64,000 nt of DNA from Mobula hypostoma (GCF_963921235.1 NC_086097.1:141360001-141424000); one strand, 5' to 3'. Shown: positions 1 to 64,000, numbered from the stretch's first letter. Numbers and translations are program-made. The notes: a model not told the origin generated them from the letters alone.

Positions 1-578
1 TGGTCCATTTCTGACACCTCCCTCCCCTTTCTTGATCTTTCTGTCTCTATCTCTGGAGACAGCTTATCTACTGTTGTCTACTATAAGCCTACGGACTCTC
101 ACAGCTACCTGGACTATTCCTCTTCTCACCCTGTCTCTTGCAAAAATGCCATCCCCTTCTCGCAATTCCTCCGACTCCACCGCATCAGCTCTCAGAATGA
201 GGCTTTTCATTCCACGTCCTCCTTTTTTAAAGAAAGGGGCTTCCCTTCCTCCACCATCAAGTCTGTTCTCAAACGCATCTCTCCCATTTCACTCATATCT
301 GCTCTCACCCCATCCTCCCGCCACCCCACTAGGAATAGGGTTTCCCTTGTCCTCACCTACCACCCCACCAGCCTCTGGGTCCAACATATAGTTCTCTGTA
401 ACTTCCGCCACCTCCAATGGGATCCCACCACTAAGCACATCTTTCCCTCCCCCCCCACACTGCTTGCTGCAGGGATCACTCCCTACGCGACACCCTTGTC
501 CATTCGTCCCCACCCCCATCCCTTCCCACTGATCTGCCTCCCAGCACTTATCTTTGTAAGCAGAACAAGTGCTACACA
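1..578 (+). mobile_element. Penelope-like retroelement, left part (RT C-terminal region), interrupted by an LTR insertion
   Basis: Frame 1 reads WSISDTSLPFLDLSVSISGDSLSTVVYYKPTDSHSYLDYSSSHPVSCKNAIPFSQFLRLHRIS, the PLE RT/thumb pattern. It continues at 4224 across an ACACA TSD. Confidence 0.85.
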
Positions 579-3500
579 TGTCATGGTCCGGTCCGTGAAG
601 ACCACATTCCAGTTCATGGTCCGCTCCATCGACATTTGCTCCCGGTTTTCCTGTCTACCCTGTTTCTGTTCCTGTTGAGCACTAATTGAGGCACCTGATT
701 CTCGTTGGAGCTGGCTGCATAAATACCTCCAGAGAGCAGGGCGTGGCTGCTGGATTGTTCTTGTCCTTACTCCTTGTATCCATTCCCGTGCCTTCTGTTT
801 CCTCGCCTGAAGCCCTGCCTTGTCTTGCCGGTAACTCTCGCCTAGCCTCGCCTGTAGTCTTCTCTTGAAGCCACCCTGTACCTAGCTCCCTTCCTGTCCC
901 TCGCCTCCGCCGGGTAAGTCAGGCCATCTTGCCGTTACCCGACGGTTGGTTCTGTCCCTTCCTGTCCCCTGCCTCCGTCGGGTGGAGATCCACGCCCTGC
1001 CCAGGAGTACCGCCCCTGCCCAGGAGTTCCGCACCCTGCCCAGGAATACCGCGCCCTGCACGGGAGTTCTGTGCCCTGCCCAGGAGTTTCGCGCCCTGCC
1101 CAGGAGGAGCTTCAACACCACAAGCTTCAAGCCGCGCCCCAAGTAGAGCTTCAAGACCCCAAGCCCCGAGCCTCGCCCCAAGCCAAGCTTCAAGACTCCA
1201 AGCCTCAATCCTCGCCTCAAGTCTCTAGTCTCAAGCCTCACTTCAAGTCTCTAGCCAAGCCTCGCCTCAAGTCTCTAGCCAACCCTCACCTCAAGTCTCT
1301 AGCCAACCCTCACCTCAAGTCTCTAGCCAAGCCTTGCATCAGGTCTCTAGCCAAGCCTCGCCTCTGGTCTCTAGCCAAGCCTCGCCTCTAGTCTCTAGCC
1401 AATCCTCGCCTCAGGTCTCTAGTCTCAAGCCTTGCCTCAGGTCTCTCAACTCAAGCCTCGCCTCAGGTCTCTAGTCTCAATCCTCGCCTCAGGTCTCTAG
1501 TCTCAAGCCTCGCCTCAGCCCTCGAGTCTCAAGCCTCATCTCAGTTCTCTAGTCTCAAGCCTCGCCTCAGGTCTCTAGTCTCGTCCTGTCTGCCAGCCAA
1601 GTCACTTCCTTGCCTCGTTCTGGGGTCCGAGCCAGAGGTAAGACCCAGGTGCTGGGTCCTTGTCCAGTCTCTGGCTCAGAGTCAAAGCCTGGGTTCCTAT
1701 CTCTCATGTCTAGTCCTGTTCCAGATTCCCGTTTTTTGTGTCCATGTGCTAGCCCTCACCCTCTATCCTAGTCCTGTCCCTAGTACTTCAGTGTCTGTGT
1801 CTGCACTTGGGTCCCTCCCCAGCGCCCATCCTATGACAGAACAATCCAGCCAACTATGGACCCAGCGACACAGACACCGTCGTTTTCCTCTTGCCACCCG
1901 GGGTTCCCTGCTGTTAAATACCCTCGCACCCGCCCGTGTCATCCATAGTCTGGATAGCCTGTTTGGTCGCCAGGAGGCTCCCATAGAGGCGGGGTGGGGT
2001 ACTGTCATGGTCCGGTCCATGAAGTCCGCATTTCGGTTCACGGTCCGGTCCATCGACACTTACTCCAGGTTATCCTGTCTACCATGTTTCTGTTCCTGTT
2101 GAGCACTAATTGAGGCAGCTGATTCTCGTTGGGGCTGGTTGCATAAATACCTCCAGAGAGCAGGGCGTGGCTGCTGGATTGTTCTTGTCCTTACTCCTTG
2201 TATCCATTCCCCTGCCTTCTTTTTCCTCGCCTGAAGCCCTGCCTTGTCTTGCCGGTAACTCTCACCTCGCCTCGCCTGTAGTATTGTCTTGGAGCCACCC
2301 TGTACCTAGCTCCCTTCCTGTCCCTTGCCTCGGTCGGGTAAGCCAAGCCGTCTTGCCATTACCCGATGGTTGGTTCTGTCCCTTCCCGTCCCTTGCCTCC
2401 GTCGGGTGGAGTTCCGCGCTCTGCCCAGGTGATCCGCGCCCTGCCCAGGAGTTCCACGCCCTGCCCAGGAGGAGCTTCAAGACCCCAAGTCTCGAGCCTC
2501 GCCCCAAGCCAAGCTTCAAGACCCCAAGCCTCAAGTCTCTAGTCTCAAGCCTCGCCTCAAGTCTCTAGCCAACCCTCGCCTCAAGTCTCTAGCCAACCCT
2601 CACCTCAAGTCTCTAGCCAAGTCTCGCCTCAGGTCTCTAGCTAAGCCTCGCCTCTAGTCTGTAGCCAAACCTCGCCTCAGGTCTCTCGTCTCAAGCCTCG
2701 CCTCAGGTCTCTATTATTAAACCTCGCCTCAGGTCTGTCGTCTCAAGCCTCGCCTCAGGTCTCTAGTCTCAAGCCTCGCCTCAGGCCTCGAGTCTCAAGC
2801 CTGGCCTCAGGTCTCTAGTCTCAAGCCTCGCCTCAGGTCTCTAGTCTCATCCTGCCTGCCAGCCAAGTCACGTCCTTGCCTCGTTCTGGGGTCCGAGCCA
2901 GAGGCAAGACCCAGGTACTGAGTCCTTGTCCAGTCTCTGGGTCGGAGTCAAAGCCCGGGCTCCTATCTTTCATTTCCAGCCCTGTTCCGGGTTCCCGTTT
3001 TTCGTGTCCATGTCCTAGCCCTCACCCTCTGTCCTGGTCCTGTCCCTAGTACGTCAGTGTCTGTGTCTTGCACTTGGGTCCGTCCCCAGCGCCCATCCTG
3101 TGACAGAACAATCCAGCCAACCATGGACCCAGCGACACAGACACCGTCGTTTTCCTCTTGCCACCCGGGGTTCCCTGCTGTTAAATACCCTCGCACCCGC
3201 CCAGGTCGTCTATAGTCTGGATAGCCTATTTGGTTGCCAAGAGGCTCCCGCACGCGGGGGGGGGGGGGGGATACTATCATAGTCCGGTCCGTGAAGTCCA
3301 CATTCCGGTTCACTGTCTGGTCCTTAACCCTTGCTCCAGGTTTTCCTGTCTACCCTGTTTCTGTTCCTGTTGAGCACTAATTGAGGCATCTGATTCTCGT
3401 TGGAGCTGGTTGCATAAATACCTCCAGAGACCAGGGCGTGGCTGCTGGATTGTTCTTGTCCTTACTCCTTGTATCCCTTCCCCTGCCTTCTGTTTCCTCG

Positions 3501-4223
3501 CCTGAAGCCCTGCTTTGTCTTGCCGGTAACTCTCGCCTCACCTCGCCTGTACTCTTGTCTTGGAGCCACCCTGTACGTAGCTCCCTTCCTGTCCCTTGCC
3601 TCCGTCGGGTAAGCCAAGCCGTCTTGCCATTACCCTACGGTTGCTTCTGTCCCTTCCTGTCCCTTGCCTCGGTCGGGTGGAGATCCGCACCCTGCCCAGG
3701 AGTTCCACGCCCTGCCCAGGAGTACCCCGCCCTGCCCAGGAGTTCTGTGCCTTGCCCAGGAGTACCCCGCCCTGCCCATGAGTTCCGTACCCTGCCCAGG
3801 AGTTCCGCCCTCTGCCCAGGAGGAGCTTCAACACCCCAAGCCTCAAGCCTCGCTCCAGGTCTCTAGTCTCAAGCCTCGCCTCAGGTCTCTAGTCTCAAGC
3901 CTCGCCTCTAGTCTCAAGCCTCGCCTCAGGTCTCTAGTCTCAAGCCTCGCCTCAAGTCTCCAGCCTCATCCTGCCTGCCAGCCAAGTGACGTCCTTGCCT
4001 AGATCTGGGGTCCGAGCCAGAGGCAAGACCCAGGTATTGGGTCCTTGTCCAGTCTCTGGCTCGGAGTCCAAGCCCGGGCTCCTAGCTCTCTTTTCCAGTC
4101 CTGTTCCAGGTTCCTGGTTTTCGTGTCCATGTCCAGCCCTCACCCTGTATCCTAGTCCTGTCCCTAGTACTTCAGTGTCTGTGTCTTGCACTTGGGTCCG
4201 TCCCCAGCGTCCATCCTATGACA
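579..4223 (+). mobile_element. Non-autonomous gypsy (Tf1/sushi-like) LTR element as a tandem LTR-int-LTR-int-LTR array
   Basis: LTRs at 579-1838, 2003-3105 and 3275-4223 with TGTCA...TGACA ends (third starts TATCA). Internal parts 1839-2002 and 3106-3274 each begin GAACAATCCAGC, contain ATGGACCCAGCG and end in a G-rich PPT plus TAC. One 5-bp TSD ACACA (574-578, 4224-4228). Confidence 0.9.
993..1580 (+). repeat. Minisatellites inside LTR1 (~20-bp CCCTGCCCAGGAGTTCCGCG-type and 24/26-bp CTCAAGCCTCGCCTCAGGTCTCTAGT-type units); equivalent arrays in LTR2 and LTR3
   Basis: Visible tandem units. The 20-bp unit occurs about 6, 3 and 7 times in LTR1, LTR2 and LTR3. Confidence 0.9.
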
Positions 4224-5010
4224 ACACATGCCCTTACACTTTCTCCCTCACCAGCATTCTGGGGCCCAGACAATCCTTCCAGTTGAGACGACACTTCACC
4301 TGTGAGTCGGCTGGGGTGATATACTGCGTCCGATGCTCGCGCTGCGGTGTTCTATATATTGGCGAGACCTGACGCAGGCTGGGAGACCGTTTCGCTGAAC
4401 ACCTCCGCTCTGTCCGCCAGAGAAAGCAAGATCTCCCAGTGGCCATACATTTTAATTCCACGTCCCATTCCCATTCTGATATGTCTATCCACAGCCTCCT
4501 CTACTGTAAATATAAAGCCACACTCAGGTTGGAAGAACACCTCATTTTCCGTCTGGGTAGCCTCCAACCTGATGGCATGAACAATGACTTCTCTAACTTC
4601 CGTTAATGCCCCACCTCCCCTTCGTACCCCATCCGTTATTTATCTATTTATTATTATTATTATTATTATTATTCTCTCCTTTTTCTCCCTCTGCCCCTCT
4701 CACTATACTCCTTGCCCATCCTCTGGGCTTCTCCCCTCCCCCTTTTCTTTCTCCCTAGGCCTCCCGTCCCATGATCCTCTCATACCCCTTTTGCCAATCA
4801 CTTTCCAGCTCTTAGCTCCATCCCTCCCCTTCCTGTCTTCTCCTATCATTTCGGATCTCCCTCTCCCGCTCCCACTTTCAAATTTCATACTATCTTTTCT
4901 TTCAGTTAGTCCTGACGAAGGGTCTCGGCCCGAAACGTCGACTGTACCTCTTCCTAGAGATGCTGCCTGGCCTGCTGCGTTCACTAGCAGTTTTTATGTG
5001 TGTTGCTTGA
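4224..5010 (+). mobile_element. Penelope-like retroelement, right part: GIY-YIG endonuclease remnant and 3' tail
   Basis: FTCESAGVIYCVRCSRCGVLYIGET followed by a decayed R.L..RF.EH region. The tail GATGCTGCCTGGCCTGCTGCGTTCAC... recurs elsewhere in the window. Confidence 0.85.
4908..4943 (+). ncRNA. Minimal type I hammerhead ribozyme motif in the Penelope tail
   Basis: AGTC-CTGACGA-AGGGTCTCGGCCC-GAAAC-GTC-GACT. Stem I AGTC/GACT, core boxes CUGANGA and GAAA, stem II GGG/CCC (one extra A), palindromic ACGT stem III, predicted cleavage after C4939. Confidence 0.7.
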
Positions 5011-5011
5011 T

Positions 5012-6365
5012 ATTCTAAAGGGAGAATGAGGGGAACTATGGCTGACAAAGGAAATTAAAGAAGCTTAAAAGGAAAAGAAATGGTATATAAGAAATGGTAT
5101 AGAAGATTGGCATGCTTTATTTATTTATCTATTTATTTAGCATTACAGCGCGGCATAGACCCTTCCGGTTCTTCGGGCTACACAGTCCCAGCATCCCCCG
5201 ACAAACCAAATTAACTATAACCTAACCACAATTGCCAATTAATCTACCTGGTAGGTCTTTGGACTATTGGAGAAAACTGGAGGATCTGGAGAAAACCTAT
5301 ATATTCCATGTGGAGGACACACAGAGAATCCTTTCCGAACGGTGCTAGAGTTGCACTCCGAACTGCGGAATGCCCCGAGCTGTAAAGGCGTCGCACTAAC
5401 CACTACGCTACTGTGGCCCCTTCTAAAAAAAACAACGGGAAGTATCTAAAAAACCCATAAGGAGGGGAAAGATTAAATATGAAGATAAGTTAGCCAATGA
5501 CGTACAAGAATATACAAAACTTTTTTTTCAGATATATAAAGAGTAAAAGAGAGACGAGAGTAGTTATCAGACCACTGGAAAATGACACTGGAGAGGCACT
5601 AATCTGGGGCAAAGGAATGACCGATGAACTTAAGTATTTTGGATCAGTCTTCACTGTGGAAGACACTAGCAGAATGCCAGAAATGCGAGAGTCTTAGGGG
5701 GAAGTGAGTGCAGTTGCTATTATTAAGGAGATGGTGCTTAGGAAGCTGAAAGGTCTGAAGGTAGATACATCTGCTGGATCAGTTGGACTACACCCCAGGA
5801 TTCTGAAAGAGGCATCTGAATCGATTGTGCAGACATTACCGGGAAGAGCTGTTTCAGTCAGTAACCGGCAGGTGCAAGCACTCTGATGGGAAGGGACGTC
5901 AAGAATCACTAAATTGGTTGTGTATGTAGTAATGAAGGCAAATGAAAAGGTTAACGGGTGAGGAACATTTGATGGCTCTGGGTCTGTACTCACTGGAGTT
6001 TAGAAGAATGAGAGAAGATCTCATTGAAACGTATGGAATATTGAAAGGTCTGGACAGAGTGGATGGGGAGAGGATGTTTCCTATAGAGGGAGAGTCTAGG
6101 ACCAGCGGGCACAGCCTCAGAATGCAAGGACGTCCCTTTATTACAGAGATGCGGAAGAATCTCTTTAGCCAGAGGGTGGGGCATCTGTGGAATTCATTGC
6201 CTGGGACGGCTGTGGAGGCCGACATTGAGTCTATTTAAAGCGGAGGTCGATGGGTTTCTTGACTGATGAGAGTGTCAACGGTTACTGGGAGAAGAGGAGA
6301 ATGGGGTTGAGGGGGATCATAAATCGGCCATGATCGTATGTGCAGCAGACTCGATGGGCCGAATG
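5012..6365 (+). mobile_element. CR1-type LINE fossil, internally deleted and interrupted by a SINE
   Basis: ORF2 fragments FFRYIKSKR..., LKGLKVDTSAGSVGLHPRILKE and EEHLMALGLYSLEFRRMREDLIETYGILKGLDRVD, plus a CR1-like 3' tail. Confidence 0.85.
5120..5420 (-). mobile_element. tRNA-derived SINE, V-SINE/HE1-like
   Basis: Minus strand begins GGGCCACAGTAGCGTAGTGGTTAG (A-box-like), has a central GGTTTTCTCC...GTTTTCTCC...AGTCCAAAGAC segment resembling the V domain, and ends in a (TAAA)n tail. Confidence 0.65.
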
Positions 6366-6579
6366 GCTTAATTCTGCAACGACACTGCAGATTGGTGCGT
6401 GGAATCTTCCATACAATAAAGGAGCCATCGGATACCTTCTTGGCTATTACTCAAATGATGGTTATTTTAAAAGTTGCTCCTTGTATCCGGTTAAGATTCG
6501 TATCAGGGAGATCCGAATTTACCGGGAAGAGCTGTTTCAGTCAGTAACCGGCAGGTGCAAGTACTCTGATGGCAAGGGA

Positions 6580-6607
6580 CGTTCTTGTCAAGGGGTGTAT
6601 CACCGTG
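6580..6607 (-). promoter_or_regulatory. 12-RSS of J-gamma segment 1
   Basis: Nonamer CGTTCTTGT (6580-6588), 12-bp spacer, heptamer CACCGTG (6601-6607). In RSS orientation: CACGGTG-12-ACAAGAACG. Confidence 0.9.
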
Positions 6608-6658
6608 ATGATGGTAATATACTACACTTTGGTACGGGAACCAAACTCATCGTCACAG
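6608..6658 (+). CDS. TRGJ: TCR gamma J segment (upstream J in this window): DGNILHFGTGTKLIVT
   Basis: FGxG motif, adjacent 12-RSS, and a phase-1 donor G|GTAAG at 6659 compatible with C exon 1. Confidence 0.9.
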
Positions 6659-6785
6659 GTAAGCCTCTGGAACTTTCCGAAACATACTCACGCTCTCAAG
6701 TAACTTGGTTACTAGCGAGGATAGATGAGGGCTAGGTTTACGAGAGAGTTCATAGTTTTGCTTAGAGTTTATTTAGGGCCGGGTT

Positions 6786-6813
6786 GGTTATTGTATAAGC
6801 GTTGAACATTGTG
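6786..6813 (-). promoter_or_regulatory. 12-RSS of J-gamma segment 2
   Basis: Nonamer GGTTATTGT (6786-6794), 12-bp spacer, heptamer CATTGTG (6807-6813). Confidence 0.92.
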
Positions 6814-6870
6814 CCACCTCTGGTACTTGGAGAAAAATATTCGGCGGCGGGACTCGGCTCTTCGTCACAG
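6814..6870 (+). CDS. TRGJ: TCR gamma J segment (downstream J): TSGTWRKIFGGGTRLFVT
   Basis: Gamma-type W-x-K-I-F-G-x-G motif, 12-RSS, and donor G|GTAAGT at 6871. Confidence 0.93.
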
Positions 6871-8559
6871 GTAAGTCTGGTGTGCCCCAGCGAACGGGGG
6901 TGAACTGTTGAAGGTTCCAACTCCTTAAGGGTGGCCAATGAGGGAGAGAGGGTGAGCAGATTAGAGAGCGGGGAATGGATGGGAAGTCGAAGGATGTAGA
7001 GATGAAGTCTGGGTGCGAATCCTCCCGCTGAGAATCAGGCTTCTGATGGGATCCCTTGGAGCTGTTTCGATGCAAAGGGTTTGGGGGGAAATATCTTCGG
7101 GGTTTGCACTAGACAAACCTACACAAACGATTTAACCTCCATTTGTTTTAATCCCGCCAATATTACTAAATTTGGTAGCGCGAAAGCGATGGAATAAGAT
7201 GATGATAATGTATTGTGTCACAGCGAAACTCAGGGAGATTGTGATTTCGACCATTTGGGTCGACTTTCGCGTTGCTGATGGCAATTCTATAACAAGCGCC
7301 GCACTTCTAAAGTAAGCCGAGAGTTCGGTAACGTTAAACAAATCATTCAATGCCTCTGGAAGGTAGAGTGGCGGTCAGTACCCACAAATTATTGCAAAGT
7401 TTGTAGGAAGCCAAATTTGCAGAGAGGGACCGTGTTGCTCCAACCCAAATATTTAAAACGTTAGAAAAGTAAATTCTGGAAATCTGAAATAGTAATGCAT
7501 TTGTGAAGAGAGAAACACTTAATGTTACTGATCGAAGGCCCACCTCCGACCTAAAGAATTAACTGTTTCTTTTTTCCCAGCGCTTTACGTTTGTATGTCT
7601 CTAAAGCATTTTGTACACTTTCTGAAATCAGCTCGTCTTTAAACTAGTCACATGTTGCAGATTTTCTTGGAAGTCTGCAGTTAATTGGCCGAAAACCCCC
7701 AAAGCTGCTTGAGTGGGTGCAGAATAGATAGATCGTCGCTGGTTTCCACGTTCGAGCTTTTGGTTACGGCTTTGTTTCCCCGCAAGGGAGCCTGACTGTT
7801 TCTTGCTAAAGCCTCCGTAAAAAATGTCAGTTTTAATCGGCGGTGGTCTTCCGCAAGTCTTCCAATCCACTAAACGTTGAAGGAATCAGATCACACATAA
7901 TTAACAGCAGTTTCAAACACAGCTCTTGTCAGGATTCGTTATTTCAGTTTCTCAAAAGTAGCTCAAAGTTTAATCGACTTAGTTTCAGGGATACTTTTTG
8001 GGCTCTGAGACGGTGAGCATTTTGTAACTTCCCGCCGCCAAAAACCTATTGTGGAATTGCCCTTTTTATTCCGCAGCAGAGTGTGAGCAAGGTCTCAAAT
8101 AGTTAATAACTTTGCTCAGTTTCTAGTTTAGAATCTCGGGTTGTGAAAACCCAAAGAGATGGCCCTCAGGAGAGAAGGGTTCCAGGCACATGCTGAAAGC
8201 AGAGGTTGAATCGTGGGTTTCATCTGAGCAGATCTCTATATTCAGACATAGGTTAATTGCTTCAGTTAAGAGAGTGAGTCGCCTCAGTCCAAGATATTAT
8301 TAACTTCTCCACTCAGTTGAGAAAAGATTAACTGCAAATTGGCAGCACATTGGTTCTAACTTGAAAACGCCTGGCGGGTAACATTACAGAGAAACTGGCT
8401 GCTATTCCATTCAGCGAAATGCACAAGCAAAGTGCATAGGATCGAGGGGTATTTAGCAATTTACATCCAATATTTGCTTGGTGATCGATGGTTATGCTTA
8501 CAATTTGGAAAAGATTGTTAATTTAAGATTTTAAAGGGGATTTTATGAATACTTGACAA

Positions 8560-10005
8560 ACCATGGCGGAGTTAGGAACTGTCAGTATAACTTCGTTCTG
8601 GTAGGTCATTTCTGATTAACTTGATTGAGTTTTTGAGGAGGTGAAAAAGTGATTGATGAAGGTAGAATAGTGGATGGTTAGATTTCAGTAAGGCGTTTGC
8701 TAATGCCCCCTCACAGTAGGCTCATACAGTAGATTAAGATTCACGGGATCCACGGTAACCTGGCCGTTTGCATTCAGAATTAGCACACACATCGAAGACA
8801 GACAGCAGTGGTCGATGGGACCTGGAGGTCCGAGACTAGAGGTATTTCGTAGGGATTTGTATTTGGACCTCTGTTGTTCAGGTTATTGATTAATGTATTC
8901 ATCTATTCATTCGTTTAATTCGTTAATTATTTATTTATCTCTCCATTCATTTATTTACTTATTATTTATCTGTCTATTATTTATGTATCTATTGTTTCCC
9001 TCTCAGTCATTTTTTTTTTAGTTGCTTCCTTGTCTGCTTGTTTCAATGACCTTGATGAAAATGTAGAATAGAGTACTCTGGACATCCCCCCTCGGTTCAG
9101 ATGAGCCGTTGTACATGACGGTTCAAGGAGTCGTGAAAAAGATTGGCGTTGTGGATAGTACAGAGCAGCATACACACCAGTTGCAGATCTGGGTGGAGAA
9201 ATGGCAGATGGAGATTAATCTGGCCAAATGCGAAGGGTTGCACTTTGGTAGATTAAATGTACGGAGATAGTGTTTATGGCAAGACTGTTAAGAGGTGCAT
9301 CATGGAGTCCAAGTACATACTTCCCTGAAAGTGGCTGCACAAGTTGATCGGGCGATAAATATGGCGCAACGCGTGTTTGCCTTTACGAGTCGAGGCATTG
9401 AGTTCAAAAGTCGGGAAGTAATATCACAACTTAATAAAACTGTAGCATCTGGAGTATTCTATTAAATTGTCATCGCCCGTTATCGGAAGGAAGTGGGGGC
9501 TTTGGACGGGAGGTTGAAGAGGTTTACTAGGATGTTGCTTGGATTAGAAACTATCTTCGATAAGGACCGTTGGAACAATCTTGGGTTGTTTTCTCTGGAG
9601 TGATGCGGGCTGACGGGAGACCTGATCGAAGTTTATAAGATTTGGGTGGCATTTACTGTTTACACTGGTAGAACATTTACCAGGGTCGAAATGTCTAATA
9701 CCAGGAGCGAGCATTTCATTTGAGGAGGGCTAAGTTCAATAATATGCAGGATAATGTTGTTTTGCACGGAGAGCGGTGGTTCCCTCGAATGTGCTGACAG
9801 AGATGGTAGTAGAGGCAAATAAAAAATATTTAAGAGGCCCGTGGATAGGCGCGTGGTGTGCAGAAAACGAGGCTACATGGCTATTGTGTAGGTAGAAGGG
9901 ATTAGTTTAGTTAGGCATTTAGTTACTAGTTTAAATGGTTTAACACAATATTGTGGGCCAAAGAGGCCGTTCCTGTGCCCTACCGTTCTATGTTGTATTG
10001 TGATC
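8560..10005 (+). mobile_element. Old CR1 LINE fossil in the J-C intron
   Basis: Decayed RT and 3' CR1 sequence, e.g. GGCATTGAGTTCAAAAG, GGAGACCTGATCGAAGTTTATAAG, tail TTCTATGTT. Confidence 0.75.
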
Positions 10006-10029
10006 TTGTGACTTGTAGTGTTTCACGGG

Positions 10030-12200
10030 TACCAAAGATGGGACCACTGCTGTTTGTTGAGCACATAATGATCTGGATGTGAAAGTAGGAGGTAGGGATG
10101 GTAAGTTTGTAGATAACACGAAAATTAACGATGGTGAAGTGTCTTCTGCCGCATAGTGAAATCCGTCAGTTAATCAGATGCGCGGGGAATGGCTAATAGG
10201 CTTGACTACTGAAAAATGTGAGTTTATGCGGTGCATGTTCGCATGGCTGAAACATTCGCAGTGATTGACAGGGTCCTTGAAAGCACTAAAGAATAGAAGA
10301 CCCTTACTGTATATGTCCAAGATCCAAGCACGGATTGATAAATCAGCTGAGAAGGTATACCGAGCATTTGCATTAATCGGGACATAGAATATAAGTGCAT
10401 GGAAATGGTACAACTCTATAAAAACGCTGGGCCACAGCTGGAATATCATGTGCAGTTCCAGTCATCAAACTACAGGATGGGTACACAGTGGCATGCAAAT
10501 GTTTGGGCACCCCTGGTCAAAATTTCTGTTACTGTGAATAGCTAAGCGAGTAAAAGATGAACTGATTTCCAAAAGGCATAAAGTTAAAGATGACACATTT
10601 CTTTAATATTTTAAGCAAGAAAACTTTTTTTCCATCTTTTACAGTTTCAAAATAATAAAAAAGGAAAAGGGCCCAAAGAAAAAGTTTGGGCACCCTGCAT
10701 GGTCAGTACTTAGTAACACCCCCTTTGGCAAGTATCACAGCTTGTAAACACTTTTTGGACCCAGCTAAGAGACTTTCAATTCTTGTTTGGGGGATTTCGT
10801 CCATTCTTCCTTGCAAAAGGCTTCTAGTTCTGTGAGATTCTTGGGCCGTCTTGCATGCACTGTTCTTTTGAGGTCTATTCACAGATTCTCGATGATGTTT
10901 AGGTCAGGGGACTGTGAGGGCCACGGCAAAACCTTCAGCTTGCGCCTCTTGAGGTAGTCCATTGTGGATTTTGAGGTGTGTTTAGGTTCATTATTCTGTT
11001 GTAAAAGCCATCCTCTTTTCACCTTCGGCTTTTTTACAGACGGTGTGATGTCAGCTTGCAGAATTGTGTTGGTATTTAATTGAATTCATTCTTCCCTCTA
11101 CCAGTGAAATGTTCCCCGTGCCACTGGCTACAACACAACCCCAAATCATGAATGATCCACCCCCATGCTTAACAGTTGGAGAGGGGTTCTTTTCATGAAA
11201 TTCTGCACCTTTTTTTTCTCTAAACATACCTTTGCTCATTCTCTAAACATACATTTGCAAAAAAAAACTTTTTGGCCGCAATGAGGAAAAGTATGTTTGG
11301 AGAAAAAAGGTGCAGAATTTCATGAAAAGAACCCCTTTCTAACTCTTAAGCACGGGGGTGGATCTATCATATTTGGGCTTGTGTTGCAGCCAGTGGCACG
11401 GGGAACATTTCACTGGTAGAGGGAAGAATGAATTCAATTAAATACCAGCAAATTCTGGAAGCAAACATCACACCGTCTGTAAAAAAAAAGCCGAAGATGA
11501 AAAGAACATGGCTTCTACAACAGGATAATGAACCTAAACACAACTCAAAATCCACAATAGACTACCTCAAGAGTCGCAAACTGAAGGTTTTGCCGTGGCC
11601 CTCATAGTGCCCTGACCTAAACATCATCGAGAATCTCTGATTAGACCTCAAAAGAGCAGTGCATGCAAGACGACCCAGGAATCTCACAGAACTGGAAGCC
11701 TTTTGCAAGGAAGAATGGGCGAAAATCCCCCAGACAAGAACTGAAAGACTCTTAGCTGGCTACAAAAAGCGTTTACAAGCTGCGATACTTGCCAAAGGGG
11801 GTGTTACCAAGTACTACCATGCAGGGTGCCCAAACTCTTGCTTCGGGCCCTTTTCCTTTTTTTGTTATTTTGAAACTGTAAAAGATGGAAATAAAAAAGT
11901 TTTCTTGTTTAAAGTATTAAAGAAATGTGTCATCTTTAACTTTATGCCTTTTGGAAATCAGTTCATCTTTTACTCGCTTAGCTATTCACAGTAGCAGAAA
12001 TTTTGACCAGGGGTGCCCAAACTTTTGCATGCCACTGTAATTGCACTGGGGAGAGCACCTAGGTCATTCACCACAGGTTATCTGGGATGAAAGCTTTCTG
12101 TTATGAAGGGAGAATGGACAGAATGACCTTGTTTTCCTTGGAATGATGAAGGCTGATGAGGACCTAATTGACATACATGGGAATGGATGCTACATACTCT
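10030..12200 (+). mobile_element. CR1 fragment (10030-10480 and 12040-12200) split by the Tc1 insertion
   Basis: GTGCAGTTCCAGTCATCAAACTACAGGATGGG on the left continues as ATTGCACTGGGGAGAGC on the right, matching the CR1 QFWSP.YRKDV.ALE region. Confidence 0.7.
10486..12037. mobile_element. Non-autonomous Tc1-like element made of two inverted 3' halves (palindromic), with IR/DR-type TIRs
   Basis: TIR CAGTGGCATGCAAA(T/A)GTTTGGGCACCCCTGGTCAAAATTTCTG at both ends, followed by TA on the right. An inner direct repeat AAAGTTTGGGCACCC lies at ~10681. Transposase C-terminal fragments (PTVKHGGGS.MIWGC; RRPRNLTELEAFCKEEWAKIP) occur on - in 10700-11240 and on + in 11280-11820. Confidence 0.9.
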
Positions 12201-13248
12201 GTAGGAAAAAACGCTGTCTATAAAGGGGGGGGGCACTACAAAGATGGAATAAGTTTCGATTGGTACCTGATGGCCGGCAACGAAGCAGCGGGCTTAAGAG
12301 CTACTGTATCATACTGAGGACGAAGATATTCGTCCTGTCCGACCTGTGCTGTCCCAAAAGCCTCTTTTGCATAATTCTCTCCACAGGGCCTTGAATTTAT
12401 TTCGTAGAGTCATACAGCACAAAAATAAATCCCATTAAATGTGTGTTCAATAGGAAGCCATTTCAATCTATGAGAGCATTTATCTGTTCAGTCAGCAGCC
12501 ATTTTACTGCCAATAACAGAACCATGGTGGTCTTCTTTACATTTTCAATCACTTTGTTATTAATAATATCATTGAAATAAAGGAGTAGATTTGGTAAAGG
12601 CTAATAATTTCCACAGGCAGATATCATTGTACTTCATGGTGAATGCATGACTACGATGTGTTTCAAATGACTTCTTCTCCTAGGACCATTTATCAGGAGC
12701 GCTGCATAAGTAGGGTCCCTAGTATTATTAAAGATCCCACCCATGCATCTCAAGATGCCCGTCCATATCGTTTATCCTTGATATCTTTCTAAAACTGTCG
12801 CTTCCATGTTCGGCTGTCTTTTAAGTATTGTTATTGCACCTGCTTCAACCTCTTCAACAACTCGTTCCATTTATGGACTGCCCGCTATGTAGAGGAGTTG
12901 ACCCTCAAGAACCTGTTAAATATCTCTGCCTTCACTAACCTATTACCTCTTCCCTACCCTATTTATTGATGCCCCTTCTCTGGGGCAAAGACTGAGTGCA
13001 TTCACCTTATCTCTGCTGCTCCTCCCAGGCTCTCCTAGAACGGTAAGCACCTGCTTTAGTAAGTACCAAAACTTCCATAATTGTCGCATTATGTTTATTT
13101 TCTACAAATTTCATTCCAAAGTAAATCTCCTCAGATTTTTTTTAATCACCGTTAGATTTCAAATTGTTTCATCCTGTCCGCAGCCGCTCGTGTAGGTGTC
13201 GATGTTGGAATTTATAATCACTGTAAAGCATCATATTTTTACAAATAG

Positions 13249-13566
13249 ATGTGAAACCCCAGCCTCCGATACTTCGTATTTTCCCACCCGATCGTAAGGA
13301 TCTGGTTGAAAAGGATAAATTTTTTGTGGCTTGCCTGGTGACCAACTTCTTCCCCGAAGTGATCAAAGTCGACTGGGAAGTCCCTGCAACCCAAAATCGA
13401 AAAATTCTGACAGAGCCGGTGAAGAAAATGAGCAATGGTAACTACTCGCTGATTAGCCGCGTGGAAATCTCCAAAGACGAATGGAACAAGCAAACGATCA
13501 CTTGCAAGGTGGGGCACGAGACCGGAAGCGAGAAAAAAGTATCAACTAGCAGTGCAATTAGAAGCG
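13249..13566 (+). CDS. TRGC: TCR gamma constant region exon 1 (Ig C1 domain)
   Basis: Acceptor TTTTTACAAATAG|AT. Reads (D)VKPQPPILRIFPP...VACLVTNFFPEVIKVDW...NGNYSLISRVEISKDEWNKQTITCKVGHET...AIRS with both Cys and the Trp. FFPEVIKVDW resembles human TRGC FFPDVIKIHW. Donor G|GTAAG at 13567. Confidence 0.95.
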
Positions 13567-14514
13567 GTAAGGTCCACAGCTAATTTCGCACAATTTATGC
13601 AAATTCTATTCTTATTTTTCATCTGTCCTGTGCAGTTTCAACTTTAGATGAACCCCTTGTAATTGTAGCCCTTAAATTTGTCTTATTAAATATATTTCCA
13701 AGAAGCAGCGCTGATAAAATTATACCGTTGCCCTCCATTTAATGCACTTTGGTGTGGTCAGTTGGCTTGAAGTTCCCTATCAAACTTACTCCATTTTCCT
13801 CCAATTCACCAACACTGTTCTCTCTAAACTACGTGGGTATCCGGTCTCGCAGTAACTGAAATAATCCCACGCATTGGCCCTTATTGCCGCGCTGTTGGAG
13901 TTTGCTTTTATATAAAGTTAATATAATTTTGAGATTATATTAATATAATTTTGAAATCTGTTAATATAATTGTGAAATACCCTGTAATTAATTGTGTTAA
14001 TGAAAATAGTCCATATTATTCCATAATAAACGCACCACAACCATTTATTTTGAAACATTTTAGAGTTTTAAGGTTGTCAGTGTTTACACAGCACCGTTAC
14101 AAATTGTAACAACAAACACAGATTGTAAGTCGACAGCTGATTGTTAATCAACCGCCGGCCCGCTGAACGCTGACGTTTTCATTCAAAATATTCATAGTAT
14201 GTATATTCCGAAACTAATTTAAATTGCTGTACAGTTGTAAAGAAGAATAGATAGAACATTGTTTGCCACCCGGCTCCGAACCCAATGTCGGACAGACCAA
14301 ATGCTATATAATCACAGAGCGATTAAATATAACAACAGGAATGGTATTAGATATACAGACATCAATGACTTTCCAGTTTCAAATTATAAGCGTGAATTTT
14401 CTTCCGACGCCGGAATTTGGCTGGAGTCCAAAGTTACAAATGTTCTCCGAAATACTCCCATATTTGAGATTCAAATGACATAAAGATGATAAGCCACCCA
14501 CTAGAGTGGGATTT

Positions 14515-14770
14515 TGGGCCGGCTGGTGGCGCAATGACATCGGCGCCGAACCCTGGAGCGGAGGTTGTCGGGTTCGAAACTAACCGGGTCTGCCCCCGAG
14601 TACGCTTTACATCCGTGCCGGGTTGACTGTCTCGACCTCGTAAAATAAAGGGAAAATACTGCGCAAATGTCTGTGTCAGGAGTGGCGCGCCACACAGTCT
14701 CTCTCTCGCTCCGCGCCTTGTAAAAAGCCATGAAAAATCCATCATCACGGACGCACACGCCAAAAAAAAA
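14515..14770 (+). mobile_element. tRNA-derived SINE with TSD in TRGC intron 1
   Basis: A-box-like TGGCGCAATG, B-box-like GGGTTCGAAAC, and an A-tail. GTGGGATTT flanks both sides (14506-14514, 14771-14779). Confidence 0.75.
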
Positions 14771-15148
14771 GTGGGATTTCATTTCTGCTGCATTCTCCCG
14801 TGCGTAACCTCGGCGGAAGGGAATGTGGCAGCAAGTTGTAAATGTCATTTGTTTTGGCTTTAGAGCGCAAGCGGGGACATTCTCTAGGTGAGCAGGTCTG
14901 TATGGGATTCCGTGTAAAATGTGCGGGATTGGGCAGTTACTTGCAGCATCGTTTCGGCACAGACTGGGTCCGGAGGGAGCAGCGTGGGGATAGTCGAGCT
15001 GAGGGTTAACGAGATGTGCCCCAATAAACATCAGTTAATGCACCCACCAATGCCAGTAGTTCGGTTCCGCACTCATTTACCCAGTCCCGATTTGCGGATC
15101 ATTTTAAATAAGGTTTCTGTTTATTTTTTTCGCTTTGCCACCCTGTAG

Positions 15149-15226
15149 CTACTTCCGAAAACAATGATCATGGAGCAGCCACCTGTCCATCCGCCGAGGA
15201 AGAATTACAGAAGAGCACGGATGAAG
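15149..15226 (+). CDS. TRGC: TCR gamma constant exon 2 (connecting peptide with interchain Cys)
   Basis: Acceptor TTTGCCACCCTGTAG|CT. 78 nt, phase 1/1: (A)TSENNDHGAATCPSAEEELQKSTDE. Donor G|GTAAT. Confidence 0.88.
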
Positions 15227-15334
15227 GTAATCACTGTTTCATATTTTAGGATAATCCATATATAATCCAGTCCCATATATAATCCAGTCTGTGCGCAGTA
15301 GTAAATAGTGCAGTCCCTCAAACGGTGAAGCTGA

Positions 15335-16040
15335 GCTCATGTCAGTGATAGGGAACCTATGGGAGAAGATTCTTGGGGACAACGAAAAAACATAAGCTAA
15401 TTAGGAACAGTCAACATGGTTTTGTATGCAGCAAGTTATGTTTTACAAAATTAAATTAGTATTTTTAGGGTGATGAAGCTGATTGAGGAGGTTAGGGCAG
15501 CTGTCTACACGGATTTTAGTAATGCTTTCGAGAAGGTCCCTTATGGTAGAATGATCCAGAAGATTAAGATGCATGGAATCCGAGGTGATTTAATAGTTTG
15601 GATTCAGGATTGACTTCCCCACAGAAAACATGAGGTACTAGTGGAAGGGTGTTATTCTGACTGGAAGTCTGTGGCCAGTGATTTTCTCCAGAGATCAAGG
15701 AATATTTATATATTAAAAAAAACAACAATTATGTGAGGCAAAGATTGGGTAGGTAGTCTTTTCTCCATGGTAGAAATATAAAATACCAGAAGGCATAACT
15801 TTAAGATAAGAGGTGGTTGTTTAAGGAGATGTGTGAGGAAAATCTTTTAACAGTAATAGGTGTCTGGAATTGGCTGCTAAATACGATAATGGCATTAAAC
15901 AAACCTTAAGAGAGACATGAAGGTGAGAATAGAGGGATATGGATCATATTCAAGCAGAAGGAATTTCGTTTAATTTGACATCACGTTCGTCACAGTCCAC
16001 ATGGAACGAAGGGCCTGTTCTTACGCTGTAGTGTGCTTAA
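15335..16040 (+). mobile_element. CR1 LINE fossil
   Basis: Decayed RT motifs (SQHGFV..., DFS.AF.KVP.GR.IQKIKMHGI) and a CR1-like tail. Confidence 0.7.
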
Positions 16041-16939
16041 TAAATGTACTAAATAAATCTGCTGACTTCCAGCACCAGAAAATGACCAGATGAATTTCTG
16101 CGTTCTTACTAAGCTATAGCAGCCTCTGTAATGTCCTTAGAGAAAGCGGGTTGGCAGTTTGTGAGACACACCTCCAGTCATTGGCACTCACTGTCCCCAA
16201 GGCGACTTAGAGAGACATCTAAGTGCACGAACATCAAGAATGAGGATGAGGAACAGGAATAAAAAATATGGAAAATAGAAAACAATTAAAAAGAAGCTCC
16301 AAAAAATTAATTAATAAGAAATAGGAAAGAAATAAATTATTCTGCAGACACATCAAAATAAAGGAGATGTCAAAATATTGTAGACATAGACATAGACCCC
16401 TAATCAAATATGCACCTCGTCCATGCATACACCATGGTGCATCATGATACATTCACTGCTGATGACATCGAAATAACAAAAAATAGTGCTTTGTCTAAAT
16501 ACTTACCAAAAATAAAATGACAGAAATAACACAGGAATAGATCAAATTAGACCGTGAAAAAGTTTAAGAAGTAAATTTGAAGATAATACATAAGTCTCCT
16601 GGGTAACATGAATTGTACACGTCAACTGTTTGGGGAAAAATAGAAGACAAACTATTATATACATACGGAGGTTTATATATATATATTAACTGTATCGCTA
16701 AAAGAACATTCTATTCAAGCAAACGGAACTTCCTTTAAAAGTAGATTTTTAAAAAACATAATAAAGGAATTGGCAGAAAGTTCTTCAGCACGAAACATTT
16801 GGGGGATTTTCCTGTTCCTTTGCGGGAGATAAATAGTACATATTTAGAAAACACATCTTCATTCATTTCTAAACAGTCGAGAATGCTTTCACTTCGTGCA
16901 CTTGTGAAGTAGGTATAAATTGCACCTATCTCTGGAAAA

Positions 16940-17630
16940 AAAAACAGATGCCAAACAGGGTAATGCACATGCTTGTGAAGAAGGCGAATGTAATGTTGGC
17001 ATTCATTTCTAGAGGTATGGAATATAAGAGTAGGGATGTGATGCTGAGGCTCCATAAGACATTTGTGAGACCACACTTGGAGTATTGTGTGCAGTTTTGG
17101 GCTCCTTATTTTAGAAAGGATATACTGACCTTGGAGAAGATTCACGAGAATAATTCCAGGAAGGATAGGGTTGCCTATGAGGAACATCTGGCAGGTCTTG
17201 GGCTGTATTCCCTGAAGTTCAGGAGAATGAGGGGGGATCTCGTAGAAACAGTCTGAATGTTAAAAGGCCTGAAAAGATTAGATATGGCAAAGTTATTTCC
17301 CATGGTAGGGGATTCTAGGACAACAGGGCAAGACTTCAGGATTGAAGGACGTCCATTTAGAACTGAGGTGTGGAGAAATTACTTTAGTCAGAGAGTGGTA
17401 AATCTATGGAATTTGTTGCCACGAGCGGCTGTGGAGGCCAAGTCATTGGGTGTATTTAAGGCAGAGACAGATAGGTTCTTGATTAGCCAGGGCATCAAAG
17501 GGTATGGGGTGAAAGCAGGGGAGTGGGGATGACTGTAAGAATTGGATCAGCCCCTGATTGGGTGGTGGAGCAGACTCGATGGGCCGAATGGCCTACTTCT
17601 GCTCCTATATCTTAAGGTTTTATGGTCTAA
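16940..17630 (+). mobile_element. CR1 LINE 3' fragment
   Basis: KKANVMLAFISRGMEYKSRDVMLRLHKTFVRPHLEYCVQFWAPY, followed by the 3' UTR and tail. Confidence 0.9.
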
Positions 17631-17659
17631 AATGCTGTAAGATTTCATCAAGTCTGTCT

Positions 17660-17850
17660 GTTTAGCATTTATGGAAAGGAACAAAGAGTCGACGTTTCGG
17701 ACCGAGACCCTTCATCAGATCTTGCCTCGAAACGTCGATTCTTCATTCATTTCCATAAATACTGCCTGACAGACCTGCTGAGTTCCTCCAACATTTTGCG
17801 TGCGCTACTCTGGATTTCCAGCATCTGCAGAATTTCTTGTGTTTATGAGA
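17660..17850. mobile_element. Penelope-tail-related short insertion with an inverted hammerhead-like motif
   Basis: Minus strand 17687-17720 reads AGATCTGATGAAGGGTCTCGGTCCGAAACGTCGACT. A partial plus-strand copy CGAAACGTCGATT follows immediately. Confidence 0.6.
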
Positions 17851-18028
17851 CGTCAAACAGGGTTTCAGATCATGGGTAGTTGACATTACAGGACACAACT
17901 TTAGCCGCTGCTATTTTCCAAGGGGCAGCTATCCGCGCCATGGCTTTTACAACGCCCAATATATTTGTCTTTACATAGAAACATTAACGAGAAGCTAATA
18001 ACTTTGCATCTTTAAAATTTTCATTTAG

Positions 18029-18162
18029 AAACATCTTCCACTTCACTGCGGGTCGCGATCGTGACATATACCGCTCTACTGACGAAGAGCGTGTTATACT
18101 GCTGCATCATTTCGTTCGTCGTTTACAAGATGGAGTACCGCGGTACGAAGAAGTCAACGTAA
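18029..18162 (+). CDS. TRGC: TCR gamma constant exon 3 (transmembrane, cytoplasmic, stop)
   Basis: Acceptor TTTTCATTTAG|AA. Reads (E)TSSTSLRVAIVTYTALLTKSVLYCCIISFVVYKMEYRGTKKST*, with the conserved Y...L.KS..Y pattern and TM Lys (human TRGC has LLLKSVVY). Confidence 0.95.
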
Positions 18163-18470
18163 CTCGCATTACGAACAATGTATAGTTTGATAATGTCTTC
18201 CATTTCAGTGTAAGCTTTCCCTCTGATTTCTTCGTGGTATACCAAGAATTTTTACATCCTGTTGCAAGCCACATGGCTTTTGGGCGAGAGATGGGGCAAG
18301 TTTCCGGGTGACTACAGTGCAAAATAGCTAGAAACAGCAGCATGTTTTCCTCTTGTGGGAAAATGGTTAGGGTTGTTCTTCAAGCGATTTTTAATGCTGA
18401 ATGTTTGCTATTAGTTTGCCGGCTTTTATATTGTCATGTTATTTTGCATTTATCATTGTGTAAATCAGAC

Positions 18471-18476
18471 AATAAA
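18471..18476 (+). terminator. Probable TRGC polyadenylation signal
   Basis: AATAAA about 310 nt after the stop codon. Confidence 0.6.
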
Positions 18477-19380
18477 CTAGTCAGTAAGATTTATTTTGGA
18501 CTTTCAATGCTTTACTCGTGATTGGCTTCGTTTTTATTGACGAAACATGCAGAAAATACTGAAAACACCCACCAAGTCAGACAGCATCTGAATAGAGAAA
18601 TATATTCAGGTCGAAATCCCTTCATCAGAACTTGAAAAGCGAAATAAAATAAGCCCCGTATAAGGCGTCGAAGGTGACAAGGCCAAGGAAACGAGAAAGC
18701 TATTAGCGTTCAAGACCGGTTTTAAACGCGTATCTTGAGCATGATTCGGATGAACCCAACAAAATTCGGGATAGGAGCAGAGCGCCCCTAAATTTACACT
18801 ACACCCCGCTTCTTATTATGTTAACTCCAGCCCGTGGAATAGGGAACCACTTCGGCTCAACAGAGTATCAGTCAGCAGTTGGCGATGTTCGACGGAGCGA
18901 TTTAGCCTGGACACATCTCTTTAAATAGAGGTCCTCGGCTTAAGTTATAAATACAAGAATGTACCCTTGACAATGCAGCTTTCCCTCGGTATATACACAC
19001 TTGGAGCAGGGTTAAGACATCCTGATTCTGTCTTCAATATACCCAAGGTAACCTTTCGCTCCCTTGCTCATTAAGAACCCAGGCAGCCCTGTCTTTAAAA
19101 TTTTCAGACCTCCGCTTCTACGGCCCTCTGAGAGAAATGCAGAACACCGCTCCCGTTTTCATGGACGATTCTCTATTTTAAAAGGGAGATCCGGGTTCTA
19201 GTTCCAGAAGCAGGAGTCAACCTCCTCACATCCACCCGGTCACCACCTACCCCCCCCCCCCGCCCCCCCACCACTACCACCAGTCTTATGTGTTTCAATC
19301 GTCTCCTCTCTGCCAAAATCCAGCCGATAAAGTAAAACTTCTCTGAACCGCTTCAGACAACTCGTTTAAAATACACCCCC

Positions 19381-19382
<2 letters not shown>

Positions 19383-19410
<28 letters not shown>
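19383..19410. repeat. (CA)n microsatellite, with a poly-C tract nearby (~19247-19269)
   Basis: Seen directly in the sequence. Confidence 0.95.
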
Positions 19411-19413
<3 letters not shown>

Positions 19414-21910
19414 ATAAAATTCCAACATTTTTTTTTAGTATGCCTGGAAAAACAGCCACGTGCGTATCATTTATTTGGATACCCGGACCTAGCCTATCGA
19501 GGCGAGAGACAAAGATCAAAGTCTGATGCTCATCAAAGGTACTAGGACTATTCATCGCAATTCAGCTTCAGATTTCCAAACTAGCTCTGACTGCGCTCCA
19601 ATACATTTATCTGGCCTAATGTGTTGGCTGCTGACATAGAATAAAGTACTAATAAAACTAATAAAAGTACTAATAAAGCTCTGAAGCCACCCATTTAGAA
19701 TCGTGAACGTCTATTTAAAATGATTTACATTAAGCTTCAGCCAACCTGACATTAGCCCAACACACATACACACATTTTACTTTAACTGCATTTCATAGAT
19801 GAAACATGATTCAAAGTGAGGTGTGATGCACGCAAAATGCTAGAGGAACTCAGCAGGCCAGGCAGCTTCTGTGGGAACAACTGATCCTGATGAAGGATTT
19901 CGACTCAAACGTCGGCTGTTTATTCCTCTCCATCGATGCTGCCTGAAAAAAAAACTAGCTTAATCTACAATTACTATTTAGAACACTCAGCACCATCTCT
20001 CCAAAAAGTGATTATCGCAATATTTACAAACAAACTCACTGCAACATCCAGGGGACAACGGGCTCTGCTGATCTGAACGCGTTAATCTCAGCGGTCAAAA
20101 ATAAAACAGAAATAACCTTTAAGTACTGGAAATCTGAAATAAAAATCAAACATTCAGCAGGGCGGGTGGCATCTGTGGCGAAAATAACAAGGTTAATAAT
20201 GAAAACTGTCCAAACTCGAAATGGGTATGCGCCTATCAGTGTGTTTTCTGAGCAATGGACAGAATTGGGATTTAATACAGAAATTAATTTTGTCTCTGTA
20301 ATTGGTTTTTATTAGTTGTGACGCCAACAGCTTCATATTCAAAGAGAAGTGTATCTAACAAATTTGAAAGAATATGAGTTAATCTGGGCGTATTAGCATT
20401 ACATTCTAACACCGGTTTATCTGGCTTCAAGTGACTTGATTGTGCCGGACTTGACATCACTTCAGTACCGGGGTCAGCTTATTATCAACACAGAATATTC
20501 CGGCCTCTGCTGGATTTCTCTTTTCTGCGACTTGCGCTCATTCTCTAGTGAAAAGAGAGCCCGTGGCACAAGATGACTTTTCTCTATTGCAATAAGTTTA
20601 AACAAAATTAGAGCGTGATAATCATCGCGCGGCAGAGGAATTCGCATTGATACAGTAGCATCGACGGGGTTCACAGGGTTCCATCTGATAACCTAGTACT
20701 GACGGGATTCGCATCGTTTCATGATGAAATCTGTTCTCCTGTGTGTTTACTACATTTCACAATTTATATTCTGACTAACATTTTACAACGTTACTCCAGA
20801 TCTTTTATGACATTAGTCCTTTTCTCGACAAGACACTTCTAATTTACATTATGTTAATGTTCATTTCTGAACAGACCTTCATACTTCTTTAAATATTTAA
20901 ATAAATCGACCAGTTCGGAGATAGCTGGGAAGTTTATCTTAGTTAAAGGATGATGGCTTTCAATAAAAACAGACACAAGTTCTGGAAATAAAACGCAGTA
21001 GATTTGCAGCAAGGTTCTACTTTAAAAGATATTCGGCGTTTAACGCTATTCCAATGTTCACGTTCATAAATTGAGGTTCACTGAAGTTCAACTAATTAGA
21101 TAAATTTGAGTTTGATTCTGCTTATAATAGCTATTAAAATACTATTCGAACGCTTTGAAGATTGATTTATTGTTTATCGCTATAGCTGGCTGCCCTTCTC
21201 TCATATAAATGTAGTGTTTCATCTTACTGTGTGCGTTTGTGATTTAATTTTAAAAATAAGATTACTCTAAATGAGCCTAATGAAAAAACACAAATGCTGG
21301 AGGAACCTGATATAATTTTTTAAAAACAGAAAATGATGGAAACAGCGCCGGTGGAGAGTGGAACAGAGATAACGTCTAGGAGGATGAAATGTCTCTGATT
21401 TGCTGTGCTAACTATTTCTCTTTCCACTGATTTTGCATGATTCGTTGAAAGTTTCCAACATTCTGATTTTTTTTATTTTTAAAAATTTCAATAGGATGTG
21501 TAATAGGGTATGTCAATAAATCGACATAGTTTGTATTAGACAGATTATACTTGAAAAAAAATAAAGGGATTTAAAGTTCACAGATATCAGAAATGATCTA
21601 AAAAGACTGACTCTGTTTTCTTTCTCCAACGATGGTTTAAAACTGTTTCAGAAACTGGAATCCCCAGGATACAGAGAACACGAGTTGCGTTCGCAGAGTA
21701 CGCGAGATCTCAGCGCCCCGGTAGGAATTTCGGAGGGGGAATATTCACTGGTCACCGAAGACAGCGGGTATGGCGGCATGTGTGAAGTAGAGAGTGTGGG
21801 AGACGAGTTGGGGCTTGAAGTGTAACGCGTTTGTAGGGAGACTAAAAGCGTTGGGTTCATTTTTCTATCGAAATTCACTCGTGTTAAAAATTACAAAGAA
21901 CTGAAATCTA

Positions 21911-24900
21911 AGCTTAGTGAATATTGAAAACCAGAGTGCAGAAGACAACAAACTGTGCAAATGTAAATATAAATAAATAGCAATAAATAACGAAAACATG
22001 AGATAATGAGATAAAGAGTCTTGAAAGTGAGATTATTGGTTGTGGGAACATCTCAATGGATAGGCAAGTGAGTGGAGTTCTGTTGAAATAGTTGTGGGAA
22101 AATTTCGATGACTCGGGCAAGGGAAGTTGAGTGAAGTTATCCCCATTTGTTCACGAGCCTGATGGTTGAGGGGTAGTAACTTCTTTTGAACCTGGCAGTG
22201 CTAGTCCTGAGGCTCTTGTACCTTCTACCTGATGGTAACAGTGCACTTTGCTTGTTAGGGAAAATATTACAGCAGTACTCAGGCAGGACAGATTAGAGGG
22301 CTTGTCTACTGAGTTCTTATAGGTGGAGCTGAGAAACAGGAAAGGTATGGCCACATTAGTGAGATTGTATTACAGACCACCCAATAGTCAACGAGAATTG
22401 GAAGAGCAAATCTGCAGAGAGATAGCAGGCAACTGCAGGAAACATAAAGTTGTGGTAGTAGGGGATTTTAATTTTCCATATATTGATTGGGACTCCCATA
22501 CTGTTAGGGGTCTAGATGGTTTAGAGTTCGTAAAATGTGTTCAGGAAAGTTTTCTAAATCAATATATAGAGGGACCAATTAGAGGGGATGCAATATTGGA
22601 TCTCCTGTTAGGAAACGAGTTAGGACAAGTGACGGAAGTCTGTGTAGTGGAGCACTTTGGCTCCAGTGATCATAACACCATTAGTTTCAACTTGATCATG
22701 GACAAGGATAGATCTGGTCCTAGGGTCGAGGTTCTGAACTGGAAGAAGGCCAAAATTGAAGAAATGAGAAAGAATCTAAAAAGCGTTAATTGGGACAGGT
22801 TGTTCTCTGGCAAAGGTGTGATCGGTAGGTGGGAAGCCTTCAAAGGAGAAATTTTGAGAGTGCAGAGTTTGTATGTTCCTGTCAGGATTAAAGGCAAAGT
22901 GAATAGGAATAAGGAACCTTGGTTCTCAAGGGATATTGCAACTCTGATAAAGAAGAAGAAGGAGTTGTATGACATGTATAGGAAACAGAGAGTAAATAAG
23001 GTGCTTGAGGAGTATAAGAAGTGCAAGAAAATACTTAAGAAAGAAATCAGGAGGGCTGAAAGAAGACATGAGGTTGCCTTGGCAGTCAAAGTGAAGGATA
23101 ATCCAAAGAGCTTTTACAGGTATATTAAGAGCAAAAGGATTGTAAGGGATAAAATTGGTCCTCTTGAAGATCAGAGTGGTCGGCTATGTGCAGAACCAAA
23201 GGAAATGGAGGAGATCTTAAATAGGTTTTTTGCATCTGTATTTACTAAGGAAACTGGCATGAAGTCTATGGAGTTAAGGGGAACAAGGAGTGAGATCATG
23301 GAAACTATACAGATTGAAGTCCTTGCTGTCTTGAGGAAAATTAAAGTGGATAAATCCCCGGGACCTGACAGGGTGTTCCCTCGGACCTTGAAGGAGACTA
23401 GTGTTGAAATTGCAGGGGCCCTGGCAGAAATATTTAAAATGTCGCTGTCTACGGGTGAAGTGCCGGAGGATTGGGGAGTGGCTCATATTGTTCCATTGTT
23501 TAAAAAAAGGATCGAAAAGTAATCCGGGAAATTATAGGCCGGTAAGTTTAACATCGGTAGTAGGTAAGTTATTGGAGGGAGTACTAAGAGACAGAATCTA
23601 CAAGCATTTGAATAGACAGGGACTTATTAGGGAGAGTCAACATGGCTTTGTGCGTGGTAGGTCATGTTTGACCAATCTCTTGAAGTTTTTTGACGAGGTT
23701 ACCAGAAAAGTGGATGAAGGGAAGGCAGTGGATGTTGTCTACATGGACTTCAGTAAGGCCTTTGACAAGGTCCCGCATGGGAGGTTAATTAGGAAAATTC
23801 AGTCGCTAGGTATACATGGAGAGGTGGTAAATTGGATTAGACATTGGCTCAATGGTAGAAGCCAAAGAGTGGTAGTAGAGAATTGCTTCCCCGAGTGGAG
23901 GCCTGTGACTAGTGGTGTGCCACAGGAATCAGTGCTGGGTCCATTGTTATTTGTCATCTATATCAATGATCTGGATGATAATGTGGTAAATTGGATCAGC
24001 AAATTTGCTGATGATACAAAGATTGGAGGTGTAGTAGACAGTGAGGAAGGTTTTCGGAGCCTGCAGAGGGACTTGGACCAGCTGGGAAAATGGGCTGAAA
24101 AATGGCAGATGGAGTTTAATACAGACAAGTGTGAGGTATTGCACGTTGGAAGGACAAACCAAGGTAGAACATACAGGGTTAATGGTAAGGCACTGGGGAG
24201 TGCAGTAGAACAGAGGGATCTAGGAATACAGATACAAAATTCCCTAAAAGTGGCGTCACAGGTAGATAGGGTTGTAAAGAGAGCCTTTGGTACATTGGCC
24301 TTTATTAATCAAAGTATTGAGTATAAGAGCTGGAATGTTATGATGAGGTTGTATAAGGCATTGGTGAGGCCGAATCTGGAGTATTGTGTTCAGTTTTGGT
24401 CACCAAATTACAGGAAGGATATAAATAAGGTTGAAAGAGTGCAGAGAAGGTTTACAAGGATGTTGCCGGGACTTGAGAAACTCAGTTACAGAGAAAGGTT
24501 GAATAGTTTAGGACTTTATTCCCTGGAGCGTAGAAGAATGAGGGGAGATTTGATAGAGGTTTATAAAATTATGATGGGTATAGATAGAGTGAATGGAAGC
24601 AGGCTTTTTCCACTGAGGCAAGGGGAGAAAAAAACCAGAGGACATGGGTTAAGGGTGAGGGGGGAAAAGTTTAAAGGGAACATTAGGGGGGGCTTCTTCA
24701 CACAGAGAGTGGTGGAAGTATGGAATGAGCTGCCAGACGAGGTGGTAAATGCGGGTTCTTTTTTTAACATATTTGAATAAATTGGACAGATACATGGATG
24801 GGAGGTATATGGAGAGATATGGTCTATGTGCAGGTCAGTGGGACTAGGCAGAAAATGGTTCAGCACAGCCAAGAAGGGCCAAAAGGCCTGTTTCTGTGCT

Positions 24901-25440
24901 GTAGTTTTTCTATGGTTTCTATGGTTTCTAAAAGAGCATGACCTGGGCGGTAGCAATCTCTGATGATGGTTGCTGCTTTCCTACGACAGCGTTTCATGTG
25001 GATGTGCTTAATGGCTGGGAAGGCTTTACCGGTGATATAATAGACCGAATCCATTACCTTTTCTAGGATTTTCATTCAAAAGCATATGTTTTTCCATATC
25101 AGGCCATGATGCAGCTAGTTAATACACTCTCCACTACACATCTAAAGGAGTTTGTCAAAGTTTTAGATGTCATGCCGATTCTTCGCCAACTCCTACGGGA
25201 AGTACAGGCGCTGCCGTGCTTTCTTCACAATTGCACTTATGTGCTCGACCCAGGACAGGTCCTCTGAAATAGTAACAGTAATAGTACTTTAAAGTTGCTG
25301 ATCCTGTCCACCTCTGATCCTCCGATGAAGACTGGCTCGAGGACCTTTGGCTTCCCTCTCCTGAAATCTACAATCAGTTTCTTATTCTTATTGACAATGA
25401 ATGAAAGGCTGTTGTTATTACACCACTCGGCCAAGTTTTA
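21911..25440 (-). mobile_element. Rex1/Babar-type LINE 3' fragment (21911-22240 and 24920-25440), split by a younger CR1
   Basis: Minus strand reads KK(A)RQRL(Y)FL..L.RIGMTSKTLTN.FRCVVES.LTSCI.AWYG-like text. The host sequence continues across the CR1 insertion. Confidence 0.7.
22240..24920 (+). mobile_element. Young 5'-truncated CR1 LINE; ORF2 (APE endonuclease part plus RT) with a +1 frameshift
   Basis: ORFs 22323-23522 (YYRPPNSQR, VVVGDFNFP, HFGSSDHN) and 23401-24780 (NYRPVSLTS, QHGFVRGRSC, GVPQESVLGP, KFADDTK) overlap at an A7 run near 23502. (ATGGTTTCT)n tail. Confidence 0.95.
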
Positions 25441-25539
25441 AATCTCCCTCCTGTACTCTAATTATGCAAAAGACAAACCGTGCAAATACTACAATAAAAA
25501 TGATTATGATGATAATAATAATAATAATAATAAAACAAT

Positions 25540-26130
25540 AGACATTAAAAATTTACACAACAGTCAGATAGGATAAATTTTAAGGATAAATTTTCATGAA
25601 CAAATCAGAATTCAGCACTCCACATGAGCAATTGCAATTCTGGTAAGAAGTACACACCACTAAACTTAAATGAGAGCACAACCCAGAAAATGAAGAAATT
25701 ATCACTGCTGAAGAAAAAGTTAACCAATGGAAGAGCATGACCATCCATAGAAGACATCCCCATGATCTGAGCAGTTTAACTCAATCTGGTTACTTTCACA
25801 GGAACAATCAAGTGGCAAACATCATTTACTAAAACCCTGTTTTAAAATACAATCTCGCAAAAGAAACCATACCTTACTAAAAATAGAAACTTGATCCAGT
25901 TTTAGAGTTAAAGACCGACAAATTATATTGTGACGGATCCGTTAGTACAGATAGGACAATCCATAATAACCACCCGGATATAATAATAATACAGGATAAA
26001 CAAGCAAGAAAGACTTACTTAATAGATATAGCATTCCAAGCACACATATTATACAAAAATCAATCATTGAAAAACACCAGAAATATGCTGAATTAAAAGA
26101 GAAAATTGAAAGACTATGGAACATGTTAAC
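25540..26130 (+). mobile_element. R4/Rex6-like non-LTR retrotransposon 3' remnant (REL endonuclease region)
   Basis: Decayed HNQVANII..NL.LKY and TDRTIHNN.PDII.QDKQARKTYLIDIAFPSTH.IQKSIIEKHQKYAELKEKIERLWNM, i.e. a PD..D REL motif. Confidence 0.7.
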
Positions 26131-26439
26131 CAAGCTGAGATATCATAATGCAGAGCAAGCTTTCTATTTGCTGCTTCTGAATCACCATGTGTTATCATTT
26201 CAATAGGTACATTTAATGTCAGAGAAATGTATATAACATATATCCTGAAATTCTTTTTCTTCACAAACATCCACAAAAACAGAGGAGTGCCCCAAAGAAT
26301 GAATGACAGTTAAATGTTACAACCCCAAATCCCTTGAAAATGTGTATTGAATGTAGATTCTTATTGGTCAAAATTCAGCCTCTGAACTGAACTGTGGTTT
26401 CTTTTTACAAATGACCAGACACCTAACACTGTTTAGCGA

Positions 26440-27400
26440 GCATTAGTAGACGTACATGATTCACCATCCTCCAACCTGCATGAAATCTGACTACAAATCT
26501 GCTTTCAATACTCTTATTCCCAGCAAACACATCACCAATCACCAGACCCTGGGAGTTAATGCTTCCCTCCAGAACTAGATCCTTGACTTTGTGACCAACA
26601 GACCATGATCACTAAGGATAGGCAGCAACACATCTGCCACGATTAGTCTAAACACTGACACTCCACAAAGTTGGATCCTCAGCCCCCTACTTTACCCTCA
26701 TGACTGTGTGGCCAGATTCTGCCCTACCTCCATCTACAGGTTTTCAGTTGACACCTCTGCAGTGGGCCTCATCTAAAATAACGATGAGTTGAAATACAGG
26801 AAGGAGGCAGAGAGTTTAGTGACAAATTATCATGACAACTATCTCAAAGCCAGCAAAACAAAATAACTGGTCATTGACTTCAGAAAGGCGGGGGATGCAC
26901 ATGCTCCTGTCTACATCAATTGTGTTGAGGAACAGAGGATAGGGAGCTTCAATTTCCCAACTGTGCACATCATCAATATCCTATCCTGGTCCAATCACGT
27001 TAATGTCACAGCTAAGAAAGCTCATCAACGCCACTGCTTTCTCGGAAGGCGGAAGAAATTCGGCACGTCTCCGTCGGCTTTTTCCATATTTTTCGATGCA
27101 CAATAGAAAGCACTTTGTCTGGTTGCATGGCGACCTGGTATGGCAGCTGCTCTGCACGTGACCACAAGAAACCATAAAGTTGTTGGCACTGAACAGCACA
27201 TCACGAAAACCCTCCCCTATATGAACTCTGCCAATGCTTCCTACTGCCTCAGTAAAGCGGCTAACCACCCCAGATGTTCCCTCTTTTACCCCTCTTATCG
27301 GGAAGAAGATACACAAGCCTGAAAGCATGTACCGCCAGCTCAAGGACTGCTTCTATCCCACTGTTAATGGCCTCCTGAACAGATCTCTTGTACGATAAGA
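26440..27400 (+). mobile_element. Rex1/Babar-type LINE RT fossil
   Basis: SAFNTLIPSK.IT, ILDFVTNRP, TP.SWILSPLL, HDCVARF, KKAHQRHCFLGRRKKFG-like motifs. Confidence 0.7.
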
Positions 27401-27669
27401 TGGTTCTACCTTGTTATAGTCTTGCTCCTGCACTGCACTATTTTGGTAGCTTTTACGCTTTATTCTGCATTGATATTGATTTACTTCATTCTAGCTCAAT
27501 ACTCCGTGTAATGATTTGATCCTTATAAATAATATGCAAGCAACCATCTTGATACATTTGGCGATAAGAAACCAATACCAATACTGATAATTAAAGCTTC
27601 ATGGTGAATTTGTTGTGTCTTCACAGGCTACGATCCCACTAGTCTGGCATTGATCGCCTGGGGTGGGGG

Positions 27670-28640
27670 GAGAGGCGCTATTATGTCAGTTGAGGCATTG
27701 GTCGTGTGGATAGCCAGAGGCTTTTTCCCTGGGCTGAAATGGCCAACACGAGGGGGCATAGTTTTAAGGTGCTTGGAAATAAGTACGAGGGGTATGTCGG
27801 AAGTAAGTTTTTCACACAGAGAGTGGTGGATGCGTGGAATGCACTGCCAGCGACAGTGGTAGAGGCGGATGCACTAGGGTCTTTTAAGAGACTCTTAGAC
27901 AGGTACATGGAGCTTAGAAAAATAGAAAAATTTTTAAAATGCGATAGGGAAAAACTAGACAGCTTCTGGAGTCGGTTACATGGTCGGCACAACATTGTGA
28001 GCCGAAGGGCCTGTAATGTGCTGTAGATAACTATGTTCTATGAACAGGGTATACATTGTCCCGATAGTAATATCTACAACTGTTATCATCCTGAAGGTAC
28101 TACACGATAGCACGCCACTAGAATACAACATAGAACATAGCAGCAGCTTTGGGTGTTCTGTGGACATGGACCCCAAGATCTCGCTGATCCTCCACACTTA
28201 GCTGGATTGAACTCCATCTGCCACCTCAGTCCACTTCTGCATTCTATCGATGTCCCTCTGTAACAGCTGACAGCCGTCCAGACTATCCACAACACCCCCA
28301 AACTTTTGATTCATTGGAAAACTTACTAACTTACTTTTCTACTTCCTTATCCAGGTCATTTATAAAACTCACAAAGAGGAGGGGTCCCCAAACAGATCCC
28401 TGCGGAATACCACTGGTCACCGACCTCAATGCAGAATACGAACCATCCACAACCACCTTTTGCCTTCTGTGGTTGTCAATTCTGGATCCGCAAAGCAAGG
28501 TCTCCTTGGATCCCATGCCTCCTTTCTTTCTGAATGAACCTCACATTGGAAACCTTACCAAATACCTTACTGAAATCCATATACTCTGCATCCACTGCTC
28601 TACCTTCATCAGTGTGTTTTGTTACATCAAACAATAGCCC
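27670..28640. mobile_element. Two CR1 fragments (27670-28030 on +, ~28100-28640 on -)
   Basis: NTRGHSFKV...FFTQRVVDAWNALP on +; VTSGIPQGSVWGPLLFVSFINDLD on -. Confidence 0.8.
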
Positions 28641-29299
28641 GTGAGTTCCTAGCAATTGAGGAGTGAGTGTATTTGGTTATGCCCGTACCTCAGGTTTTAC
28701 CAGCTTGAGCCAAGAAAAAAATAATAATAATAAACAAAAAAATTATACTGAGAGTATGAGTTTTAGAGTTCTTGAGTCCACGGGCTGTGGAATCAATTCA
28801 GTAAGTGAATTTACCCCCAATGCTTCAGAAGGGATGGTAAGACATTCATATGAGGGAGAAGAGGATAATGGGTTCCACTGATAAGAACTGAGAGGAGGGT
28901 CATGTGGAGCAGAAACACTGGGGTAAGGATTGGTTGTGGTGCATAGCCAGTTGCTGAGCTGCGGATCTCACGATAGCTAAAATATTATTTAGTGAAGCAA
29001 ACTCGATGGTCTGAATGGCTTAATTCTGGTCCCATCTCTTATGGCTTATTATGATAAACTTTTACAAAAAAAAACCTGGTTTGACCTCACGAAGAGTATT
29101 GTCTCCAGTCTGGACACTGCAATCTATGATGAATCTCAAGGCCATAGAAAGATTGCAGCGGAAGACTACCGCAACACTACCAATGAAGTGGGAAAAAAAG
29201 AAAAAAATGCAGAATCTAGAGATGCTGCTCTCGTTCAAAAGATGATATAATAAAGATGCTCAAAGCTATAAATGTTGGTAAAAGAACAAACATTAAGAT

Positions 29300-29460
29300 A
29301 TTTGGCTCCTGTTGTTTTTCCTTTTCACGCCTTGGGGGCGAATCGGGCGACATTTTTTACAGTTTCCTTCGCTTTTTATGACGCCGAGTTGCTAGCCAGA
29401 TTCGAACCCGTAACTATTTGCCCCGATCTCCAGTGCTGATACCTCTACACCACCGGCCAG
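29300..29460 (-). mobile_element. tRNA-derived SINE head
   Basis: Minus strand GGCCGGTGGTGTAGAGGTATCAGCAC...GGGTTCGAATC (A-box and B-box-like). Confidence 0.55.
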
Positions 29461-30519
29461 CAACATTTGGCGCTGGTGAGCTATTACTTTAAATAGCTTG
29501 GGTCACTATTCAGAAAGGGTGTGTTTGAATTCGTTGCAATGTAGGCTTTAACATAGAATTTGGACAGGAAGCAGAGTTTCCACGAGCAGAGGTTAGACTG
29601 ACGAATAGACACTGGAATTTAGGAGAGGTGCTCTCACTGAGACCTAAGATTTTTTTAAGGGGGCTGAAATCACGAAGTTGAGTCCTCAGGCCGGACTCGG
29701 CTTTGTTATATCCAAATTAGAATCGCAAAGGTTTGAGACCTTTAGGGTTAAGCGGAAGAGAATTTTTTCTTTACAGAGTATTATAATTAGTTTTGAAATT
29801 CTCGAGTGCTGTGAATGTTCAGTTATTTTGTACATTCAGGCAGGGTTTCGCTGATTTTCGGACGTTGGGGGAATTGGACAATATAGATGAGAAAATTGAG
29901 ACACATCAGTCATGGTCTATGAATTTTAGAGCATGTTCAAACGTCAAATTGCCTAATATTTCTTCTATCGATGTTTTTGTATTTTTGGCAAAACAGGGCA
30001 AGTGAAGAGGACTTTGTTTTTAAAAGAATGAGTTTCGATGAGGAGTGCAGTACTTGAATCAAATGGAAACAATTCAATAGTAATGTTGAGACGGGAGTCG
30101 GATAGATTCTGAAAAAGAAAATATTACATGTTGTGACAATATCTGTTCACGAGTTCATAAATACCTTGTGCAACTGAGGTTTGAATTATTGTGCAGAATG
30201 GCAAACGGTTATTTTAGCTTTTCATACCACGGCGCGCCACTTCCTTTGCACAAAAACAGATACCTGATTAACAGTCTCCATAGCTGACTAAACAGGAAAT
30301 CATATTAATTTAATCATAAACTTTAATCTCTAGCTCTTAGCTTAGCTATGAAAGCTACCACGAGTAAACGGATAAAGGCGTGTCCATCTTTAATCTATTC
30401 ATTTACTTCAGAATTGGTATCTTTCTTCTATGAATAGCAAGCACATTTAGAGTCAGAGTCATACAGCAAGGATTTAGACTGTGGTCATCCCTAAGTTACA
30501 ATAGTCAATGTAATGATAA

Positions 30520-31410
30520 TCACCATGCAACTTAATATGCAGGTGGATTGGGAAAATCAGGTTGGTGATAGATCCCAAAATAAATATGTAGAATGCATAT
30601 GAAATTGCTTTTTAGAGCAGCTTGTAGTTGAGCCCACTAAGGAAAGGGCAATTCTGGACTGGGTGGGTGTTGCAAACAAGTGTAAGATGTATTTTGGCAA
30701 GATAAACAGTGGATAGGACTTACACAGTGAACAGCAGGGTAATGAAGAGCATGGTAGAACAGAGGGATCTGGGAATAGAGATTCATAATTCCTTGAATAA
30801 ATAGGGCTGTAAAGAGAGCTTTGGGCATGTTGGCATTGGGATATTATGTTGAAATTGTACAAGACATTTGGAGTACTGTGTGCAGTTCTGGTCACCTAAC
30901 TACATGAAAGATAACAATAACATTGAAAGAGCGCAAAGAAAATTTGCAAGGTTGTTGGCAGGACTTGATGACGTGAGATATAGGGTAAGATTGAATAGGT
31001 TAAGACTTCATTCCCTGGAGCATAGGAGAATGAGGGGAAATTTGATAGAAAAATATAAAAGTTTGGGTATATAGACAGGGTAAGTGCAAGCAGTCTTTTT
31101 CCACCGAGGTTGGGTGAGTGTAGAACTAAAGGCCATGGGTTAAGGATGAAAGATAAAATGTTTAAGGGGAACATGAGAAGGAACTTCTTAATTCAGAGGG
31201 TGGTGAGTGTATGGAAAGAGCTGCCAGTGGAAGTGATGGATGCAGGTTTATTTTCAGCATTTGGATGGATTGGATAAATACACGGCTGGGAGGGAGATAG
31301 AGGGCTATGGTTCAGATGCAAGTCCATGGCACTAGGCATGGCATTAGTTTGGCACAGATTAGATGGGCCAAAGGTCTGTTTCTCTGCTGTAGTGCTCTGT
31401 AACTCTAATG
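30520..31410 (+). mobile_element. CR1 LINE fossil
   Basis: EYCVQFWSPNYMKD...RLRLHSLEHRRMRGNLIE, followed by a CR1-like tail. Confidence 0.85.
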
Positions 31411-33592
31411 AACCAGATTCAATTAGAGAAAGCTTAGGGTAAAGGAAATTTTAGGACACAGTAATCACAGTATAGCTTTATGGTCATAATGGGCTAAATG
31501 GCCTGTTTATGTGCTGTGGTTTGACATTTGGCAGTCATATGACAGAGGTGAAGGAATATGCCAGAGTATGGCATTCAAATTATGCCAGAATAGATATTTG
31601 TTCTTTAGAAATTACCTTCTGGATCTACTCTGAACCATCCTATTCAGCAGTTACAGTACAACACAACAGAGGCTGTCCTGTGTGTGAAGCTGGGAAATTT
31701 TCTTTGTTACTACCAATGCTGTATTGGACACATGCATCTTCAAGGGACAAATTGGCAGATAAAATTAAGTAGGCTTGTACCTTGTGTTAGTTCACTTAGC
31801 ACCTGGCTCAGCCCAAGTCTCTATTCTTTGGTCAATGGTAATACTTCAATGCTTTGAAGAATTTATACAACTAAGACGACGAGCAGTAATGAACAAACAA
31901 ATCCACAGAGGTCAAGATAGGTAGTTGGTTGAAGAGCAACAGAATGAATTTTCTGAGCTTGCATATTAGAGAATGGATCACTAATCACAGCTGGAGTATA
32001 TAGTCAAAATGTTATGATGGAAGTTGCATAAACATTAAGCCAAGCACTGAATGGACATTCCTAAAATATTTCCCATTTTAATTACATTTTCTGAAGTAAA
32101 TATTAGTGAAACGATAATGCATTTATTACATTAATAAAACAAGTCATGACTGGAGATACAGATATTGCATGCAGAACTTTTTTGCACAGCTTTGCATTTG
32201 TTGACGTTTTTTTATTCAGACAATTATTTGTAAGCTAATCATAAAGTGATCAAACTGCTGACATTAAGCACAGAAGAAACTCAATTCTTTTGTGTAGAAT
32301 TAGACCTAGCATCACTAAGAAGCAGGACCATTTTTTTTCCATTCCATCACTATTCGATCTCATTCCCACTGTAGGATGTCTTTTTGAAAGACAGCTGACA
32401 GGGAAGAAACTCAATGAATAGAGATACAATAAAAAAAAATCACTGGGCTATAATCCACTGTTAGATATACATAGAAACATAAACATTAGGAATATTAATT
32501 CAGTTGGAACTTTACCTTAAAAATATGATCAGAATACAAATAGTGCAAGGTTGCAGACAGAAAAAACACATCAGCTGATAAATTGAACAGATAATTATTC
32601 AATCATTTTGAACAAAGAGCCTGCTCTTGAAGTTGTTTGAGATAAAACAATTAGAAATTCCAATAATTTGATTTAAATATAAAAACAGTTCTCAATTGCA
32701 ATTAAAAGTGGATATCACATATGAAATATGACGTAAATGCGCTTTGGGAATAGCCACTAAGTAATTCAGTATCAGTGCATGAACTGCAGTACTCCAATAT
32801 CTCACTGAATTGATTAACATTAAATAACTGATTTGCAAAACTTGTTTGAACAGGTGTACCTAATTGCACCATAACTTTACTTAAGACATCAAACTATATT
32901 AATAAAGCCAAATTATGATCATCACTTCAAATCAAAGCTATTACATTAATCTGTGCAAAACTGAGAATAATTAACAAAAGTACTCTTTAGATGCAGTATA
33001 TTCTCTGCCCACCATTCTACAACACTGCTCTCATTCTATGGGGAGCTGTGGACAAAGGAATCATCTGTTAAAGAGATATGCTACTAATTAACTCTCGTTG
33101 CCTCCTGTTGCCCTGGAAAGAGAAGATGCATCCTTACCAATTCTTGTTTATAATCAAACTTACAGCTGTCTCAGAGTTTTGAGAAGCCAAAATCTGATGG
33201 TCAAGTAAAGCACATATTTGATTCCTTCCTAGGTAGTGATTACTGAGTAGTGATTAAGAATTTAAAGACCTCAGTGCTGGAGGCAGGTTGTAGAAGAGCT
33301 TGAGAAGAGCTGGCTAGCCCATCTATATGCAGTTCAAAGGGCATGGAAGCTTCCTTAGGGCAGGGTCAGAAGACATGTTGCTTTACTGAAGCAAGGGAGG
33401 TTAAAAAAGACAGGTGTCTTCCTAGGGGTAGTGGTCAGACAATCTTGGTACAATATCATTGCAAAATCTTAACGTTTTCCACAGCTGCAGGAGAGAGATG
33501 AGCTAGGAACTGCTAGAGCTTTGCCAGGTACAATGTTCTTTATCAGAGAGTCTATTTGACTGCAATCAAATAAAATGCTGCTTTTTAAAACT

Positions 33593-34381
33593 TTTATTTC
33601 AACTATCACAAAGCATGGAATATTCTAGACCAAAGATGGGAATTTTGTACACCCCTAATCAGAGGGAGCTGGGTCACTGAGTGCTTAGCAGAGAGTGCTG
33701 CTGCTGAGTCTTGTTACAAGCTGCCGTACAGAACATGTTACTATTGTTAAGAAATACAAATAATTTTTAAGAAGCTTCCTTAATTCTGAAGAAAGTTATG
33801 ACATGCAGTGACACTCTGGGAACATGGGTGACAAACACATGCAGCAGGGCACTCATGCAGTGCTCCCTTTCATACTTACCTTTACAAATAAGGCAAAGTC
33901 TGAAAACAGTTCAGAACATTTTATCATTTACTGTGTTTGGCCAATTTCATTTAAAATAATGAAAGACCAAACACAAATAATCAAGAATCATAGTGCAACA
34001 TAATGCTTAAAATGAACAGGCCCAAATACATTGGACAGATAATCTAATCACACCCTTCAAAGTTATTTTAAATAGAATTATTAATCATGAATTAATTGAT
34101 TCCAAACCAAAATTACATATTTTGGAAACTAATCGTGCAGGATTGCGTGATTAGAGTATTGGTTTAGTAAAGGGAGGATAAAGAAGCCATTTCCAAGATG
34201 GCAGAAGGCAGTATAGCGATGAACTCCCAACAGCTGAAGGGTTCTTGAGCACAGTGAATCAAGTCTTGCTATTGGCTAAACACGGTCATACCCAAGAATA
34301 ATTCAAGTCTCAGGCGAATCTCAAAGCTCTGCTATTTCAAAGAGTTCCAATATTTGCTTCAGACTGAACTTTATCCACCTG
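33593..34381 (-). other. STARD3NL: Probable non-coding terminal (3'-UTR) exon of STARD3NL; 3' end not defined
   Basis: Strong minus-strand acceptor TTTCTTCTTGCTCTCTCTCCGCATCTCCCTCAG|CAG at 34382, with an otherwise unpaired donor at 40477. Candidate AATAAA on - at 33593, 32211 and 32122. Confidence 0.45.
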
Positions 34382-34699
34382 CTGAGGGAGATGCGGAGAG
34401 AGAGCAAGAAGAAATTACATTAGAACAATTTATACTTGGCTGAAAATACAATACTGCAATCAATGCACGGATCTATATAAAAATTTCAGTTTACATTTTC
34501 AGAAAGGACTAGTGAGCTGTAAAGAGGCGGAGAGGAGATTTTAAAAGTTGCAGCCTCTGGCAGTGAATAAAAGGAAGCCAGATTCTAGAGGAACAACCAT
34601 TTAGGAGCAGCTGTGTTTGAGGAATAATTGCTGGAACTTTGGCTCATGAGGCATCAGCGAGAGGCTGAGCTAAGATAAAGGTAAGAACAGGAAAGGTCA

Positions 34700-37600
34700 T
34701 TTAATTTTATTACCCACTTAGTGAAGTCAGGATGGCAGCCGGGGCAGTTGAATGCTGGTCCTGCAGGATGTTGGAGATCAGGGAGACTTCCAGTGTAGGG
34801 AGTGCAGCAAACTACAGCTCCTGGCTAACCTTGTCAAGGTAATGGAGCTGGAGTTGGATGCACTCAGGATCATCTAGGGTGCCGAGAGCACAAATAACAA
34901 TTTTACTAAGATAGGCACGCATCAGGCTATAAGTAGTTGGATGACCACAAGGCAAAGGGGACAGGCAGGCAGTGCAGTATTTCCTCTATGGCTATACACT
35001 TCACTAACAGATAAGCCTCCTTAGATACCATTGGGGATGGGAAATTACCTTTCAGGGAATAGCAATAATAATCATGCCTGTGCCTCTACAACCAATTCTA
35101 AGACTCAGCAAGAAAGAGTGCAGTCAGAGAGGGTAATAGTGATAGGAGACTTGCTAGAAAGGGGAACAAGAAGAAATGGTGGTCAGAAGAGATGCCAAGA
35201 TAGTGTGATGCCTTAGGGGTCCCAGGGTCAAAAAGGATGTCTCCAAGCAATTGCAGAACATTCTTAAGCGGAAGATTAGCAGTAAAGCAGCACTGCATAC
35301 ATTGGTAGATATGACTAGTTTTTTTTAAAAAAGGGAATAAGGTTCTGCACCATGAATATTGAAAGCCAGGTCTGAAGGTAGATGAATCACCTGGACTAGA
35401 TGGACTACATCCCAAGGTTCTGAAAGAGGTAGCAAAGAAATTGTAGAGGCATCAGTAATGATCTTTCAAAAATCATTAGATTCTAGAATCAACACACATA
35501 AAAGTTGCTGGTGAACGCAGCAGGCCAGGCAGCATCTCTAGGAAGAGGTGCAGTCGATGTTTCAGGCTGAGACCCTTCGTCAGGACTAACGAGACGCTGC
35601 CTGGCCTGCTGCGTTCACCAGCAACTTTTATATGTGTTGCTTGAATTTCCAGCATCTGCAGAATTCCTGTTGTTTGCGTTTAGATTCTAGAATGATTCTG
35701 GAGGACTAGAAAATTACAAGTGTCTCTCCACTCTTCAAGAAGGGAAGAGGCAGAAAAAAATAATAGGCCAGTTAGCCTGGCTTCAGTAGTTGGAAAGATG
35801 GTGGAGTCTATTAGTAAGGATGAGGTTTCAGGGTACTTGGAGACACATGACAAGATAGGCCAAAGTCAACAGTTTCCTTAAGGGGCAAACCTTGCCTGAC
35901 AAACCTGTTGGAACTCTTTGATGAAATAACATTCAAGATAGATAAAGGAGAGTCAGTGGATGTTTTTTACTTCAGTTTTCAGAAGGTCTTTGACAAGGTG
36001 CTGCATACAAAGCTGCTTAACAAGATAAGAGCCAATGGTGTTACAGTAAAGATACTAGCATGGATAAAAGATTGGCTGACTGATAGGAGGCAAAGAGTGA
36101 GAATAAAAGGGGACCTTTTCTGATTGGCTGCCAGTGACTAGTGGTGTTCTGCAGGGGTTGTTGCTGGGTCAGCTTCTTTACATGTTTGTTATATGTCAAT
36201 GACTTGGATGACAAAATTGATGGCTTTGTGGCCAAGTCTGTGGACAACATGCAGATAGGAAGAGGGGCAGGTGGTGTTGAGGAAGCAGAGAGGCTACAAA
36301 AGGACTTGGACATATTGAGAGAATAAGCAAGGTGGCAGATGGAAGATATTGTAAGGAAGTGTATGGCCATGCACTTTGGTAGAAGGAATAAAGACGTGGA
36401 CTACTTTCTAAATGGGGAGAGAATTCAAAAATCAGAGGTGCAAAGGACTTGGGAGTCCTTGTGCAGGGTTCCCTAAAGGTTAACTTTTAGGCTGATTCAG
36501 TGTTAAGGAAGGCAAATGCAATATTAGCATTAATTTCAAGAGGACTTGAATACAAAAGCAAGGTTGTAATCCTGAGACTTCATAAGGCATTGGTCAGACC
36601 TCACTTGGAGTATCAAGAGCAGTTTTGGGCCCCTTATCTAAGAAAAGATGTGCTAGCATTGGAGAGGGCCCAGAGGAGGTTCTAAGAATGATCCCAATAA
36701 TGAAAGGGTTAACATATGAGGAGTGTTTGATGGCTCTGGGCCTGTACTTGCCGGGATTTAGAAGAATGAAAGAGGATGTCATTGAAACCTATCAAATATT
36801 GAAACACTTAGATAGAGTGGATGTGGAGAGGATATTTCCAATAGTCTAGGACCAGAAGGCTCAACCTCAGAACAGAGGCACATCAATTTAGTACAGAGAT
36901 GAGGAAAAAATTGTTAGCCATAGGGTGGTGAGCCTGTGGAACTCTCTGCCACAGCCAGCCATGCAGGCCAAGCTACTGGGTGTATTTAAGGAGGAGATTG
37001 TTAGGTTCTTAATTAATCAGGGCCTTAAAGGTTACAGGAAGAAGACAAGAGAATGGGTTAAGAGGGATAATAAATCAGCCATGATAATATGGCAGAGCAG
37101 ACTCAAGGGCCAAATGATCCAATTCTGATCCCTGTGCCACATGCTAGTGAGGACAGGAACAAGGAAGGTAGGCCAGATGAATGCATGGCAGAGGAGCTAA
37201 TGGAGGAGCAGAGATTCAGGTTCTTTGATCATTGGGATCTCTTCTGGAGCAAAAGTGACTTGTACAAGAGAGATCGGTTGTACCTGAACTGGAGGGGAAC
37301 AAAAATGCTGGGATGGAGATTTGCTAACACTACTGGAGTTGGTTTAAATTAAATTGGCAGGGTGTTTGGACCCTCAGCAGTAGTGAGACAGATGAGAAAT
37401 ATGAGGTAAGTAATGCAGTCAACGAGAGCAAGTTTAGTAGACAGAATAGTCAGGAGCACAGGAAAGAGAGAGGAAAAATAACTACATTAAACTGTGTTTA
37501 TTTCAGTGTAAGAGGCTTAACAGGCAAGATGGGTGAAATCTGCTTCTGGATTGGCTTTGGGAACTGGGATATTACTGCCATAACAGAAACACTGTGGAGG

Positions 37601-39620
37601 AAAGGGCAGGACTAGCAGCTCAATGTTCCAGGGTACAGATGCCACAAGGAGGCCAGAGAAGCAGGTAGGAGAGGAAGGAGATTTCTCTTTTAATAAGGGA
37701 GTACATAATAACAGTGCTCAAAGAGGATGTTCCTTGGGGGATCATTCAGTAAGGCCATACGAGTAAAACTTAGAAACAAAGGGATGGCCACTTTAATAGG
37801 ACTATACTGTACCTCCCACTCCTCCCCCCTTAGTCAATGGGAATCAGAGGAACAGCTCTTTCCCGATTTTGCAAATAATTGTAACAATAATAGGATAGTA
37901 TTAGAGGGAGATTTTAACTTCCCTAATATTGACTGAGTCATTCATAGGATAGGGTGGAATTTGTTAAATGTGTTCAAAAAGAAGCTTAATCAATATATCG
38001 AAGACCCTAATGGAGAGGGTACAACACTAGGCCACTTCTTTGGGAACAAGGCAGACCAAGTAACTCAGTGTCAGTCACATCATTATGTTCATTTTAAAAT
38101 AGTTATAAAGAAAGATGGGACTCGCCCACTAGTTAAGGTCCTAAAAAAATAGGGCAGGGTCTATTTTAGAGGCATTACGCAGAATCTTGCACAGATTGAT
38201 TAGGCAGGTTCCAAGCTCAAAGTCAAATTAGATTTATTATCAAAGTACATGTATGTCACCATATAAAACCCTGAGATTCATTTTCTTGTGGGCATACTCA
38301 ATTGGTGAGACTACTTGTAGGTAAAGAAATGACTGGCAAGTGGGAGACTTTCAAACAAGTGATTTAAAGAATCCAGGGCAGCATAATCCCGTTAGGGTGA
38401 AAGGCAAGGCTGGCAAGTTTAGGGAACCCTCTTAAAGAACAGCATGGCCATCTACTATGTATGGAGCCACAGGAAAAGGAAGATATTTAATTAATGTTTC
38501 TCAGTTTCTTTTACCGTGGAGAAAATGGTAGATGCTAAGGAAAACAGTGAAGTGAGTGATAATGTCTTGGACCACATAAGAATGACCAGGCAAGAGGAGC
38601 TGGTGGCCTTAAAGTGTATTAAGGTGGATAAATCCCCAAGGCCCAAGTGCATCCTTGGACCTCGTGGGTAGCTCAGAGGTCCTTGCATTAATATTTGCTT
38701 CATCTTTAGCCAAAGGTGAAATTTGGGAAGACTGGAGGGGGGATGAGGATGCTAATATTGTACCATTATTTAATAAAAGCTGCAAGGAAAGCACAACTGC
38801 CACTTGATCACATTAAATGGCCTATGTTTGTATTTGCTTGAGTTTAGGAGACTGAGGTGAGGGATACAATAGAAATTCACAAAATGCTGACAGGATGCAG
38901 AGAGAGTAGTTCCCCTGTCTGAGTCTGTGCCTTGGGTTCATAGGACAAGCAACTTAGGGCTGAAATAAGAAGCGACTTAGTTACTCAGAGGGTGATGGAC
39001 TATGTGGAGGCTAGGTTGCTGAATATAAGGCATATACTCTATTTCTAGATGTAAAAGGAGTCAAAGGCTCTGGGGAAAGCAGGAATATGATCATACATAA
39101 CCATACTGAATGGCAGAGCAGGTTTGATGGATAAATAGGCAGCTCCTGCATTGTCTTAAAAATATCCAAGGAATCTTCCCACTACTCTTTGAGCAAATGT
39201 GATCCAAAGGTTGTTCAAAAGCTTTCAAATGTGGAGGAATTTATTCTCTCAGTGGGTCATGAACTATTGAATTCTTTGCCTCAGAGCTGTGGAGTATATT
39301 CAAGGTGGGGACTGACAGAAATTTAAACCACTACAGTCAAAGCACACAGGGAAAGAGCAGGCAATAGCATTGAGGCCCACACTGGCTTAGCCATGACCTT
39401 ACTGAATGACAAAGTAGATGTAAAGGGGTGCTCCTTTTTCTTAATTTTCACAATATCCAAAATTGCCTTATCCATCTTAAATGGGTGACCCTTCTCCCAG
39501 ATTTTAAACAATGAACCCTTCTTTTTCTCACAACAGGAGACATAATCTCCACATCCCCTGAATATTCCAATTAAGTCTCCCCTCTCACTTTTAAACTCAG
39601 TAGATGCAAGCATAAAGAGA
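34700..39620 (+). mobile_element. Cluster of decayed CR1 LINE copies
   Basis: ORF1-like and ORF2 fragments, e.g. KVFDKVLHTKLLNKIRANG, RPHLEYQEQFWAPY, VLEGDFNFPNID. Confidence 0.8.
35490..35679. mobile_element. Penelope-tail fold-back insertion with 14-bp TSD
   Basis: TSD TTAGATTCTAGAAT (35476-35489, 35680-35693). About 49-bp inverted arms (35490-35538, 35591-35639) enclose a minus-strand hammerhead motif (35552-35587). Confidence 0.85.
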
Positions 39621-40535
39621 GTTAAATTTAGTACATTTAATACCCAGTTCTTGCATTAATTATTAAATTCTGTTTGTTGTGAACCTAAAGCCGTATCATG
39701 TCTGGGCTGTGCAGCACAACAGGAAATAATGTCGGTTTGTTCAATTCAGCAAGCACACATCCTAGCAGTGTGGTGTCAGGGACTTTGAATTCAAATGCTA
39801 TTTGCATGCACATTTCGTAACAGCCTGTCACCAGGTGCAAACAGACACATGGAAAACATCTGCATCAAGAACTCTTGTGACACAAATAGTCCGTTAATGC
39901 AGGTTTGAGTACTGGGAATTATTCAACGGTTTAGTGCGGCTGGCAACTTACTTGCTGCTCAGCTTAGCAGTAAGGGATTCCCCAGACAACTTTAGGGCCA
40001 ACAACAAAATTGAGGGAAACGTAAAATATCATTTAAAAAAAAAGTTGGGTAACATCTGTTGATATAAGAAAGGATACCAACATGAAGCATCAGCTTATTT
40101 GCTCTCTGCACAGATGCTGCCTGAGATGCTGAATGTCTAACGGCATTTTTTATTTTAGTTTCATATTTCCACATCTGTGGTATTATTGGCTTCAGTCACC
40201 AAAAATGTTCACCATACTTGCTCCAAGAAAATAAATGCTTAGAACCTTAGATGCGGATTCAAAGTATCACACTTGAATACAGTAAGTCAGGCAGCTGTAG
40301 AAAAAGATAAAAAGGCGGAGGAAAGAACAGCAGTGGGGTAGGATGTAACAAAGAGCACTTAAAAATAAGAGCCCCCATCAATTCCATCCCAAGACAGCAG
40401 TGAAGAATGTTTCAGGAATAGCGTCCATCTCCCTGAACAATGAGACCATGCGTCTCTTAGTCACTTCAATCACTCACAGGCTAGAAGTTGAGCAAAACAA
40501 ACAGGAGTCAACTGATGCACCATTTTCCACACCTG

Positions 40536-40576
40536 CTAATGTGCTGGATACTCGGTATCATTTTCTTCTTCAGAAT
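40536..40576 (-). CDS. STARD3NL: STARD3NL last coding exon: (D)SEEENDTEYPAH*
   Basis: Acceptor TTCTTTATTTATAG|AT in phase 1, acidic tail like human GSEEAEEKQD, TAG stop, and donor CCT|GTGAGT at 40477. Confidence 0.75.
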
Positions 40577-43089
40577 CTATAAATAAAGAACAGGTTATTG
40601 TCAGCTTCCTGATCATAGGAACACATGACATAGAAAGTTGCATTCTGGCCATCAGTATTCATACAGCTGAAAGCTGGCTTCAGTACAGTTACCATTCAAG
40701 TCCGTGTGTGGAGTCACAGATTGGATAAAACAGCAAGCTCCCTTCCATAAACAACAAGCTTTTTTTTTAATGACAATTCAATAGTGTTAAGGTAATCAAT
40801 ACTAACATGTTATTCCAGGTTTTTTCAAAATTTTCCCTGCTACTGTGATGCAAGATGAACATCTCCCCAAATCATCAGTCCAGGTTTTTATTTTACTGTT
40901 GCATCCAATATAAGATTGTCTATCTTTAATCAACGTTCTCCAAGCAAAGAATTCTAAAGCTAATGCAAACTAAGCTGCCTTTAAACAGATCTCAGTTACT
41001 TTTTATTTATTAGCCAATACTTTTAAACAGTGAAAATTTGTTTTTGTATCTCAGATCATTACATACGTGTTTCCTCACCACTGACTGGCCTAGAATTTAA
41101 GGAATGATTTTAAAAAGGCATATTACATTCTTGGTTTATAGATTGAACAAAAGCAAATCTATGCTAAATCTGTATAAGATCACTGGCTGAGCTCCAAATG
41201 AAGTATTATAGCAAATTCCAGACATTAAGAAGATTGTTAGAAACTAAGTGAGATTGAAGGAGACTTTTATTAGAGTGGGATCAGAAATGTGGTTCCTTGA
41301 TAACATGGAGAATAAGGGGAAAAAAAATTGGGATGTTCCTTAAAGCAAAATGTTCAGAGAAGAAATTTAACAGAGCTTCAATGCTCAGAATCTTTGAGTA
41401 AATAAGGAAATGTTTCCAGTGACAGAAGGTTCAGTAATCAAATTAATCAAGTTTTAGTTATCCAAACTGTGCTGTCTGCAATCATAGCTGAAGTGTGCTC
41501 AATTTTCTGCTGACAAATGGATAAACCCATTAGGTATGGTGGAACAGTAGGCAAGTAAGACTAATAGAGCAGAATCATCAAGGAACAGGCACAAATGGTC
41601 TCCTGTGCTATAATATTCCACCTAAATCAACTTAAAATTTTCTAATAAAATATCTCAACTCTTAAGTTTTTAGAATATCGACACAGGAAACAGCAATCTA
41701 GCGGATCAAAGGTGTATCTACCGATTACCTCAGCATTCTTCCTGCAGCGCAGTGCAGAACAGATCTCTGACTGTAGATCTACTGCCCCCTAGCAGCCTTT
41801 CAAATGTTTCTGCTGATTTAAGAGAACAGGGCAGAAAGGGTTGCCAGAGATAAATAGGTTTTTTTATTTTTTTTTAATTTCCATGCCATAAATTAAACAT
41901 TTGTATCTTTACTGTCAGATTTTTAATGCTGTGCTGGCAGGGTAGAAGGCATAAGGCCAGAATAAGGAGTGGGGCAAAAAGTGGGAGGAACAGAAATTGT
42001 GGGAGCAGAAAGAGGAAGAGAGAGAGAAGAAGAAAAAAAAGAGAAAAGTTAGTATGTCTGTCTCCAAACTTGGTGAAGTAACTGTGGTCTGGCTGAAAAC
42101 AGTATACCTCCTTGTACTCAACACCTGTAACACTGAAACCTTTGCCCAGACAACAGTCAAGAGCCACAGCATATGGGAAACACTTGCTGTGGTTTAACCA
42201 CAACTCTATAGAAATGAGCTACTATGGGAAACTAGCTCCGGTATCAGAGAATCAGTACCACAAAGGAGCCAATGCAAGCTTTAACTCTTTTCTGTATGAA
42301 ATATTTGCAAGGTAGGGAATGTGGTAAACAGACTGGAGTCCTATCAGAAGGTCAAATGCCATTGCAAATATATCCTACAGACACCATTAATCTGTCTACT
42401 TAACACTACCAGTCTAACTCAGGGAGGCGATTGATCCTTTGCAAAATCAAACCTCATCAGCTACTACTAAAATTAAGATCAGGAATCTAACAGTTAACAG
42501 CACAAATATACAGAAGGGCCAGTCACTGTAGAACAGCTGTTTAAAATGCGACAATCATATTGAGAATCAGCAGCAGCTTCCCTTATGGTGGCGAGAACCG
42601 AACCCACTCTTAATGAGCATACTAGAAAGCAGAAGTGTAAATTTTAACTGACGCACCGTTTTAAAGATTCAACAAGCACTTACAAAATAAACTTTAACAC
42701 TACTTTAAGATCAAAATTGCAGTGGTAAGTACAAATCTCAGGAAACAGCTCAACAAACTTTTGTCAATTAGGGAAATGATAGGTTGCTATTTTCTGCTAT
42801 TGGTCCAGAATACAAGTTATACCAACAAAAATATAAATTGGATATTTATGTATATTTGTGTATAAGGAGGTTATTCTGGCTCATTCACTGAATATGTGCT
42901 CTTTAGACCAACAGATATAGAGATCACCGACAATACAGCAGCCAAAATCAACCCAAAAACACAATTATTCAATTTGCAGCATCCCCCTGTTTAGAATTCA
43001 GAAGTGGTTAGACATGATCATATTTGAACCACTAATAATCCTACTGTTATTCTATAACTATAAAAACTTTATTTACACATCTTCAACAC

Positions 43090-46000
43090 GTTGACTGGGA
43101 CTACACTACTGTAAAAGGATAGAATTTATCAAATGTGTTCAGGAAGTTTTCCTTAATCAGTATATAGAAGTCCCAAATAGAAAGTGGATATTAGGGAATG
43201 AGACAGAGCAAGTGACAGAAGTTTGTGAAGGGGAACACGATGCATCTAGTGGTCATATTGCCATTAGTTTCAAAGTAAATATGGAAAAAGATCCGCGGTC
43301 CAGTCCACAGGTTGAGATTCTAAGTTGGAGAAAGGCCAATTTTGATGGTATCAGAAAGGATCGGCCAAGTGTGAATTGGGAAAGGCTGTTTTATGGCAAA
43401 GATGGACTTGGAAAGTGGGAGGCCTTCAAAGAGAAATTTAGAGAGTACAAAGCTTGCATGTGCCCATCAGAATAAAAGGTAAAGATATCAGGTTTAGGGA
43501 ACTTTGGGTTTTCAAGAGATATTGAGGCCCTGGTTAAGGGGAAAAAAGGTGCATAATAGACATAGGCAGGTAGGAACAAATGAGGTGCATATGGAGCATA
43601 AGAAATGCAAGTGAACACTTAAGAAAGAAATCAGGACAGCTAAAAGAAGGCATAAGGTTGCCCTAGCAGACAAGTTGAGGAAGAATCCCAAGGCACACAA
43701 CAGGAATTCTGCAGATGCTGGAAATTCAAGCAACACACATCAAAGTTGCTGGTGAACGCAGCAGGCCAGGCAGCATCTCTAGGAAGAGGTACAGTCGACG
43801 TTTCAGGCTGAGAATCTCGGCCTGAAATGTCGACTGTACCTCTTCCTAGAGATTATGCCTGGCCTGCTGCGTTCACCAGCAACTTTGAAGAATCCCAGGG
43901 GATTTTACAGGTATGTCAAGAGCAAAAGGATCATAATGACAAGATTGGTCCTCTGAAGATCAGAATAGTAATCCATGCCAAAAGAGAAGAGGGAGATCTT
44001 AAATGAATTTCTGTGTCTGTATTTACTCAGGAGATGGACATAGTCTATAAAATTGAGGTAAAGAAGCATCGACTTCATGGACCCTACACAGATTACAGAG
44101 GAGGTGGTGTTTGCTGCTTTGAGGCAAAAGCCTGACAAGGTGTTCCCTTGGATCCCATGGGAGGCAAGTGCAGAAAATGCAAGGATCCTAGCAGAGATAT
44201 TTAAATCATCCTCAGTGACAGATCAGGTAGCGAAGGATATCTAACATTATTCCGCTGTTTAAGAAACGCTCTAAAAAAAAACCAGAAAATGGTAAGTCAG
44301 TGAGCCTGACATCAATAGTGGGAAAGTTATTGGAAGTTATTCTAAGGGGTCGGATATATGACTATTTGGATAGATATGGACTGATTAGAGATAGTCAGCA
44401 TGGCTTTGTGTGTGGTAGATGGTGTCCAACCAATCTTAAGAGATTTTTTTTTTGAGGAAGTTACTAGGAATGTTGATGAAGACAAAGCAGTGGATGTTGT
44501 CTACATGGACTTTAGCAAGACACCTGACAAGATCCCACATGGGAGGTTGGTCCAGAAGTTCAGTCGCTCAGCATTCCACATGAGGGAGTAAATTGGATTA
44601 GGCATTGGCTTTGTGGGAGAAGCCAAGGAGTGGTAGCAGATGGCTGCCATTCTGACTGGAAGTCTGTGACTCGTGGTATGCCGCACGGATTGGTGCTGGG
44701 TACTTTGTTGTTTGTCATCTCCGTCAATGATCTGGATGAGAATGTGGTAAACTCGTTCAGCAAATTTACAGATGACACCAAGATTGGGGGGTGCAGTGGA
44801 CAGCAAGGAAGACTATCAAAGCTTGAAGCAGAATCTGGGCCAGCTGGAAAAATGGGTTGAAAACGGTTTATGGAATTTAATGCAGACAAGTGTGAGGTGC
44901 TACACTTCGGAAGGACCAAACAGAGTAGTGCTTTAGAACAAAAGGAGCTTGGAATGCAGGTCCATAATTCATTGAAAGTGGCACCACACATAGATAGGGT
45001 CGTAAAGAAAGCTTTTGGCACATTGGCCTTCATAAATAAATGTTTTGGGTACAAAAGATGGAATGTTATGTTGAAGACATGGCTCCAGGTTGACCAAGGA
45101 TGGGAGCTCAACATTCACGGATATTCAATATTCAGGAAGGATAGACATGAAAGAAAAGGAGGTGGGGTAGCATTGCTGGTTAGAGAGGAGATTAACACAA
45201 TAGAAAGGAAAGGCATTAGCCAGGAGGATGTAGAATCGATACGGGTAGAGCTGCATAACACTAAGGGGCAGAAAACGCTGGTGGGAGTTGTGTACAGGAC
45301 ACCTAACAGTAGTAGTGAGGTTGGGAACTGCATTAAACAGGAAATTAGAAATGTGTGCAATAAAGGAACAGCAGTTATAATGGGTGACTTCAATCTACAT
45401 ATAGATTGGGTGAACCAAATTGGTAAGGGTGCTGAGGAAGAGGATTTCTTGGAATTTACGTGGGATGGTTTTCTGAATCAACATGTCGAGGAACCAGCTA
45501 GAGAGCAGGCCATTGTAGACAGGGTATTGAACAATGAGGAAGGGTTAGTTAGCAATCTTGTCGTGCGAGGCCCCTTGGGTAAGAGTGACCATAATATGGT
45601 GGAATTCTTCATTAAGATGGAGAGTGACATAGTTAATTCAGAAACAAAGGTTCTGAACTTAAAGAAGGGTAATTTTGAAGGTATGAGGCTAAGATAGCTA
45701 ATTAGCTAAGGTAGATTGTGAATTAGCTAAGATAGACTGGCAAATGATACTTAAAGTGTTGACGGTGGATATGCAATAGCAAGCACTTAAAGATCGCATG
45801 GATGAACTACAACAATTGTTCATCCCAGTTTGGAAAAAGAATAAACCAGGGAAGGTAGTGCACCCGTGGCTAACAAGGGAAATTAGGGATAGTATCAATT
45901 CCAAAGAAGAAACATACAAATTAGCCAGAAAAAGCGGTACATCTGAGGACTGGGAGAAATTCAGAGTCCAGCAAAGGAAGACAAAGGGCTTAATTAGGAA

Positions 46001-48420
46001 AGGGAAAAAAGATTATGAGAGAAAGCTGGCAGGGAACATAAAAACTGACTGTAAAAGCTTTTATAGATATGCGAAAAGAAAAAGATTGGTTAAGACAAAT
46101 GTAGGTCCCTTACAGGTGAATTGATCATGGGGAACAAGGACATGGCAGACCAATTGAATAACTACTTTGGTTCTGTCTTCACTAAGGAGGACATAAATAA
46201 TCCTCCGGAAATAGTAGGGGACCGAGGGTCTAGTGAGATGGAGGATCTGAGGATAATACATGTTAGTAGGGAAGTGGTGTTAGGGGTAAACTGAAGGGAT
46301 TAAAGGCAGATAAGTCCCCAGGGCCAGATGGTCTGTATCCCAGAGTGCTTAAGGAAGTAGCCCAAGAAATAGTGGATGCATTAGTGATAATTTTTCAAAA
46401 CTCTTTAGGTTCTGGATTAGTTCCTGAGGACTGGAGGGTGGCTAATGTAACCCTGCTTTTTAAAAAAGGAGGGAGAGAGAAACCAGGGAATTATAGACCG
46501 GTTAGCCTGACATCGGTGGTGGGGAAAATGCTAGAGTCAGTTATCAAAGATGTGATAACAGCACATTTGGAAAATGGTGAAATCATCAGACAAAGTCAGC
46601 ATGGATTTGTGAAAGGAAAATCATGTCTGATGAATCTCATAGAATTTTTTGAGGATGTAACTAGTAGAGTGGATAGGGGAGAACTAGTGGATGTGGTATA
46701 TTTGGATTTTCAAAAGGCTTTTGACAAGGTTCCACACAGGAGATTAGTGTGCAAACTTAAAGCGCACGGTATTGGGGGTATGGTATTGATGTGGATAGAG
46801 AATTGATCGGCAGACAGGAAAAAAAGAGTGGGAATAAACGGGACCTTTTCAGAATGGCAAGCAGTGACTAGTGGGGTACCGCAAGGCTCAGTGCTGGGAC
46901 CCCAGTTGTTTACAATATATATTAATGATTTAGACGAGGGAATTAAATGCAGCATCTCCAAGTTTGCGGATGACACGAAGCTGGGCGGCAGTGTTAACTG
47001 TGAGGAGGATGCTAAGAGGATGCAGGGTAACTTGGATAGGTTAGGTGAGTGGGCAAATTCATGGCAGATGCACTTCAATGTGGATAAATGTGAGGTTATC
47101 CACTTTGGTGGCAAGAAAGGAAAACAGATTATTATCAGAATGGTGGCCGATTAGGAAAAGGGGAGGTGCAACGAGACCTGGGTGTCATTGTACACCAGTC
47201 ATTGAAAGTGGGCATGCAGGTACAGCAGGCAGTGAAAAAGGCGAATGGTATGCTGGCATTCATAGCAAGAGGATTTGAGTACAGGAGCAGAGAGGTTCTA
47301 CTGCAGTTGTACAAGGCCTTGGTGAGACCACACCTGGAGTATTATGTGCAGTTTTGGTCCCCAAATCTGAGGAAAGACATTCTTGCCATAGAGGGAGTAC
47401 AAAGAAGGTTCACCAGATTGATTCCTGGGATGGCAGGATTTTCATATGATGAAAGACTGGATCGACTAGGCTTATACTCACTGGAATTTAGAAGATTGAG
47501 GGGGAATCTTATTGAAACGTATAAAATTCTAAAGGGATTGGACAGGCTAGATGCAGGAAGATTGTTCCTGATGTTGGGGAAGTCCAGAACAAGGGGTCAC
47601 AGTTTAAGGATAAAGGGGAAGCCTTTTAGGACCAAGATGAGGAAAAACTTCTTCACACAGAGAGTGGTGAATTTGTGCAATTCTCTGCCACAGGAAACAG
47701 TTGAGGCCAGTTCATTGGCTATATTTAAGAGGGAGTTCGATATGGCCCTTTTGGCTAAAGGGATCAGGGGGTATGGAGAGAAGGCAGGTACAGGGTTCTG
47801 AGTTGGATGATCAGCCATGATCATACTGAATGGCGATGCAGGCTCGAAGGGCCGAATGGCCTACTCCTGCACCTATTTTCTATGTTTCTATGTAAGTCGT
47901 ATACAAGGTTGGTGAGGCCTAATTTGGAATATTGTGTGCAGTTTTAGTCACCTACCCACAGGAAAGATGCAAAGAAGGTTAAAAGAGTACAGAGAAAATT
48001 TACAAGGATGTTGCCGGGACTGGAGTTCATGAATTATAAGGAAAGATCGAATCAGTTAGGACTTTTGGAATGTAGAAGATTAAGCAGAGATTTGATAGAG
48101 GTACACAAAATTATGAGGGGAATAGAGAGGGTAAATGCAAGCAGGCTTTTTCTGCTGAAGTTGGGTGGGACTATAACTAGAGGTCATGGATTAGGGGTAA
48201 AAGGTGAAAAGTTTGAGAAATGTCTCTACTCAGAGGGTTATGAGTGTGGAACGTGCTACCAGCATAAGCAGTGCTTGCGAGCTCAATTTCAAAGTTTAAG
48301 AGACGTTTGGAAAGGTACATGTATGGTAAAGGTGTGGAGGGCTGTGGTCCTGGTGCATGAACTGGATGGGCCAAAGGGCCTGTTTTCTGTGCTGTACTTT
48401 TCTATGACTCTATGACCATG
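43090..48420 (+). mobile_element. Older CR1 (43090-45076 and 47894-48420) with a younger CR1 nested at ~45077-47893
   Basis: The ORF 44870-45697 switches from RT C-terminal to endonuclease sequence at 45077. The nested copy has APE, RT (GVPQGSVLGP, KFADDTK) and a (TTCTATGT)n tail. The host resumes at AAGTCGTATACAAGG. Confidence 0.88.
43691..43886. mobile_element. Penelope-tail fold-back insertion forming a 147-bp near-perfect palindrome, 11-bp TSD
   Basis: TSD GAAGAATCCCA (43680-43690, 43887-43897). 73-bp arms (43741-43813, 43815-43887) with about 4 mismatches. Confidence 0.88.
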
Positions 48421-48829
48421 ACAAGAAAACATCCTATGTTCTGTAAAATATACAGCAGCAGTGAGAAAAATCATTACAGTGAAGGTTATGAATTGGATGA
48501 CTGCTGACTAGAGTGACAGTGCAATTTCTGGAGAGAGTATCACTTTGGCATTGAAACAATGTGAGAAACATGTGAGAAGAATGCATGGGAAAAGGACATG
48601 ACTGCTTCTGCTGGAGGAACTGGCTCATGCCAGTAACATTAGTGAAGGTTGATTCATGTAGGTGTACACTTCAATTATCAATACATATTTGGGCAGAACT
48701 TAATCAAACCTTGATATTCTTAATGCAATTAATGAACAGTAAAACACAATTTGTGGGGTTTTGCCATAAACATACCATTATTAGCCTATAGAGCCAAACA
48801 CAATTAGACACGACCAACCTGCTCTGTGA

Positions 48830-49750
48830 TTTTTATAAATTGCTTGGATGAGGAAATGGAAGGATATGTAGTAAGCCAGTTGATGACAAAAAGGTTGGTG
48901 TTGTGGATAGTGTAGAATGTTGTAGGTTACAACACGACATTGATAGTGTGCAACGCTGGGAAGAAAAGTAGCAGATGGAGTTTAATCCAGAAAAGTGCAA
49001 AGTGATACTTTGGAAGGTTGAACTTGAAGGCAGAGTACGGGGTTAATAGCAGGGTTCTTTACAGTATGGAGGAACAGGGGAATCTTTAAGTTCCAATCCA
49101 CAGAATCTTCAAAGTTGCCACACAAGTTGACAGGATGGTTAAGAAAGCAAATGGTATGTTGGCTTTCATTATTCATGGGATTGAGCTCACGAGCCTCAAG
49201 GTAATGTTGCAGCTCTATAAAACTGGTTAGACTACACTTTGAGTATTATGTTCAGTTCTGGTTACCACACTATGGTAAGGTTGTGAAAGCTTTAGAGAGG
49301 GTGCAGAGGAGATACTGCTAAGATTAGAGAGCATATCTTATGAGGAAAGGTTGAGTGAGCTAGGGAGAGGTAACCTGATAGAGGTGTATAAGGCGATCAG
49401 AGGCATCGAATGAAGAGCCAGCGCTTTTACCCCCAGGGCTGAAATGGCTAATACAAGAGGGTATCATTTTAAGGTGAATGTTGGAATGTATAGGGGTTTG
49501 CCAAATATAGTGTTTTTTTAATCCCCACATACAAACAATCTTGGGTGTGTGGAACGTGCTGACAGGGGTGGTGGTAGATGCAGATATATGAGGAACATCT
49601 ATGAGACTCTTGGATAGGCGTATAGATGAAAGAAAAATGGAGGGCTATGGGGAGGGTAGTGTTAGTTTGACCTTGGAGTAGGTTAAAAGGGCAGCACAAT
49701 ATTGTGGGCTAAAGGACCTGTACTGCACTGTACTGTTCTATGTTCTATCC
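48830..49750 (+). mobile_element. CR1 LINE fossil
   Basis: Decayed RT C-terminal region and (TTCTATG)n tail. Confidence 0.8.
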
Positions 49751-49765
49751 TTCATCAATACTCAC

Positions 49766-49864
49766 CCACAATAGATTCAGGCGGAGAATAAAACTGGCCA
49801 TCTGAGAGAGGGCCAGGTAGGATGAGAGGTGCATGTTCTGATACATCAGATACAGTAAAGACTC
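49766..49864 (-). CDS. STARD3NL: STARD3NL coding exon 6 with FFAT-type motif
   Basis: (R)VFTVSDVSEHAPLILPGPLSDGQFYSPPESIV. 99 nt, flanked by TTCCAG| and |GTGAGT. Human has GLSDGQFYSPPESE. Confidence 0.95.
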
Positions 49865-50150
49865 CTGGAACAGAACGAACAGAATTGAGATAATGGACTG
49901 GCAGAATAACTACATTTATAATCACCACCTTGGAAGCTGTAACTTGGCTTACTAACCCAGGAGGTACAGTCCTGTCTAAATACATTGCCAATTCAAAAAT
50001 AACTCAGCAACAATAGAATTCATAAGAACAGGTAAAACAAATAGTCACATTGGTAATGTTGTAAAGGTAATGTAAAATTCAGTACTGGGGATCCTCAGTT
50101 ATCAGGACTTTCAGGAGTAGTTTAGAAGTAAATTGAGAAAATTTACTAAC

Positions 50151-50271
50151 TGTTTTCATCCTTTGCCTCTTGCGGCAAAACTTTAAAATCCAGGAACCAG
50201 GTCTCAATCCAGGCAAGTATGAAGGAGATTATTGGCAGCAAATAGGCAAAGGCTGTTCCTTCTACCAAAAG
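50151..50271 (-). CDS. STARD3NL: STARD3NL coding exon 5
   Basis: LLVEGTAFAYLLPIISFILAWIETWFLDFKVLPQEAKDEN. 121 nt, flanked by TTTTAG| and |GTTAGT. Confidence 0.95.
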
Positions 50272-50373
50272 CTAAAATGTAATGAGACATGTTCAAGTTA
50301 AAGAAACTAGCACCAAAAGGCAATTTCAGTACAGATCTCTTCTAAAGAGGCTTGTTGTATGGTTACTACATAC

Positions 50374-50427
50374 CTTGGAAATGATAACCTTTGCAATTAG
50401 AAAGGCACTGGTAACGGCTGTTGTAAT
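50374..50427 (-). CDS. STARD3NL: STARD3NL coding exon 4
   Basis: ITTAVTSAFLIAKVIISK. 54 nt, flanked by TTCTAG| and |GTATGT. Confidence 0.95.
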
Positions 50428-50713
50428 CTAGAACAGAAGAAGCATTCCCAGTCACAGTAGAGCACGAAGCTATGGGAGCTCAAACATTTCTGCACTTAAT
50501 CCAAATATTCTTTCAACCCAGCATGCTTACAGCAAAAGGTAATTACCAATGCCCAATTACCCTGACTGTTTCCAGCATGACCATGCTGTTCAATAGTCTA
50601 TGCAGCAGGGAAACAAAATTTCAAGAAATTACTCATTAGGAGTCTGGATGCAAAGTCTATAATTACCTAAGCAATGGATTTACGTTAAAGTAAATTTATT
50701 AACGAAGTACATA

Positions 50714-52796
50714 CCATATATTCTGGAGTATAAGCCGACCCCCCATTTTCAAGGTTAAAAAAGTGACTTTTTCATGTTACCTTTGTATAAGCCAACCCTT
50801 TTTGTAGAGGCAACACACATAAAAGTTGCTGGTGAACGCAGCAGGCCAGGCAGCATCTGTAGGAAGAGGTGCAGTCGACGTTTCAGGCCGAGACCCTTCG
50901 TCAGGACTAACTGAAGGTTTTTGATTTAACCAGAAAAGATCACAAGATCTCACATGCCGGTACTCAGCTTTGCCAGATCCGGAACCTGGAAATTTTGTGA
51001 ACCAATACTTGCTAAGAAAACAGGCCTACACATTATAGAGCGTTATAAGCAAATTCTTAATAAATGAATCAGGGAGGGAAGTTTTGAATTAGGTTCCCAA
51101 GGGTAAAGAACCCTCTGAAATGTAACCCCCGTGAAACCATTTAGCGCCCATTGTAATCTCGTTAAGACATAACCCGGGGTGGTGGGATCCGTACGTGTAC
51201 TCAGTATTGAGTTTGCGAACACCACGTACAAAAGATTAAAACGAACACGATAGGATGCTGGCTTCAAGCTGAAGGTTGTTGATTTTGCTAAAGGAACGAA
51301 TAATTCTGCAGCTGCTAAGAAGTTTAGTGTAAATGAGAAACAAGTGAGAAAGTAGAGAAAGGCAGAGGACACACTGAGGGAAATGCCAAAGATGAAATGT
51401 GCAAACTGCGGGAAAACATGCCAGTGGCCAGAACTGGAAGAAAAAGTTTTAGAGTGGATGAATCACCAGCGATCGTCTGGATACATTGTTACCAGAGAAA
51501 TGATTCGAGTTCAAACGTTGAAATGGGCCGAAAAACACCGTGAGGTCAGCGAAAATTTCAAAGCTACGCGAAGTTGGTGCACCAGATTTATAAATAGATG
51601 TGGTCTTGTGTTGAGACAAAAAACAGATTGCTCAGAAAGTTGCCTAGCGACCTTGAGAATAAGATTATGGCCTTCCAATCGTTTGTAATCAAGCATCGAA
51701 AGGCACATTCTTACCCGCTCTCACTGATTGGTAACATGGACGAGACGCCAATGTTCTTTGATTTTGCTGGCAACCGCACTGTCAATCAGAAGGGGGAGAA
51801 AACAGTCCTTGTCAAAACAACTGGACACGAGAAGCAACGTTTTACTGTCGTGTTAATGTGTATGACTGACGGAACCAAACTACCACTGACAGTGATTTTT
51901 AAGAGGAAAACATTCCCAAAGAAAGAAAAATTCCCACGGGGTGTTGTTGTTTACATTTAAGAACACGGCTAGATGGACGAAGCAGGTTGCTCGAAATGGG
52001 TTAAAGAAGTGTGGCATCGATATCCCAAAGGTTTCGGGAAGGAAAAGTTGCTACTTGTCTGGGACATGTTCAAAGCGAGACAAAAGCAGCATTGAAAGCT
52101 GAAAATACAGGCATTACAGTCATCCCCGGTGGTTTGACGTTCCTGCTCCTGCCATTAGATGTGAGTTTAAACAAACCATTCAAAGAATTCATGCGTCGAC
52201 AGTGGAACGAATGGATGATGTCTGGAAATCAGTCATTCACTCCAGCAGGAAATATGAGGGCCACATCTCTAGCTACAGTTTGCAAATGGGTAGTGCAATC
52301 GTGGGAGGAAATGGAGGCCAAGTGCATTGTGAAGGCCTTCAAGAAGTGCAGCATCAGCAATACTTTGGATGGCACTGAAGATCATTTGCTTTGGGAAGAA
52401 GATGATGGAGATTTGGCAGCCAGTAAAGCTGCAAATGACGATGTCAAAGCAGAAACTGACAATCCTTACGATGATATGGTGACTGCCGAAGAATGGGACG
52501 CGATTTTCGGAGAGTGAGATAATGGAGTGTAAGAGTTTCAAGCTCTGAACATTTGACGACAACAGTGTGTACAAGTAAAATGAGAAACAGAATGTGTTTT
52601 GTAGATCTTTTCTTTTGTGTAGATTTCATAAGCATTTGTATTTTCTTTTGTATTTGACTCAAAAACAGCCAATAAATACGACCTGTCTTCCGTGTATTCG
52701 TTCTTCCAAAGTTGGCACCCCCTGTACAAGCCAACCCACTAATTTTAGGACCAAATTTTAGGGCTAAATTCTCAGCTTATATACCTGAATTTATGG
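50714..52796 (+). mobile_element. pogo/Tc2-type (POGK-like) DNA transposon with decayed transposase
   Basis: TIR CCATATATTCTGGAGTATAAGC / GCTTATATACCTGAATTTATGG with TA on both sides. Transposase ~51240-52517 has a Brinker-like DBD (DAGFKLKVVDFA), a CENP-B HTH (WPELEEKVLEW, FKATRSWCTRF) and DDE_1 (GNMDETPMFFD, LDVSLNKPFK), with stops and frameshifts. Confidence 0.9.
50873..50908 (-). ncRNA. Minimal type I hammerhead ribozyme motif in a Penelope-tail fragment (~50809-50916) inside the pogo element
   Basis: Minus strand AGTC-CTGACGA-AGGGTCTCGGCCT-GAAAC-GTC-GACT, with all core nucleotides present. Confidence 0.7.
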
Positions 52797-53202
52797 TACA
52801 TGTCACCATATACAATTCTGGGATTCATTTCCTTGTGGGCACTCACAGTAAATACGAAGGATCACAATAGAATCAATGAAAGACTGCACACAAGACAGAC
52901 AAATAACCAATGTGCACAAGACAACAAACTGTGCAAAAACAAAAAGAATAATAAATAAACAAGAAATATTGAGAACATGAGATAGAAGGTTCTTGAGAGT
53001 GAGTCCATAGGTTGTGGAAACAGATCAGATGATAAAAAGCAAAGCATAAGAGAAATTCTCCCTGCAACAAAGGGCCAGAGACTCATATTCAGATTACACA
53101 TTTGTAAAAATATCTACTTTCCTGATTTGAAGAGTTGAGTTTCTGGTCCTCATTTAATAGATGTCCAGACACTTTCCTATCACAATATGCAAGAACACTC
53201 AC

Positions 53203-53280
53203 CGCAATTACCCACCAGTGTTGTAACCTGCAGAGGGCGTACGCAAAAACTAACATAAGGAATCGGAACACTGCCAGTAA
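53203..53280 (-). CDS. STARD3NL: STARD3NL coding exon 3
   Basis: LLAVFRFLMLVFAYALCRLQHWWVIA. 78 nt, flanked by TTTGCAG| and |GTGAGT. Confidence 0.96.
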
Positions 53281-53366
53281 CTGCAAAGATAAAGAGAAGT
53301 AGATAAAGATTGCTCCAGGTTTAAAATATATTAAAAGCTTTCAAGAGAATGAGAAAATCTACTCAC

Positions 53367-53444
53367 AAAAATATCAAAGTAAGAACTGTGGAAATCATAA
53401 CATATGACTTCAGTTTTTAACCTACGAATTATGCCACCATCTAC
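53367..53444 (-). CDS. STARD3NL: STARD3NL coding exon 2
   Basis: VDGGIIRRLKTEVICYDFHSSYFDIF. 78 nt, flanked by TTCTAG| and |GTGAGT. Confidence 0.95.
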
Positions 53445-54089
53445 CTAGAAAACAAAAAGATAGTTGAATCAGTCTGGCAGTAGTTGTCATTGAAACCAGG
53501 CTGGCAATTATTTTTAAACTTAGTAAGTTCAGATACACAGGAAAAAAAAACTCAAGGAAAGCCCAACTTATTAATAATTAGTGTAACAAAATGTATTCTG
53601 TTTGTGAATTCTGAAGTGTGCCACTATTAATCCCACACTGGCACAATGTTGCTGAAAGCTTGAACTAGAGCTTTGGATCTAATGCTGTTCACATTGCCAA
53701 CCTACTCTGATTGGAATACATGAAGAATTCTGGCACTACCTTCATAATTTAGGGTTACTATGCTCCAGACACACTTTCAGTGAACTAATATTTTAAACAT
53801 TTTTAAATTTAAAAGGATTTTGCAGTAAGTGTAGAAATGTGCCTAACTCTTTCAGAAGACTTGCATTGATGTGATGAGTTGAATGATCCCCTTGCCTATA
53901 ATTCAGGATTTTTCACAAACACGTTGTCCAATTTTTAAAAGAAACCTTCAGTAAGTTAAATACCTCAATAAAAAGAAAGGAAGAAATTATTAGGTTATAT
54001 GGCCCCAAGCTTACTCTACTATTCTATAAAATCATGGCTCAAAGTTCAAAGTAAATTTATTATCGAAGTACACACGTCACCACTTGCTT

Positions 54090-55030
54090 GCATCATAGAC
54101 AGCACTCTCTTCAGTTACCTGATGAGGTAACCGTGGCCTTTGGCCAGGAGCAGATGTCGACAGGTTGTGCCCAACCCTTAACCTCTACACTCTCCAGCTG
54201 GCAGTTCAGCAGTGGTGGCCAAGTCATTGCCCATCTGCTCCTGACTTCCAGCTCAACTCCTCTTGCCTGCTCCACATCCAGCAAGAGGCCCTTTCTGCTT
54301 CCTCCCCCATCCTGTTTGGTCTTTGCTCTTTTCATCAAGGTCCAGTACAGACAGCAACCTCCATACTGACCTTGCCGGGAACCCCCTACAGCTGATCTCC
54401 ATGGGTAATAGTTATGTCTATCATCCTTTGTCCCTGTATTTCTCTGGACTGAGGACTGGTACCTCTCGCGAGCTTTCTTGCATCCTTCCTCTCATGGTAC
54501 TGTGGGCTCCACCAGGATGATTTTCTTATCTTCAGTGGACCACAGTATGACGTCTGGTCGAAGTGTGGTTTCCACCACCTCAGGGAACTGCAGATTCCTC
54601 CTCACATCAAACCTCATCTCCCATGTTTTCAGCAGATTCGATTTAGGCCTCTTTGATATAACTGGCATGACCCTCTTTTTGATGAAGATGATTGCCCTGT
54701 TTGCCTCTTTGCTGATGGGTCTCTTTTTACACCTCTCCTGCTCCAGTGTGTCAGCAAGGGACAGCAGGATCTTGTTGTGGCACTACCTTTACTGTCCTGA
54801 TAGTGTGTTCCAGTGAACCCCACAGACCACAAAGCTTGCAGTTAGGCTCCTCTCTCAGCCTCCATATGTGCAACTGTGATGGTGTAGGGAGAGTGTCATA
54901 CACGGACCATAAGAGGACGGCAATGCAGAAGGGTTCCAGTCTCCAAAGCTCTGCCTAAGTGACCTTACACTTGGGAAGATCCCATTTTCTCCAGGTGCCC
55001 TGTGACTGCCAACACCACTGCCTTTCATCC
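54090..55030 (-). mobile_element. Hero-clade (REL-type) non-LTR retrotransposon 3' fragment, inserted in a Rex1/Babar tail fragment
   Basis: Minus strand: QGTW(R)KWDLPKCKVT.AELWRLEP, SVYDTLPTP, EEPNCKLCG...G.LEH, then EVVETTLRPDVILWSTEDKKIILVEPTVP*EEGC (zinc knuckle plus PD..E REL). Confidence 0.75.
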
Positions 55031-55249
55031 TCACAGTTCATACAACCCAGGATTCATTTTCTAGTGAGCATATTCAATAAGTCCATAATAGAATAGTAAC
55101 CATAACAGAATCAATGAAAGACTGGACTAACTGGGCAAAAGAGCCTGGTTGAGGGTAGTAACTGTTCCTGAACCACGTGGTGAGAGTCCCGAGGCTCCTG
55201 TACCACCTCCCTGATAGCAGCAGCAAGTGGTGGGGGTCCATATTTCCAA

Positions 55250-57200
55250 GCTGTATGACTCTGTGCCTATTTATCAGTCTTCTGGGGCCTTGCTGTAGCT
55301 AAGAGTTACAAAGACCTGTCAAGGCCCCAGCAAACTTCCATGGCCTCTCGGTATATTACGACAGATCCCTTATGCCCCAGGAGAATTATTCACCTTAATG
55401 CTGTTCAAAAGACCGAACACCACCACCTTCTTGAAACCAACATGCCCTACAATATCTGACCTCAATATCCTCCATGTCCTACACCTAGGCAAATATTGAT
55501 GTAAAATATTAATCTTGTACTTCTCCATTTCCTCTGGCTCCTAACACAAATTCCCTCTTTGCCTACGAGTGGCCCTACCCCGTCCCCAGCTACCCATGTT
55601 AATGTATGTATTAAACACCTTTGGATTCTCTTTAATACTTCTCACCAAGGACAATTCACGTCTTCTTTTAGCCCTTCTGATCCTGTCTCGAGTTCACATC
55701 TGCTTCCTTTACATTATTCAAAGGCCCTGTCCAATTTCAGTGAGCTGAACCTTAAACATGCTTTCTTCTACTTTTTGACAAAATTTCTCAAAGGTTCCAA
55801 ACCTTTTCATCCTTACTTTTCTCCCTTACAGGAAGATGCTCCACCTGCATTCTGACTAGCTGCCTTCAAACAGCTCCCATGTGGCCTTGTCCAATTACAG
55901 CTGCTCCCAAACTACTATCCCCAGCCCTTGCTTAATGCTGTTGTAATTACCCTTCCCCCAATTTAGCAAATTGCGTCAAGGTCTATTCTTAGCCTTAACT
56001 ATATGAAAACTGAAGGAGATATGATCGCTCTTTCCAAAATGCACTCCCACTAAAACTCCAATTTCACAATACTCTCTTGCCCACCTTACAAATGCCTGTC
56101 TTGTATATAGCCCATCCATACAAACGAGCATTTTGGAGACAAGCAGGAATGGATTGTCAGCTGCTGCAGGAATTTTCAGCCACCTGGGAATTTAGCTCAT
56201 GGTCACATCTCCACTCTGTGAACGGCTGGGTTATCTGCATACTGTCTCAAGAAGCCCTCCTGGATGCACCTAACAAATTTTGCCCCATCTCAGCCTCTGG
56301 TACTAAGGGATCCCAGTCAATATTGTGGAAATTAAAGTCACCCAATATATAACCCCTGTTGCTTTTACATTTTTCACAATCTGCCTATATGTCTGCTCCT
56401 TTATCTCCCACTGGCAATTGGAAAAATTATAATGTAACTCAAGAGTGATTGCACCTTTCTTATTCCTGAGGTCTCCACATATTGCCTCACTTAATGAATC
56501 CTCTCTAAGTGCAGCTGTAACATTCTCCCTGATCACTCATGCAATTTCTCCATCTCTTTGACATGCTTCGTTATCATGTCTAAAATCTCCGAATCATGGA
56601 ACACTGAATTGCTGGTCCTGCCCATCTCAGGTTACATCATAGTCCCATCACAAGGTTACAATGTTACAGTCAGATGTACTAATCCAAGTTCTAAACTCAT
56701 ATGCCTTACCCACGATACTGGTTGAATTGCAATAAATTCACTTCAGCCTATCAGTTCCATCATTAACCTGGCGCTGTCTGTCCTTCCCTTCAGCCTCACA
56801 TGACCTAACATCTACCTTCTCCTCAATCCTTCCACTCGCTGACGTACCGTTCTGGATCCCACCATGCCCCGTGTACTTGAAGCCTTCCCTCCTGCACCAG
56901 CTGCTTCAGCCACAAATGTAACTACCATATTCAAATCTCTTGTGGCATTTCCTAGCAAAACAAGGAGTAATCTTGGGATTACAACCTTAGAAGTCCTATT
57001 TTTAAACATTCTGCCTCACTTCCTTAAATCTCTTTGAACATAGTACCATTGGTACCAATACGGACTACAACCTTCGGCTGCCCTTTTAGATGTCCACTCA
57101 GACATCTTTGATCCTGGCACCAAGGAGTCACCATCGTAAAGTCCCACTGACTGCCACAGAAACAAATGACTGTGCCCCTGACTAACGAGTCCTGCATCAC
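55250..57200 (-). mobile_element. CR1 LINE fossil (endonuclease region)
   Basis: Minus strand IYWVTLIS / GDFNFHNIDW-like and EAICGDLRNKKGAIT sequence. Confidence 0.7.
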
Positions 57201-58336
57201 CAACAGTTTAATATGTTGATAACTATCCTCCGTAATCCCCTTTACCTTCCAAATTGGTTAAGGAACTTGTATGTTTACATTCTGCGGCACAGGATTAGAA
57301 CAAAGACTGCTCTGCACGCTAACTTTAGCTGGTTTGAAAGCTCTTTCTACAAGGTGTAAAGGGTCACATTTTGTACATTATACTTCATCTGTGATTATCT
57401 TAATCTGAGTAGAACTGAATGTGAGCAATTTGCACAGTTTCAGTTCATTTAAAGACAAATGAATCAGCGTTGATTTGATAAACAAATAAAACTAAAACTA
57501 GTGACGTTAGAACAAGTCCAGCTCTCTGGGACATCAACACAGAATCGCCACCATCGTGCTGTGCAGCAGAGGTAACGGCAGGAAGAATTTTTTTTTTCTG
57601 GAATTAAGATCAACAGAATAAGCAGATAAGTCTACTGACTGTATCAAATACAGAATGGCAATTGCTACAGAACTGAGAAAAAAACTGAATCACCCAATGC
57701 AAGATTTACTGTAAGGAGACTAGAGATATCTGTGCTCTTGCCAGCTTTTTGTAAAAGAAGTTGCTTTATGTTTAGATTCTGGAATTATTCAGTGATTTCC
57801 CATGAGGCTACTATTTTTAAGTGATGTGGAATGCAAGAATGATGGCTCCATCTGAGGCAGAACAAGGTAGCCAGATACTGATATAAAGATTTACCTGATA
57901 GTTTTATTGTATTTCAGGTTGGAGGTAGAAATGTAAAATTATGAAATGGAGCTTAAAAGTACGACACCAGCACAACTGCAAAATTCAAAACAAAGGCTTC
58001 TCTGACTACTGTAAAGGAAAATAGATACACTAAAAATACAATATGGAGCTCTGGCCAGGATAAACGGAATAAAGTTGCTCCCCAAGGATTACAGGAGGTA
58101 AAAGAAAGCATTACTGTCATTGGGAAAGTGAATAACAGAGTGAAAGTCTTCAAGCACATACCAGTAGAAGGAATGCACACAACAATTCTGTTTAACACTT
58201 TCTATGCAAACAGAGTTGCTGATGGTATAGAACTAGGGTTGGAAAGGGAGGCAGCGCAAAATCTCAATGAAAAGTCTTATATAGAAATTAAGAATCATTT
58301 CCTGTTCTTTAACTTATCTAGATAAATATTCTACAC

Positions 58337-61615
<3,279 letters not shown>

Positions 61616-61983
61616 CTCTAGACCAATGATGCAAACTCAGTTGGCTAAATTTTCACATCATGCAATTCTTATGTACGATTTTGCAATAAACAACTTTCTG
61701 ACCAAATCACGGCAGACGTTTAAAATGCAGAACGTGTAGAAACCATGAAGGAAACAGTTGGCCTTAAATCCACCCACAACTGTCCAAAGCCCGTCTACAA
61801 CTACATCCATGTTGCTGAGGTCCTGCCCTCAGTGTTTACAACCACAAGCCTGGCTTCCAATCAGCTGCTATGTAACCCAACAATAAAATCTTGTCCTTTG
61901 AACAATCTGTTTATTATTATATTAAAATATATTAAAATCTGTTTATTGACACACAAATCAACAAGAAAGAGTTTAATACTTAC

Positions 61984-62208
61984 ATTCAATTCGATTATCC
62001 ACAGTAAACCAACAAATAAAAGGTCAAATGTAACAAATAAACAGAAAGTCCTCCTGACATCAGAAATGACCCGTTTACCACTAGATGTGTATGGGTCTAA
62101 CCTAGCTGTCACTTGGGATGCAGTGATGGATTGTACAGTACTGAGGGAGGCATTGGGACCAAAACAATTGACTCCAGCATTTTCCTGGCCAGTGGGCAAT
62201 CTGCTCAT
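61984..62208 (-). CDS. STARD3NL: STARD3NL first coding exon (MENTAL domain start); 49 nt of 5' UTR extends to an acceptor at 62258
   Basis: MSRLPTGQENAG...SGKRVISDVRRTFCLFVTFDLLFVGLLWIIELN, 225 nt, donor |GTAAGT. Matches human ISDVRRTFCLFVTFDLLFVTLLWIIELN. Joined CDS is 696 nt = 231 aa plus stop. Promoter and first exon lie outside the window. Confidence 0.97.
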
Positions 62209-64000
62209 ATTGCAAAGGCCTGCCACCGATCATTCACCCATTCACCATCACCACAAGCTGCAAAAGAACAGAAAGACAAGAACTCAGGATTGCAGAGCTA
62301 AAGTAATTTCGTAAAGACTGTCAGCCCTGAATGAAGCCAAACGTGAGAAGCCCATTGGTAGTGAACAGTAAATATGGGGTATCACATAGCACAGCGGAAT
62401 CACCCTGTTTTCCCACTCCCCCCATATTTACCCTTGTAAATAATCTGTCCCCTGATCTCTGTCAGGTTTAAGATCGAACAAAGTTCTACTATCATTTTTA
62501 ATGCAGAATAACACCACAGGCACTTCCCAGTAATATTAACAAAAATTAATATCCTCACATAAGATAGTGATAGACAGCCAAAAATATGACACACTAGGTC
62601 AGTCTTGAAGATGAAAAGGAAGAAAGGAAAGAAGAATAAGGACCTTGGTAGCTGATGACTGAAGTATGCCAGAGATGTGGATCGAAATTTCTCTCCTTGC
62701 TCTGTAACAAAATTCCTTGTGTTTTTCAGCTTTGGGGAACAGTGCTTCCCATGAAAATAATTAATTTCACTAAAGGGTACAAAAATATTATTTTACTTTC
62801 ATCCCACAAATAGAGAAATGTACTCACTTTAATGAAATACTGCTTCTGACCTTAAAATAGCATAGGTGTCAATTTTGCTATCCAGCTTTCTCTTTGTTAA
62901 TATATCATACGACTTATACTAATAACACCTGTTACATGCCCTTTAACAGAAAGATTCTAAAGGGACAGAGCAATCTGGGAGCATATGCACAGAAATCCTT
63001 AAAAGTGATGGGCACGTGGTTAATAAAGCACTTGAAGCCACGGATAATTACAAGCACAGAGTATAAACATATGGAATTAATGCTGAACCTGAATTAAAAC
63101 ATTAACAAAGTTTTGCATCCAATTATTTTCACAAAGGGGGAACAGAATAGACTTACTGGAAAAGTTTCAGAGATGATGGACTTCAGGTATAAGGTTTCTT
63201 TATAACTTACTAATAATGGACTCAGCAAAAATCTACAGAGTAAGTAGAGATGCAGTAACAAGGATAGATTTGATTGTAACAAGAGGTGTTGTTTTTAAAC
63301 TAAAAAATAGTTTAACTGTAGAAAAATGAATAGAGGTGTTCTCCAAGGGTGTAACATTTTTTTGATGTATATTACTGACCTTTATTTGAGTGAACTGGGA
63401 ATACTGGGAGCAGGAGAAATGAGTAGAGTAAGTACACATGTCAAAATCCAAGAAGATTATGCGAAAGGACCACACCAAGAGTAGACAAGGGAAAATGCAG
63501 GGCTGATAATCATCAAAATAATGATGTACTATTGCACCAAGGGATAGTTCAGCAGACTTATTTTCGATCAAAGCAAATAGAAAACAATACAGCAGGCCTT
63601 AAAGACAGAGCCTATATTTAATCTAGAGGAAGTGAATCTACAGTCAACCAAACACAAAAGTGACCTTGCTGCAGTCGCTCCAAGGGTTAGTCTCTGAGAT
63701 TCCAAGAAACAGACTGTATCCATTGCCTCAGTTATTTATTGCTTCTTTTTATGACATGAAATTTACTCATCTAATCTGTTGTGATTGTAACTACTGTACC
63801 TGTGCCTATAGTGGTTTTCAGTACCATCCATGAATGCATCACAGTCATCTACCCAGTCTACTCCAACACCCATTTCTGAGCAGGAACAAAGCAGCAGGCT
63901 CACAGTTCCTCATGTAGAGTTTCCTCTAATTCACACAATATCCTGATCTGCAAGCATAATGCCATTCTTTCATTGTTATGCAGACATCCCACCTCTCCCG

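Follow-up and report, generated by a model that had tools for sequence, protein, structure and literature searches.

A gene-less LTR retrotransposon in the ray Mobula hypostoma with a sequence signature of Tf1/sushi-type self-priming

Architecture, boundaries and age of the element

The window, that is the whole stretch of 64,000 nucleotides of Mobula hypostoma DNA that was analysed (GCF_963921235.1 NC_086097.1:141360001-141424000, one strand, positions counted from its first letter), harbors a decayed, non-coding LTR retrotransposon at positions 579-4223. This dead element forms a 3,645-bp array of the order LTR-internal-LTR-internal-LTR, with three LTRs and two internal regions of ~165 nt. 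It is composed of the following features:

574..578, no strand: target-site duplication, left copy (ACACA, 5 bp)
579..1838, + strand: LTR1, 1260 nt, with the ends TGTCAT...ATGACA
984..1582, + strand: LTR-internal minisatellites with 20-nt, 39-nt and 24-26-nt units, the copy number of which varies between the three LTRs
1839..2002, + strand: internal region 1, 164 nt, non-coding
1985..1999, + strand: polypurine tract 1, AGAGGCGGGGTGGGG, 3 nt upstream of LTR2
2003..3105, + strand: LTR2, 1103 nt
3106..3274, + strand: internal region 2, 169 nt, 89% identity to internal region 1
3254..3271, + strand: polypurine tract 2, a G-run 3 nt upstream of LTR3
3275..4223, + strand: LTR3, 949 nt, the 3' end of which adjoins the target duplication
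4224..4228, no strand: target-site duplication, right copy (ACACA, 5 bp)

All LTRs start with TGTCAT and finish with ATGACA. Their lengths differ because the copy numbers of the minisatellites differ: the 20-nt unit is present in 6.2, 3.2 and 7.2 copies in the three LTRs, and the 24-26-nt unit in about 15, 13 and 5 copies. Purine-rich tracts upstream of LTR2 and LTR3 are confined to the + strand; hence, the element is oriented along the + strand and the opposite orientation is ruled out.

Upon excision of positions 579-4228 in silico, the flanks joined as one in-frame host ORF (KCYT joined to CPYT); a Pfam scan of the flanking pieces of this ORF remained blank. The borders of the insertion and the true end of U5 are set by the restored host ORF together with the ACACA duplication. 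The 3' end of LTR3 lies directly against the target duplication, and the U5 terminus is therefore the equivalent of position 1838.

Pairwise identity of the LTRs outside the repeats was 90-92.5% for all three pairs, and identity of the internal regions was 89%. This makes the array old, with divergence of all three LTRs setting in at approximately the same time. The three LTRs and two internal copies are descendants of one insertion and have since undergone neutral drift. Hence, agreement between these copies is non-independent, is silent on selection and provides no covariation.

The element has no coding capacity. Gene-like content was not found within 579-4223, and gag and pol are absent. 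ORFs overlapping the element encode 110-161 aa, lie mostly in LTR sequence and, judged by translation alone, look like low-complexity translation derived from the repeats. Elsewhere in the 64-kb window no gypsy ORF of at least 180 aa was detected, so that no autonomous partner is present within the window; its larger ORFs are LINE endonuclease/RT. Furthermore, a blastn search of the window with LTR1 and the internal region gave no match outside 579-4223, and a 21-nt U5/PBS pattern had 0 matches in metagenome contigs.

Complementarity, predicted start site and U5-leader stem

The features of the element that relate to priming are listed below; the primer-binding site is abbreviated as PBS.

718..725, + strand: TATA-like motif CATAAATA, with copies at 2142-2149 and 3413-3420
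749..761, + strand: GCTGGATTGTTC plus T, predicted to act as self-primer and to form the 5' end of the transcript, with copies at 2173-2185 and 3444-3456
1791..1814, + strand: U5 arm of the U5-leader stem (copy 2: 3057-3081)
1839..1850, + strand: primer-binding site 1, directly after the LTR, pairing with 749-760
1858..1877, + strand: leader arm of the U5-leader stem (copy 2: 3125-3144)
3106..3117, + strand: primer-binding site 2, directly after LTR2

Both internal LTR ends (1838 and 3105) are directly followed, at an offset of 0 nt, by GAACAATCCAGC. In reverse complement it reads exactly GCTGGATTGTTC, a sequence that all three LTRs contain once each. The coordinates given for both in the initial annotation were all recovered by direct sequence search, with GCTGGATTGTTC on the + strand at 749-760, 2173-2184 and 3444-3455 and its reverse complement at 1839-1850 and 3106-3117. 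The 12-mer and its complement thus amount to 5 matches, as compared to 0.38 expected in the 64-kb window; no other site of either was found in the 64 kb when one mismatch was allowed.

The pairing, which had been described as 12 nt long, is exact over these 12 nt, but its true length is 13 nt and includes the last base of the LTR: 749-761 pairs with 1838-1850, and T761 pairs with A1838. At its 5' edge the duplex ends sharply at 749, and three extra pairs are formed beyond a 1-nt bulge. The energy of the primer-PBS duplex is -23.8 kcal/mol, and primer and PBS are separated by a distance of ~1.09 kb. Complementarity of this kind, at this position, is improbable by chance. LTR1 was subjected to dinucleotide shuffling, and the longest reverse-complement match to the word starting 0-5 nt past the LTR was determined; a PBS-anchored match of at least 12 nt was obtained in 1 of 20,000 shuffles. 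One end of the pairing lies at the position required of a minus-strand primer and the other where the transcript is predicted to begin; hence, each end is located at a meaningful place.

The start site was predicted from CATAAATA, the sole site in the 1,260-nt LTR that differs from TATAAA by no more than one base. Only three 8-mers in this LTR contain at least seven A/T, namely CATAAATA, its one-base shift and a T-run at 1732. The 12-mer starts 31 nt past the first base (C) of CATAAATA and 24 nt past its last base; a distance of ~29 nt had been given before, which holds as an approximation. Position 749 is located at a T/G step (-1/+1), and from the sole TATA-like motif the +1 position is predicted to coincide with the first paired base. 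CATAAA is a functional TATA variant, which is found with a spacing of exactly 31 nt in well-studied vertebrate promoters.

The initial annotation had also described a stem between U5 and the leader around the PBS, and the respective pairings are indeed present: U5 positions 1791-1801 pair with leader positions 1867-1877, and 1808-1814 with 1858-1864. The resulting 20-bp stem leaves the PBS in a loop of ~43 nt. Folding of the 111-nt segment of copy 1 gave an MFE of -33.5 kcal/mol (z -3.7) and folding of the copy 2 segment an MFE of -39.3 kcal/mol (z -4.0), with 0 of 200 shuffles folding as well as the native sequence for each copy. The U5-leader duplex alone has an energy of about -35 kcal/mol. 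The copies differ at a single stem position, 1815, where copy 1 has C and copies 2 and 3 have G; this difference disrupts a G-U pair and is uncompensated. Within the internal region alone no structure beyond chance was detected (z 0.03).

Self-priming has been described as requiring a structure named 'pretzel', in which the 5' end of the RNA pairs with the PBS as the central duplex and two more duplexes join the PBS flanks to the LTR (PMC10085805). In the ray element two of its parts are present: primer and PBS can form the central duplex, and the flank downstream of the PBS can pair with U5. The third duplex was not found: the best pairing of 1815-1837 with the 140 nt past the primer was no better than that of shuffles, and besides this shuffle-level pairing the upstream flank forms only the 3 bp after the bulge.

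Self-priming and alternative readings

Self-priming is a common feature of Tf1/sushi elements including those of vertebrates (PMC10085805, PMC4600332); experimental proof comes from Tf1, and for the sushi elements of vertebrates it has been predicted (PMC10085805, PMC4600332, PMC6317226). In self-primed elements the PBS is located directly after the CA of the 5' LTR. According to a published criterion, a self-primer is predicted from a sequence of at least 10 bp which is complementary to the 5' LTR and starts 0-5 bp after the LTR (PMC6317226); by this criterion, which was applied in a large survey, the ray element has a predicted self-primer, with 12 bp at offset 0, and 13 bp if the last LTR base is included.

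The locus is probably best read as a non-autonomous element with an RNA built for tRNA-independent self-priming of the Tf1/sushi type. Self-priming of this type had been suggested beforehand, and the suggestion is supported by the position of the PBS, the missing tRNA signature, a pairing partner at the predicted start site and a U5-leader stem of the type on which Tf1 depends. None of the checks made here that were able to refute it did so. The signature as such is plainly visible in the DNA, and it is the priming function that we infer from it. The same annotation had regarded the short internal region as exactly the cis-module needed for mobilisation in trans. PBS, stem and polypurine tract have indeed been kept; 'exactly' goes too far, since no role is assigned to ~107 nt of the internal region and the element lacks a visible poly(A) signal.

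A mechanism can be proposed as follows. Pol II would start at G749, ~31 nt past CATAAATA, and nucleotides 1-13 of the RNA would pair with 1838/1839-1850, either by folding back over ~1.09 kb or in trans between the RNAs of a dimer. The 20-bp U5-leader stem would present the PBS in its ~43-nt loop. RNase H of the partner RT would cleave after nt 12, and the 12-nt RNA would then prime minus-strand DNA with A1838 as the first base copied; copying of A1838 first would yield the exact CA terminus of the LTR that is observed at LTR3. The G-rich polypurine tract would prime the plus strand, and integration would lead to the 5-bp duplication. All proteins would be provided in trans, most likely by a sushi-like chromovirus. 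The start of transcription, RNase H cleavage, the partner and past mobility by trans-mobilisation are features that the sequence suggests.

The most serious rival accepts the complementarity as real and assigns a different role to it, which we consider unlikely. CATAAA would be a poly(A) signal, or a dual TATA/poly(A) motif, and the 13-mer would be located at the R/U5 border or the RNA 3' end; its function would then be to let the RNA 3' end act as primer, or to allow strand transfer through R-PBS circularisation, and not to permit Tf1-style cleavage at the 5' end. The CATAAA of CATAAATA is the only poly(A)-hexamer variant common to all three LTRs. Downstream of it lie CA (737-738) and a U/GU-rich run (755-779), an arrangement typical of poly(A) sites in vertebrates. 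Furthermore, dual TATA/poly(A) motifs with a very short R were reported in some LTR groups (PMC3601003). With CATAAA in the role of poly(A) signal, alone or combined with that of TATA box, R would shrink to roughly the length of the primer and the plain Tf1 scheme would not fit. However, CATAAA is a good TATA variant and a weak poly(A) variant, and the 31-nt spacing to the first paired base exactly fits a start site. A poly(A) tail would block a primer at the 3' end; moreover, we know of no documented mechanism of priming by the RNA 3' end or of R-PBS circularisation of such kind.

The distribution of poly(A) signals also bears on the preferred Tf1-type scheme. Downstream of 749, no poly(A) hexamer variant is conserved in the three LTRs; the lone variant found there, ATTAAA at 2716, is specific for LTR2 and located within tandem repeats. 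Besides hexamers, the sole poly(A)-type feature noted downstream is a GT-rich run at 1791-1802. In the Sushi LTR model, a clear AATAAA is located close to the 3' end (PMC3601003); this feature is absent from the LTRs analysed here. The absence of a conserved poly(A) signal counts against the plain Tf1 scheme, in which R must exceed the length of the primer because strong-stop DNA must keep R after removal of the primer. It would be compatible with a mechanism that uses a short R, a variant which appears improbable to us: a single A/T-rich motif would act as TATA motif and as poly(A) signal, R would comprise ~12-13 nt, and both RNA ends would be able to pair with the PBS, so that either the RNA 3' end primes or R-PBS pairing replaces the first strand transfer. 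If this were true, self-priming would exist in a form that is so far undescribed, and a large family of gene-less ray elements with giant LTRs would use it.

It is very improbable that a host tRNA or tRNA half serves as primer and the 12-mer is not the PBS, or that the primer RNA comes from outside the window. A PBS of the tRNA type is recognised by TGG at 0-5 bp after the LTR (PMC6317226). No TGG was found 0-5 nt after the LTR in either copy; the site thus bears no mark of a tRNA 3'-end PBS, in agreement with the initial proposal that no tRNA primer is used. The first TGG follows the LTR end by 18 nt in copy 1 and by 17 nt in copy 2, inside the leader stem. ARAGORN detected no tRNA genes in the 64-kb window, and no Rfam matches, among them ribozymes, retrozymes and tRNA-like RNAs, were obtained in 1-6000 at E up to 1. 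A tRNA half as primer could be proposed on the basis of positions 1855-1866 (TATGGACCCAGC), which match the complement of nt 26-37 of initiator tRNAMet at 11 of 12 positions (tRNA sequence: PMC8216282), and priming by half-tRNAMet is known in Ty1/copia lineages (PMC6317226). However, a 17-nt half-tRNA site of the copia type gave no match even with 3 mismatches, the tRNAMet-like 12-mer has 2 mismatches in copy 2, and at least one such match somewhere in 64 kb occurred in 21% of shuffles. The site begins 16 nt past the U5 end as set by LTR3; hence, priming there would yield a longer LTR. Half-tRNAMet priming at 1855-1866 is therefore improbable, on account of this position and of the missing match to the full site.

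As a separate observation, the 11/12 match to initiator tRNAMet at 1855-1866 is an unexplained oddity of the leader.

Chance complementarity without any role in replication is very improbable. In its favour, the element is dead, its copies are non-independent and the TATA motif was chosen post hoc, but an anchored match of this length arose in 1 of 20,000 shuffles, the end of the pairing at the TATA-predicted start adds a coincidence of roughly 1 in 100, and the PBS lies within the loop of a significant stem.

To our knowledge, self-priming is only rarely found in place of tRNA priming; proof exists solely for fission yeast, and for the sushi elements of fish it is a prediction. Read as self-primed, the ray element is an ordinary if tidy example of the known Tf1/sushi priming and alters no concept. 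With it, the range of the self-priming signature would grow to include cartilaginous fish as well as a distance of more than 1 kb between primer and PBS. A gene-less element that has kept little beyond primer, PBS, U5-leader stem and polypurine tract may furthermore indicate what its partner requires in cis, and it could possibly serve as a minimal template to test self-priming in a vertebrate. The family is also relevant for repeat annotation, where LTR finders that require a tRNA PBS will miss it.

Comparison with known systems

Non-autonomous elements of two known types were considered. TRIMs have LTRs of roughly 100-250 bp, a total length under about 1 kb and usually a PBS of the tRNA type, and they are known to form tandem LTR arrays; LARDs are characterized by long internal regions. 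Assignment of the ray element to the TRIMs is ruled out by size, its LTRs measuring 949-1260 nt, and its PBS is of the self-priming type; assignment to the LARDs is ruled out by the internal region of ~165 nt. The general design is nevertheless shared with both: LTRs enclose a short non-coding internal region with PBS and polypurine tract only, and mobilisation in trans is presumed (animal TRIMs: PMC6934838).

A self-primer is predicted by the same criterion for the plant lineages Tcn1 (gypsy) and TAR (copia) (PMC6317226). Unlike the ray element, Tcn1 and TAR are autonomous plant elements, and there is no sequence evidence of kinship.

With the vertebrate sushi group (sushi-ichi and relatives; Butler et al. 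2001), the ray element shares a vertebrate host and predicted self-priming, which in the sushi group is predicted to involve the 'pretzel' structure, two of whose three duplexes were found here. The 5' end of the LTR, TGTCATG, fits the integrase motif TGTYANR of Sushi, and the 3' end, TATGACA, agrees with 6 of 7 positions of the Sushi motif CNTNACA, these motifs being too short to discriminate (PMC3601003). Unlike in Sushi, the ray LTRs have about twice the average Sushi length, contain minisatellites and are devoid of a clear AATAAA.

The target duplication of Tf1 comprises 5 bp, as does that of the ray element. The Tf1 primer is reportedly 11 nt long, whereas a primer of 12-13 nt is predicted for the ray element. 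Tf1, Tf2 and Tj1 differ from it in further respects: the ray element has no gag-pol, no visible poly(A) signal and no third 'pretzel' duplex that could be found, and its primer and PBS are ~1.09 kb apart, in contrast to the short R-U5 of the Tf1 group. In common with these Ty3/gypsy chromoviruses of fission yeasts, the PBS follows the CA of the 5' LTR and is complementary to the predicted 5' end of the element's own RNA; furthermore, U5 pairs with the sequence just past the PBS in a stem that resembles the U5-IR (PMC4600332, PMC10085805). The Tf1/sushi clade within the Ty3/gypsy chromoviruses is defined by RT-RNase H-IN phylogeny and the integrase chromodomain. Since the ray element contains no genes, its likeness to Tf1/sushi refers to the priming signature and not to membership in this clade; as a sequence signature, the likeness to the way in which Tf1/sushi elements work is well supported.

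Divergence and origin of the three-LTR array

The non-coding LTR element at 579-4223 was analyzed as a tandem array of LTR1, internal region 1, LTR2, internal region 2 and LTR3. Identity of the LTRs amounted to 90-92.5% in every pairing, which means that divergence among the three is star-like; the two internal regions are 89% identical. Such divergence of LTRs and internal regions indicates that the array formed upon insertion or shortly afterwards. It is the result of unequal crossing-over at an early stage or else a complex product of reverse transcription. The LTRs are 1260, 1103 and 949 nt long because they carry different copy numbers of minisatellites, which consist of 20-nt, 39-nt and 24-26-nt units and fall within the presumed R-U5 part. 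The following minisatellite stretches were located:

984-1582, minisatellites inside LTR1
2408-2849, minisatellites inside LTR2
3679-3968, minisatellites inside LTR3

Motifs in the LTRs and the leader

CATAAA, located in LTR1 in the 718-785 region with equivalents in LTR2 and LTR3, is the sole TATA-like motif of the LTR. Comparison of LTR1 to LTR3 revealed that it is also the only variant of the poly(A) hexamer common to all three, and no other conserved poly(A) signal was found in the LTR. In LTR1, CATAAA is followed by CA at 737-738 and a U/GU-rich run at 755-779; given this arrangement of motifs, the region has the appearance of a poly(A) site as well.

A 12-mer resembling a tRNAMet complement is found in the leader downstream of LTR1 (copy 1) and LTR2 (copy 2):

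1855-1866, 12-mer resembling the tRNAMet complement, copy 1
3122-3133, 12-mer resembling the tRNAMet complement, copy 2

The copy 1 stretch, TATGGACCCAGC, matches the complement of nt 26-37 of initiator tRNAMet in 11 of 12 bases and corresponds to the tRNA region used by copia-type half-tRNA primers. It begins 16 nt past the U5 end (the LTR 3' terminus), and as a complete primer site of this type it fails. The resemblance is either fortuitous or a vestige.

Other elements of the window and the interrupted ORF

LINE remnants with endonuclease (Exo_endo_phos_2) and reverse transcriptase (RVT_1) domains were identified at three places:

22323-24780, LINE remnant
44870-45697, LINE remnant
46345-47801, LINE remnant

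Furthermore, an adjacent ORF pair at 51598-52517 reads like a DDE transposase remnant of a cut-and-paste transposon, and the translated ORF at 13251-13583 like an immunoglobulin-type constant domain. The stretch 4905-4950, containing CTGACGAAGGGTCTCGGCCCGAAACGTCGAC, we take to resemble the central ("Deu") domain that is conserved in a family of vertebrate SINEs.

Insertion of the array split a decayed retroelement ORF (1-578 and 4229-4603), the reading frame of which is restored upon excision of the array together with one copy of the target duplication. A Pfam scan of both ORF pieces gave no match; the closest Atlas clusters carry PF26215 (HTH_animal), most frequent in rotifers. The downstream part presumably resembles a GIY-YIG nuclease and, if this likeness holds, the interrupted host would be a Penelope-like element.
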